Of a stretch of 53,622 nt of DNA, positions 1 through 53,622 are shown in pieces. Where the stretch lies: positions 62,001 through 115,622 of the forward strand of contig JALAGF010003973.1 in assembly GCA_030167865.1 (NCBI GenBank), read 5' to 3'. The notes under the pieces are model-generated. The model was not told the origin of the DNA, searched no databases, and saw only the letters and a list, made by a program, of their open reading frames with translations. Origin of the DNA: Craspedostauros australis (taxonomy: Eukaryota). The stretch's first letter is position 1. Every line of letters starts with the position of its first letter. A program made the translations under genes and the position numbers.

Positions 1-883
1 TCTCATGGGTCTGCGTTGCGGTGGTGAGAGACTGCGCCGACGAGATGTTGTTGTAGGTCTCGCCGGAGAAGCCCACGTCGTTGCCGAGCTCGTTGGGTGG
101 GCGTGGCGTGCTCTGGTGGCTGTCGTCGTCGAGGGCTTGGTCGGAGTTTGCGTCCGCAGCGGGCAGACCGTCGTCCTTGCCGTACAGGATCTCGTCGACG
201 TCCTTGTCGGCCATGTCTGGATCATCTCCGTCGGAGCTGGACATGTCGTCGGCGTGGGCAGACGCGAAGGACTTGCTCTTTGTTGGTATTCGTGCTGGCG
301 TGCCACCGTCGGACTCGTTCGTCGCGGCTCCGGTGTCTGTGCCTGCCTCCGCGTTCGCATTGGTGCCCTTGGCTTTCGTTGCGGCTGGTTTTGTGTCTGG
401 TGCGTCCGCCTCTGCGTCCACGTGCTCGGCAGCTGCATCCGCGCCATCTCCCGCGGCTTCGGAGGCAGCAAGGAGGGTCATGCCATTCCCGTTCTTGAGG
501 GAGTGCTTCCTGGACTTGAGGTCCGGCACGAGTTCGGAGAGCGCCTCCAGACCACCATCATCGGTGGACTCCGCTTTGGTTGGCGTTTCCGTGTCTGCCG
601 CTGCTGGCATTGCTGTTTGTTCTGCTGCTGGTGTCTCGTCGTTGTGTTCCTCTTCCTTTCCTTGAGCTGGAGCATCAGTATCAGCTGCAGCTCCGGCGTC
701 AGCGTGGACGTCTGGAACGGCCTCCTCATCATCCGTCACGGCGGCTGCGGCAGCCTCTTCCGTTGCTGGCGATGGTTCTGCCTCTGCGGTTGGAGACGCA
801 GGCGTAGCGGCCTCCACAACAACAGCAGCAGGAGCGTCAGCAGCGGTGATCTCGATTGCGGGGCTCTCTGTTTCGGTCGTCAT
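1..883 (-). CDS. 5' part of an acidic Ala/Glu/Asp/Thr-rich protein of unknown function, running off the left edge
   Basis: ATG at 883 opens a stop-free frame to position 1 (MTTETESPAIEITAADAPAAVVVEAATPASPTAEAEP...DKDVDEILYGKDDGLP...). Codon usage looks like that of neighbouring genes. It is missing from the ORF track because there is no stop inside the window. Confidence 0.7.
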   Translation of the reverse strand, partial: MTTETESPAIEITAADAPAAVVVEAATPASPTAEAEPSPATEEAAAAAVTDDEEAVPDVHADAGAAADTDAPAQGKEEEHNDETPAAEQTAMPAAADTETPTKAESTDDGGLEALSELVPDLKSRKHSLKNGNGMTLLAASEAAGDGADAAAEHVDAEADAPDTKPAATKAKGTNANAEAGTDTGAATNESDGGTPARIPTKSKSFASAHADDMSSSDGDDPDMADKDVDEILYGKDDGLPAADANSDQALDDDSHQSTPRPPNELGNDVGFSGETYNNISSAQSLTTATQTHE

Positions 884-1457
884 GTTGGAGATGTTGGTTG
901 TATGGAGTAGCGACGAGGGTTCTGTTGCTGTTGCGTATGAGTATGTGTCTGAGCGTGTTTGTGCGTGGCCGTGTTTGTGCAGCGGTGGTGGGTTGATCGC
1001 TCGATTGCTTTGCGCTCGCTGTGGGTGTTAGGGGGGTTGCTCAACTCAGTGAATGTTCCAAATGGTCGTTTGTGGTGGCACTCCTCTGGTGTTGTTGTTG
1101 TTGTTGTCGTCGTTGATGTTGGCTTTGCTTGCGTCTTGCCTTGCGTTCAGAGAATGACAGCGACGATGCTTGCGATCTGATCCCCAGCAACTGCGTGTGT
1201 TTGCTTGCTGCTGAAGCGGCGTTTCGTGCTTTCGCTGACTGCTGCTTGTTACGAGTGCGCGGGACGAACGTGTCTGGTCGTGTTTTCTTGCTGCGCCTGG
1301 GTTTGCCCGACGTCCAAAAAATTCCTTTGCGGGACGACGACCAAGAGTTCGCTGCCTTTCCCAAGGAGGTGTTTCGCTGCGAAAACTGGAGACTGAAGCA
1401 GAGTGTCGGAAGCCGAAACGATGGTCTCTCACGCGTTCTCTTGCTGGTCCTGCTGCC

Positions 1458-1487
<30 letters not shown>
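1458..1487. repeat. (GTT)10 microsatellite
   Basis: Direct reading; lies in the G/T-skewed region upstream of the minus-strand gene at 883. Confidence 0.9.
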
Positions 1488-1488
<1 letters not shown>

Positions 1489-1743
1489 GCACTGCCGTTA
1501 ACGTGTTTGGCTGTGTCTTGATGCGAGCTGCGAGATGGCAGTTGATGTGGGGATGCGAGCTTGAGGGGGTTGCAAAGGATGTGAGGAAGAAGATGGTAAA
1601 AGAGTGTTGGTATACGGAGGAATCGAAGCTCCAATTGGCTTTGCCGTCCTCGCAGTCGTTGATGATGTTGACGTTGATGATACCAGTGAGTGTCTGTGAT
1701 GATGTTGGTAGCAATGGTAGCAGACAAGGATGATGATGGTCGT

Positions 1744-1767
1744 GGTAATGGTAATGGTAATGGTAAT
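1744..1767. repeat. (GGTAAT)4 hexamer microsatellite followed by degenerate GGTAGT/GGAAGT/GGGAGT units
   Basis: Direct reading. Confidence 0.85.
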
Positions 1768-2540
1768 GGTAGTGGTGGAAGTGGAAGTGGGAGTGGGAGT
1801 GCCTTTGTTGTTGCCAAATCAGAGATGCATCTGTGCGAGTGAGTTGACGTTGGAGTGATGACGATGGCGGAGCCGTGGCGCTGTGTGGTGTGGCGTGATA
1901 CGCTCCCTCTCTCTTCCTCTCTTCCCAACTCTCGTTGTTTGTCCTTGGGGTGTTGTGCCTGTTGCGGCTTTGGTTTCCGTCTCTGGGTTTGCTGGCGCTG
2001 TTGCTGTGACCATGGCCTTAAATGTTCCTTCACGAGCAAAGATGTCTCTGCCTTGGTTGTGGTGTGAACACCGTGTTGCCCTTTTGACATCGGTTTTTTG
2101 TTTCCTTGTCTTCGTTGCAGACACGTGGGGATTGGTGTGAATTTACCCTTGCCTGTCCGTGCGTGGCCGTGTTTGTTGTATATTCAGCCCTCAATAAATC
2201 AATATCGATATCGCGCGCCTTTCCATGTCTCGTTCATGTCCAATCTCCAAATCCCGCCTTGTTCAAAAAAGCGTGACTCAAAATTGTGGGTTCTCGCCGA
2301 ACAAAACGGCACACAAGACTCCCACGGTTCAACACCAGCCTCCGCCAAAGTTCTCCAAAAATTCGGGGACACTCCGACCCATCAACCATCGCACGTGCAA
2401 AAAGGGTGGCGCGTCCGTCTCGTCGATTTTGGCAACGCGTGATGTGACCGTGTGCCGTGAGTGCTATCAACCAAGGGATCGGCAAACGAAAACGAACTGG
2501 TGACAGGAGTCTTGCTTCCGTGTCCCTCTTGAGCATCAAG

Positions 2541-2562
2541 CTCTCTCTCTCTCTCTCTCTCT
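2541..2562. repeat. (CT)11 microsatellite
   Basis: Direct reading. Confidence 0.9.
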
Positions 2563-3316
2563 AGCTTTGTCCCCTCCAACGATGAATAGCATGTATTCTA
2601 TTCTATTAGAATACCTATCATATTATATTGTGCAATAGAATAGAGGAGCGCATTGTGATGCATCTCCGTTGCGATTGCAAGAAGCAAGCACTCTACTCCA
2701 CTACTATATTCTATTCCACTGTTCCATTTGTCTGATCAATACCGGTGGGCAGTTCACAAGTCAAGGCACGTCCAGTTCGGTTCAGTTCAGTTCAGTCCGT
2801 TGGAGGGATGAGATGGGATACGAGAGCCATCACACCCAACTCGTAGCCCGAAGAGTGCAGAGGTGGAGAGTTGCGCTGTGCTCGCATCTCCTGATTCGTT
2901 TCCATTGTCCGCAACGCATATGTCTTCGATTCATCTCCATCTTCCAACCGCTCTCTACCTCCAATCGGAGAAGAATGGGAAAGTCCTTTTGCACGTCTTC
3001 GTCGTCTGTCCATCTATGCGTTTTGGCGCCAAGAAATGAAGAGCAAGACGTCGTACGTGGAGCCAGTGACCACCCAAGCCCAAAACAAGAAAGATGGAGG
3101 CAACAAACTCCGCCTCTTCTTCATTTTCTTCTTTGCTGTAGTAGTACGACTACCCAAAAGCGAAAGCAACGACCAAAGAACATCACTCAACAGTACCAAT
3201 ACTCGGACGAGTAGAGCCTTGAGTGGAACACAAGGTCACGAAAGAATAGCACTGCAGAGACGCAGAGACGCACGTTCCACACTATTATACGATATTAGTA
3301 ACAGTTGCGCTTGATC

Positions 3317-4924
3317 ATGTCGACGCAGGAGGATCAACGCACCGGCGGAATCGGTTGGGGAGGCAGTCTGGTCGGCAGCAAGAATCCCAACAACCTGGGA
3401 TACCGGTACTCCAACCCCACGAAGCGCTTCCGCAGGGCCGATGATGATGAGACGGACAAGGATCTGCCGACCAATCTCGTCGTGCAGTTCCAGAACAGGC
3501 AAGGCGAGGAGCTGGCCGACAACCTCGACATTCCGACCAACTCGTCGGTGGATGATCTGCAGGCGCTGGTGCATTCTTTGATGGAGCAGGCCGACGACAA
3601 AGATGATTCGCAGAAGGGCATACCGTATTCCTTTTACGCCAAGGTGGAGAAGGATGGCGTTGCTGACGACGTGGAAATCCGAACGACCATCGCCGAGTTC
3701 CTCAAGGACCACAAGCTGTCGACGGAGCAGGTCCTGCAGCTCACGTACCAGCCGTTGGCAGTCTTCCGCGTGCGCCCGGTCACCAGATGCACGGACACCA
3801 TGCCGGGCCACACAGAGGCCATTCTGCATGTTTCGTACAGTCCGGATGGTCGTTACTTGGCTTCGGGCGGTGGCGATACGACGGTGCGCTTCTGGGATGT
3901 CAACACATCCCTCCCCAAGCACACGGGTCGCCAGCACAAGAACCACGTGCTCTGCACCGCCTGGTCTCCAGATGGCAACAGATTCGCGACCTCCGACAAG
4001 AATGGCGTGCTCATTCTCTGGGATCCCTCCACGGGAAAGCCGGTCTTCTCCAAGAAGGCGCACAAGCAGTGGATCACCAGCATCGCCTGGGAACCGCTCC
4101 ATCTCAATGCCAAATGCGAGCGGCTGGCCACCAGTTCGAAGGACGGCACCACCAAGGTGTGGAACGTCCGAACGCAGAATTCTCTCGCCACATTGTCTGG
4201 ACACACGGATAGCGTGGAGTGCGTCAAATGGGGCGGTGAGGGATTCTTGTACACAGCCAGCCGCGATAGGACGATCAAGGTATGGACCGCCAAAGACGGC
4301 GACGTCCTGGGCAAGCTCGTGCGCTCTCTCAAGGGACATGGCCACAGAATAAACACGCTGGCATTGTCGACGGATTACGTGTGTCGGACGGGACCCTACG
4401 ACCACCGCTGCAGACAGTTCGACTCTCCCCAGGCAGCTTACGAGGCGGCCGTGGAAAAGTACAACGCATGCCGAGAGTTGGGACCAGAGCGCTTGGTTTC
4501 CGGCAGCGACGATTTCACCCTCTTCCTTTGGCATCCCACATCGGACAAGCACCCCATCAAGCGGTTGACGGGGCATCAGCAGGCCGTCAACCACATCGCC
4601 TTCAGTCCCGATGGTCGCTACTTCGCCTCGGCCTCCTTCGACAAGAAGGTCAAGCTGTGGAATGGATTCTCGGGCGACTTCCTCACCACCCTCACGGGAC
4701 ACGTCGGTGCTGTCTACCAAGTCGCATGGAGCAACGATTCGCGGTACCTCGTCAGCGCCAGCAAGGACAGCACGGCGAAGCTGTGGGAGGTACCGTCGGG
4801 CAAAAGAGCCCGTGCCACGTTGCCAGGACATGCCGACGAGGTCTATGCCTTGGACTGGTCTCCCAATGGTTCCAGCGTCGCCACTGGATCGAAAGATAGA
4901 ACCATCAAGATATGGAAGCATTAG
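3317..4924 (+). CDS. NLE1: Notchless / Rsa4 homolog (NLE ubiquitin-like domain + WD40 repeats), 60S ribosome biogenesis factor
   Basis: Single exon. NLE domain with STEQVLQLTYQPLAVFRVRPVTRC, about 8 WD40 repeats (GHTEAIL...RFWD; GHQQAVNHIAFSPDGRYFASASFDKKVKLW), the family motif ERLVSGSDDFTLFLW, and terminal LPGHADEVYALDWSP...IKIWKH. Confidence 0.96.
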   Translation: MSTQEDQRTGGIGWGGSLVGSKNPNNLGYRYSNPTKRFRRADDDETDKDLPTNLVVQFQNRQGEELADNLDIPTNSSVDDLQALVHSLMEQADDKDDSQKGIPYSFYAKVEKDGVADDVEIRTTIAEFLKDHKLSTEQVLQLTYQPLAVFRVRPVTRCTDTMPGHTEAILHVSYSPDGRYLASGGGDTTVRFWDVNTSLPKHTGRQHKNHVLCTAWSPDGNRFATSDKNGVLILWDPSTGKPVFSKKAHKQWITSIAWEPLHLNAKCERLATSSKDGTTKVWNVRTQNSLATLSGHTDSVECVKWGGEGFLYTASRDRTIKVWTAKDGDVLGKLVRSLKGHGHRINTLALSTDYVCRTGPYDHRCRQFDSPQAAYEAAVEKYNACRELGPERLVSGSDDFTLFLWHPTSDKHPIKRLTGHQQAVNHIAFSPDGRYFASASFDKKVKLWNGFSGDFLTTLTGHVGAVYQVAWSNDSRYLVSASKDSTAKLWEVPSGKRARATLPGHADEVYALDWSPNGSSVATGSKDRTIKIWKH

Positions 4925-5259
4925 AGAAGGGCATAGGGTAGCTGCCTCTCTACGCGCAGAGTGATTTAATACTCGACAGTCGAGCACCGTGGTCTACACT
5001 GCATACTCGACTCGATTCTGCCTTGCTTTGTGCATTGCTTCGCTGGAGTGCGATATTCTGCTTCATTGGTATTCTACTCGTACGAACTTCGACTTCACGA
5101 CGCGAAGTGATCAGCACCAATGCGCCCCTCCTCCGCAAGTGGTGAAATAGCATCATCTATTACTCTATGCATGCTACGATTGATGGTACACATGCATTCA
5201 TGCGGCGTCAGCATCACACCCCGCTTTACGAGAGTACCCATACTTTATTCCATCAAGGT

Positions 5260-6957
5260 TCACCTAATGTCATCGTGTGCAATCCCATGGTCGTCCAGCA
5301 AGGCTCTCAACTTGGTTATCGTTTGCTGTGCTGTAGCGAGCTGTCTTTGTAGCGATGCAACATCGGACTCATCAGTGTTGCCATCTGAGCGTTCCGACGT
5401 CGGTCCGGAAGTTCCTCGCCCATCAGCTTCTGTCCTGTTCGCAACATCAGCCTCGGCACTCGGAGCACTCGCATCACCCACCCCATCTGACACAGACAGG
5501 CGCTTCGTCTCCAGCTCACGATCCATGTACTCCAACACTTGCTTGCAGGAGTACCGTTGCGACGGATCCGCATGCGTCATGCGATCCACGAGATGCGCTG
5601 CCACTGGATTAGTCGCGGACCAACCCTCCAGCAACGACTGCAGGTACTGGCCGCTTCTTCCCTTGCTCTTGGACAGAGCGCCCAAGATGACCGCGCGCTC
5701 CATGGCCGTCTCGAAGTGCGCAAAGATCTCCACCAGCAAAACTCCCAACGAAAACACGTCGCAAGCTTCATCGTACTGCCCGCTGGTCACTTCGGGTGCG
5801 GAATACAGGAACGTTCCAACCTGAGACGATCGCTGGGTTTGGGGATCTCCTGAACCTGCCGCGCCCTCCTTCGCTTCTTTGCCAGAGGTCTTGCTGCGCT
5901 CCTTCCTCGATGTTGAGATCATGGTCGCCAAACCAAGATCGCCAATCTTCACTGCGCCATTCTGCACAAATATGTTGCTGGGCTTGATATCGCGATGGAT
6001 GACGCCCTGCTCGTGCAAATACATCACTCCAGCCACGCTTTGTCGGAAGAGAGACCATTCCCGTTCGAGGTTATCGTCATGATCATCCCCACTCATGGTA
6101 TCGGCAGCACCATGAGCGTCATCGATTGAAGTTGTGGCTTGATGGGGAGATTGCGATTCGCGTTTGCTTTCATCGTCCCCTTGCGGCATTGCGAGGTATT
6201 CGGTCAGGGTGTAATCGCATAGCTCCATCAGGATGAAGAGGAAGCTCGCGTACACTTGTCGTCGTCGGATCTGAATGTTGGAGGCATCTATCGTGCTGGG
6301 AAGGCTCTCCATGTAGCAGTTGATGCATAGATCCAACGGTTGCAGCACAGCATCGATCAATCCCCATTGCTCAAACGACACCTCCCAATCCTCGTAGCAT
6401 GATTTGCAAAGGTGGCATCGCGGAAGCCCCTCAGACGTCGAAGAGACTTTATGGCTTGTGCTGCCGGAGGTTGCGTTGTCATCGGCATCATCCGAATTGT
6501 GGCGAGAACCAGATGCGAGAGGACGGCGGAAGGTGTTCTGCCAGAATGATCGCGACGATGATGAAGACGCAAACAGCCCAGAATCGGATGCACTCCAATC
6601 GGCTGATGATGACGCAGCGGGAGCTGAGTTCGCAGCCCCGCTCTGCATCGTTTCATCGCGACCCTTTTCCATCCAAGCAGAATAATACCTCACGACCAGA
6701 GGAGAATCAAGACTAGAGAGAAGTTGCACTTCGCGCAGCACCTTCTTGAGGTCTTCATCCTCTTCCGACACCGCCGGCAGGAGGACTTTCTTCATTGCAT
6801 AGACTTTGCCATCCACCTTATTCCGCACCTTGAACGCCTTGCCGAATCCACCCTCTCCCAACGTCCCCAGCACCTCAAAATCCGTCTTGCTGCGGACATC
6901 TTCCAGATCATCCAGCTTTCTCCATTCCAAGCTCTCATGTTTTGTGATCTCGAGCAT
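5260..6957 (-). CDS. eIF2-alpha kinase family (PEK; HRI/GCN2-like) Ser/Thr kinase
   Basis: DFEVLGTLGEGGFGKAFKVRNKVDGKVYAMKKV, VVRYYSAWME, a long kinase insert, LFILMELCD, HRDIKPSN, IGDLGLA, VGTFLYSAPE, DVFSLG, FETAMER, and a C-terminal coiled coil. Start placed at ATG 6957; the frame stays open to an ATG at 7335, so the start is uncertain. Confidence 0.88.
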   Translation of the reverse strand: MLEITKHESLEWRKLDDLEDVRSKTDFEVLGTLGEGGFGKAFKVRNKVDGKVYAMKKVLLPAVSEEDEDLKKVLREVQLLSSLDSPLVVRYYSAWMEKGRDETMQSGAANSAPAASSSADWSASDSGLFASSSSSRSFWQNTFRRPLASGSRHNSDDADDNATSGSTSHKVSSTSEGLPRCHLCKSCYEDWEVSFEQWGLIDAVLQPLDLCINCYMESLPSTIDASNIQIRRRQVYASFLFILMELCDYTLTEYLAMPQGDDESKRESQSPHQATTSIDDAHGAADTMSGDDHDDNLEREWSLFRQSVAGVMYLHEQGVIHRDIKPSNIFVQNGAVKIGDLGLATMISTSRKERSKTSGKEAKEGAAGSGDPQTQRSSQVGTFLYSAPEVTSGQYDEACDVFSLGVLLVEIFAHFETAMERAVILGALSKSKGRSGQYLQSLLEGWSATNPVAAHLVDRMTHADPSQRYSCKQVLEYMDRELETKRLSVSDGVGDASAPSAEADVANRTEADGRGTSGPTSERSDGNTDESDVASLQRQLATAQQTITKLRALLDDHGIAHDDIR

Positions 6958-7036
6958 CGCGAAATGTGAGACGCGAGTACTTGCGTGTATCAAGAAAATG
7001 ACTACTCGCGGTTTCCTCGTCGGTACTCGCAACCAC

Positions 7037-7241
7037 GTTGCCGTTTGGGTTGCCGCGTACGTTGCCGTGTGCGTTGCCGTGCGCGTTGCCGAACGATTTA
7101 TTGCCCCCAGCTCGTGCTTGCGCCGCTCGAGATGATGTTCGACTCTCTTCCCTTGTGATTTACGTGACGTTCCCGTTGCCGAAATGGTTGCCGATTGCGT
7201 TGCCGAGATGGTTGCCGGAGTGGTTACCGATGGGGTTGCCG
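7037..7241. repeat. Two arrays of a 12-bp-period repeat with constant GTTGCCG core
   Basis: GTTGCCG at 7037, 7049, 7061, 7073, 7085 and at 7175, 7187, 7199, 7211, 7223 (GTTACCG), 7235, with variable 5-bp spacers. Confidence 0.9.
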
Positions 7242-8480
7242 TATTCAGCACCTGCGACCGCAACAGTGGTGACGGTGATGAAGATGTGGATGACGACGAT
7301 GTTGTTCCATTCCTCTCCCAAACGTTGTGGTGCATGGTGCGTGTTTGTGAATGTGGCGGATCCGAGTCACGGCCATCAGTTTTGAATCACGGATACCTTT
7401 TGGTTCTTTTGGTTGCCGCGAACTTGGATGGCACAAAAAAGGCGAGACGAAGCGCCTCAGCGAAGCAAGAGGCATCTTTGCAACACCAACACCGCTCCAA
7501 GCTCGGCATGCTTGCCTCCTTTCGCGCCTTATTAGGTAAGTAGTACTATATGTTGCTTCACTCTGTTGGTTGCGTGTGTGCTTTCTGTCATATGAGAATT
7601 ACCTACTATACTCACGGGCAACCACGACAACAGAATCAGAAAGTGAAATCATTCGACTTGCTTCGTTCGTCACTCTTGGATGAGGAGCCGTTGGCGACGT
7701 GTCTCCCGCTTCTCCGGGTATGGTACAATCGACGAAGGCGTTCATCTTGCATGCAAGACCACCATGTTTGGCAATCCATTGATGGAGAGTGCCAAGGCGG
7801 CTTGATGCCAACATAGCAGAAAAACAATTTCCACCTGATGAGCTTTCTCACTTAGGCTTTGACAAGTGTATGACCTCTGTCAATCAACAAGAGGGAAGCT
7901 ACCAAGACAAGCTCGAAAGTGCTGTGCTTTCGGATAGCTTATGCATTCGCCGGTTCACCCAAGGGCGACATGAGAACGTTTCCCAAAGGATGTTGCATAC
8001 TCGTGCGAATGGAAAGTACTCTAACTAGACCAAACGAAGGAAATGGCGAGAAGTCATTTTGAAGTGACGGAAGCGCCATTCCGTTGAATGAGTCCAACAT
8101 TCAAAGGATGAGAGACATGAGGCGCAAGTGGTTGCGGATCCGTTGTTCATTGGTTGTTCACCAATTGCCTGGATCTACATTGCGGCCTAAGAGGCGGTAT
8201 CCGAGCAACGGGCAGCAGAGTGACGATGTCCCAACGGTCATGATGCTTTCTTCGATCGCAGAATAGCCGGGTGCGGCTGCGAGTAGCCACGACTCGTCAT
8301 CACCCGAAATGTCTCGACCACACATCAGCTCCGCTCCACACATCCGCGAGATCCGACAAATTGGCTTCTGTTCTCGACACAGCAAACATCATCCCACCAA
8401 ATCAAATCAAGGTCACATGACATCACATAGCAGTTGAAGAGTCGAGCAAGCCAAACAATACCATCATCACGACCGACAGA

Positions 8481-8978
8481 ATGAGTGATGCAGACAAAGC
8501 CATGAACGATGGCAAAGCACGAACGCAGGCAGATGATGGATTGGCGAATTCGACAGAAGCTGAGTCGGCGCAGCCGCAATCCAACGAAGAGATAGCAGCC
8601 GGCGCAAGTACAGCAGCGATATCGACAAACCCACAACAGCAGCCGCAACAACAAGACGGCAGTGCCGACGCAGGTGGCGACGATGACGATGACGATCTGA
8701 TGGACGTGGAAATTCCCATGGAGATGTTGATGGATCCTGGCAAACCCAAGATGCTGCCACGACCATCGGAATCCATGGCATGGGACAACAGCGCCATTCA
8801 CCAATGCTTTGCCATGGCGATGGCATCGCATGACGCAACAGACAACGAGGACAAGTACCAGTGGCAGAAGCCATTGTCGTTGGGGGAACAGTCCATGGAG
8901 GTGATCCAATCCTTTCATCCGCCGTCCGTCAAGTTGCCGCTGTGGGCGGTGGATCCTTATTTGGCCAGCGTGCAATGA
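8481..8978 (+). CDS. Small acidic protein (165 aa) with an SMN Gemin2-binding-like motif
   Basis: Clean ATG..TGA ORF with coding-like composition; acidic disordered N-half, then WDNSAIHQCFAMAMAS. Confidence 0.65.
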   Translation: MSDADKAMNDGKARTQADDGLANSTEAESAQPQSNEEIAAGASTAAISTNPQQQPQQQDGSADAGGDDDDDDLMDVEIPMEMLMDPGKPKMLPRPSESMAWDNSAIHQCFAMAMASHDATDNEDKYQWQKPLSLGEQSMEVIQSFHPPSVKLPLWAVDPYLASVQ

Positions 8979-9214
8979 TCATGATGATGATCATGGCCGT
9001 TGTATCGTTGGACGCACTGTGAGCAACTACGACTGCATGGGCGGGTCATCAGATACACTTCAGTCTTACAAACGCTATTAGCAAACACTAGTAAGATTGC
9101 ATGTGAACGCGCAATAGCGTTTTCGTTCATTGCATTTGATGCAAGTTAGCAGTTTTCTCTATCGCTTTTTGTGTTGAGTTTCGCATCACATCGCATTGCT
9201 CGCTGCTCTCCACT

Positions 9215-10627
9215 CTACTCTTCCTCCAATTTATCGTCGTTGACTCGCAGGACGGATCTGAAGAATTCGTAAAAGAGGAAGAAGCATGCGTTGGCGGGCA
9301 CCTTGTGAATGAGGCGCGGCACGCTGCCTCTGAGGAACGCCATGGCTCCGCCCTCCTGCCAGGTCTGCGAGGCGCACGTTCGAATGGATCCCCCGTACAG
9401 CGCGCTGGAGGTCTGAAGGCGCGTCTTGATGACATCCATCGGATTTGTCAGGTAGCTTCCGACGCCGCCGGCCAAACCTCCCACCAAAACATCCCAGGCC
9501 CGGTTGGGCACGTCCTCGAATCGGGCCTCCGCACGCGGCTTCCAAGCACTCTTCAAATGCTCGTACGTCAGCAGCGTGAAGATGGCGTACGGAATGTCCC
9601 GCAACATCTGCGATGCGATGCCTCCCGTCGGAAAGAGGGTCGCCAACGACATATCCCGAATGGCCTCTCCCATGCTGGCGTAGGCCTTGGTCTGCAACTT
9701 CTGCTTGACGACCTCGTACGGGACACGCGATGCGGATGCGATCGTGTTACCAATCGCGGCCGACATGGCGATGGACATGGTCCTGCTCATGTACGGGCTC
9801 TTATCCTCCCACTTTGCGAACTTCTTCTTGCAGAACGAGTACACGCCAAAGTACAAGCCGACCGACGGCATGCTCCCAACCACGGCCACTCCAACGCCCG
9901 CCTATTTATCGTGCAGTGATTTGAATGGCGCATGATGCATGATGCATAGAGTAGTACAACAATAGATGGCGGGGTGTTATCCATGTGAGGATTGTGAACA
10001 TGAAGGCAAGTGAGTATGGTCGGAGTGTTGTCATCGTTGCAATCGACGCAAAAATGGTGTCCGAGAGATGCGCTCAAGACAGGCAGTCAGTGATGGCGCG
10101 TCAGCCTCCACAACATTCCAGTGTCGGCAACAAAGCTGTCCATGCCTTGGGGAAGCGCCCGAATCAAGACGAAACACGAAGCCGGCATCATCTCCACTCT
10201 CACCAGACACCGCACAATAATGACTTACGTAAAACTCCCAAATACCGTGCGGTCTCGCGGCGATGACTTTGGCGGCCTGCAACATGGACATGGCAGCACC
10301 TGCCGACGTCGACCTCGAATGCTGCTGCAGCGTCTTGATCGTGTCAAATGGTGCCAGCATGAGCTTGGAGCATCCTGCCGCGAGGGCGCTGGCCAGGCTG
10401 TTCTTGGCGCCCGCTACCCAGGCGGAATCCGCACGACGCAGCGCCGCCGAGGAACCGCCAGTGGTCGCATGGCTCTGCCTCCGTATTCTGTCCCCGGCCG
10501 GCAGCGGATCTCTCTTGCGGCTTGTGTGAGGTGTGATGGCCTTGGCATTTGCGCAATGCGGCACCGACAGGCACAGCAGCAATGCCAGCAGCAGCAGGCC
10601 TTGCAGATTCATCTTCAACGCATTCAT
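9215..10627 (-). CDS. Mitochondrial carrier family (SLC25) protein, S-adenosylmethionine-carrier-like, with N-terminal signal peptide; 2 exons
   Basis: Exons 10627-10229 and 9901-9215; intron 10228-9902 (GTAAGT...TAG) joins ...WEFY|AGVGVAVVGSMP in frame. Three carrier signatures: PFDTIKTLQQ, PYEVVKQKLQ, PMDVIKTRLQ; also RDIPY. Confidence 0.9.
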
Positions 10628-11292
10628 CTTGTTGCAGTTTGACAGACCTGGCGTGCACGTGTTGGTATGCACGGGTCTCTGAACACTTGCGAAACCTTTG
10701 GAACCGCTTGGTTCTGCGTCGAGTGTACCTATTGTGTCGATCGCGTTGTATGCCGTGATGGTCTCGCAATCGCCCTTGTGCAAACCAATTGTGTAGATTG
10801 TCAAGCGACTACGCGGATGCAGGGCGCTGGAGATCTCTGAGATAGCGCCGCGGCGGCAGTTGAGCGTGTGATTTGGTAATGGAACTTGTTTGGCACGAGA
10901 CACGAAACGTGTCAGAGCGAGAACCGTTGAGTCGCAGTGGTCTATCAATTCATATGAGTCGAAAATGGCGCGAAAAGTCATGAATGAGCCAACCAAAGAC
11001 GGACGCCCAAAGCGAACATCGTGACACAGACCGCGACTCTTCACAACCAATTCAAACCCAACCGACAGCTTCGGGATCGCGACCTCAAGCTCAATCTCAA
11101 GCTCAAGAGTGCAACCTTTCCATCATGGGCATTCAATGCATGGTGTGTGAATGCTGAGGCCCTCAACGAGACACCAAGATCACAAGACAGCGCCCAACAG
11201 AAGACTCGTACTCGCGCTCGTGGTCGGAGTCCTGCGCGTGGAGCCACACGACAAACACACAACGGGACGGAGACTACGTGACAATCTTCAAC

Positions 11293-13749
11293 ATGTGGAG
11301 ATTGGAACGGTGCAGGTCGGCAGTGTTGAGGATTGGGAAACGCCGTCTGAGATGTCAAATGGAGCTGGCGATCTCATCACACGTCAGCCGTTCCCAATAT
11401 CCCCTCAGGTTCTCATCAACGGTTCCTTCCTTGGCACAGTCAACGCCCATTCTCATCGTGGGAGGCGGTCCGACTGGGTTGATGTTCGCCAACCTATTCA
11501 AGCTGTTCGGCACCCCATTCCTCCTGCTCGAGGGACAATCGACGGAACGGCGTTTCGATCATCCGCAAGCGCACTTCTTGAACACTCGCACCATGGAAAT
11601 ACTGCGCCATGCGTTGCCATCGGTGTATGACACGGTTCGGCAAGCCATGCCGCCGGTCGAGGAATGGAATTCATTCCAGTTTGGTCCATCGATGCAGAAT
11701 GGCATCCATTCCAACGTCATGGCCAAGGTGGTGCATCCCGTTGATCGCCCGCTGCGTGCCGGCGCTGATGCGAATGGGGTGCTGTTGGATGGAGTCACCG
11801 ACTCTAAGTCAGCGTCGCAGGCAATGTCAGATCGCAATCGCGATCTCAGCGATTGCTCAGTCGGTCATCTGGCGCAGCACACCTTCTGCCGCATTCTGTA
11901 CGATGCGGCAACGCAGAATTTGGACGATGATACGCAAAGGATCGATTATGGAAAGTACGTGCAACATATTGAGAAGGCGACGCTGCCACAGAGCGATTCG
12001 TGGGTTCATTCCAACGACAGTGACAAGGGAGGCGCAACCATGACCACAGTTAACAACGACAGTGACAGCACCTCAAGCAGCTCTCAAAGTGCCGGCTGGA
12101 AGGTGACAACAGCATGCGGGCAAGCCATCTTCTGCAAATCCATCATCGCCTGCGACGGAGCGAATTCGCAGCTGCGATCCAAACTGGGCATTTCCATGCG
12201 CGGGACAGCAGAAATCCAACGCCTGGTCAACGTTCACTTCCGCATCGAGGAAGATGATTCTATGATTCCACCCTCCATGCTGTACACGGTGTTTTCCGCG
12301 GAAGTCCTTGCCATGGTGGTGCGGCACGGAAACGGTGACTACGTGATGCAAATACCCTACTTCCACCCGTACCAAAATCTGAAGGACGATTTCACGGAGG
12401 ACAAGGTGCGCGGCATGGTGAAAGCGGCTGTTGGCAACGATATCGCATTTCAAATCCAATCCATCCGCGAATGGACGATGGGATCCTTGGTGGCAGAGAC
12501 GTACTATCATTCAGGCGGCGCAGGCCACACCAGCACAGACCGAACCGACGAGATGGACGGCGCTGTTGCTTTCCTTGCCGGCGACGCGGCACATGTGTTT
12601 CCTCCAGCCGGAGGTTTCGGGATGAACACAGGGTTGCAGGACGCATTCGCGCTGGCATGGAAGCTTGCATTGCAACAGTCGCCAGCAGGTATTCACGAGA
12701 TTGCCAAGTCGTACCAGCAGGAGCGACAACCAGTCGCGAGAAACAATGCCGCATTATCGGTGCGCAACTACAATCGCGTCCTCGGCGTCACCAAGTCATG
12801 CTACTTGGACGAGAAGCATCCGGCTGTGCTGCTCGCCGCATTGGATGGTCCAATGTCGTTTGTTCCATTTGAGTACCGACGTCAAACGTTCCTGACATTG
12901 CTGCGCACTGCAATGGCGCCACTGTCGAATTTGACGAATCCAAACAATCCGTTCACAAAGCATGTCACAGGCAACCTGCGCCGTTTGCTCGGCTCGGGGC
13001 AAGGATTGCCGTTGCTCTTTCCTGAATCCGAATTGGGTTTCCGATACAGTACAACCGAGGCGGGGCGTGCGAATGATGCGGAGACCACGAACTCCCAATC
13101 AGGTGTGATCTCCTCCACATCGTGGGAGAATGATTCGGTGGGTGGCCATCACAGGCTCGAAGAGGGTTTTCTGTTCCCGCATGTGTGGGCCAAGATGGAA
13201 TCCGGCAGCACCGCTCGATCAACATGGATGAGCGGTACATCCATACAAGGGTTGGATAGGGATCAAAGTGACGCTGGCGAGAACGATAGCAAGCTTGTGA
13301 ATACCGTGAGCACAAGAGATCTTCCTTCCCAAATACGGAGCATGCGATCGCCCGTCAATTTCGTGCTCTTGGAAATTGCATTCGATCCTGGTAGCAAGGC
13401 CAGTGATGGCCACAATCTATTGGAACTAGCAGAGCACATCCGACGGGAGATCAAGCTCCCATGCGAAACTGTTCGGATGACTATCGGAGACGCAAACGAC
13501 GGCAGTGGTGATGGCGATGACGATGATGAAGATTCTGGCTGTCTCCACCTTGCTGTGAATGCAGCTGCATGGGAGGCTCTGGACGTTGTTGTTCCATCGA
13601 ATCCCTCTCCTGCGGCATCAACCACAGCGCCAAGGTCGCCTCTTTTGGTGGCAATTCGACCTGATGGCCACGTTCTTTCGATCACCTCCAACGACAGCGA
13701 CGGCGTTGAACGACTCAAAGACAAAATGGTTCAGTATCGCTACCGCTGA
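11293..13749 (+). CDS. FAD-dependent monooxygenase (PheA/TfdB, FAD_binding_3 family), probably mitochondrion-targeted
   Basis: ILIVGGGPTG Rossmann motif, HPQAHFLNTRTMEI, ACDGANS, LAGDAAHVFPPAGGFGMNTGLQDA, C-terminal IRPDGHV; Arg-rich N-terminus ending in PLRFSST. Confidence 0.9.
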   Translation: MWRLERCRSAVLRIGKRRLRCQMELAISSHVSRSQYPLRFSSTVPSLAQSTPILIVGGGPTGLMFANLFKLFGTPFLLLEGQSTERRFDHPQAHFLNTRTMEILRHALPSVYDTVRQAMPPVEEWNSFQFGPSMQNGIHSNVMAKVVHPVDRPLRAGADANGVLLDGVTDSKSASQAMSDRNRDLSDCSVGHLAQHTFCRILYDAATQNLDDDTQRIDYGKYVQHIEKATLPQSDSWVHSNDSDKGGATMTTVNNDSDSTSSSSQSAGWKVTTACGQAIFCKSIIACDGANSQLRSKLGISMRGTAEIQRLVNVHFRIEEDDSMIPPSMLYTVFSAEVLAMVVRHGNGDYVMQIPYFHPYQNLKDDFTEDKVRGMVKAAVGNDIAFQIQSIREWTMGSLVAETYYHSGGAGHTSTDRTDEMDGAVAFLAGDAAHVFPPAGGFGMNTGLQDAFALAWKLALQQSPAGIHEIAKSYQQERQPVARNNAALSVRNYNRVLGVTKSCYLDEKHPAVLLAALDGPMSFVPFEYRRQTFLTLLRTAMAPLSNLTNPNNPFTKHVTGNLRRLLGSGQGLPLLFPESELGFRYSTTEAGRANDAETTNSQSGVISSTSWENDSVGGHHRLEEGFLFPHVWAKMESGSTARSTWMSGTSIQGLDRDQSDAGENDSKLVNTVSTRDLPSQIRSMRSPVNFVLLEIAFDPGSKASDGHNLLELAEHIRREIKLPCETVRMTIGDANDGSGDGDDDDEDSGCLHLAVNAAAWEALDVVVPSNPSPAASTTAPRSPLLVAIRPDGHVLSITSNDSDGVERLKDKMVQYRYR

Positions 13750-13978
13750 TGTATTAGATGTGGATAATGATGGTGCTCGGAGTGAACATACTTGCGATAG
13801 ATGTGTGATATAATAGTACAGAGTAATAGAGTATATCAAATGAATCTCTCAATGAAATTGAAATGAATGCAGCACTCTATTCTCCAACTCGCGGATTTAC
13901 CACAGGGTGAAGCCTCGCAAGAGTTGGTCTACACTACCTATCTATTCATAGTCGTAGCCTCATCGCCGCACAAACATC

Positions 13979-15080
13979 ATGCCCGAATCGAGTGGAAGCT
14001 CCGTATCCACGGATCGCGAAGTCGAGTTCTTCTCGTTTTCTGCAGAAAAGAACAACGCGGAACTCGCGATCACGGACTTGATCCTGTTTCTCTACCAACA
14101 CAAGCACATGCAGAGTACGCATGGCGACACCATACTCCTCCTCCTCCTCTTTCCGCTTGCTGGCGCATCGACATCCTGCAGACTGCACCTCACCAATCAT
14201 TGTATTATATTATTTTATATAATATTGCAGTATCCACCATTCATCCGCATCGCCGCATTCCAGCTTCGAGCATTCGAGAGTGCATCGCCTTCAACCATCA
14301 TCACGATCTTCCGCGGTCCATTTCGTTGTGCTGATTGACAGAACAAATCCAGCGATTCGAGATGCGTCTGCTGGTGGGAAATCATCGATCAGGGATCAAC
14401 CGAGAGGAGGTGGTGATCATCGATGGGCAATCCATAGAATTCATCGGAAGGGAATCGCAACAGAACGATGCCAACGATCGCCATTCGCACGTCACGTGCC
14501 CTCCGTTTGAGTTCAGCAATGTCAGCCATACCAACGACGATCGGGGCGAAAACGTCCGCAGACAACTGCGCCAAGCCATGTGCAGCGAGACCATCCGAAA
14601 GGTGTACCTCATGCGCCTGTCGTTTCGGGAATTGCTTTGCGATGTCCTTGCAGACCCACGCAGAGCACCTTGGACACACGATCGTGGGAACGCAGGAAAT
14701 GGCAATGGCGATACTTCCGCTGAGCGCAAAACAGGATCAGCGGTGAGATGTCTTCCACAGTGGACCAGCATCGATGTCTTTGCATGCACGGACTTGGGTC
14801 CTGATGCTGTCCGATTCCTCTTATCCGTATCCTCTTCGCATCTTCAGAGATTATCCCTGTCTCTGTCTCAGCCAAACACAGCCAGTACACCACTGTCTTC
14901 AGCTCTGAGCGAAGGGTTGAAACGATGCTCGGGCACTCTGCGATATCTCACCATATTCTCAGCGGAATGGGATGCTGACACCATCGCAGGTCTTTGCGAT
15001 GGAATTCAATCGACGACGTGTCTTGAGGAGCTCAACTTGAGCACGTGCACATTTGGACGGCGACAGATGAGCAGCGGCAG

Positions 15081-15113
<33 letters not shown>

Positions 15114-16266
15114 TGGCGTCACAGAAGATGATCACAATCAGAACGAAGAGGAGGAGGAAGAAGAAACAGATACCCCACCATTGGTATCGGTAACAGCAGC
15201 AACAGCAGCAACGCCGGCCATCCGGTTGCTCGCCAGCACTGTCGCTCAAGTACATACGCTCAGGTGCTTGCAGCTCAATCAGTGCCAACTCGACTCCGCA
15301 GACGTCATAGCTCTCGCGGAAGCGCTGGAGGGGCATCCCGCTCTCACCAGGCTGACGTTGGAGAGCAACGCTTGTCAACAGCACACTTTCGCGGTCGTTA
15401 CAAGGTTCCTGCAAGCTGTGCCGTCCTTGAAGGTGATCGGACTGAGCCATCAGCTGGAGCCTCGTCAAGCTCCAGCGGTCACTGACGATGCCGGTGGCGA
15501 CGGTAATGACCATGTTCAACACACCAGGAACCGCAGAGGCCCATTGCATCTTTTGCGCGCGTGTTTTCAAAGTCCAGCGTGTAGCTTGCAAGCCTTGCAT
15601 CTGTCAAGCAATAAGCTGACGAATTGCAACATCGAGCATCTTGCCCGAGCAATTTCGCGATGCCGTTCCATCCAGCATTTGGACCTGAAGAACAACAAAA
15701 TTACGGATATTGGCATAACTGCATTGTCGCAGAACCTCCCGCCGTTCCTTCAAAGGCTCTGGCTGCATGGCAATGCGGGCATAAGTCCAGTTGGTGCCCA
15801 CTCGCTCTTGGATGCAGTCCAATGTTCACATGTCCATCTGATCGACGTCCGTATCCCCACGTATTACGTTGATCAAAGACGTCACCGGCATCCTCGAATG
15901 CAGCGGATTCAGTCGAACTTGCAGTACTATTGCCGTCTGAATCACGGAGGACGCCATCTTCTGTTCTTGCGACGAACGGCAGACACGTTCGATGGAAGTA
16001 TGGATACGAGCACGAGCACGAATGGACCAGGACACGGCGCAGCATTGGTGACATCGACACCAACTGGACCCGCCCCGCGTGGTACACAGCTGTCACCATC
16101 GTCGCCATCAGCACCATGCATTCCGATGAGTTTATGGCCCCATGTGCTGGCCAGAGTCCACCGGCTGCAGTGGGAACGTGACCATGCCACGGACCGTGGC
16201 CGGATCGAGGTACTCTACCATTTCCTTCGGCACCTTGGTCCGATGGTTGTGTCGCCCAACAGATGA
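13979..16266 (+). CDS. RNI-like leucine-rich repeat protein (diatom NLRC3-like type)
   Basis: LRRs such as LEELNLSTC, LRCLQLNQCQL, LTRLTLESN, LQALHLSSNKL, IQHLDLKNNKI and LQRLWLHGN; C-terminal LNHGGRHLL...IPMSLWPHVL...LYHFLR. Probable first exon 13979-14114 with intron 14115-14341 (GTACGC...CTGAT..CAG) splices in frame; otherwise the start is ATG 14362. Contains a (GCT)n poly-Ala tract near 15082. Confidence 0.8.
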
Positions 16267-16758
16267 CGAGCTTCGTGCTACTCGTCGTGTACACTGTCCT
16301 GTCACGGCAAGAAGTGCTGGTACCGATCTGGAGCACACACGTACGTACCGAGGTAGTCAACGAAGACTCCAACACAACTAGATGCGCCGATCCGGGCGGC
16401 AACGATACTGTCGATGGCCAAACATGTTTCCCCATCGCAGAAGTGATGTTGGTCGTAAACAATGCACGCACTCATGATGTACTAATGTGTGTGAAGCAAA
16501 ACTAGCTTTCTCAGTCTGTTTCTAAGCAACGTATCGTGTATAGTACGAGTGGTTAAGCGATTATGTCTGAACGCACGCAGATACTGCATTCGCAACGGGA
16601 CTCGTACGCAATGCTGCTTCATCGCAGAGTGCGCCCAGCAACATGGGCAAGCAATCCGCTGAAGCGCACGAGAGACAGAGCCAATTGGTTGCGAGGTGGC
16701 AGTCCTCGAGTGATGCTGTTTCCCGATACTCTCGCCAGTGTGCGCCATTGCCGCAATT

Positions 16759-18506
16759 TTACAAAAAGCGCGTGCTGTTGGCTCTCAAGTTGCCTCCGCT
16801 GAATGGAACGAAAGAGCTTGCGTCCGATGTCCAATTGTACTTGTTGAAAATCACCTTCACCTTCTTGCCGGAATTGATCATGACCTCCAAGTTCTGCTTC
16901 TTGAAATCTCGGAGGAATGGCAGGATGATGGGCAGGAGGTCGCTGGACTTGCCCGATGGGCCACAGAAGTCTTCCTTGTACCAGTTGAAGATCGAAGAGA
17001 GATGAACCTCCGAAGTCTCCGGATCGATCCGGACATTCGAGTCGTCCTCGCAAAATGCCTGCGCGATGATACGCAATTCTTCTTCGATGGACTCAGCGTG
17101 GAACGCCTTGACGGGTGGGCAAGAAGCTGCACCGCAATTCAACGCAAAGTGGATTCGATTATCGACGTGATCCACAGTGAGGCGGAGCCTATCGTCGTCG
17201 GCATGGAATTGTTTTTGCAGCGCGTACGGCGCTTTGCGGTTGTCGCGCAGAACGCCATTCTCCAGGTCTTGGAAGGAGAGGACGTCGAAACCGACCTGCA
17301 TCGAAACGTTGTTGAAGAAATTCAATCGTGAGCTGCCTGTTGTGCCGATGCCAACTTTCATGAAGGCGTACTTGATCATCAGGTTGTAAAGGTTGATGCA
17401 GAATGCCTGATGTTGAATGGTGTTGTATTGTAGAATATTGTATTGTATTGTGTGGTCGTATTGGATGTTGTTATGTAAAAAAAAAACACAGAATGTATGA
17501 GCATGTGTGAGAGATGAGGGATGAAGTATCGATATCACGATAGGCAGGAGTCGACGTCTCCACACACCCTGGTACTATGCTATACCATAGAATACAATTG
17601 GGTACTCACCAACTTGACGTTCTCCTTCATGTTCGCAATGACCACGCCTTGGAGCTCACAAACAGCCTCCTCGAAGGCAGGGTAGAGGGCGTGGTTCTTC
17701 GCCTGCTTGTAGTTGACCTTGCCTTCGTTGTCGGTCATGGCGCTCTCGATCTTCCCGAGCATTTTCTTGAGACGAAGGACGAGTCCAACCACATCGTCAT
17801 CCACGCGCTCGGTCCACTTGCGGTATGAGTTGAGGATGTTGGGTTGCTGGTCGCACTGCAACCGAAAGAAAAGCGCGTCAGTGTCCTCGACGAAGTGGTC
17901 TCCGACAACGTGATCCAGCATCGCGTGCTTCGTCTGCAAGGAGTACGCGAACGCTTCGGCGTCGCTCCTCGAGATATCGTACTCCGTCGCCAAGGCCTCG
18001 ATGCATTCGCTGCCTCGGAAGCAGCGCTTGTAGGTTTTGAAGCGGTACTTGAGGTCTCGGCGCGGCAAAATCTTTTTGAGCATCTCCATCATCTCCAGGA
18101 CGCTCGTCGTGCTGCCGTCCGGCAGTTGGATGCAATTGACATCTTCTCTCGGTGGCGGCGGAGACGGAGGGCTCTCTGGAGGGCTGCTTGGTGGTTCCAG
18201 GCGGGGATCTTGTGGGTCGTTGCCGCTGGCGACCAGAGATGCGTACACCTCCAGCGGACTCGTGGTTGGATTGCTCTCCCATTTCTCGATCATGCTGATG
18301 GTCTCCTCGGCACCTCCAACGTGCAGGTCGTTGAGGAACACCTGCGGCACCGTGAGTCGGTTGGAAACAGAGAGCATGTCCTGTCGTTTGGAAGGGTAGT
18401 CGGTGAGGTTGATCTCGGTGAACGGGATGTCCCACTTGCTCAGTGTGGTCTTCACCCGCTTGCAGAACCGGCAATCTTCCAGCGTAAAGATGGTGATGCG
18501 TCCCAT
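16759..18506 (-). CDS. Glutaredoxin + DEP + DUF547 domain protein; 2 exons
   Basis: Exons 18506-17610 and 17406-16759; intron 17609-17407 (GTGAGT...CAG) joins NVKL|AFCINLYN. Grx motifs CRFC, TVPQVF and VGG; DEP-like YKRCFRGSE...HVVGDHFVED..FFR; DUF547 AFCINLYN...DNRIHFALNCGAASCP and LSSIFNWYKEDF. Confidence 0.9.
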
Positions 18507-19465
18507 GGTGCGTGCTGTCGTTGCTCGTGCTCGGTTCTGTGCCGGTGGCTGTTGCCTTCGATCGTGTTCCTTCAACCTATCGGTGTCTTCGTCGATTGTC
18601 TGTCAACAGACTGGTGTCACGATTATGAGCACAACCTGAGCGTGAGAGGCACTCGGCGAGTTAGCGTTGCCGTTGCACCCCCTGTTATGTACTACTACTC
18701 GTGGCTCGAATCTTCGAGAGGGGAGTGTTCTGTGTGGTGGATGTTTCGGTTGCTCGAGAAACAATGGCTCGAGCAGCCTCGGTGACATTGGGATCTCCCA
18801 CTGCCATCTTTGGGAGTGTCCATCGCAGCACAACTGCGCCGAAGGAGTTTGTGACTGCAGAACGACTCCCCAGAATTAGTGGCAACGCAGAGTCACAAAG
18901 AGCCGCACAGGCGCCGCGAACACCAAAGATCGGGACATGGAGGAACAAAGCCACCCTTCGCCATCTTGTGATGCCTTCCCGCTTGGGCACAACACACCAG
19001 TGACAAAATTGAGGGTCTTGACCAACTTGACCCAAGGGCCATCATCAATTGTCGGGAGGAGGTAACAGGAATCAAATCTCGACTGGAAACCAGCAACGCA
19101 GCCATGATGTCCGCCGATGAAACACAGACACACACAGCCACCGACCCTCCTTGGGCAAGTGTCGATGCGGATGCGCCTCCACACTTGATGTGTGCTGATA
19201 CGTTTCATGTATGGAACATCATCATCATCGACTTCCAAAATAACCGCAGCGTCAACTGAAGTGAAGACCGGGACTACTCGTACGGCACATGCCATATTTG
19301 CACAACAGCAGCGCATCACCACGATCGTGGAAAAGCATCAGAAACAAGAGCAGCCGAAGGTCTCTGTAGTGATCGCGAACGAGGCGCACCGATCGGGACT
19401 CTCGCAAGCACAGGAAGCGCAACGCAACACGCGTAACACAAACCACAGCGGATCAGAAATCGATC

Positions 19466-20173
19466 ATGTCGTCATTGGGATCGGTCCTTTTCGACGTGTG
19501 GTCGTCGACCTACAATGCTCCGGAAAGCATCCTGCCATTCATCACGCCTCTCTCCATCTGGTTTTCATGCTGGGCCTACTGCAAGTCAAAGAAGATGGAT
19601 TATGCGCGGTGGTACGATCTCCACATTTTCCATCACGTCGCTGCCATGACGTTGGGATCATTGTCGCTCTACTTCGACGATGATGCCATCTTCAACGAAC
19701 GCATCGTCATCCTCTGGAGCATGCCGTACTTCATGATCGACATCGTGGACTGCATTTGGGAACGGCACCTCACATACGCCATCCATGCATTGTTCTGCCT
19801 CAGCCTGGGCGTGGCCAATTTCTCGATCCCCCTGTTCCGAGAGCTCCGCTTGAACGCCAAGGCGGTCTTCATAGAGGCGTCCACCCCGATCTTCTACCAG
19901 GCCAAGCAGCACAGAAATCCCTACGTGTTCATACTCTTTGCGATCACATTCACGTGTTGTCGCATCATCTGGATCCCATTCATACTCAAGGCGCTACGAG
20001 ACAACGGCCTTGCATGGGTCCATCCAGGCGTGCTGGGTGTCATCGGTTTCTACGGCCTCAACCTGTTTTGGTACTACAAGATCATTGGCATTCTCATCAC
20101 AGGGAATATGGAAAGTGACAAGGCAAACGAGCCGCCATCCTCATCCTCCAAAGTGGACAAGAAGATGGATTGA
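19466..20173 (+). CDS. TLC (TRAM/LAG1/CLN8) domain membrane protein
   Basis: About 6 hydrophobic segments; YFMIDIVD, YAIHA, EASTP, FAITFTCCRIIWIP and LNLFWYYKI match the TLC pattern; C-terminal KKMD is a possible di-lysine ER-retrieval signal. Confidence 0.75.
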   Translation: MSSLGSVLFDVWSSTYNAPESILPFITPLSIWFSCWAYCKSKKMDYARWYDLHIFHHVAAMTLGSLSLYFDDDAIFNERIVILWSMPYFMIDIVDCIWERHLTYAIHALFCLSLGVANFSIPLFRELRLNAKAVFIEASTPIFYQAKQHRNPYVFILFAITFTCCRIIWIPFILKALRDNGLAWVHPGVLGVIGFYGLNLFWYYKIIGILITGNMESDKANEPPSSSSKVDKKMD

Positions 20174-21123
20174 AGATTTAGGAGAGCAGCGTAGAGTGGA
20201 GTATTAGTACTCCAGAGAAGATTCAATGCTCTCTGGACAGAGGAGCGGCATGCCATTCGTGCCCGCACCCTGCAATTAACACTCAGGATCAGCTCGCACG
20301 GTGCGTTCCAGAAGCTTCGTCATCTTGCATCTCTCCATCTTGGAGTCGGCGGATGAAAGTAGAGTACCGTCCTTGCTTTGCAGGTATCTATCCGCGTCAT
20401 GTCAGCCCGGGCAGAGAAGGTAAGTAAAGTATCCAGAAGTGTAGCGATTGCACAAGAAAACAGTAATTCAAATATAGTTGAATAACCGCAATTAACTGCC
20501 ATGTAACCACCACATGGACAAAATACGTCTTGTGCATGACTTGGCCATCACGATCCACAACCGCGGACTCGCAACTGCCACAAAACAACAGTGGGAACGA
20601 CACCCATCAAGGCCGTCTGCGGTGCATGTCGCATCTGATTTGTTCTCTGCTTTCGTTGGTTGTGGGCGAACGCTGCACAGAACAAGATCCGACCAGGGCG
20701 CATGTGATGTGGACATGGTGGCCAACGACGACCTACGAGCAACAGAAGCGATCACCAACGGCCAGCAGCAACTGGAGGCGCACCAGAGAGAGGAGCAACT
20801 TCAAAGCCTTGGCTTTGGCTGGCATCGTCGCAGCGCCGCAGAAGACACTTGCCCGCTCCCTCCAGAAAGAACATCATCTTCCAAGAAGATTGGTGGGCTG
20901 TACCAGTTGACAGATTCGAATTGATTCACCCATCAATACAGCACAGATCCAGAAGCCTCGTGACATCCAACCTCACGCAAGATCACGCCAAGTTCGAGAC
21001 CTTCGCACATAGTCATACACACACAATACGTATCCGCGGAGAGAAAGGCTCAAGACAGACGAAGACCACAGATCCAAGACGGCGGCATTGACGCACTCGA
21101 AGGCACGGAGGTGACAAAACACG

Positions 21124-22974
21124 ATGTCTCATTCCAACAGTGAAGGATCAGATGGCAGACCGAACGACGTTGCCACGAGTGGAGACGAGAATCCACCCAG
21201 CATCAGCAACAGCAACAGCGACGGCATTAATGAACAGCGAGAAGTCGTCCCGACTCCGATCGCAAGCCAGTCCAACAAACCAAACCGAGTGAAGTTGTCA
21301 AAGCTGGGCAAGCACCATCCATCGCTTGAGTCGTCGCCACTGTTGTCAAATACGAGGGGACAGGCCGCATACGGAGGGCAAGGCTTCGCGACGGACAACG
21401 GCCAAACTAGGACGGGCGATACTTTGGCTTGGAACAGCGAGCACAGCCGCAGAGGCGTGGCGAGGCCACCACTGCCCGTGGTCGCGGAGTCAAGATCATC
21501 ATCTGGAATCCCTTCGATGAATCCGGATCTGCACTCGCAAGAAACGGAGCCGACAACGCAGGAAGCTCCACTGGCGCAGAGAGGAAAGGCGCTCTGGGGA
21601 CGGCTGAAGGAGCATGTCGACAAGGGAGAGTTTTTGTTGGGAGAGATTTCTGAAAGCAGGAACCACCGTCACCGTCAATCGTTGCATTGGGAGAGACAGC
21701 AGGAGATCCGTTCCGGGATGAATTTCTCTGTCGGCCAGTGTGTCATGGCAATCGCTGTCTACGAGGTCCTGTCCATCATTTTCTACTCTGAATTCCTCGA
21801 ACCGGAATGGACATTCATCGACAGCTCCTACTTCGCCGTCACAACTTTCACCACGGTTGGCTACGGCGATCTTGCGCCGACGACCAAGCTTTCCAAGCTG
21901 TTCACCTGTTTTTACGCCCTCACTGGCGTGGCGTGTCTCGGACTCGCCTTGGGAGTGATCGGCGGCAATCTGATCGAGAATCAAGTTGCTGTCGAGGAGG
22001 ATGCCGTGCAGCTCAACAAACTGCAGGCGATGACGCTCTTCGATTACAGCGTCACGAAGCAAACATCGAAACGCCAGCTATCCAGCACCGACAGGGACAT
22101 CAAAAGCAACGAGAATGCCGGCCATGACGACAAGCTGTGGCAGCAGGCGATGGATCGTACCCTGAGAAATACCGAACTGACCAGCACCGTGAGGCAGACC
22201 GCTCCGCACTCAAACCAGTCGTTCTCCTTCTGGACGTCCCACCGTAATCGTCGTTTTCTCGTGCTACTTGTTCCTCTCACTGTCATGGCCTACTTGATTG
22301 GCGCCGACGCTGACTGGGATTTCATTTCCACATTGTACTACCTGGTCGTGACCGCATGCACCATTGGATACGGCGACTTCACTCCAAAGACTCAGGGTGA
22401 CAAGATCATGGCCATCCTCTTCATCCCCCTCGCATGCGGAGTAGCGGGAGCATGGCTCAGCTTTGTGGCCAGCTACATCATCGAACAGCATTCCATGACA
22501 TTCCGCAAGACTATGCAGACAAAGGAGCTCTCTCTTGAGGATCTCTACATCATGGACGAGGACGGCGACGGCGATGTCACCAGAGCTGAATTTCTGGAGT
22601 TCATGCTCGTCGCGATGAACAAGATCGACGAAGATCTTGTCGACGAACTTCGTGAGTACTTCCATCGTCTCGATTGCAATGGATCTGGTGTCCTCAACAG
22701 ACAGTGCCTCGTCCATGAGGCAAGAAAGAAGCTACGACATCCTCGCCGCAAGCTCGAGCTGGCCATGTACAAGCAGAAGCTTCATGAGCAAGCCGAAACA
22801 GCAGATCTGCGCAATCGAAATCGTCCCCTTCGCGCAGGTATCTGGGAGGCCGTGACTTCGACAATGCGACGCTTTTCCTTCATCGATTCAACGATTCTAA
22901 GAGACTCGGAGCACGAGGAATTTCAAAATTTCGACAGCATGCACAGCAGATCGCAAGCTGTGCCCATCGCGTAG
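21124..22974 (+). CDS. Two-pore-domain K+ channel (TPK/KCO type) with C-terminal EF-hands
   Basis: Two pore loops (TFTTVGYGDL and TACTIGYGDF), 4 TM segments, EF-hand DEDGDGDVTRAEF and degenerate DCNGSGVLNRQC. Confidence 0.93.
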   Translation: MSHSNSEGSDGRPNDVATSGDENPPSISNSNSDGINEQREVVPTPIASQSNKPNRVKLSKLGKHHPSLESSPLLSNTRGQAAYGGQGFATDNGQTRTGDTLAWNSEHSRRGVARPPLPVVAESRSSSGIPSMNPDLHSQETEPTTQEAPLAQRGKALWGRLKEHVDKGEFLLGEISESRNHRHRQSLHWERQQEIRSGMNFSVGQCVMAIAVYEVLSIIFYSEFLEPEWTFIDSSYFAVTTFTTVGYGDLAPTTKLSKLFTCFYALTGVACLGLALGVIGGNLIENQVAVEEDAVQLNKLQAMTLFDYSVTKQTSKRQLSSTDRDIKSNENAGHDDKLWQQAMDRTLRNTELTSTVRQTAPHSNQSFSFWTSHRNRRFLVLLVPLTVMAYLIGADADWDFISTLYYLVVTACTIGYGDFTPKTQGDKIMAILFIPLACGVAGAWLSFVASYIIEQHSMTFRKTMQTKELSLEDLYIMDEDGDGDVTRAEFLEFMLVAMNKIDEDLVDELREYFHRLDCNGSGVLNRQCLVHEARKKLRHPRRKLELAMYKQKLHEQAETADLRNRNRPLRAGIWEAVTSTMRRFSFIDSTILRDSEHEEFQNFDSMHSRSQAVPIA

Positions 22975-23475
22975 CAACAATTGGACTGTCGCTCCACGTG
23001 TTGAATGATAACGTGCGGCGTTTGATATGGAATGAGTATGATACGAGTATGACGTGGTGATAAAGAAGCATCTCCCATGATGCTGCCGTTTCAGTACAGT
23101 CTTGGAAGATACCCCCATGAGTATCACCACGAGTCGAGATCGGTAAATCACAATCGCACTGTGGCAATGGCTTGAGCTGTTGGACAAAGGTGAAGCAAGC
23201 CGCTATGTGCGGCAGTAGTGTCTTTACTCGAATAACACTGCGACTAGGTCGTTCAATATGTCGATGGACTTCTCTCTGTCTTCCTCAATCTTCTGTTGTG
23301 CCCAGGTGCCAATGCCAGCATTGGTCTACGCTCACGCACACCTGCAATTGTAGAAAGTCATACCAGATCCCATGCCGCCGTCACTGCATTGGTGCTGCGG
23401 ATCATATTGTGCTTTGTCCCATGCTTGCATCGCATTCTAATGTGATCTATTCTACTTTACTTCATTGCGAATTGA

Positions 23476-25345
23476 TTAAAATTGAGCATGTTGCCGCCTG
23501 GCGATGCACCTACGTGCCACAGCCAGCGGACCTCCAGCACGCATCGAAAACTCTCGCAACTCGTCGTTGTCAATCTTGTCCTCGTAGTAGTCCGAAAAGT
23601 CATCCGAGCTGTAGTCGCTGTCGTCGCTCAGGTACGACATGTTCGAGACGTAAGTGACTGGAGGGGCTAGAAACGCGGGCCGAGGCTTTTGCGGCTGATG
23701 CTGGTGGACACGGCGGTGCTGAACCTTGCGCTGGAGTTGAGGCTGAGACTTGAATGGTAGCCGCTGCGAGCGTATTTGATACGTCGGAATAGCTGTGCTG
23801 GCTGTGCCGACGCCTGCACCCAGTCTGCCATCAGCCCTGATGCGTTCTGCGCCTCCGTAAAGCTCGTTATCGCCATCGCCATCGCCATCACTGTCGCTGT
23901 CGTATTCGTGGCTGTCGCTATCACTGTAGTAGCTGCCATCGCTGTCATTGTCGCTGTCACTATCGCTGAAAGAGTCATCATCGTAGTCCTCGCGTGATCT
24001 GGCATATGACCTGGCATACGTGCTGGCTCCTCGAGAGCTGTATGTAATGTACGATGTCGTGTCGCTGTCGGACTCATCAGCTAGACCTAGAATATCCTCG
24101 GGCGGGATCTGCCCATTCGACACCATCTTCGCCATGTGCATCGTCAGCGCACCGGGAGGATCGCGGATTGGCATCGAATGAGGCTTGCGTGCACAAAGCA
24201 ACGGTGGGAGCTCTTCACCTTCCACTGCCACGTCCCGACGTGGCCAGAAACGATCCATCTTCGATCGGAAGAAGTCGATGTACGCTGCGTAGTTCTCACG
24301 CCGGATGTAGGACAGCGGGGATGATCCGCGAGTGTCGAGGATGTTCACCAGGTCCCGGTCGCTGCCCAGAATCAGGGACAGAGTGTCGAAGGATGGTTGC
24401 GCCCTCCAGCAGGCATCGTGCAACGGTGTCTTGCCGAAGTCGTCCGTTACCTGAAGAGAACAGTCGAATCGCAGGAGGACCTGCAGGACCTTGTGATCAC
24501 CCTTGCGACACACCATGTGGACCAAAGACTCTCCGAAGGTGTTGCATGGGTTGGGTGATAGACCTGTGCTGAGGAGTTTCTGGAGGAGAACTGCATCCGA
24601 ATTGCAGACGGCGGCCTTGAGCACGCTTCCGTAGCTGGCCATCTGGTATTCGGTGGGTCTATTGAAGTAGGCGGTTTCCAGACTGCAGTACTTTCTGGTC
24701 GAGTACCCTCTCGCGGTGAGTTCCTTGTCAAGGAAAGCTTGAGGCGAGTCCAGGGATGCCTGTGATGCAAGGTTTGTGCGGTTGGTTGGTTGGGAGAGGG
24801 TACGAATGCATGTGGAGGAGAATGAGAACGAGTGTGAGATGAAAGGTTGGAGTGTGCTGTATGAGCTCTGGTATGCGATGCCATACTCTTGTACCTTGCA
24901 TGTGCTCATTGTGACTGCTCCACTCCACTTCACTCTACTCTACTTCACTCTACTCTACTCTACTCTATCAGAGTGGTGGCTTACGTACCTCTTTCTTGGT
25001 CTCCTTCCGCTTGCTCTTGATGGCCCTGCGACTAGCCTGTGCGGCTGTCTCGTGCTTCTGGAGTGTTGCGGTCGCAACAGAGGACTCGGCATCGCTCACG
25101 AAGCCATCGAAGGTCTTGGTGGCCACACCATTCTTCGGTGCTTCGACCACATCCTCGCCTTTCTGCGACCTGAGGAAGATCTTCTGCAGAGCAGCGGGGA
25201 TGCGAGGACCCCTTTTCCTGCGGTTGGAGTATTTGTGAGGGAAGACCTTGCTGCCCAGGCCTTCTGGTGGCTTGTCGACATCATGTCCTCTCTGGGCCAT
25301 GAGGAAGATCTTCTGCAGCGCCTTCGGAACGCGTGGGCCTCCCAT
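23476..25345 (-). CDS. Ankyrin-repeat protein (diatom-type) with acidic D/S-rich C-terminal region; probably 2 exons
   Basis: Ankyrin motifs NTFGESLVHMVCRKG, DDFGKTPLHDACW and DTRGSSPLSY. Probable exon 1 25345-24989 and intron 24988-24760 (GTACGT...CAG) join KKE|ASLDSPQ in frame. The start could extend to 25393. Confidence 0.8.
24919..24967. repeat. Degenerate pentamer repeat (CTCCA/CTTCA/CTCTA) in the predicted ankyrin-gene intron
   Basis: Direct reading. Confidence 0.75.
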
Positions 25346-26066
25346 CTTTGCGAGTGTTGCGTTGGTGTACGGAGAAGAAGTGGTGGGATGCAAGCGAATC
25401 GCCGTGGAACGTTGCCGTGCTGAATGCTTTGCGAATGTTGAAGAGGGTGGTGGTCGATCTCTCGATGATTGATGATTGATGTCTGGTCAGTGCTCTCTTT
25501 ATGTGCTCTTGTGAAAGATCCCATCACTCCACCAATACTCCAAGTGTGCTCTGGAGTCATTCATCGCTGTTGCGCGTGGCATCACCACTGAGGCGCTTGT
25601 GGAGCATCTGCCCATGACTTTCCATGATGCTCCCATCGCTCGATTGAGGCGAAGCAACCGCAACATCGACTTTGGTCCAGTTGCGCCCACAGCTTTCCTG
25701 TTCATGTGGCTGTCCGGGACGCATCTGTGTGGCTCATTGTGTTGAGAGTCGTTGCTGGTTTACATGCCATATCTTGGGAGGTGTGACGAGTGGACACGTC
25801 GGACTTGTGCCGTGGATGTGAGCGATCAATGCGTCCTTGGTCGGCGGAAGCAGCGCGGAATAGCGCTTTGCGCTTAGTCAGGAGACGTGGTGTGACCTGC
25901 GACGCCAGTGGAGTTCCTGAGTTGGGCGAAGAGAGGATTCAGTTTTGGTTAAATGAGGAATGGCGATCTCCGCCTTTCTAATCATGGTTGCGCCGATGAT
26001 GTCGTTGCGAAGGAGCTTTGTCCTCCTCTGGCCTGCTTTGAGTCATTGTCTGATCTTGTTTCTTGG

Positions 26067-26093
26067 GTTGAGCAGGTTGAGCAGGTTGAGCAG
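26067..26093. repeat. (GTTGAGCAG)3 9-bp tandem repeat
   Basis: Direct reading. Confidence 0.8.
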
Positions 26094-26785
26094 GTGGGGC
26101 TGAGGCGTGGGGATCACAATTGCTGGGGCTTTTTGTGCTGTTCGACCAATGCATTCAGCACTTCTCGGCGTTGACATCACTCAACGTGATTCCTTGCGGC
26201 GGTAGGGATAAGTTGTACTCGAGAGTATGGTACGACTAATAGCCGCACAAGAGTACATTCTGAAAGAGTATTTGAGCTTTGTGATCCGCGATGCCTGACG
26301 CCGAGGAATTCGCAAGAGGACCAGCCAGAGGTTGACCAAGTCCAAGTTCGATTTCGATCTTTGGTGCAGCCGAAGCAAGCACAGCCGAGTAGTAGTCCGA
26401 TCTCGCTGACTCTCCCTCGTACTTTTGACATACTGGTATTCGTCCGAGCCACCATCCTTCCCCAGGGGCTCGTGCGGTACCACAAAACAAACGGCCTTGA
26501 GGCATCAAGGGGCCTGTCCATGCCCTCGACAACCGAACAAGCCGCTCCAATCCATGTATCCACCGGCGCATCATCTATCGCGAGATGTTATAACATCTCG
26601 CGGCCATCACTCATGCCCAGACTATTCATGTTCTCCTCTCGAGTTGTTGTGGCAAGCACGAAGGTAAACTATCCAATAATAGAATAGAATATCATATTTA
26701 CAATACATTTACACCTTAACAGATTCGAGGAAGGTATTGTGCAGAATAGACTGACCGACCGACTGGCTGCATGGCACCAATGCTG

Positions 26786-29587
26786 CTACTGATCTGCATC
26801 ATCCTTGGAAAGCTGGCTGAGGCTTTGCTGAATGGCCCATTCCGCTGCGACTTCGGCGAACCCTACATCCTGCCCTCCTTCATCCGGTTGACCACCTATG
26901 TCTGTGCTAGCGGTATTGCTGGTGTCCAGCACATCATCAGATTCCATGGATTGATTGGCAGCATCAGGTCCGAGCAAGGCATCTCCCCGCAGTTGGGTCT
27001 GCTGAGCACCTCCAACGTGAGGCGGGGAAAGCGCGGAGTCTCGACTTGACAAAGTCTGCTGTTGCTGCTGCTGGGTCGGAAGTATCGTAGAGGACTCTTT
27101 TTCTCGTTGCGCTCGGGCCAAGGTGGATTGATTGCGGGCCTCCATCTTGGCGATTTGATTGGTAGTATCCTGTGCTTTACGGGTCAGCTGACGCTCCTGC
27201 ATGCCTCGGAGGGCTTCCACCAGCTGCTCCTCCTTGCCTTTGAACTCGAGCATCATCTCATCGATGTGGCTTGCTTCGTCCGGCACGACCTTCGTCACGA
27301 GATCTACAACCTCCTTTCGAATCTCTTCGCGGCTCCTTTTCACTGTCGGCGTGGTGCTTGCTGTGACGGAAGTATCGCCCGTGTTGGCTGCTGAATCAGA
27401 AAAGAGCGTAGATGGTGTCGTTCTGCCGGATTCATTGTCGATGGAGGCTGCGGGTTCGACGTTGGAATCCGTCTGCGACATTCTGGAATCCGCGTATGAT
27501 AATCTGGAATCCACCGACAGCCCATCCGCCGTGTCCATGCCCGTTCTGATCGACCGGATGCTTTGATCGTCGAACCTGGCAGCAGCGGCCACGATCCCTT
27601 CCCAATTGCCATCTTCGATCAAACGATCGAGTTCGTCGACCTTGTCGAAATCCAACTGCTTGCGCCACGAGCCGCCTCTCAAGGACGACACCTGACTGTA
27701 CGACGAGTACGAAGAATCCGAATCCATGATATGCTCCTGCGTGGCAAGGTACTGCGCTGAATGCCCGACGGCACCCCAATCGCCGTCCGCCAATGCGGTC
27801 TCCAACTCCACCATGTTCTGGATCTCGATTTGCTGGTTATCGGGGCTGCGGCCCGAGGCGTACAACGAAGTGCGATTCATGCCAACGATGACACCATCCG
27901 TCGCATCCATCCCGGTGACCTCAATGGAGTCGGTCGACGCCGGGTGCATGTCCGAGTATATGCTTCCCGTGTCAGACACACGCGTGAGACGAGGATCGTC
28001 GGAACGGCTCTGATGCGAACGAAAGGATGTGGTCGGGCTTTTCACAGGTGTGACGGCCATTTTCGCGACGTCGTCATCATCCTTGCGCTGGAATTCGAGT
28101 CCATCCTGCAGTGAGAAGAAATTGTCTTCCTGCGGTTGGGCCACTTCGAGGTCGTTGTATCCTTCATCGGTTTGCTTCGGTTTGAGCTTGAAGATGGCAA
28201 GGATCGCGAGGATGATGATGAGCACGCCCGCGATGATTCCGATGATCACGCCGAACGATATACCGTCGGATGAGTCGCTAGATGGTTCGTCAGCTGAATC
28301 CGTCTGCGGGGCGCTGGACGGTACGGCAGTTACGACCAGGACAGGAATGGTCGCGTTGACTTCCTCCAGAACTTCCTGAAATCTCCCATTGGCCATCGCT
28401 GCGTTCATGGCAGATTCGTAGAGCGCCTTCGCGACCTGCGGCCGTTCGTCATCGAGAATCAAGCCAATCAAGGCGGTCACATTTTGACATTGCAATGTCG
28501 TCGAGGACGTTGTTCCAGATGCGGATGTCGGACAGTCCACCTGTTCCGAAGCATCCTGGATGGTGGTCGCAGGGCTCCCATCGGCCGCGACCAATTCCGT
28601 CGGCAAATCCACCAGCACGGCCAAATGACGATTGCGCACGCGCATACGACTTTCTGATGGCCTGGTGAAGACGACCTCATTGACAACATCGGTTGCGAGG
28701 TCGTCCATCGCATCGATCAAATTCGATATCTGAATATCCGCGGGTGCCGTGTTTTCTGCCAGTTGTATTGTGTATTCAATCTGCACCTGCAGATCAACCT
28801 GGTGCGTCGGAGCATTTGTCGGCCCTGCTGCCTCAGGAGGTGGCGGTGGCGACGGCGTATCGGTCGGCTTCGCAGATTGCAACGCCATGGGATGCAGGCT
28901 CGGTGGGTCACTCTCAAATGCGGTGGGGATTGCGCTCGGCAGAGAAGATTCACTATTTGATGGTGCTTCAGATGGCGCGGATGATGGCATGAGTGATGGT
29001 GCCATCGTTGTCGTGTTCAACGATATTTGGGATGGAAAGAGCGACGATGAATTGTTGGGAGCCGCTGTTGGCTGCGCCGTCTGCGTCGAATTCGTATCGC
29101 CTCCACCATCCTCGATTGAATCGCTGTACTCCTCCAACGATTCTTCCGCCAACACGCAGACGTCGTTGAGGTAGGATAGCAGAGTCCCATCGGTTTCTTG
29201 TTCTTCAGGAAGCAGCGCCTTGATGTCGATGACCTGCGGCGATTCCGAGCCATTGAGGCAGCATGTATCGCAGAGGCATCCCACCAACCGGAAGTTATCA
29301 CGCAGAACTCCAGGAAGCTGATCGAACATCGTGGAGTTGACGAGGATGTCATCGTCGCCCAACAGAGTGACGAACGTGACGTACTCCTCACGATCGATGA
29401 GGAAGTTAGCATCGGCGTCGGCGTCCACGAGAGCCTGGTGACATGCATCGATGTCAGAGGTGTCCATGCGCCGTGCTGGATATCTTGCATCGTGGATTGT
29501 CCCGCGTGCGCCGGCGATGGTGGACGATGTCACGATGAGGATCCCCATCGTCATCCACGCTGTGCGCCAACACTGCGCAAGCAGCAT
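26786..29587 (-). CDS. Type I single-pass membrane protein of unrecognised family, paralog A (single exon)
   Basis: Signal-peptide-like MLLAQCWRTAWMTMGILIVTSSTIAG; Cys-rich domain with EF-hand-like DADANFLIDREEY; P/S/T stalk; RHL motif; TM FGVIIGIIAGVLIIILAILAIF followed by KLKPK; cytosolic GDWGAVG and GNWEGIVAAAARFD, VVPDE..IDEMMLEFKGKEEQLVEALRGMQER, AAEWAIQQSLSQL. Confidence 0.85.
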   Translation of the reverse strand: MLLAQCWRTAWMTMGILIVTSSTIAGARGTIHDARYPARRMDTSDIDACHQALVDADADANFLIDREEYVTFVTLLGDDDILVNSTMFDQLPGVLRDNFRLVGCLCDTCCLNGSESPQVIDIKALLPEEQETDGTLLSYLNDVCVLAEESLEEYSDSIEDGGGDTNSTQTAQPTAAPNNSSSLFPSQISLNTTTMAPSLMPSSAPSEAPSNSESSLPSAIPTAFESDPPSLHPMALQSAKPTDTPSPPPPPEAAGPTNAPTHQVDLQVQIEYTIQLAENTAPADIQISNLIDAMDDLATDVVNEVVFTRPSESRMRVRNRHLAVLVDLPTELVAADGSPATTIQDASEQVDCPTSASGTTSSTTLQCQNVTALIGLILDDERPQVAKALYESAMNAAMANGRFQEVLEEVNATIPVLVVTAVPSSAPQTDSADEPSSDSSDGISFGVIIGIIAGVLIIILAILAIFKLKPKQTDEGYNDLEVAQPQEDNFFSLQDGLEFQRKDDDDVAKMAVTPVKSPTTSFRSHQSRSDDPRLTRVSDTGSIYSDMHPASTDSIEVTGMDATDGVIVGMNRTSLYASGRSPDNQQIEIQNMVELETALADGDWGAVGHSAQYLATQEHIMDSDSSYSSYSQVSSLRGGSWRKQLDFDKVDELDRLIEDGNWEGIVAAAARFDDQSIRSIRTGMDTADGLSVDSRLSYADSRMSQTDSNVEPAASIDNESGRTTPSTLFSDSAANTGDTSVTASTTPTVKRSREEIRKEVVDLVTKVVPDEASHIDEMMLEFKGKEEQLVEALRGMQERQLTRKAQDTTNQIAKMEARNQSTLARAQREKESSTILPTQQQQQQTLSSRDSALSPPHVGGAQQTQLRGDALLGPDAANQSMESDDVLDTSNTASTDIGGQPDEGGQDVGFAEVAAEWAIQQSLSQLSKDDADQ

Positions 29588-30730
29588 GATTTCTTGCGAG
29601 CGCTGTTGCGGTTCTCTTTTGTCTCTGCGCACTCGTATCCGTGTGTGGGAGGCCAACCACACGAACGCTTCGCTCGTACGAGTATTGGTGTGGTACGATC
29701 TATTATACCAGCACGAGCCTTCGCCTTTTGCGCGCAACCGTATCCAAAGGTGGGGACTGTCCTGATGGAGTATCGCAGAGCCCCTTCCTGGATGCAGCTC
29801 AGCGCGATGCAATGCAATTTGATGCACAGTGCTGTGATGCAGTGGGCTTGTAATATATTCTATGAAGGAGTGCCGTAGCGATTGATGTCGTCGTCGTCTC
29901 TCACTTCGGGAGAATGGGGTTGTGGCACGACGATCGTGTTGTTGTGAATGGAGATGGCGACCCGTGTTGTGCACAACGAGGTCTTGGCCCCCAAAAAGCA
30001 GGGGCCACCAGGAGCCGCGCAGATCCATTCCGAGTCGCCACACAAATCGTGGGTTGCACCTGCGCATTTCGTCACGTTTCGAGACAGCCGTCTGCGCCTG
30101 CTCATGTGCAACGTGTCGCACCTGTCCATTGGCGCCACAATTTCCCGCACGACCAAACAACGAAGCCATCACATCACAAAATCATCGCGCGATCGACAAC
30201 TGAACGAATCAACTCACCCAAGACAGAACACACGCAACACAAAACACGCAACACGCGCAAAGCGTCTGCATCGTATTATACTTGCACAAGTGAACAACGA
30301 TGACGGTCACGGCCACGGTGGCAGCGGCGGCGACGGAGCAAGACATGATTGAAACTTTCACCGCGATACGACTGCACGTACTCGTATCAGAGCAAGTCTC
30401 AAACAGCGAAAGGCGGCGGACTACTCGTGCTCGTGCGAACAGAAGGGAGTCCCCACTCATACGGGTGTGCACGTACGGCGGAGCACTCCACTCCGTGCGT
30501 TTGGCTTGGTTCGCACTTCAGTGAGTAGCAGGATCAACCTGGCTCTTCAATTCGGCAGGGCATGGCACTCGTGTCGGCAGAACATTCTAAAAACGACATA
30601 CTCATACAGTCGTACAGCAGTTCATCTTGATTGTGCAGTGCTGATGGTACTCTAGACATTAAGGAACGGCCACAGTTGACCGAAGACAAGCACGTTGAAG
30701 TCGTGCGCCGCGCATCCAATTGGTTGGACT

Positions 30731-33700
30731 TTACACTTCGTCTTCATGGTTACTTCCTCGCTTCTCTGATGGAGGTCGACTTCGGGAGAAGGAATCTCTC
30801 AATTGGCCCGTGCCTTCTGCTTGCACGAGTGCGCTCAAACTGCGATCGATGGCCCATGTAGCAGCGTTGCTGGCTCCGGCGTCTATGGAATACGAAAGGG
30901 ACGGCGAATGGGAGGAGCATCAAATGACATTGGCAATTACAAGTCCAAGTCGACAAGAGGAAAATGTAGAAAAGTGATCAGTCCAAGATCAACATTGTTA
31001 GTCACACAAAGGCAAGAATGAATAGAGTTTGGCACTGGCATTGGGATATGGCACAAAAGACGATCCTGTGACTATGTGGTGTCATGAACAGCACGTGGCA
31101 CATCACAACACAACAAGCAACCACACTCACTCTCTGAATCCTCGGTATCAGTTTTTGTCTGCTCTGCGATGGCACTCCAAATATCAGCCTGCGCAAAGGC
31201 TTCCTCTTCCTCCTGCAGTCTCTTGAGGCGTCTTGCTCTCTTCTCGTCCACAGTCTCTTCCTTGTCCGCCTCGGGCTTCTTCACAGCTCCTGCCCATCCT
31301 CCATCATTGCCAGCGTCCGGTTCTGTCGTGCTCGATCCTGTGGAATTGGAGTTGTCTTCGCTGCTGAAGCCAGCGTCGTTCTCGATTCTGGCGACGCCTG
31401 CAGCACCGGTATCCCAGTCACCAGCATCGATCGGCGCAGCATATCTGCTCGAGATTGTGCTGTCGTTGGTTGCGCTGCGGTCACCTGCCCTGCGCTCGTC
31501 CTGCCCGTCCGCAGGAACGAAGGCGACAGAGCTGCTGTTGATGGAAGAGGCCATGGATGCGACCGTACCACTGCTTGAGCTTGGGTTGACAGGATCGGTC
31601 TTGTCTTCTATCGCGGATCGTGCGGCGCGCTTGGCCTGTTTGTGTCCTGCAAGCCGAGCTCTCTTTGCAACCTCGCGCTCATGCATCGTTCTCAGCGTCT
31701 CTAACAATTCCTCCTCGCGGCCCTTGAACTGGACCATCATCTCGTCGATGTTGTCGACTTCCTCCGGCACGACACGTTTGACAAGCGTGGTGATTTCGGC
31801 GCGATACTCGGATCGGCGCTTGGCCTTCGAGTCGGTGGTTCCCCGTGAATCGTTCGTATTGAGGGTGCTGCCTGCGATAGACGTCCCGGCGAACGACGTT
31901 GAGGGCACTGTGCCCGATCCCGTCGATTCGACGCCTGAGCCCGACCCGACAGACACGGACGATTGCGATGCATTCGCCGCGTGGGAGCTCAGCAGATTCG
32001 TTCGATTCTCCTCCGCATCAAATCGAGCCGCCGCGGAAACGACGGCCTCCCAATCACCTGCTGCCACGAGGCGATCGAGCTCGGCCGCCCTGTTGGCGTC
32101 AATGACCTTGGATTTGACGGGGGAATCGGTTGAGTATCCGCCACCAGATGACATGGACTCGGTGGATCTCGATGCCAGCAGCGCCGCAGTGACGCCGACG
32201 GCCGCCCAATCTCCACGGTGCATGGCCTGGTCGAGTTCGGAGAAGGCGGTAGCAATCTCGTCGCCATCCTCCTCATCGCCGCTGCGAGATGCTGAGCTCA
32301 TGCTGCGGTTGGCGTACTCAGTTGGGAGGGACGAGGCAGCGAGCATTCTAGCTTGCGTGGTTCCGCCACGCTTCGAATCTGCGTCTCTCAGCATGTTCTC
32401 CACGTCGTCGCTCGTGTGGCTGCTTTCATCGACGGAGGAAAGTCCATCTCGCGAGGACCATCCGGAGGACCCCGCTGAGGCTGACTCGTGGTCGTTATAC
32501 CGTCCGGCTGCGCCGGTAGCGATCGCGGCAGCCGAGATGCGCGATACGTTTCCTGTGCTGCCAGGCGTCATGTAGGTTCTGTCCGGAGATGATGGCTCCG
32601 GCGTCGAAATGCCTTGTTCCTCGTCGGATGTGCCGGTGTCCATCATATGGATGGGTCCCTCCGAGGTTTCGAGGGCAAGATGATCCTCCTCGGCTAGTTC
32701 GTAAGATCTCTTGTCCTCGTAGCTCTCGCTGCTGACGTCCTGGGTTCCGCGGCGTACAAGGAAGAAGGACACCAAACCCACCAGCAGCAATCCGGCAGCA
32801 ACGAAGCCAACAATTGGACCAGCACCGATGGGCTCTGAGGAATTGCCAGTTCCCGTCGACCGGTTCGTGCCTCCGCTAAAGGCAGATTCATCGAGGATTC
32901 TGATTGGAGTGTTAGGGTTGATTCCCAGCAAGATGGTTTGCATATCGCCGCTGTTGACCGCTTCGGTCGCTCCCTTCTCCATGGTTGTCTGGGTCGCTGC
33001 TGCGTCTTCATCCGTGACGGAAATCCCAATCGATGCCGACACCTCCTCGCAGCTATCGTTCTCTGAAATTGATTCCGGGCAGTCTGTTGTGTCATATGTG
33101 GTGTGCACGTGCACAAGTATGAGGGAGTCGCCAAGGTGTGGTTTCCATGTAGGTGGGTGTGAGAGGACGCGCGTGGCGAAGTGCTTGATCATGATTGAAA
33201 AGTGGCACGTTCACAAGCCACCATGTTCCGACGACGCAGGGCATGTGCGTACTCGTACATATCACGGCTGATGCTTGACACGGTGATACAATCAGACGCA
33301 GAGAAGGCGCTCACACACAATCCAGCCTCGATTCAAGAAGGGAAGCACGTTGGTAGCACGTTGATAGCACGCTCGCACTTACCCTGTCGGACGACACCAC
33401 TGACAGAAGACTGCTCCACCGTCACCTGCAGGCGACGTCGGCTGCTGCCTTCGTTGAGAGCATTAGTGAGATCTGCTGCGTACTGATCCAGACTTGCTTC
33501 GATGTCTGGAATGTACTGGTTTCTCGTGTACGTTTGCGTCGTTCCATTCTCCAACGAGATCAAGAATTTAACCGAGGCAATGGCATCAGGCGGAAGTTCT
33601 GTCGGCACTTGCGTTGGTCCCGGTGTCGTTGTTGGCTGCGCCGATGGCGATTCTGACGGTTGATTCGTGGGCTGTGCTGTCAGCGTCGGGTTGGAGCTCG

Positions 33701-34853
33701 GCGGTTCCGATGGAGTTGCAGTCGGCATGCTGGATTCGGTTGGCGACACTGACGCCGTGATCGTTGGCGACGATGTGGGCGTCGATGATGGTGCAACGGA
33801 AGGCGACGCGCTGGGTGATCCGGTCGGTTGGCTCGATGGGGTTTCCGAAGGCGATCCCGTTGGCGTTGCCGTCGGACTGCTCGTGGTTGTTGGAGGTGCC
33901 GATCCAAGAGACGATGGTCGATGGGATGGAACCGATGACGGTGCCGATGTTGGTGCTGCACTCTCCAGGACGGTGGGAAGATCGGACGCGGCAGCCGTCG
34001 GCGATGAGGTGGGCAGGGACGTAGGGACACTCGTTGGCGTATCTGTGGGGGATCCGGTTCTCGTTGCTGTTGGGGCGCTGGTTGGAGGCGCAGTTGGGGC
34101 GTCAGAAGCCATGGAGGACGGAGCTGAGGTGGGCACCAGGGTTGGCTGCGCGGTTGGTGCGCTGGTTGGGGCGCCCGTTGGTGCCGATGTGGGCGACGTG
34201 CTCGGGTGCATCGTGGGCGCCGGGGAATTGGCTGCCAAGTTGACCGAAGCCTGCGACAGCTCGCAGACGGTGTCCAAGTAGTTGTCCTGGTCCCTCGTCC
34301 GGACTTCTCCCGGAAAGGCTCCGAGGTTGGAGATAAAGCGCACTCCGGAACCGCAACAGCCAAGGCCGTCATACGACAGACACAGACATGACAGGAGCTC
34401 GAAGTTGTTTCTGAGGCCACTGGGGAGCTCGCTGAAGAACTCGATGCCCCTGGCAAAGTCGTCGGGTCCCAAGATCTGGACGAACGTGACGTAGTCGCTC
34501 TCCACCATCTTGCGGTCTCCATTTCTGTCGGCAAAGAACAGAGCGTCGAGGCAATCCTGCTTCTGCTTGTCAACGGCCTCTAGTTCCTGGGACCTCGTTG
34601 TGTTCGCAATACTGTTGACTGTGACCTCTTCGATGTCATCTTCAGAACCTTGGGTGCCTTCCATCGCTCTGTTCGCTTGTCTGCTCGTTGTCATGCTCGT
34701 TGCCATGCTCGTCGATCCTCCTGCAGCGGCCATCTCGGCCGCGAATGATGGCGCTTCCTGTGCGTTGGCTTGTGCCTGCGCGTTTGCGTACGCGGCTGTG
34801 ATCTGAGTCGCGATGAGCATCGCCGCAACGCCGAACCTCGCATTGGTGCTCAT
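30731..34853 (-). CDS. Type I single-pass membrane protein of unrecognised family, paralog B (3 exons)
   Basis: Exons 34853-33383, 33083-31131 and 30882-30731; introns 33382-33084 (GTAAGT..CAG) and 31130-30883 (GTGAGT..TAG) splice in frame. Exon 3 (NAATWAIDRSLSAL...HEDEV*) matches the paralog A C-terminus. Signal-like MSTNARFGVAAMLIATQITAAYANA (alternative ATG 34940); long PT/PS repeats; RRRL; TM PIVGFVAAGLLLVGLVSFFLV followed by RR. Confidence 0.85.
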
Positions 34854-35433
34854 GGATGAAGCTCTTGATGCGGCAGCGCTGTCCCCGTTGCGTTCGGTCT
34901 TTGCATTCTTGGCGCGAGGTGGAGTTTTCGCGGAAGCCATCTTTGAAATGTGGCCTTTTTCGTCCAGCGCGATCGAGTATAGTGGATGCTGCGTACGAAT
35001 GCCAGGAGCCTCTGCACAACCTGTTGGAGTCACAGCTGTGATGGAGGTGTTATCAGCGATGCCAGTGGTGCCTGTGCTCGTGTAACGTCTTGTTTGCACG
35101 GTGTGTCTCCGTGGATGTTCCGACAGGAGTGTTTCTTGCTGAGCACGATCTGTGGTGGGTGGTATCCGTCTTGCACGGCTGCGAGGGTGGCAGACGGAAG
35201 CTTCCCAACCAAGACTGTTCTCCCTGCTCTATCGGTGTTCGCCTGCGTTTACGACCCACTGATACTTCTGCGCAGTCGTTCTTGCTGGTGACGATGGCTC
35301 GAAGCGTTCTCTCTGTTGCTCTGCAAGGACTTCGCTCCCACGAACGTTGCCTGATGCTCGAGGAGCAAATTGCGATTTGTGATGGGTGGCCGAGTTGGTG
35401 CTTTGGAACTCGAGTGCAAGACCTTGATACCGA

Positions 35434-35486
35434 TATTATTATTATTACTATTATTATTATTATTGTTGCTGTTGTTGTTGTTGTTG
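35434..35486. repeat. Compound (TAT)n/(GTT)n microsatellite
   Basis: Direct reading; upstream of paralog B. Confidence 0.85.
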
Positions 35487-36823
35487 GCACCGCAGTTCGA
35501 GCACTGTGATGCCCCGGAGAGTGGTGGTCGTATGAGGTTGATGCGACGAGTGTGTTGGCTCGGAACCTGTGTGCTGGCGAAGCGCTGCTTGTGAACACAT
35601 TTGCGTGGTGGCGGAGGCGACTTTGCTGCCGAAGAGTATCCGCAGAGAGTATCAGTGTCGGGAGAGAGCATCCTCACACCCTCGCGCCTTGCGCCCGCGT
35701 TCCCACTCGCACGAATGCCCAAACCACATTCGGGTCTGCGCGCACAAGTTCGTGTCCGACTACCAAGAAAAGAGACAAGACAAAGACAAGAGGGAAGGAA
35801 ACTCGATTGTTCTTGGCGGGCGGTCGGGGGAGACCGCGACGCTGAGCATGTGTTGGCCGTGACGACGCGCAGCGGAGCGCGTGGTGGTGGTACTTTTGTT
35901 CTTGTTTTGCTTCCCGTGTTTCATTGCTTGCCCTCGGCTGCGTCTGTTGGCACTTTGCGTCATGGTCTCCCGCCATGTGGTTGCCGTCGCGGTGGTTACA
36001 AATCAGGTGACTTTCAAAAAGCGCGAAACGACGCCGAGCAATCACTATTATTCTCAACGCAAGCTTCCGACGAATATTTGATTTGTATTCGTACATGAAG
36101 TTACAAATTATACGTATTTTAAATTCGGATTGCCTCACTTTCTTGAATGAGTTTGCATGTGCATCGTGACTTCGGTGAACAATTTGAATCTTGGGTATGA
36201 GAGAGTTCCCGAATCTCAAGCGCGACACGGCGCAGCTGCTGCGTCGGTGGTGGCAATGACCTCATCGGACAAACGCCAACTAAATGAGCATCCGACAGCC
36301 AACCGCACTCGGAACCTCCGGTTCTTGTATCGGAGAGTCTGCGAGAGCGCGCGAGAGCATGGCGCGAACTAGAGAAATTACGTAGTGGGAGTAGACTATG
36401 CGGAGAAGCGAGTATAGAGCACCGGCTCTCATGGCCATCACCTCGCTCTTCGGAGTGGTTCTGTCTGTTGCAGATACTAGGTCGTATAGTCGTAGCATAC
36501 TACGACCTCTCTCTCTCTTTGTCTGCGCCGCGCAACTCACATAACCGCTGTCAAAGGGATGGGCAAGCCCATCGCGTCTCGGAGAACTTCCTGCACCCCC
36601 AACTGAGAGCTCGACCATGGCAAGCATTACTATTATTCTATTGTAGTTTATGCTCGTGCCTGCATGGAGTCTCCGTTTCATTCTGCTCTGTTCTGCACTC
36701 GTCCTTGTACTCGTACAATCAAGTACGCTATCATAATGTATGGCGTATAGTCGTAGCACCAAAGAGAGAAGATAGCATGAGCGATTCCATACTCACGGAG
36801 TGGTGGGTATACGCCAAAGCCGA

Positions 36824-38314
36824 CTAGAAATGCACCTGAAGTCCTTGATGAGTAGCTTGAACAGCCAGCGGGCAGATGATCTGGCCGTTCTTGTTCCATT
36901 CTGACCACAGCTTGCCAATTCCGTTCTTCGTCTCCTCGGTGTCGATGTACAAGCATGCGACGGCGTCGTATCCACCTGCACCAGGAACCAGAGCAGCGAC
37001 GACTCCGGGCAGCTGCATCGTGGCATCGCAAATCTCCGTCTGTTCCGCCGGCTCGATGGGCACACCGGCACTATCTCCCATCGCCTTCAATTGCCGCCTT
37101 GTCGTGAGGAACGATTGATGCAGCTCGATCAGCAGCTGAGTCGACGATGACGTGCTGCCATCTGCCAGTGTCTTGGGCCACTCCGATGCGGGCAAGGTCG
37201 ACAAAGTCGCCGCGTCGATCGTCTCCTTCGCCAGATCTTGCAGCAGCTTGGCGATGTGCATGTTCGTCTCCTTCAGTACATCCCAATGCGGAATGTCACC
37301 GTCTGCTCCCACCACGCCGCGTTGCTCCCGTTTCCACGCCAGCACCTTGCGTGCCATACTGGGCGACTCGGATCCTCCGCAAACATCGGCCAGCATGACC
37401 TGCAGACCTGCCGGGATGGGCAAAGGCGTCGTCATGGGGTTGGGCGAGTCGGCGCGCACCCACCGTTGTTGCGCCGCGGCATCGAGCAATCGGCACGTCC
37501 CGCTGCTGATCGAGGTGGGGGATCTTCCAAGCCCCTGCAGCAGATCCGGCAAGGTGCATTTGGGGAATCGACGGTATAGGTGCGATCCGTGCATGGCGGC
37601 GCTGACATCAAACCCGCTGCCGACCTTGCCCTGGGCGTGGCAGTGGCAGATCTGCGCGAGGTTGTGAATTTCGTTCATCCTGTCTTTGTCATCTTCCGAT
37701 GGCGCGGTCTCCTTCTGCGGCGGCAAGTAGTGCTCGTATAGTGCCCCCACCAAACTGGTGGTCAACGCAGCGGAGCTCCCCAAGCCAGTCTTGTTGATGA
37801 TGGCTTTGCCTGTTGTTGGGTCCTGGGGACAGTTGAGGAACGTTCCCAGCTTGCCGATGTTCTCCAACGTGCGTTCCTGACCCTCCAAGTGCGGGATGAT
37901 GCTGTAAAAGTCGTTGTCAGCCTGAATGGTGATGTCCATGGACTCGATGGTGCACTTGTCCTTGAGGAAGGCCAGCACGATACGAAGCGATTTCTCGACG
38001 AAGGGATTATTGGAGGCATTTCCGGATGCGGGGGTCAACGAGCAATCTCCATCGTCGTCGTCATTGTCATTGTCATCGTTGCTGCCTGCGGTGAAGCGGT
38101 AGGTCCACTTCGAGTGGAATTGCGGGCTGTCCACTGTGATGGTTGTTGTGTTTTCACCGTCATTGCCAGCATCTCCAACGGACTGGGACGTGATGGTGGA
38201 GTAGAACCTCTTGTCCGCGGCGACGACATACCCAACGTTCGGTGACTCCAGCACGAGATAGCCACCGGCGAAGAGGATCTTGCCTGGCGCCGAGACCTTC
38301 GTGATCTTCGCCAT
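36824..38314 (-). CDS. PMK: Phosphomevalonate kinase (ERG8/plant-type GHMP kinase)
   Basis: SAPGKILFAGGYLVL, NPFVE, ADNDFYS, KTGLGSSAAL, HNLAQICHCHAQGKVGSGFDVSAA, VPIEP, VPGAGGYDA. Confidence 0.95.
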   Translation of the reverse strand: MAKITKVSAPGKILFAGGYLVLESPNVGYVVAADKRFYSTITSQSVGDAGNDGENTTTITVDSPQFHSKWTYRFTAGSNDDNDNDDDDGDCSLTPASGNASNNPFVEKSLRIVLAFLKDKCTIESMDITIQADNDFYSIIPHLEGQERTLENIGKLGTFLNCPQDPTTGKAIINKTGLGSSAALTTSLVGALYEHYLPPQKETAPSEDDKDRMNEIHNLAQICHCHAQGKVGSGFDVSAAMHGSHLYRRFPKCTLPDLLQGLGRSPTSISSGTCRLLDAAAQQRWVRADSPNPMTTPLPIPAGLQVMLADVCGGSESPSMARKVLAWKREQRGVVGADGDIPHWDVLKETNMHIAKLLQDLAKETIDAATLSTLPASEWPKTLADGSTSSSTQLLIELHQSFLTTRRQLKAMGDSAGVPIEPAEQTEICDATMQLPGVVAALVPGAGGYDAVACLYIDTEETKNGIGKLWSEWNKNGQIICPLAVQATHQGLQVHF

Positions 38315-38819
38315 CGTTGTTCTTGGTCACCTCGTTATCTCTGTCGTCGACACTACTTGCTGCCCCACTCGTTCTCGTACTACGAGTGTGTGCTCGCATG
38401 TAGGTATTGTATATAAGTACGTAACGTATGCAATCGCACCGCACGAATGACTTGATGAACAGCAACAGCAACACCGAAGCCGAAGGCAGACGAAAGGCAC
38501 GAGGAGAGGGAGGGAGGAACGCGGTGTTGGTGGGAGGAACACAACTGACGACGATGATGACAATGACAGAAATACGAACGCGAACGCAAACCAAAAACGG
38601 ACAAACTTGTCCACTTTGTTTTGCCAAGGGAGAAGTCGAACGAGTCGTATACCGAAGCCAAACGCTCGATCTTTGGATCTGTGGTCCGCGCCAACTACCA
38701 ACAACGAAACGAATCGAGTGTAGCTCGCACGAGGAGGTTGTGGATGAGATTAATTGCTTGTTACGAGTAGTCGTACCAATGCTTGTGCTGCTCGTAGTGG
38801 AGTGGGATAGCCTCCGACC

Positions 38820-41486
38820 CTACAGCACTTTCTTGTCAGTGGTCAAGGCGTCTGCGTAATGCTCTGCGTTCTGCAACCAGCTGTCCTTGGTTTGCATGCT
38901 CTTCTTGTGCAGCTGGACAGTGTGGAAGAATGCTGCCTGATCAAGAACGGCGCCCTCCGTTCCGTACGCAGCTGCCTGCCACGCGATGGCAAGCTTGGAG
39001 ATGGCACGGCCAGAGAATCCTTCGGTTTCCTTGACGACCCTCTCGATCTCTTCCGACCCAATGTCGAGGGTCTCCACCTTCTTGGCCCAGCGACCCGGTG
39101 GCTTCAGCAGGTACTTGTCGATGTACATTGCAATCATCGCTCTTCGCTCCTCCTCGGTTGGCAAATCGAACTCCACCATCTCATCGATACGATCCAGCAC
39201 GGCGGAATCGAACTGGGATGGCTGATTGGACGCGTACACCATCATGAAGTGGTCGGACTCGGTTCCTGTGCGGAACAGGAAGGCATTCAGGGCATTGCGC
39301 TGATCCTCTGATATCGTGGAGGTTTCACGGGATTGCAAGAAGGCGTCGGCCTCATCCACAAACAGAAGCAACCCCCGGCGGCTGGTTTTGGCCCAATCGA
39401 ACAGCTTGTGAAGCTCCGTGACAGCGTCCCTTCCCAACGGCGCGATGTCTCCACCGGTCAAAACCGCATAGTCCAATCCAGAATGATGGGCCAGCCCTCT
39501 CGCGAACATTGTCTTTCCAGTTCCAGGAGGACCTATCATTCGGCAATATCGCGCAGAAATGGATCGTTTTGGAGTGGAACATAGAAAATAGCAAAGGCAA
39601 TCGCAATGACAAAGTGACACGGTTAGCGATGGTTTGATATTGAGGCAGACGCAGAGTCAGGTTGCGACCAGTGTGACATGAGCACAGGATGATGCGTTTG
39701 ATGGAATCGAATCAAGCCGGGTTCAATTCAATCCAATTCGATTTGATGGAACGGAATGAAATGCGAAGGAGTGCTGGCGAGGTATGGCATCCGCATCTTG
39801 GCACGTACCATGGAGCAGCAAGTGTCGGAATGGGGCACGGTTTGCCTTGGTGTTGGCCGTAGAAACGGCGATGGATCGCAACTGCGACTCCAGACTCTTC
39901 TCCAACACGATTCCCTTGAGCGCATCCTGCTCTTGCACGCCGATTCCGAACGTCCTCTTGAAGCTCTGGAATGGGTTGCTGGTCATCTGGCTGAACGTCA
40001 TTCGGCTGGTTTCACGCACGAGGCTGGGCTTGCCAAGCCGCGATTCGATGAACCTTCCAGTAATCCCGATGGATGTCCGCGCTGTGTAGACACCGACTGC
40101 AATTCCAGTGATGGTCAACGCCGTGTTGCGCAGCTTGTTCGGATCGTCCAAATAGCTTTGCAGTCCTTCCCCGACGAGCTTGCCTCCATCCTGGATTGCC
40201 TTCAAGACGGTATCGCGTCGTTCGATGGCCTCCAACCGGACCTTCTCCAAGATCAGGTCATGATTCTCACGCTCCTGTCGGATTCGGCCATCCGCCTCGG
40301 CCCTGGCCCTTGCCAGCTCTGTCTTTGTGCGAAGATCAGCCTCGTGCTCTGCTGTCCGTCTGCGCATCTCCTCTTGGCGGGCCACCATCTCCTCCTGCTT
40401 CTTCAATTGCTCCCTACTCATCAAATATAATTTGCAATCGCATCGTCACAATGTTGCACCGTTGTTGCAGTGATGCCGTCGCAACCATGACGTCAGATAG
40501 TTTGATGAAAATTCAAGTTCGAATGAGATGAGATGCTGTCGGACGATGGAATGTGCTTCTTGTCATCGGCATTGATTTGCATTTCTTATATCGCGTCAAC
40601 ATGTCGGGGACAGCAGAAAAAAAGACGCACAGCATGGCAAGTGATTCCGCAAACACAGTTCATTGCATTGCATGGCATGGCGTGACAGCATATCGCAACG
40701 AACGCCAACCGAGTGCGGCAATCGGCGGCAGCAACAGCATCGACACCAAAAATGCGCAAGTCCCAACTCACTCTTGCATGTACTTCTGAGCATTGAGCAT
40801 GTCCACCTGACGCTTTCGCTCCAGCTCATCCATGTATTCGGCACGGTGACGTTCATGCTGGGTCTGCGCATCCAATGTCTTGCGTGCCTCCTCAGCTTCG
40901 CGTTCGATGTTCTGCGCCCTTGCTTGTTGCGTGTAGGCATCCATCTCTGCACGCTTCGCAGATGCTTCATGCTGTGGAATGCGGCAGAGTCGTCAAAATG
41001 GCGATTGCCATCGTCGTTTGCCATAATCGTTTTTCCATCGTGATTGCATGGAAGCACGGTCGATTCCGCCAAGATGCAAGGCAGAGCAAAGGAGAAAGCA
41101 GAAGGTGGGGAATCAAAAGAAGAAGAAATCCGAGCAGGCGTGAGATCTTTCAGGTTCAGGCCAAGTTTCCCCAATCCACGTCATCACGATCATCGTGGTC
41201 GCCGTTACCATCACCGTCACCGTTGCCATCAACGTCAACATCATCATCATGACGATATCAAGGATGCGTCGCGTACCTGCTTCGTGACCTCCTGCGTCTT
41301 GATGAGTTCAATCGCTTGCGATGCATTGCGGCTGCCGTCGAGCTCCCTGGCAGCCTTCGCGGCACGCTCCAACCCCTCTGGATCAAATCCCGTGACGTTG
41401 CCACCACCGCTAGCCTTGGGTGCGTTTTCAGGCGCCATGGCCTTGGACAAGGATTCTCTGTCGTTGTTGCGTCTGCCTCCGAACAT
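38820..41486 (-). CDS. ATAD3: ATPase family AAA domain-containing protein 3 (mitochondrial); 4 exons
   Basis: Exons 41486-41277, 40971-40772, 40413-39809 and 39532-38820, all GT-AG and in frame. GFDPEGLERAAKAAREL, coiled coil, LGKPSLVRETSR, GPPGTGKT, LFDWAKTSRRGLLLFVDEADAFL, GFSGRAISKL. Confidence 0.96.
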
Positions 41487-42171
41487 CTTGGCTCTGGTGA
41501 TTTACTATTCTGCTGTGGTGATCTGGTGGAATGGAATGGAATGGAATTGGTGGTGGGAAATGGTGAATTGCCTTCTTGTGGGATGTTCCTGTGCGGCAAT
41601 CCGTATCCGACGAACAGGTGGTTGTGGTGAAACGTGGACCACGATCTTCTTCTTGGTTGGTTGGTGGGCGTGCGGTTGCGTTGGTGTGATGTGTCGGCCC
41701 TGACGGAAACCGAACGAACGGCATCCACCGCGATGCTTCGTGTTTGGGGTTGCGGCAGATGGTCGGTTGGTGGGAAGGGACACCAACTCTTCGTCTCTTT
41801 CTGTGGTTGTGTGGGTGTCGTGGCAGGTTGCGAACGAACGAAGAACAACAACGAAAAAACGAGAACCATCCGATGAAATCGCGAACGCATGGCAGACTCT
41901 TTTCGTCTTTGACTCATTTGACACGAAACAGGCTAACACTGGCTGCAAGATTGCTGTCTCTCTCTCTAGACAGAATAATAGTAACTTGAAATACAATGTA
42001 CAATCAATAATGGCGCAAGGCGTTGTCAGATTCCAGCTGAGCACCCCGCGAGAATACTATCATATAATATTGTGTATAGTATGTAGACAAAAACTGTTGA
42101 CTCGGGATGTATGTGGCTCTTCTCCGTCCCCGTTCCCCATGTCTGCCATCCCCTCTCCCGATCCTCCCCGA

Positions 42172-43044
42172 TCACAAGGCTGGAAATGTTGGTAACTCAG
42201 AGGGTGCAAACACCAGGGGGTGATCACCGGTGTGCGCCGCATCGTCATCATTCGCAACTTTGACCAACGTCTTGCCCGCTGCGTGGGGCCGTGGCTGCGG
42301 GTACCGGGTAGGCAGCTTCAGATTGTTCCACTGGCCTCTTCCATCGTCGTGGCCATGCGCCGGGGTAGCGTTGGTTGTTGTCGTCCGCATCTTCTCTGCG
42401 CCTGGTGTTGGACGTATCGATGTGGTGATGATGGCGCCGTTGGAAAAGCCAGCTGTGGATGCGTCGCTTGGTTGTGGCGACTCCATGGAGGGCACCACAC
42501 GCCGGAAGAACGAGCGCTCGGGCAGCGAACTTGACGCCAACGGCGCATCACTTCCACGGAGCAGCAGCGGTGGTATCGTCTTGGTTCGTGCATGGTGACG
42601 AGGCGCGCTTGATACCCTCGTATGTTCGTCGGTGTGTGCGCCTGTATCCATCGGTCGTGCGATGTCGGCCTGGCGTGGTGGCACGAAGGGCCCGAACGCT
42701 GCTCCATTCAACGACAGCCTCGGTCTCTTGGAAGTCGCCCCGTGGGTCTTCGGAAGGTCGTTGATAAGGGTGCTCGTGGTTTCTGTGGCGTGCTTGGCAA
42801 CTGGCGCCACGACGAGATCATCACGGGTGCGGTGCGCGTATTCTCCGAACGGATGAGCAGAAGGTGTCGGGAACAGAGCGGGGTTGCAGGCCTTGCCGGA
42901 GTCGTTAAGAGGGAGTTTGGGCGCACGGGTGGATGTGACGAGATGGTCACGCCGCGGCCACGCCATCTTTCGGGTGGGTGGAGGCGAGAGAATGAACGGA
43001 GACAGCGCCTCCCATCGCTGTGGTGTTTCGATCGGGGTCTCCAT
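42172..43044 (-). CDS. Orphan Pro/Thr/Ser-rich, probably disordered protein
   Basis: Stop-free frame of 290 codons from ATG 43044 (open further to 43176) in an otherwise unexplained interval; no recognisable domain. Confidence 0.45.
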   Translation of the reverse strand: METPIETPQRWEALSPFILSPPPTRKMAWPRRDHLVTSTRAPKLPLNDSGKACNPALFPTPSAHPFGEYAHRTRDDLVVAPVAKHATETTSTLINDLPKTHGATSKRPRLSLNGAAFGPFVPPRQADIARPMDTGAHTDEHTRVSSAPRHHARTKTIPPLLLRGSDAPLASSSLPERSFFRRVVPSMESPQPSDASTAGFSNGAIITTSIRPTPGAEKMRTTTTNATPAHGHDDGRGQWNNLKLPTRYPQPRPHAAGKTLVKVANDDDAAHTGDHPLVFAPSELPTFPAL

Positions 43045-43279
43045 GTGCTCGGTGGTGTGACCAGCGCTGGGCTTCGAGCAGCGGAGGTGATCCGATGGTT
43101 GGAGCAGCGTCTGTTGTTGCTTGTTTGGTTGCTGCTTCTGCTTCTGCTTCTGCTTCTGTGGAGTTCGTGGAAGCATATTTTGTGATTCCTTCCTTGTGTT
43201 GCTTGTGGCGTCTTGCTGAACAGATCAACGAAGGGGAATGAATCTCGAAGGCGTAGTCGTTACGTATGCGTTTTGTTGA

Positions 43280-43322
43280 TCTCTCTCTCTCTCTCTCTCT
43301 CTGCGTGCGTGTGTGTGTGTGT
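43280..43322. repeat. (CT)n followed by (GT)n microsatellite
   Basis: Direct reading. Confidence 0.85.
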
Positions 43323-43810
43323 CATACTAATACGCTCTGCACTGCACTGCACTTCGATGCCTTTTCCGCTGCGCCCTGTGACTGGGCTTGTGTCTTGGTG
43401 GATGGTGCAACGCGATGTAGCGCAGAGTAGGTCGCACCAATACTGTGGATGTTTTCTTGCTTGGTCCGTTCAATGCGCTGCCGCAAACGAGAGAACGACG
43501 CCGAGCAAGAAAGACCAAAGCACTTACGCTGTTGTTGCTGTCGTGGTTGCCATCGCTGTTGCTTTGTGCGAAAGAACAAGCACGAAACCAGATGGGAAAA
43601 GGCCACAGAACCCTTTTGTGCTTCCGCAGTTTTGTTGTCCCAGTACGCTCGGTAGGCGCATCCTACATGCTTTGAATCTACCATGTGCCCGCCGCCGCGA
43701 TTGGCACGAGAACCTCGGTAACAAGCGTCATGAAGCGATTTGCCAAGAGCGACACGAAGAAATGTCATTCCAATAAATACCAAGTTCGACTTCACACACA
43801 GTCATCAACT

Positions 43811-43822
43811 TTTCGCGCCAAA
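43811..43822. promoter_or_regulatory. Candidate overlapping E2F/DP-type site TTTCGCGCCAAA
   Basis: Matches the TTTSSCGC consensus on both strands; intergenic between divergent genes. Function untested. Confidence 0.3.
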
Positions 43823-44423
43823 ATCGGTCTGGTGTTCTGCGCTGATTCTGGCAGGGTCGGCGCAACCACCGATCGCGGGCTGTGCTCTGCGAGGCCGCTC
43901 AGACAAACAAGGAAAGCGATTGTACTTGCAGAGAAGTACAAGCCATGGCACACCATCGTACGCGTACCTACGTACGAAACGTCTTAATAGCAGCTAAGTA
44001 CGTGCTCCACTCGCGCAGGTAGATGGCACAGCGTGGCACATCGAATTGCTGCGCACGCGTTCCCACGACCAACCCTCCACAGACCCGCACAATACTGCCA
44101 AAAAAGCAAGAACGCACCCACGCGAAGCACCAGCCCGAGCACAGACACCACAGGAAGTGTTCGTGGTGTGGTTTGGTGCACTATTTTCGCACACAGCACA
44201 ACCATGGAAATCGAACAGTGTACCTTTGTGAAAGACTGTGTGAGCTGTGAGTGTTCCGAGGCAAAAAAGACGTGACGATCACGAGCGTTCAATTGGGCTT
44301 GTGTCTTGTGTTGCAGGCGTCGATTTCGGCGACAGACAGGAAGGTTTCCGAGTGTGTGCAGAAAACTCAACTTGCATTATTTTGAAACCCTGATTCGGTT
44401 GTTTACAGCAGCACTGATCGGCG

Positions 44424-44496
44424 TCACCTTTAGCTCAGTTGGCAGAGCGTGCGACTGTTAATCGCAAGGCCACTGGTTCGATCCCAGTATGGTGAG
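44424..44496 (+). tRNA. tRNA-Asn (GTT)
   Basis: Cloverleaf: acceptor TCACCTT/ATGGTGA (one T-T mismatch), D-arm GCTC/GAGC, anticodon arm TGCGA-CTGTTAA-TCGCA, T-arm ACTGG-TTCGATC-CCAGT, discriminator G, followed by TTTT. Confidence 0.95.
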
Positions 44497-44820
44497 CTTT
44501 TGCCCCATCCTGTCGAGCAAAAAACTGTATTGTGACTTGCGGCACTGCGCAAACGTGCGCCAGGATCTATCATTTTTCTTTCGAACTCTTTTTTGCTGAC
44601 ATCAACCTTCGGCTTCGTCGGTGGCAACTGTTCTCCACATGGAGCAAGATATGTGAAAACGCCACACGAATGCGCAAAGCAAGCGCAATCTCAGCACGAT
44701 ACGCTACAACTCCATCACCGCTGCCGTTGCTGTGGCCATCGTTGCTGTCGCCATCGCCAGACTCTCACAAAAGAAGGCCAACACAAGAATCGACAGCAGC
44801 ACAAGAATCATTCAGTAATC

Positions 44821-47800
44821 ATGTTGGGAAGACAGCCACTGATGGTGTCACGTCGCGTCTTTAGCAGCGGACTGCGACGAAGCACAGCCGCACCATTCGC
44901 ACAGTCTGCGTGGAATATCGCAGGAGACGACGCTGCATGCGCAAGTGTGAAGAGATGGTTCACACCATCGCTATCGCCATCGCCATCACCCGCATCATTC
45001 AGCTGGCAACCGCAGAACAAGCAAGCCCGTGCAGGTGCTTTCGTTGCGACGCAACAACTCACGGGTCTCAGGACGCAGATACCTTCGCGTGCTGATGGCG
45101 CGGTCAGCATGCGTCGTCCCTTTTCGTCCATGGGGAGCATCTTCCCTGGCCAGCAGGGGCAGCAGGAATCCTACCTGAAGCAGTTCACCGTGGACATGAC
45201 CAAGCTGGCAGAAGATGCTGCCAATACAGACGAGAAGGCAGACCCAACAGACGCAACATCCGTCACAAAAAGGAAGATGGATCCCATCATTGGACGGCAC
45301 GAGGAGACGCGAAGATGCTTGCAGATCCTTGCCCGCAGGACGAAGAACAATCCCGTGCTCATCGGCAATGCGGGAGTTGGCAAGACTGCCGTGGCCGAAG
45401 GTCTCGCCCAACGTATCGTCGCCGGCCAGGTGCCTGAATCCATGAAAGACAAGAGGGTTCTCAGCCTGGACGTTGCGTCCATCGTCAGCGGCTCTGTGAT
45501 GCGTGGCCAGCTGGAGGAACGGCTGAAGGGGATCCTCAAGGAGATCCAGGACAGCAACGGGAAGATCATCCTCTTCATCGATGAACTCCACATGATCATG
45601 AACGTTGGAAAGAGCGGTTCGGATGTTGACATGTCCAACCTCCTCAAGCCGGCTCTGGCGCGCGGGGAACTTCAGCTGCTCGGTGCCACAACGCTGGATG
45701 AATACCGCATCCTGGAGAAGGACGCTGCGATGGCCCGTCGGTTCCAGTCCGTGTACGTCAAGGAACCCAACACAGAGGACACGCTCTCAATTCTGCGCGG
45801 CCTCAAGCCTACGTACGAGCTTCACCACGCCGGTGTCAGAATCAAGGATGAGGCCCTGGTCGCCGCCGTCACCTTGAGCGATCGATACATCACGAATCGC
45901 TTCCAACCGGACAAATCGATAGATCTCATCGACGAGGCGTGCTCCAAGCTTCGGTTGGAGCAGGAATCCAAGCCGGAGCCTCTTTGGAACAAGGAACGTC
46001 ACCTCATGACGAAACAAATCGAGCTCTCGGCGTTGGAGAACGAAGAGCAACCAAGCGCGCAGGTCAAGGAGAGACGATCGGTGATCAGAGATCAGGTGAC
46101 GATGTTGCAGGACGAAGTGGAGAAGATGACAAAGGAATGGCAGGATGAGCGTGGCAAGCTGACGAAGGTCAAGGATCTCAAGGAGCAGCTTGCCACCAAG
46201 AAGCACGAGATGGAAGTCGCCAGATCGAGGGGAGATTTCAACAAGGCCGGTGAGCTCCTCCATGGCACCATTCCGCGCCTGGAACAGCAGGTGCAAGATC
46301 TAGAGACTGATACGAGCACGGCGACTGGGAAGTTGCTGGATCATGCCGTGACCGCCGAGACCATCGCCAAAGTCGTGGCCCGCCATACCGGCATCCCCAT
46401 CACTAAGCTCACGGGTCAGGAGGGACAAAAACTGCTTGCCATGGAAGACACGCTACGCACAAGGGTCGTTGGTCAGGATCATGCGTTAGAGTCGGTGGCA
46501 AACTGCGTCCGCCTCTCCCGCACTGGCCTGCAGGCCAAGGACAAAACGCTCGGGAACTTCTTGTTTCTCGGGCCATCAGGTGTTGGAGTAAGTCAGCGTC
46601 GACAAGTTGCTGTTGGTCTGTTTGATCGCTTTGCTTGTGCGAGCGCGAGTATGGCAGGGTGCGCTTGTTTGAACCAAGTGCGAGTAAAGTCCTGCTCTTG
46701 TTTTATTTCGTCTTGATGCAGCTGGGCTTTTCATGCAGTAATCTTGTTGCACTGCATGGCATGATTGTCTCCTCAACCCGTCTCACCCATATTTAACGCG
46801 CATTTTCTGAACCAATTGACGCATCCTGCGCATGAATCTACTCCGTTGGTCGCTCCGCAGAAAACCGAGCTGTGCAAAGCTTTGGCGGAGCTGATGTTTG
46901 ACAATGAAACCGCCATGACGAGAATCGACATGTCCGAATTTGGAGAGAAGCATACCGTCTCCCGTCTCATTGGTGCACCGCCGGGCTGTAAGTTCCACCA
47001 AATCAATGTTGTTGTTCTCTTGCTCCATCTTCTTCCCTGCCCACGGCAGCACGTTTTGGCATGAAGCCCAGTGACTGACACGAACATCTTCCAACTTTCT
47101 TTCGCTCGATCCTGCGCCACATGCTACGTGCCACCGCCATCGCTCTGATCCTTTGATATAGACGTCGGCTACGAACAAGGCGGCGTGCTCACGGAGTCCG
47201 TTCGCAGGAGACCGTACCAAGTTCTGCTCCTCGACGAATTCGAGAAGGGTCATCCAGAGGTCTGGAATTTGCTTCTGCAGCTGTTCGATGACGGGAGGTT
47301 GACAGATTCGCACGGCAATGTTGTAGATTTCACGAATGTCATTGTTGTGATGACATCCAATCTGGGTGCAAAGATCCTCGCAGAACTCCCACCGCAGATG
47401 TTGGGCAGCGAACCGCATGTCGTGCAAAACGTCATGGACAACGCCGTGCGGAAGCAACTCAGCCCCGAGCTCATCAATCGTATCGACGAGATCGTCGTTT
47501 TCAATCGTTTGCAACGGGAGTACATGGACCAGATCGCAGACATGGGGATCGACGAAATCAAGCATCGTCTCCACGATGGTCAGAATATGGAGCTCGAAGT
47601 TAGCCAAGCAGCCAAGGTGTGCTTGGCGGAACGTGGATACGATGTCCGGTACGGCGCCCGTCCGTTGAAGCGAGTCCTCGTCAAGGAGATCCTCAATCCT
47701 TTGAGTCGCCTTGTTCTGGAGGGAACGATCGCGGATGAAGACCATGTTCGGGTGGTGACCAGAGCCGAGGCGCTGAAACTCCAGAAGGACAATCCCGGGG

Positions 47801-47982
47801 ATTCGTTTGGTTGGGAGACGGGTGCAACGAAGACATCCCAGGACAAGAACGACGTTGTGATTCTCCGCAACCATGAAAAAGGACCAACGCACGGCGACAG
47901 CGTTGGAGGCGCAGAGGGTGGCCATTCAGCTCAGGAGGAGCTCAGCGCCGGGAATGATGGTGGTCCGATGCACGGCACCTGA
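44821..47982 (+). CDS. clpB: ClpB/Hsp100 disaggregase, mitochondrial Hsp78-like; 3 exons
   Basis: Exons 44821-46587, 46861-46987 and 47162-47982. NBD1 [33 protein letters not shown]; coiled-coil M domain; NBD2 [41 protein letters not shown]. The Arg/Ser-rich presequence and absence of a Clp-N domain fit the Hsp78 type. Confidence 0.95.
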
Positions 47983-48397
47983 AGCACCTGAGACTGGGTA
48001 GAAGACGGGCGCAATGTTGGCGGTGAGTATTTGCTCTGCATGTTGTGCCTTTCTCCTTGTTTGAGCCGCGTGGACGAGAACGCGTGTGATGCACATACCA
48101 TACACGCATCAGCATGTTCGAGTGCTTGCTGGTATGTACTCGTATCATGACAGAGGAGGGGATCATGTTCTGCCGCGCTCTTTTCCATTTCCTTTGACGA
48201 GTTAATACACACGTCCTACTTTAGAAATGCAAACACTTTGGAAAACCTGCATTGTATCATGTTTGTATTGTTGCTGCTAGTATTGGTGTGGGCACTCCAG
48301 CAACTGATGCTTAGTGGCACACTACGTACCAGTGCAGAGTCAAGTAGAGAATAATTGGGTGCTGCAGAAAGGAGAAAAAAAACAGGGTTTGCTCAAT

Positions 48398-51077
48398 TTA
48401 GCTTACGCTGACAGTCTCTGGATCCACGAGGATGAGCTGCCCCGATCTGGCTTCCGCTGTGTAGAGCTCCACACCAAGCGCATTTGCGAACTTGAGCGGG
48501 ACTTTGCGCTCCTTTGGGGATGTCGTCAGGTTGATGACAACGCCAGGTCTCCCTCCGCGACCGCATCGCCCTGCTCTGTGGGCGTAGTGAGAGGCATCTG
48601 TCGGCAAGTCCATGTTGATCACGTGCGTCAACAAGGGCGCATCAAGACCTCGAGCCGCGAGCTCAGTGGCGACGACAACACCGACGTACCCTTCCCGCAA
48701 GGCTCTGCTCACTTCGGCACGATCCATCTTGTCACTTCCAACTCCACCGTGCAGTGCCGCGGCCAGAATGCCCATGCCTCCAAGCCGTTCGACGACGATG
48801 TCCACCTTCCGGGCATTCTCGACGAAGATGAGAATTTGCTGCGGAACTGGCTCGGTGTGCAGTATCCTCCGCACAGTGGAAAGAGACAATCGACGGTGGG
48901 GCACATGAACAACTCCATGCATCACCGTTCTGCTCACTCTTGGTGCATTCTTGCCTCCATCGGATTTCGTCACCAGCATGTCATCCTGATCCGCCATGGC
49001 CTCGACGTATCCCGGCCTCAAGAACTCTTTCACCTTGGACGAACCCACAAGGTCCGATGCTGTGGCGGAACACCAGATCGACTGCAACGCATCACCATGT
49101 CTGCGACGGAGATGCTGCATGATTGCTTGGGTGGGATCTCTGTGGGGCTTGTATTCCAACAATGCATCAAATTCATCCATGACCAAGGCTCGCAAGTCGC
49201 CGATCTTGAGTCGACCAGACCTGAGGCACATCGTTGCAAGCGTGAAAATGGCAGAAAAAGAATTGATAGAAAGAAGGCAAACAGTGATAGAAAATAGTGC
49301 ATGTGGGTTCCGTTTGTGAGCACGCAGGTATTCATTGGTCACCAATGTGGAGAGCACGGTACGAGTACAGAAGATGTGGGAGCGGCATCATCTCTGCCCA
49401 TTCGTGTCTTTGGCGAGTGATTCATGGCAAGGAACTAGATGAATCCAACTCAGTTCAGCCCAGTTCAGCCCAGTTCAGCTCAGCCCAGCCCAGTTCATCT
49501 CGACTTGATTCAATCAAGAAAATAGAGTAAGCGAGCAAAATCAATAAAAATCCACCGAATGCCCACATGTGCCAATGCAAACCATCCACCTGACTGCCAC
49601 GGTAGCAAGCACAGTCGTTGCGTGAGATCTTCGCTGCACAACACAGCACTTACTTTTCGCCCGGTTTGCCCACGACAAGTTCAGCAACTCTTCCAGGAGT
49701 TCCAACCAGGATGTTCGGCTTTCGTTTTCGGATCTGCTCCAGATTCCTGGTGAAGGTCGTGCCTCCGATGGAGAGCTGAACTATCAGTCCAGTATCGGCG
49801 ATGAGCTGACGCGCAACGCTGGCAATCTGACTCGCCAGCTCTCGGCCTGGAGCAATAATCAACAACGAAACTCCCATTCTGCGTGGGTCCTCGTCGTTCT
49901 CTTCGATATCTGCGAGTAGTCGCTGTACGAATGGAGTCAGAAATGCCAGGGTCTTGCCACTGCCTGTGTAGGTTCCCACCAAGACATCCTTTCCTTCGAC
50001 AGCCGGCGGCACGGCCTTTTCTTGGACAGCAAGAGGCGAGGGGCATTCCATCTCTTCCAGGTTTTCCAAAAGACGTTCGTGTGTCACCCCAGCATCCTCC
50101 CAACTCAACGATGGTCGGAGGGATGAAGAAGCGATGAGCGGCGAGTCCAAATCCATCCAGTCCGAATCTTCGTCCATCTCAACTTCTTCGCCGTCGTCAA
50201 CCAAAGACGATTGGAAACGGTACATCGCTTCATCCACGGTCAACAGCACTGTATCACCTTCCTCATCCAGAACGGGCATGGCTGGTGGCGGTTTGACGCG
50301 TTTTTGTGGCTTGGCGATGGCACCACCCTCTTCTTGTTCACTCGCGGCCAGTTCTTCGAGTGTGGAAGCATATCGCATCGCGTTCGCTTCTTGTTGCTTC
50401 CTCTCGTTCTCTCGTTGGGTAGCAGCTCTGTTGGCATTCGCTGATGGGTTAAAGAAAAAGCCCGGAGTTTTGGGGGCTGTGTCAAATGACCCATCGTCGT
50501 ACGTGTCATCGACGCCAGATCCGTCGCCCTCCCACTCGATCTCTTCGAGTACCTCGTCGTCCTTGTCGTAAAACTCTCTCTGATCGTCGCCCTCGGGTGG
50601 CTTCTTCCCATCATCCTTGGTCCAAGGATCAAACACAGGCCTTCGCAGGTTGAGCGTAGCGGGCGTGTCGTCCTTGCGTTGGCTCTTCTTTTTGCTTCTC
50701 TTTGCGGGCTTCGCACCATCATCTGCAAGTCCGAAGTCCATCTCAAAGGCGCCATCAGCAGGCGAGGAGAATTTCCCCCAGCGTTCCACCATGGAAGACT
50801 CGAGATCATCAATGGACTTGCCGGACTCCCATGCCTCCGGTACCTTGTTGGCCTTCTTCTTGTTCTTGTTTCCATACGATGATCTCGATTTCTTCCCCTT
50901 CTTGTTATGCACTTTCTGCGAGAATCGGGGACCTTTGTTGGGGTTGCCCAGCGCGAAGAGCTGGGTTGGTTTCTGCCAGAAGGAGACATGCCCAATGACT
51001 GCAAAGGAGTGCGTGCATGATGGCAGCAGGGCAACTCCGATGGTGCAGAGCACCAAGATATCCCGTGTGGTGTGCAT
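48398..51077 (-). CDS. DEAD-box RNA helicase (DEFD variant) with bipartite plastid-targeting leader; 2 exons
   Basis: Exons 51077-49654 and 49220-48398; intron 49653-49221 (GTAAGT..CAG). Q-motif PLAVQEKA, TGSGKT, PGRELASQ, GTPGR, DEFD, SAT, ARGLD, HRAGRCGR. Signal peptide ending THS-FAV (Phe at +1) followed by a basic transit-like region. Confidence 0.92.
49451..49497. repeat. (CAGTTCAGCC)n repeat in the helicase intron
   Basis: Direct reading. Confidence 0.8.
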
Positions 51078-51685
51078 CGCCTTGCGTCCTATCGTTGCTG
51101 TGGTGGAACCCCGAAGCTTTGTGCGTGTTACGATCTGAGTGTACTTGTATGGGCCCGCGATTTCTGGATGGCCAGTCGATTATCTGGTTGTTGTGTCTTC
51201 GCTTGTCCTTCCAGGGTCGGGTTACCTACACCTGGACTCAGTTGGGTTGATGTGTGTTACGTCGTGCTCGTGATGGCTGATGTCGTTCATTGAAGAAAAC
51301 ACAAGACACATCACAACGCCGCCACAGAACAAAAAGGAAAACCTCCACATCAAGGCAGAATGATTGGTGACATGCGCACGGCCGAAGGACAGGCTAAAGT
51401 TCGTTCAAAGTACGACCAAACTCGAAAAGAAAGACACATGATTTCCCAATTGCGTGGGTGCATCGTCTCAGTCACCGGCCCGAAGTGGGCATGGTCGAGG
51501 TTGTGTCTCGCACTACAGGCAATGTCTACAGGATCCCAACCCGCATAGTTCTTTCGCCACTTGCTCGTCGCTTCCGCCTGTGGGTGTGGCCTGTGTTGTT
51601 GTGTTGATTTCGGCTTTCCTCATTTCTGAGCCGTTTCAATATTGTAAGTGATTAAAGATAATTTCCGCCTACGATTGCAGCAACA

Positions 51686-51756
51686 GCAATGTTAGTTTAG
51701 TGGTAAAATATCCGCCTTCCAAGCGGTTGCCTCGGGTTCGATTCCCGAACGTTGCA
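51686..51756 (+). tRNA. tRNA-Gly (TCC), copy 1
   Basis: Acceptor GCAATGT/ACGTTGC, D-loop AGTGGT, anticodon arm CCGC-CTTCCAA-GCGG, T-arm TCGGG-TTCGATT-CCCGA, discriminator A, followed by TTTT. Confidence 0.95.
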
Positions 51757-52361
51757 CTTTTGTTGTCGTTGGTGATCATTATGGAGGCGCTCCCACTCCC
51801 CACTCTTGGTTCGGAGTTGTGGTGGACATTGTCACGTCCCAACCCTTTTGCATGCTATCGTTGTCATTTGCGATTGTGTGATACTTTTGCGACACAGTCA
51901 GAGGAGAATCTCAATGCTTCCGTCGGAGACGTGTATCATCTCTTTTGGAGCACATGTGTTCAAAGCTGATGCCGCTCTAGAACATTGTGAATGTGGACGC
52001 CCCAAATTGGTCACTTCTGGCGATCAGGACACTATGTTCAGATTCACATGCAGGCTGAACGAGTAGTCACTTTGCCGCGCGCACCTCGAGGAATTACCCT
52101 GATAGGGCTGAGAACGACAGGTATTGATGATGAGCTTGATTTGCGAACAAAACGAGGCACTTTTGCGCTTGTTGGATTGAAAGATTGTGAGGATGGCATC
52201 AAACCCAAACGAACCCAAACCAACCCGGAAACGCACGACAGGAACTTTACATGATAGAGATGGAATGGAAAAGGGTTGGGACGCGACGATGTCCATCACA
52301 ACTCCGAACCAAAAGTGGAGAGTGGGAGCGCCTCCATAATGATCACCAACGACAACAAAAG

Positions 52362-52432
52362 TGCAACGTTCGGGAATCGAACCCGAGGCAACCGCTTGGA
52401 AGGCGGATATTTTACCACTAAACTAACATTGC
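52362..52432 (-). tRNA. tRNA-Gly (TCC), copy 2
   Basis: Exact reverse complement of 51686-51756. Confidence 0.95.
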
Positions 52433-52671
52433 TGTTGCTGCAATCGTAGGCGGAAATTTAATTTACGTACGTGCAGTATTGATTCAACGCATTGAAAACA
52501 AGGCAAGACACAGCGCAGCCACAAACAAACGCAAGCGACACTGACACAACCCCCGACACCTCCAGATCGACATGCATTCGCACAACATCAGAACATTGCT
52601 GTCGAGATTTTGATCTGTCGCTTCAGAACATGGGGACAGATCATCACATCATATCCGTAAGGAATTTTTCG

Positions 52672-52788
52672 GGACTGAGGAGTCCACTTACGGCTAAGTG
52701 GATTCCTCAGTCCACTTACCATTTTTGTTGTTTCGTAAGTGGACTNNNNNNNNNNNNNNNCGTAAGTGGACTGAGGAGTCCACTTACG
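52672..52788. repeat. Cluster of palindromic units CGTAAGTGGACT-GAGG-AGTCCACTTACG
   Basis: Full copy 52761-52788; partial copy 52672-52692; inverted variant 52695-52719; half copy 52734-52745 truncated by an N gap. Confidence 0.85.
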
Positions 52789-53195
52789 ACCACAAAAAAA
52801 GTAGTCGAATTTCGCTCATCTGAGAAAAGACTACTTCGACCACCCAACCCTGTCACATTTTTTGGATTCTTCGTGTTGTTGCGTGTAAACTTGTGCACAC
52901 AGCGATTTTGCATTGAGACGCACCTCCTCCGTTCTTTCCTTACACAAATACTCTCTCCATCCCTACAATAACAGCAATCAACACTGACTCTACTCTGCAT
53001 TAAATTGTCTTTCTCTACTGTTATGATACTGTTGTGCTTCTGTTATGCTACTGTTATGCTACAGTCATCCTTGCGAGCCTCTTGTGCGTGGAATACGTTG
53101 GTGTACATTATTCGTATTGCATATCATCGTTTCTGCTTCTTTCCATGCAGACCGTGAGTTATGACCTCTATATCTCTGCTCTGGATCCTGGCTTC

Positions 53196-53432
53196 NNNNN
53201 NNNNNNNNNNNNNNNNNNNNNNNNNNNNNNNNNNNNNNNNNNNNNNNNNNNNNNNNNNNNNNNNNNNNNNNNNNNNNNNNNNNNNNNNNNNNNNNNNNNN
53301 NNNNNNNNNNNNNNNNNNNNNNNNNNNNNNNNNNNNNNNNNNNNNNNNNNNNNNNNNNNNNNNNNNNNNNNNNNNNNNNNNNNNNNNNNNNNNNNNNNNN
53401 NNNNNNNNNNNNNNNNNNNNNNNNNNNNNNNN
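53196..53432. other. Assembly gap (N run); a second short gap lies at 52746-52760
   Basis: N bases. Confidence 0.99.
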
Positions 53433-53622
53433 CATTGATGCTGGGCCTTCACCTTCTCTACCCATTCGACAGGCTCCTTGTGCACAATTCGATGACATAA
53501 GTTGTGAACAATGATTGCGTCCGCTCCTTTTGCGACGCTTCTTAATGCCATGGTTAGGGCAATGCCACATGTCATGAGCCACTCCTGTTTGTCAGCTTCG
53601 ATGTATCAGCAAGCATACAAGT

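Follow-up and report, generated by a model that had tools for sequence, protein, structure and literature searches.

Two adjoining minus-strand genes of Craspedostauros australis, gene A (26786-29587) and gene B (30731-34853), encode members of a large, so far unnamed family. They were analysed within a stretch of 53,622 nucleotides, which is referred to as the window. The family is apparently pan-diatom and, among the labelled matches, diatom-restricted. With moderate confidence, we regard A and B as type I diatom membrane glycoproteins that couple the wall or matrix side to the cytoplasm, as anchor or sensor, and the most likely function that we infer is a Ca-dependent, protease-processed link between wall matrix and cytoplasm. 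The membrane concerned may be the plasma membrane or the silicalemma.

The gene pair and its family

The ordered modules listed in Table 1 are common to A and B. By BLASTP, the two proteins align over 214 columns of the N-terminal domain with 33% identity (E 2e-22), and over 340 columns from the juxtamembrane domain to the tail with 32% identity (E 3e-30). The same-strand adjacent pair with shared module order, proposed by the initial annotation, is therefore borne out at its coordinates, and so is the different intron content (none in A, two in B). Gene A has a probable ATG at 29587 and a stop ending at 26786, and the complete transcriptome ORFs P0004 and P0005 align with it over its full length, at 38% identity and 99% coverage. 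Both introns of gene B are GT-AG introns. Removal of intron 1 restores the conserved ...VVRQ/DCPES... (slash at the junction), and the homologue P0010 is colinear with the spliced 1191-aa protein over both junctions (769 columns, 58% identity); an alternative upstream ATG for exon 1 lies at 34940. The predicted masses are 100 kDa (A) and 124 kDa (B). No third copy was found in the window by tblastn.

Table 1. Coordinates in the window of the features of genes A and B.
Gene	Feature	Residues	Position	Strand	Basis
A	CDS, intronless, 933 aa + stop		26786..29587	-	ORF, start choice, transcript ORF alignment
A	N-terminal hydrophobic segment, probable signal peptide	1-29	29501..29587	-	hydropathy; AF2 helix 2-24
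A	Head, six-Cys helical domain with one putative EF-hand	41-160	29108..29467	-	AF2, Cys columns
A	EF-hand loop DADANFLIDREE	57-68	29384..29419	-	family alignment
A	P/S/T/A stalk	161-262	28802..29107	-	P+S+T 51%, one Lys; AF2 pLDDT <50
A	Juxtamembrane beta-alpha-beta-beta-alpha-beta domain	263-421	28325..28801	-	AF2
A	RXL, R320-H321-L322, loop before strand beta2	320-322	28622..28630	-	family alignment
A	TM helix	444-467	28187..28258	-	hydropathy peak 3.42; AF2 helix 445-467
A	GDW hairpin 1	586-620	27728..27832	-	AF2 helices 586-600, 604-620
A	GDW/GNW hairpin 2	647-681	27545..27649	-	AF2 helices 647-658, 662-681
A	Three-helix block VVP(D/E)E..IDEMM..F.G.EE.L.E.LR.M.ER	753-832	27092..27331	-	AF2 pLDDT 88-96
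A	C-terminal helix AAEWAIQQSLSQL	911-930	26798..26857	-	AF2 helix 911-930
B	Exon 1: signal-like segment, EF-hand head, long PT stalk, juxtamembrane domain first half		33383..34853	-	
B	EF-hand loop DRNGDRKMVESD		34494..34529	-	aligned to family EF-hand loop (row P0002)
B	RXL, RRL within SSRRRLQVT		33429..33437	-	aligned to RRKL of P0010
B	Intron 1, 299 nt, GTAAGT...ACAG, phase 1		33084..33382	-	
B	Exon 2: juxtamembrane domain remainder, TM helix, GDW hairpins, three-helix block		31131..33083	-	
B	TM helix		32752-32820	-	
B	GDW hairpins		32170-32250, 32014-32094, degenerate third 31381-31449	-	
B	Three-helix block		31612-31815	-	
B	Intron 2, 248 nt, GTGAGT...ATAG, phase 1		30883..31130	-	junction colinear with P0010
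B	Exon 3: C-terminal AATWAIDRSLSAL helix motif + stop		30731..30882	-	

In a midpoint-rooted tree of 82 members, A groups with P0004/P0005 and B with P0010, both with support 1.0, and the last common ancestor of A and B is the root of the tree. The old duplication suggested earlier is upheld by this tree, and the sequences support A and B as two anciently diverged paralogues.

The profile search gave 1632 representative clusters at E<=1e-3, 802 at E<=1e-10 and 285 at E<=1e-30. About 8% of the listed matches (the best 120 of 165 and the best 120 of 310) carry organism labels. All 19 of these are diatoms, from four classes that extend from radial centrics to raphid pennates, and the broad non-diatom distribution named beforehand as weakening a silica or adhesion link has not a single instance among them. 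Pfam yielded no family at its cut-off except the PT repeat, and the view that the pair belongs to no named family agrees with the Pfam, PDB sequence and Foldseek searches. Of the 154 locally analysed proteins, 153 contain the three-helix block and the hairpins, 120 have a TM helix and 50 have the EF-hand head; 29 combine head, juxtamembrane domain, TM helix and tail in the full architecture. The juxtamembrane domain was detected in 126 of 240 proteins with an improved HMM.

The distribution also bears on a possible part in gliding. Many matches come from raphid pennates (Nitzschia, Cylindrotheca, Seminavis and Epithemia), and a sticky glycosylated ectodomain, a TM helix and a long tail would suit a transmembrane linker of the raphid adhesion and motility complex, from the mucilage strands to the actin-myosin under the raphe. 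However, the full architecture is also present in the raphe-less Attheya (P0019), Dactyliosolen (P0021), Grammatophora (P0009), Thalassiothrix (P0256) and Ditylum (P0241). The occurrence of the family in non-gliding centric and araphid diatoms argues against a raphe-specific or gliding-adhesion role, and no myosin- or actin-binding motif was recognised by the Pfam and PDB sequence searches. Such a linker is thus considered highly improbable.

The ectodomain and the RXL motif

The N-termini of A and B are hydrophobic, with Kyte-Doolittle 10-residue means of 2.06 and 2.15, respectively, and a comparable stretch is present in 33 of 44 family members versus 14 of 150 control segments. The putative signal peptide that had been read into them is consistent with these values. 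As signal peptides, both segments are only moderately hydrophobic.

The Cys-rich domain described before does contain six conserved cysteines, and its identity is corrected here to a putative calcium-binding domain of the EF-hand type. The cysteines occupy conserved alignment columns with the spacing C..(54)..C.C..CC..(33)..C, and AF2 models the gene A head with four helices, mostly at pLDDT >90. Positions 1, 3, 5, 9 and 12 of the gene A loop are D, D, N, D and E, and the canonical ligand pattern is kept in 44 of 51 aligned family rows. A strict EF-hand pattern of the PROSITE type matched 25 of 50 heads, and outside the head it matched none of these 50 proteins; A and B each depart from it at a single loop position (F at position 6 and V at position 9, respectively). 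No Pfam EF-hand model reached its cut-off among the 63 family proteins scanned, the matches in P0026, P0093 and P0255 being below threshold. The PDB profile search returned a swarm of weak calmodulin matches at the EF-hand place of the head, and Foldseek returned CDPK1 and GCAP-1 (probability 0.47-0.72) with no match at E<=0.001. Some members are named “EF-hand domain-containing protein” or “Calmodulin” in the databases. Sequence pattern and predicted model together portray the head as a helical domain with six cysteines, centred on a single canonical EF-hand calcium loop.

The P/S/T stalk was confirmed by composition in both proteins, with a P+S+T content of 66% in B, where the Pfam PT repeat also matches (E 1.8e-11). 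The ectodomains are acidic and nearly lysine-free (pI about 4.1; 3 Lys in A and 5 in B). They contain no silaffin-type KXXK motifs and no lysine clusters, and serine reaches at most 9-10 per 23 residues.

The juxtamembrane domain comprises about 160 residues, and that of gene A, modelled alone by AF2, has pLDDT 84.9 and pTM 0.80. Foldseek found no match for it in the PDB at E<=0.001. As neither domain has a match at this level, the fold assignments of the head and the juxtamembrane domain are topology-level only, and the predicted topology of the latter is ferredoxin-like alpha/beta. The RXL motif lies in the alpha1-beta2 loop in 46 of 51 aligned rows, a conservation that rules out a chance tripeptide. 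In the alignment A3, R320 is kept in 47 of 50 rows and L322 in 44 of 50; of the occupied rows, 66 of 76 keep C352 and 68 of 69 keep C367, so that the RXL followed by DCP...C..V(T/S)A.IG holds as originally described. The placement of the motif differs from that in Sin1 and the SAPs, being inside the folded juxtamembrane domain and not directly behind the signal peptide. Its usual family form is multibasic, RRRL or RRKL, and the loop has low confidence in both AF2 models and is exposed by its predicted position.

Could the proteins be strictly silicalemmal, belonging to the membrane of the silica deposition vesicle? In that case the RXL-cut head and stalk would enter the biosilica-associated organic matrix, and the tail would use the cytoskeleton to position the vesicle or its contents, in line with the proposals made for SAPs and Sin1. 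The available parts of the published accounts describe RXL in diatoms so far for biosilica-associated proteins (Tesson et al., 2017, PMC5647440), proteolytic processing with anchor loss for SAP3 (PMC5647440), RXL processing and cleavage of the luminal part from the membrane anchor for Sin1 (Kotzsch et al., 2017, PMC5525289), and PT repeats among Si-responsive, SiMat7-co-expressed genes (Brembu et al., 2017, PMC5501833). The labelled matches, all diatoms of four classes, point the same way. However, the ectodomains have neither KXXK motifs nor more than a few lysines, and their serine content falls short of the TpSAP1 run, where, in the portion of the account available, 18 of 23 residues are Ser (PMC5647440). 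In addition, the RXL of the SAPs is described there as directly behind the signal peptide (PMC5647440) in contrast to its position in A and B, and no family member was recognised by description in the available parts of the silica-proteome literature. Consequently, a strictly silicalemmal function appears possible but rather doubtful.

The cytosolic tail and the proposed role

Hydropathy gives one strong TM helix per protein, as had been annotated, and the predicted topology is type I. The long cytosolic tail with conserved blocks is likewise found in both proteins; the tails are acidic, with 466 aa in A and 590 aa in B. Across the family, the tail carries 2-4 copies of an “(E)LD.LI..GDW..V..AAA” hairpin, the three-helix block and a terminal “AA.WAI.RSL” helix, the last in 82 of 154 proteins, joined by Ser-rich linkers that are predicted to be disordered. 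Hairpins 1 and 2 of gene A show repeat homology (hhalign probability 95%), and the family columns D, L, G, W and AAA of hairpin 2 are nearly invariant. The AF2 pLDDT exceeds 85 in the head, juxtamembrane domain, hairpins and three-helix block. The first conserved tail block of the family, a Ser-rich motif, comes about 70 residues past the TM helix. Ahead of it, the first 30 residues past the helix contain no conserved residue, and no more than three scattered columns attain 60%. A YxxPhi-like motif, YNDL, lies past the helix in A and P0004. No solved relatives of the tail were found in the PDB sequence search.

In the proposed link, the head, facing the lumen or the outside of the cell, would bind Ca2+ and attach to a Ca2+-dependent organic wall matrix, with the stalk, presumably O-glycosylated, as a spacer. 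A secretory-pathway protease would cut at the RXL; since the cut would fall inside a beta-sheet domain, the head fragment could either stay on the membrane stub or go free into the wall. The helical tail modules would serve as docking sites for cytosolic partners, with probable phosphorylation of the Ser-rich linkers. A role at the silica deposition vesicle or in adhesive mucilage, as initially suggested, remains a conjecture drawn from the RXL and the diatom-only distribution.

The same layout might suit an extracellular Ca2+ or wall-integrity sensor, by analogy with Wsc1/Mid2 and SEA mucins, in which the head would register Ca2+ outside the cell or strain in the matrix, and the signal would be relayed by the phosphorylatable tail. 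A single canonical EF-hand exposed on a stalk, a putative cleavable domain beside the membrane, a long acidic Ser-rich tail with the family consensus block SS.AGSSGWSS, and a Pfam Mid2 (PF04478) match over the TM region (E 0.0013) would be in keeping with it. However, the Mid2 match is sub-threshold (19 bits vs. the 23.2 cut-off) and confined to the TM and low-complexity part, neither Pfam nor the listed Foldseek matches revealed a SEA domain, and no kinase, GEF-binding or other signalling domain was found in the tail by Pfam and PDB sequence searches. Seawater contains about 10 mM Ca2+, at which a canonical EF-hand would be saturated and therefore a poor sensor. A dedicated sensor is accordingly thought improbable.

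Sorting receptors, too, typically bind in the lumen through Ca2+-dependent domains and have long tails to which adaptors bind, and the YNDL past the TM helix would fit a secretory receptor whose luminal head binds cargo in a Ca2+-dependent manner and whose hairpins bind coats or adaptors. However, this motif is kept neither in B nor in the family consensus, neither a mucin-like stalk nor an RXL cut is known from sorting receptors, and the very large, diverse family suggests structural or surface roles; we give this explanation very little credence. The Ca-dependent link between wall matrix and cytoplasm is preferred here.

Comparison with known systems

SEA mucins of the MUC1 type have a globular or glycosylated head on a P/S/T stalk, followed by an internally cleaved ferredoxin-like juxtamembrane domain, one TM helix and a cytosolic tail, and A and B resemble them in this layout and in the beta-alpha-beta-beta-alpha-beta domain beside the membrane. 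However, the autocatalytic SEA cut falls between G and SVVV (G/SVVV), between beta2 and beta3, whereas the putative cut in A and B is at a multibasic RXL in the alpha1-beta2 loop and would therefore need a protease. Yeast Wsc1/Mid2, with a wall-contacting head, a glycosylated Ser/Thr stalk, a single TM helix and a partner-recruiting tail, are also alike in layout, but their head and tail domains are unrelated. The EC domain of SPARC/BM-40 has an extracellular, disulfide-stabilised EF-hand, and frustulins are Ca2+-binding, acidic and Cys-rich. Both are like the A/B head as acidic, disulfide-bonded, non-cytosolic Ca2+-binding domains, the frustulins by description only. The A/B head differs from SPARC/BM-40 in its single canonical loop and its own six-Cys pattern, and no match to SPARC was obtained with it by PDB profile search or Foldseek.

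Identity with SAPs, silicanins or silaffins was considered and rejected, as their defining features are lacking in A and B; the SAPs were compared by description only. In the available parts of their description, SAP1-3 are type I proteins of 17-40 kDa in which a signal peptide, RXL motifs and low-complexity sequence on the luminal side are joined through a single TM helix to a conserved element in the cytosol, which apart from the size is also the plan of A and B (Tesson et al., 2017, PMC5647440). The same description gives the SAPs dense serine runs and a short tail, with a conserved block of 28 residues immediately behind the TM helix (PMC5647440), whereas A and B are larger, lack both the run and a block in that place, and are set apart from the SAPs so described by the EF-hand head and the GDW-hairpin tail. 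As far as the available text of Kotzsch et al. (2017, PMC5525289) describes it, Sin1 has 426 aa, its RXL adjoins the signal peptide, its NQ-rich domain holds 18 Cys, and it carries the heptapeptide GGQKFAL and a cytosolic domain of 20 residues; A and B differ by their far longer tails, 8 Cys and 8-9% N+Q, and GGQKFAL is absent from both. Judged from the same portions, the Silicanin-1/SiMat7-like family nevertheless shares with A and B a conserved, diatom-only type I organisation with RXL and a disulfide-bonded luminal fold (PMC5525289, PMC5501833).

Gene models and relationship of the two genes

Gene A (intronless) and gene B (two introns) lie side by side on the reverse strand, and their gene models, together with the count of 0 versus 2 introns in the initial annotation, are borne out by homology. 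The likely start codon of gene A aligns with residue 1 of the complete transcript ORFs of two homologous family proteins, P0004 and P0005, which span 99% of protein A at 38% identity. Upstream of this codon the frame remains open for a further stretch without counterpart in P0004 and P0005, which looks like 5' UTR at the sequence level. The spliced protein B (1191 residues) is colinear with another family protein, P0010, at 58% identity over 769 alignment columns, and the models are supported because this alignment crosses both exon junctions unbroken and reaches the common C-terminus. Two ORFs run antisense within the exons of gene B and probably owe their existence to the compositional bias of the coding strand. 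The coordinates are listed in the table.

Coordinates of genes A and B and of the other ORFs mentioned in the text (positions in the window)
Feature	Position	Strand	Length	Remarks
Gene A	26786-29587	-	933 aa	single ORF; ATG at 29587 (MLLAQCW...) is the likely start
Open frame upstream of gene A	29588-30169	-	194 codons	
Gene B, exon 1	34853-33383	-		begins MSTNARFGVAAMLIA...; upstream ATG at 34940 also possible
Gene B, intron 1		-	299 nt	GTAAGT...CAG
Gene B, exon 2	33083-31131	-		
Gene B, intron 2		-	248 nt	GTGAGT...TAG
Gene B, exon 3	30882-30731	-		
Antisense ORF in gene B exons	31169-32575	+	468 aa	
Antisense ORF in gene B exons	33727-34281	+	184 aa	
Glutaredoxin-DEP ORF	17583-18506	-		
K+ channel ORF	21124-22971	+		
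Ankyrin-repeat ORF	23479-24909	-	477 aa	
Helicase ORFs	48401-51077	-		two adjacent ORFs

It had been proposed that the two proteins share one order of modules and descend from an old duplication, and both proposals held. In BLASTP comparisons, the N-terminal domains of A and B are 33% identical (E 2e-22), and the region extending from the juxtamembrane domain to the end of the alignment in the tail is 32% identical (E 3e-30). Both have the same cysteine pattern, with six in the head and a pair close to the membrane, and each protein has a single strong hydrophobic helix (444-467 in A, about 579-601 in B). The two genes are thus related beyond chance. A FastTree phylogeny of 82 family members, computed from 230 conserved columns and midpoint-rooted, places A with P0004 and P0005 and B with P0010, both with support of 1.0; the lineages of A and B meet only at its root. 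Because their common node is at the midpoint root, A and B are, as judged from their sequences, anciently diverged paralogues and not recent tandem duplicates, and they appear to stand in tandem by chance. No third copy was found in the window by tblastn.

The neighbours in the window are ordinary nuclear genes, encoding a WD40 protein, a kinase, mitochondrial carriers, an FAD monooxygenase, an LRR protein, a glutaredoxin-DEP protein, a K+ channel with EF-hands, an ankyrin-repeat protein, a GHMP kinase, AAA ATPases and a DEAD helicase, and there is no sign of a functional cluster among them. One ORF has a glutaredoxin domain at its N-terminus and a DEP domain besides, an unusual combination, and the channel ORF encodes a K+ channel domain of the two-pore type (Ion_trans_2, E 2.5e-32) followed by C-terminal EF-hands. 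One helicase is spread over two adjacent ORFs, with its DEAD half in one and its Helicase_C half in the other, presumably a single gene split by an intron. Immediately downstream of gene A, and in the same orientation, comes the ankyrin-repeat ORF (Pfam Ank_2, E 7e-9). Ankyrin proteins of the cytosol are reported to take part in diatom pore patterning (PMC9894196); the adjacency may be a coincidence.

Domain architecture

An AlphaFold2 model of protein A, built on an alignment of 84 sequences, contains five confidently folded parts connected by disordered linkers. The first part is the head (41-160), with four helices and pLDDT mostly above 90, in which a loop of 12 residues between helices 43-56 and 66-76 completes an EF-hand. 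As the criterion for an EF-hand, we used a 12-residue loop with acidic or polar residues at positions 1, 3, 5 and 12, a hydrophobic residue at position 8, and flanking helices. The ligand pattern is satisfied in 44/51 aligned heads, the loop being DADANFLIDREE in A and DRNGDRKMVESD in B: position 1 is D in 46/51, position 3 is D or N in 44/51, position 5 is D or N in 46/51 and position 12 is E in 44/51, while position 8 is L, V, I or M in all 51. A strict EF-hand pattern of the PROSITE type occurs in 25/50 heads and nowhere else in those proteins; it misses A owing to F at position 6 and B owing to V at position 9. The Pfam EF-hand models have no match in A or B, and their best matches, in three other members, stay below the cut-off: EF-hand_1 in P0026 (23.2 vs 25.4), EF-hand_5 in P0093 (17.8 vs 25.9) and EF-hand_8 in P0255 (17 vs 28). 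A profile search of the PDB gave many weak calmodulin matches at this site (E 0.05-1.4), and Foldseek with the full model of A pointed to CDPK1 and GCAP-1 (probability 0.47-0.72), with no match at E<=0.001. Two database sources name family members “EF-hand domain-containing protein” and “Calmodulin”.

The initial annotation described the head as a Cys-rich domain. Its six cysteines are indeed conserved, kept in 44-54 of 47-55 occupied rows of the family alignment; its identity as an EF-hand domain had been overlooked. Based on the loop pattern, the modelled helices, the weak Pfam, PDB and Foldseek signals and the conserved cysteines, the head is a disulfide-braced single EF-hand domain with predicted Ca2+ binding. 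The rest of the earlier structural reading mostly stands. The stalk was annotated as rich in P, S and T. These residues account for 51% of it in A, where it has 1 lysine, and for 66% in B, where it has 0, and it is disordered in the model of A.

The juxtamembrane domain of A (263-421), modelled alone from 51 sequences (pLDDT 84.9, pTM 0.80), has the predicted topology beta1-alpha1-loop-beta2-(small hairpin)-beta3-alpha2-beta4. A Foldseek search of this model against the PDB yielded 0 matches at E<=0.001, and the top rows shown were generic ferredoxin-like folds with query TM-scores of at most 0.28, i.e., M20 peptidase dimerisation domains, uS10, CutA1 and a designed ferredoxin. The RXL motif is located in a low-confidence loop directly before beta2, and it is found at this position in 46/51 aligned sequences, usually in a multibasic form (RRRL or RRKL), with R kept in 47/50 rows and L in 44/50. 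The cysteine pair of CP...C is kept in 66/76 and 68/69 rows, which agrees with the annotated order of RXL followed by DCP...C. By its motif, the family can be placed in the functional class, as distinct from a homology family, of RXL-bearing diatom secretory proteins, with cleavage predicted.

Both proteins have a predicted type I layout, with a signal-like N-terminus and, as annotated, one TM helix. In the alignment of the family, the first 30 residues after this helix contain no column conserved at 60% or more, and the first conserved block of the tail begins about 70 residues past the helix, preceded by three isolated conserved columns. The tail of A is acidic (net charge -40) and contains two helical hairpins, the GDW hairpins, which hhalign identifies as copies of a single repeat (probability 95%, E 3.4e-8), as well as a three-helix block modelled with pLDDT 88-96 and a terminal helix. 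Many members have extra hairpins after the three-helix block, which are degenerate in B, and the cytosolic SS.AGSSGWSS block of the family consensus is plainly recognisable in B and degenerate in A. A search of PDB sequences with a tail-only profile gave 0 matches at E<=10, and the ESM Atlas gave no usable structural match for the tails of A and B.

Size and distribution of the family

A word-indexed search retrieved 5 relatives only, because the low-complexity stalk swamped the selection of candidates. A HMMER profile made from six sequences was then compared with 1.84 billion representative proteins. The number of matching clusters was 1632 at a threshold of E<=1e-3, falling to 802 at E<=1e-10 and to 285 at E<=1e-30. 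The family comprises at least 1632 clusters at 50% identity. Local sub-profiles were used to count the modules in 154 proteins (A and 153 other homologues). The three-helix block and the GDW hairpins are each present in 153/154, the TM helix in 120/154, the C-terminal “AA.WAI.RSL” helix in 82/154, the juxtamembrane domain in 63/154 and the EF-hand head in 50/154, and all four main modules occur together in 29/154; these counts are lower bounds, because many shorter entries are gene-prediction fragments. With an improved model, the juxtamembrane domain was found in 126/240 proteins, likewise a lower bound.

Among the best 120 of 165 and the best 120 of 310 matches listed, all 19 with an organism label (19/19) are from diatoms; most rows bear no label, and weaker members outside the diatoms may exist. 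The 19 are from Nitzschia inconspicua (2), Bacillariaceae MAGs (3), Cylindrotheca (3), Epithemia, Seminavis, Pseudo-nitzschia arenysensis, Grammatophora oceanica, Thalassiothrix antarctica, Odontella aurita, Ditylum brightwellii, Attheya (2), Dactyliosolen fragilissimus and Stephanocyclus meneghinianus, and one more match bears a CCRYP_ identifier, which presumably denotes Cyclotella cryptica. The labelled members thus span radial centrics, polar centrics, araphid pennates and raphid pennates, and none of the same 240 listed matches (best 120 of 165, best 120 of 310) is labelled as from Thalassiosira pseudonana or Phaeodactylum tricornutum. The adhesion side of the silica or adhesion link that had been suggested for the pair, and gliding with it, is opposed by this distribution, for members with the full architecture occur in the raphe-less Attheya, Dactyliosolen, Grammatophora and Thalassiothrix.

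The earlier statement that no named family fits was confirmed. At the Pfam cut-offs, nothing was detected in A, B or 60 further members except PT, a repeat of the disordered stalk, and a PDB sequence search with the whole-family profile gave no significant match, only low-complexity, TM and weak EF-hand ones. The precomputed Pfam annotation of the homologues gives PF04886, plus PF27998 for one protein, and the latter was not reproduced by our own scan. Full-text searches of the literature outside subscription journals and preprint supplements found papers on SAPs, Sin1, SiMat7-like proteins and proteomes, none of which describes this family, and the motif strings of the tail led to no relevant paper. 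The family is very large, extends across the diatoms and is as yet uncharacterised.

Across the family, the cytosolic tail is constant and the ectodomains are variable. For example, a sub-type represented by P0007 (Nitzschia inconspicua IV203_021225) and P0008 (an MMETSP transcript) lacks the EF-hand head and opens with a juxtamembrane-type domain, with RXL in 1/4 sub-type rows, which is separated from the TM helix by a long Gly/Asp/Glu-rich stalk. P0244 from Seminavis robusta is named “Cohesin domain” at its source, and P0035 carries the precomputed Pfam PF27998.1; our own Pfam scan of these two proteins found neither a cohesin domain nor PF27998.1. They may mark further ectodomain types on the same tail.

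Possible role and comparison with known families

To build their walls, diatoms are believed to depend on proteins that span the membrane and relay information between the cytoskeleton and the matrix in which the wall forms. To our knowledge, the known membrane-spanning families here are two small ones, the SAPs and the silicanins, neither with a substantial cytosolic domain. The present family is much larger and pan-diatom. Its cytosolic tail is large and conserved, with a structure defined by modelling, and to this are added an EF-hand on the extracellular or luminal side and a predicted protease site, also conserved, inside a folded juxtamembrane domain. The three modules specific to the family, namely the juxtamembrane domain, the GDW hairpin and the three-helix block, matched no Pfam model or solved structure. 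Candidates and domain boundaries are now defined for experiments, and database entries named “EF-hand domain-containing protein”, “Calmodulin” and “Cohesin domain” come together as one membrane-protein family.

Our confidence is evenly balanced on whether the family acts as a general linker from the wall or matrix side to the cytoplasm, placed in either the plasma membrane or the silicalemma. In such a linker, the most likely of the readings, the head would bind Ca2+ outside the cytosol and engage an acidic, Ca2+-bridged organic matrix, the stalk would be a glycosylated spacer, and the tail modules would dock cytosolic proteins. A protease of the secretory pathway would cut the RXL loop and part beta1-alpha1 from the rest of one sheet; therefore, the head could stay non-covalently attached or be shed into the wall. 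The cleavage step is plausible in diatoms, since RXL processing with loss of the membrane anchor is documented for Sin1 (PMC5525289) and SAP3 (PMC5647440).

A bolder version, which we hold to be quite improbable as a whole, makes the family the general coupler across the membrane in the morphogenesis of diatom walls. The EF-hand head would lock onto the Ca2+-bridged matrix of the silica deposition vesicle or the cell surface, and the cut in the juxtamembrane sheet would leave a joint that is non-covalent and sensitive to force, so that the SEA/GPS principle would have arisen here independently. The GDW-hairpin tail would be a new docking module tying this joint to the cytoskeleton. If so, the paralogues, hundreds in each lineage, would supply positional diversity to wall patterning. 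If the function is mundane, such as that of a generic surface glycoprotein, the value would lie mainly in annotation.

The proposed linker follows the same logic as the SEA-domain mucins. A SEA homologue was considered for the juxtamembrane domain and dropped: A and B have no Pfam match to SEA, no SEA domain is among the listed Foldseek matches, of which none reaches E<=0.001, and the conserved site is RXL, not the autocatalytic G|S motif (GSVVV). Consequently, with no homology found, the SEA mucins serve as an analogy only.

The families of diatom wall proteins are compared here by their published defining features. SAPs are proteins of 17-40 kDa with a short tail, a conserved block of 28 residues directly after the TM helix and a Ser-rich luminal segment, e.g., 18 Ser in 23 residues in TpSAP1 (PMC5647440). 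SAPs, compared by this description only, share with A and B the type I layout with a single TM helix; however, A and B are of 100 and 124 kDa with tails of 466 and 590 residues, lack a conserved block directly after the helix, and have at most 9 and 10 Ser, respectively, per 23-residue window of the ectodomain, the stalk being rich in Pro, Thr, Ser and Ala. Sin1 has 426 residues, a cytosolic domain of about 20 residues, an NQ-rich luminal domain with 18 Cys and a conserved GGQKFAL before the TM helix (PMC5525289). In contrast to the short tail of Sin1 and the SiMat7-like proteins, those of A and B are some hundreds of residues long, N and Q make up 8-9% of their ectodomains, which contain 8 Cys, and GGQKFAL is absent. 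Silaffin-like and cingulin-like proteins are recognised by KXXK repeats (X = S or G) or pentalysine clusters (PMC5501833), whereas A and B have 0 KXXK and 0 windows of 14 residues with at least 5 Lys. Since these distinguishing features are absent, A and B lie outside the SAPs, the silicanins and the silaffin type. That the family consists of silicalemma proteins in the strict sense seems unlikely to us. With these families, A and B have the general design alone in common: a type I layout, an RXL motif and occurrence, as far as members are labelled, in diatoms only.
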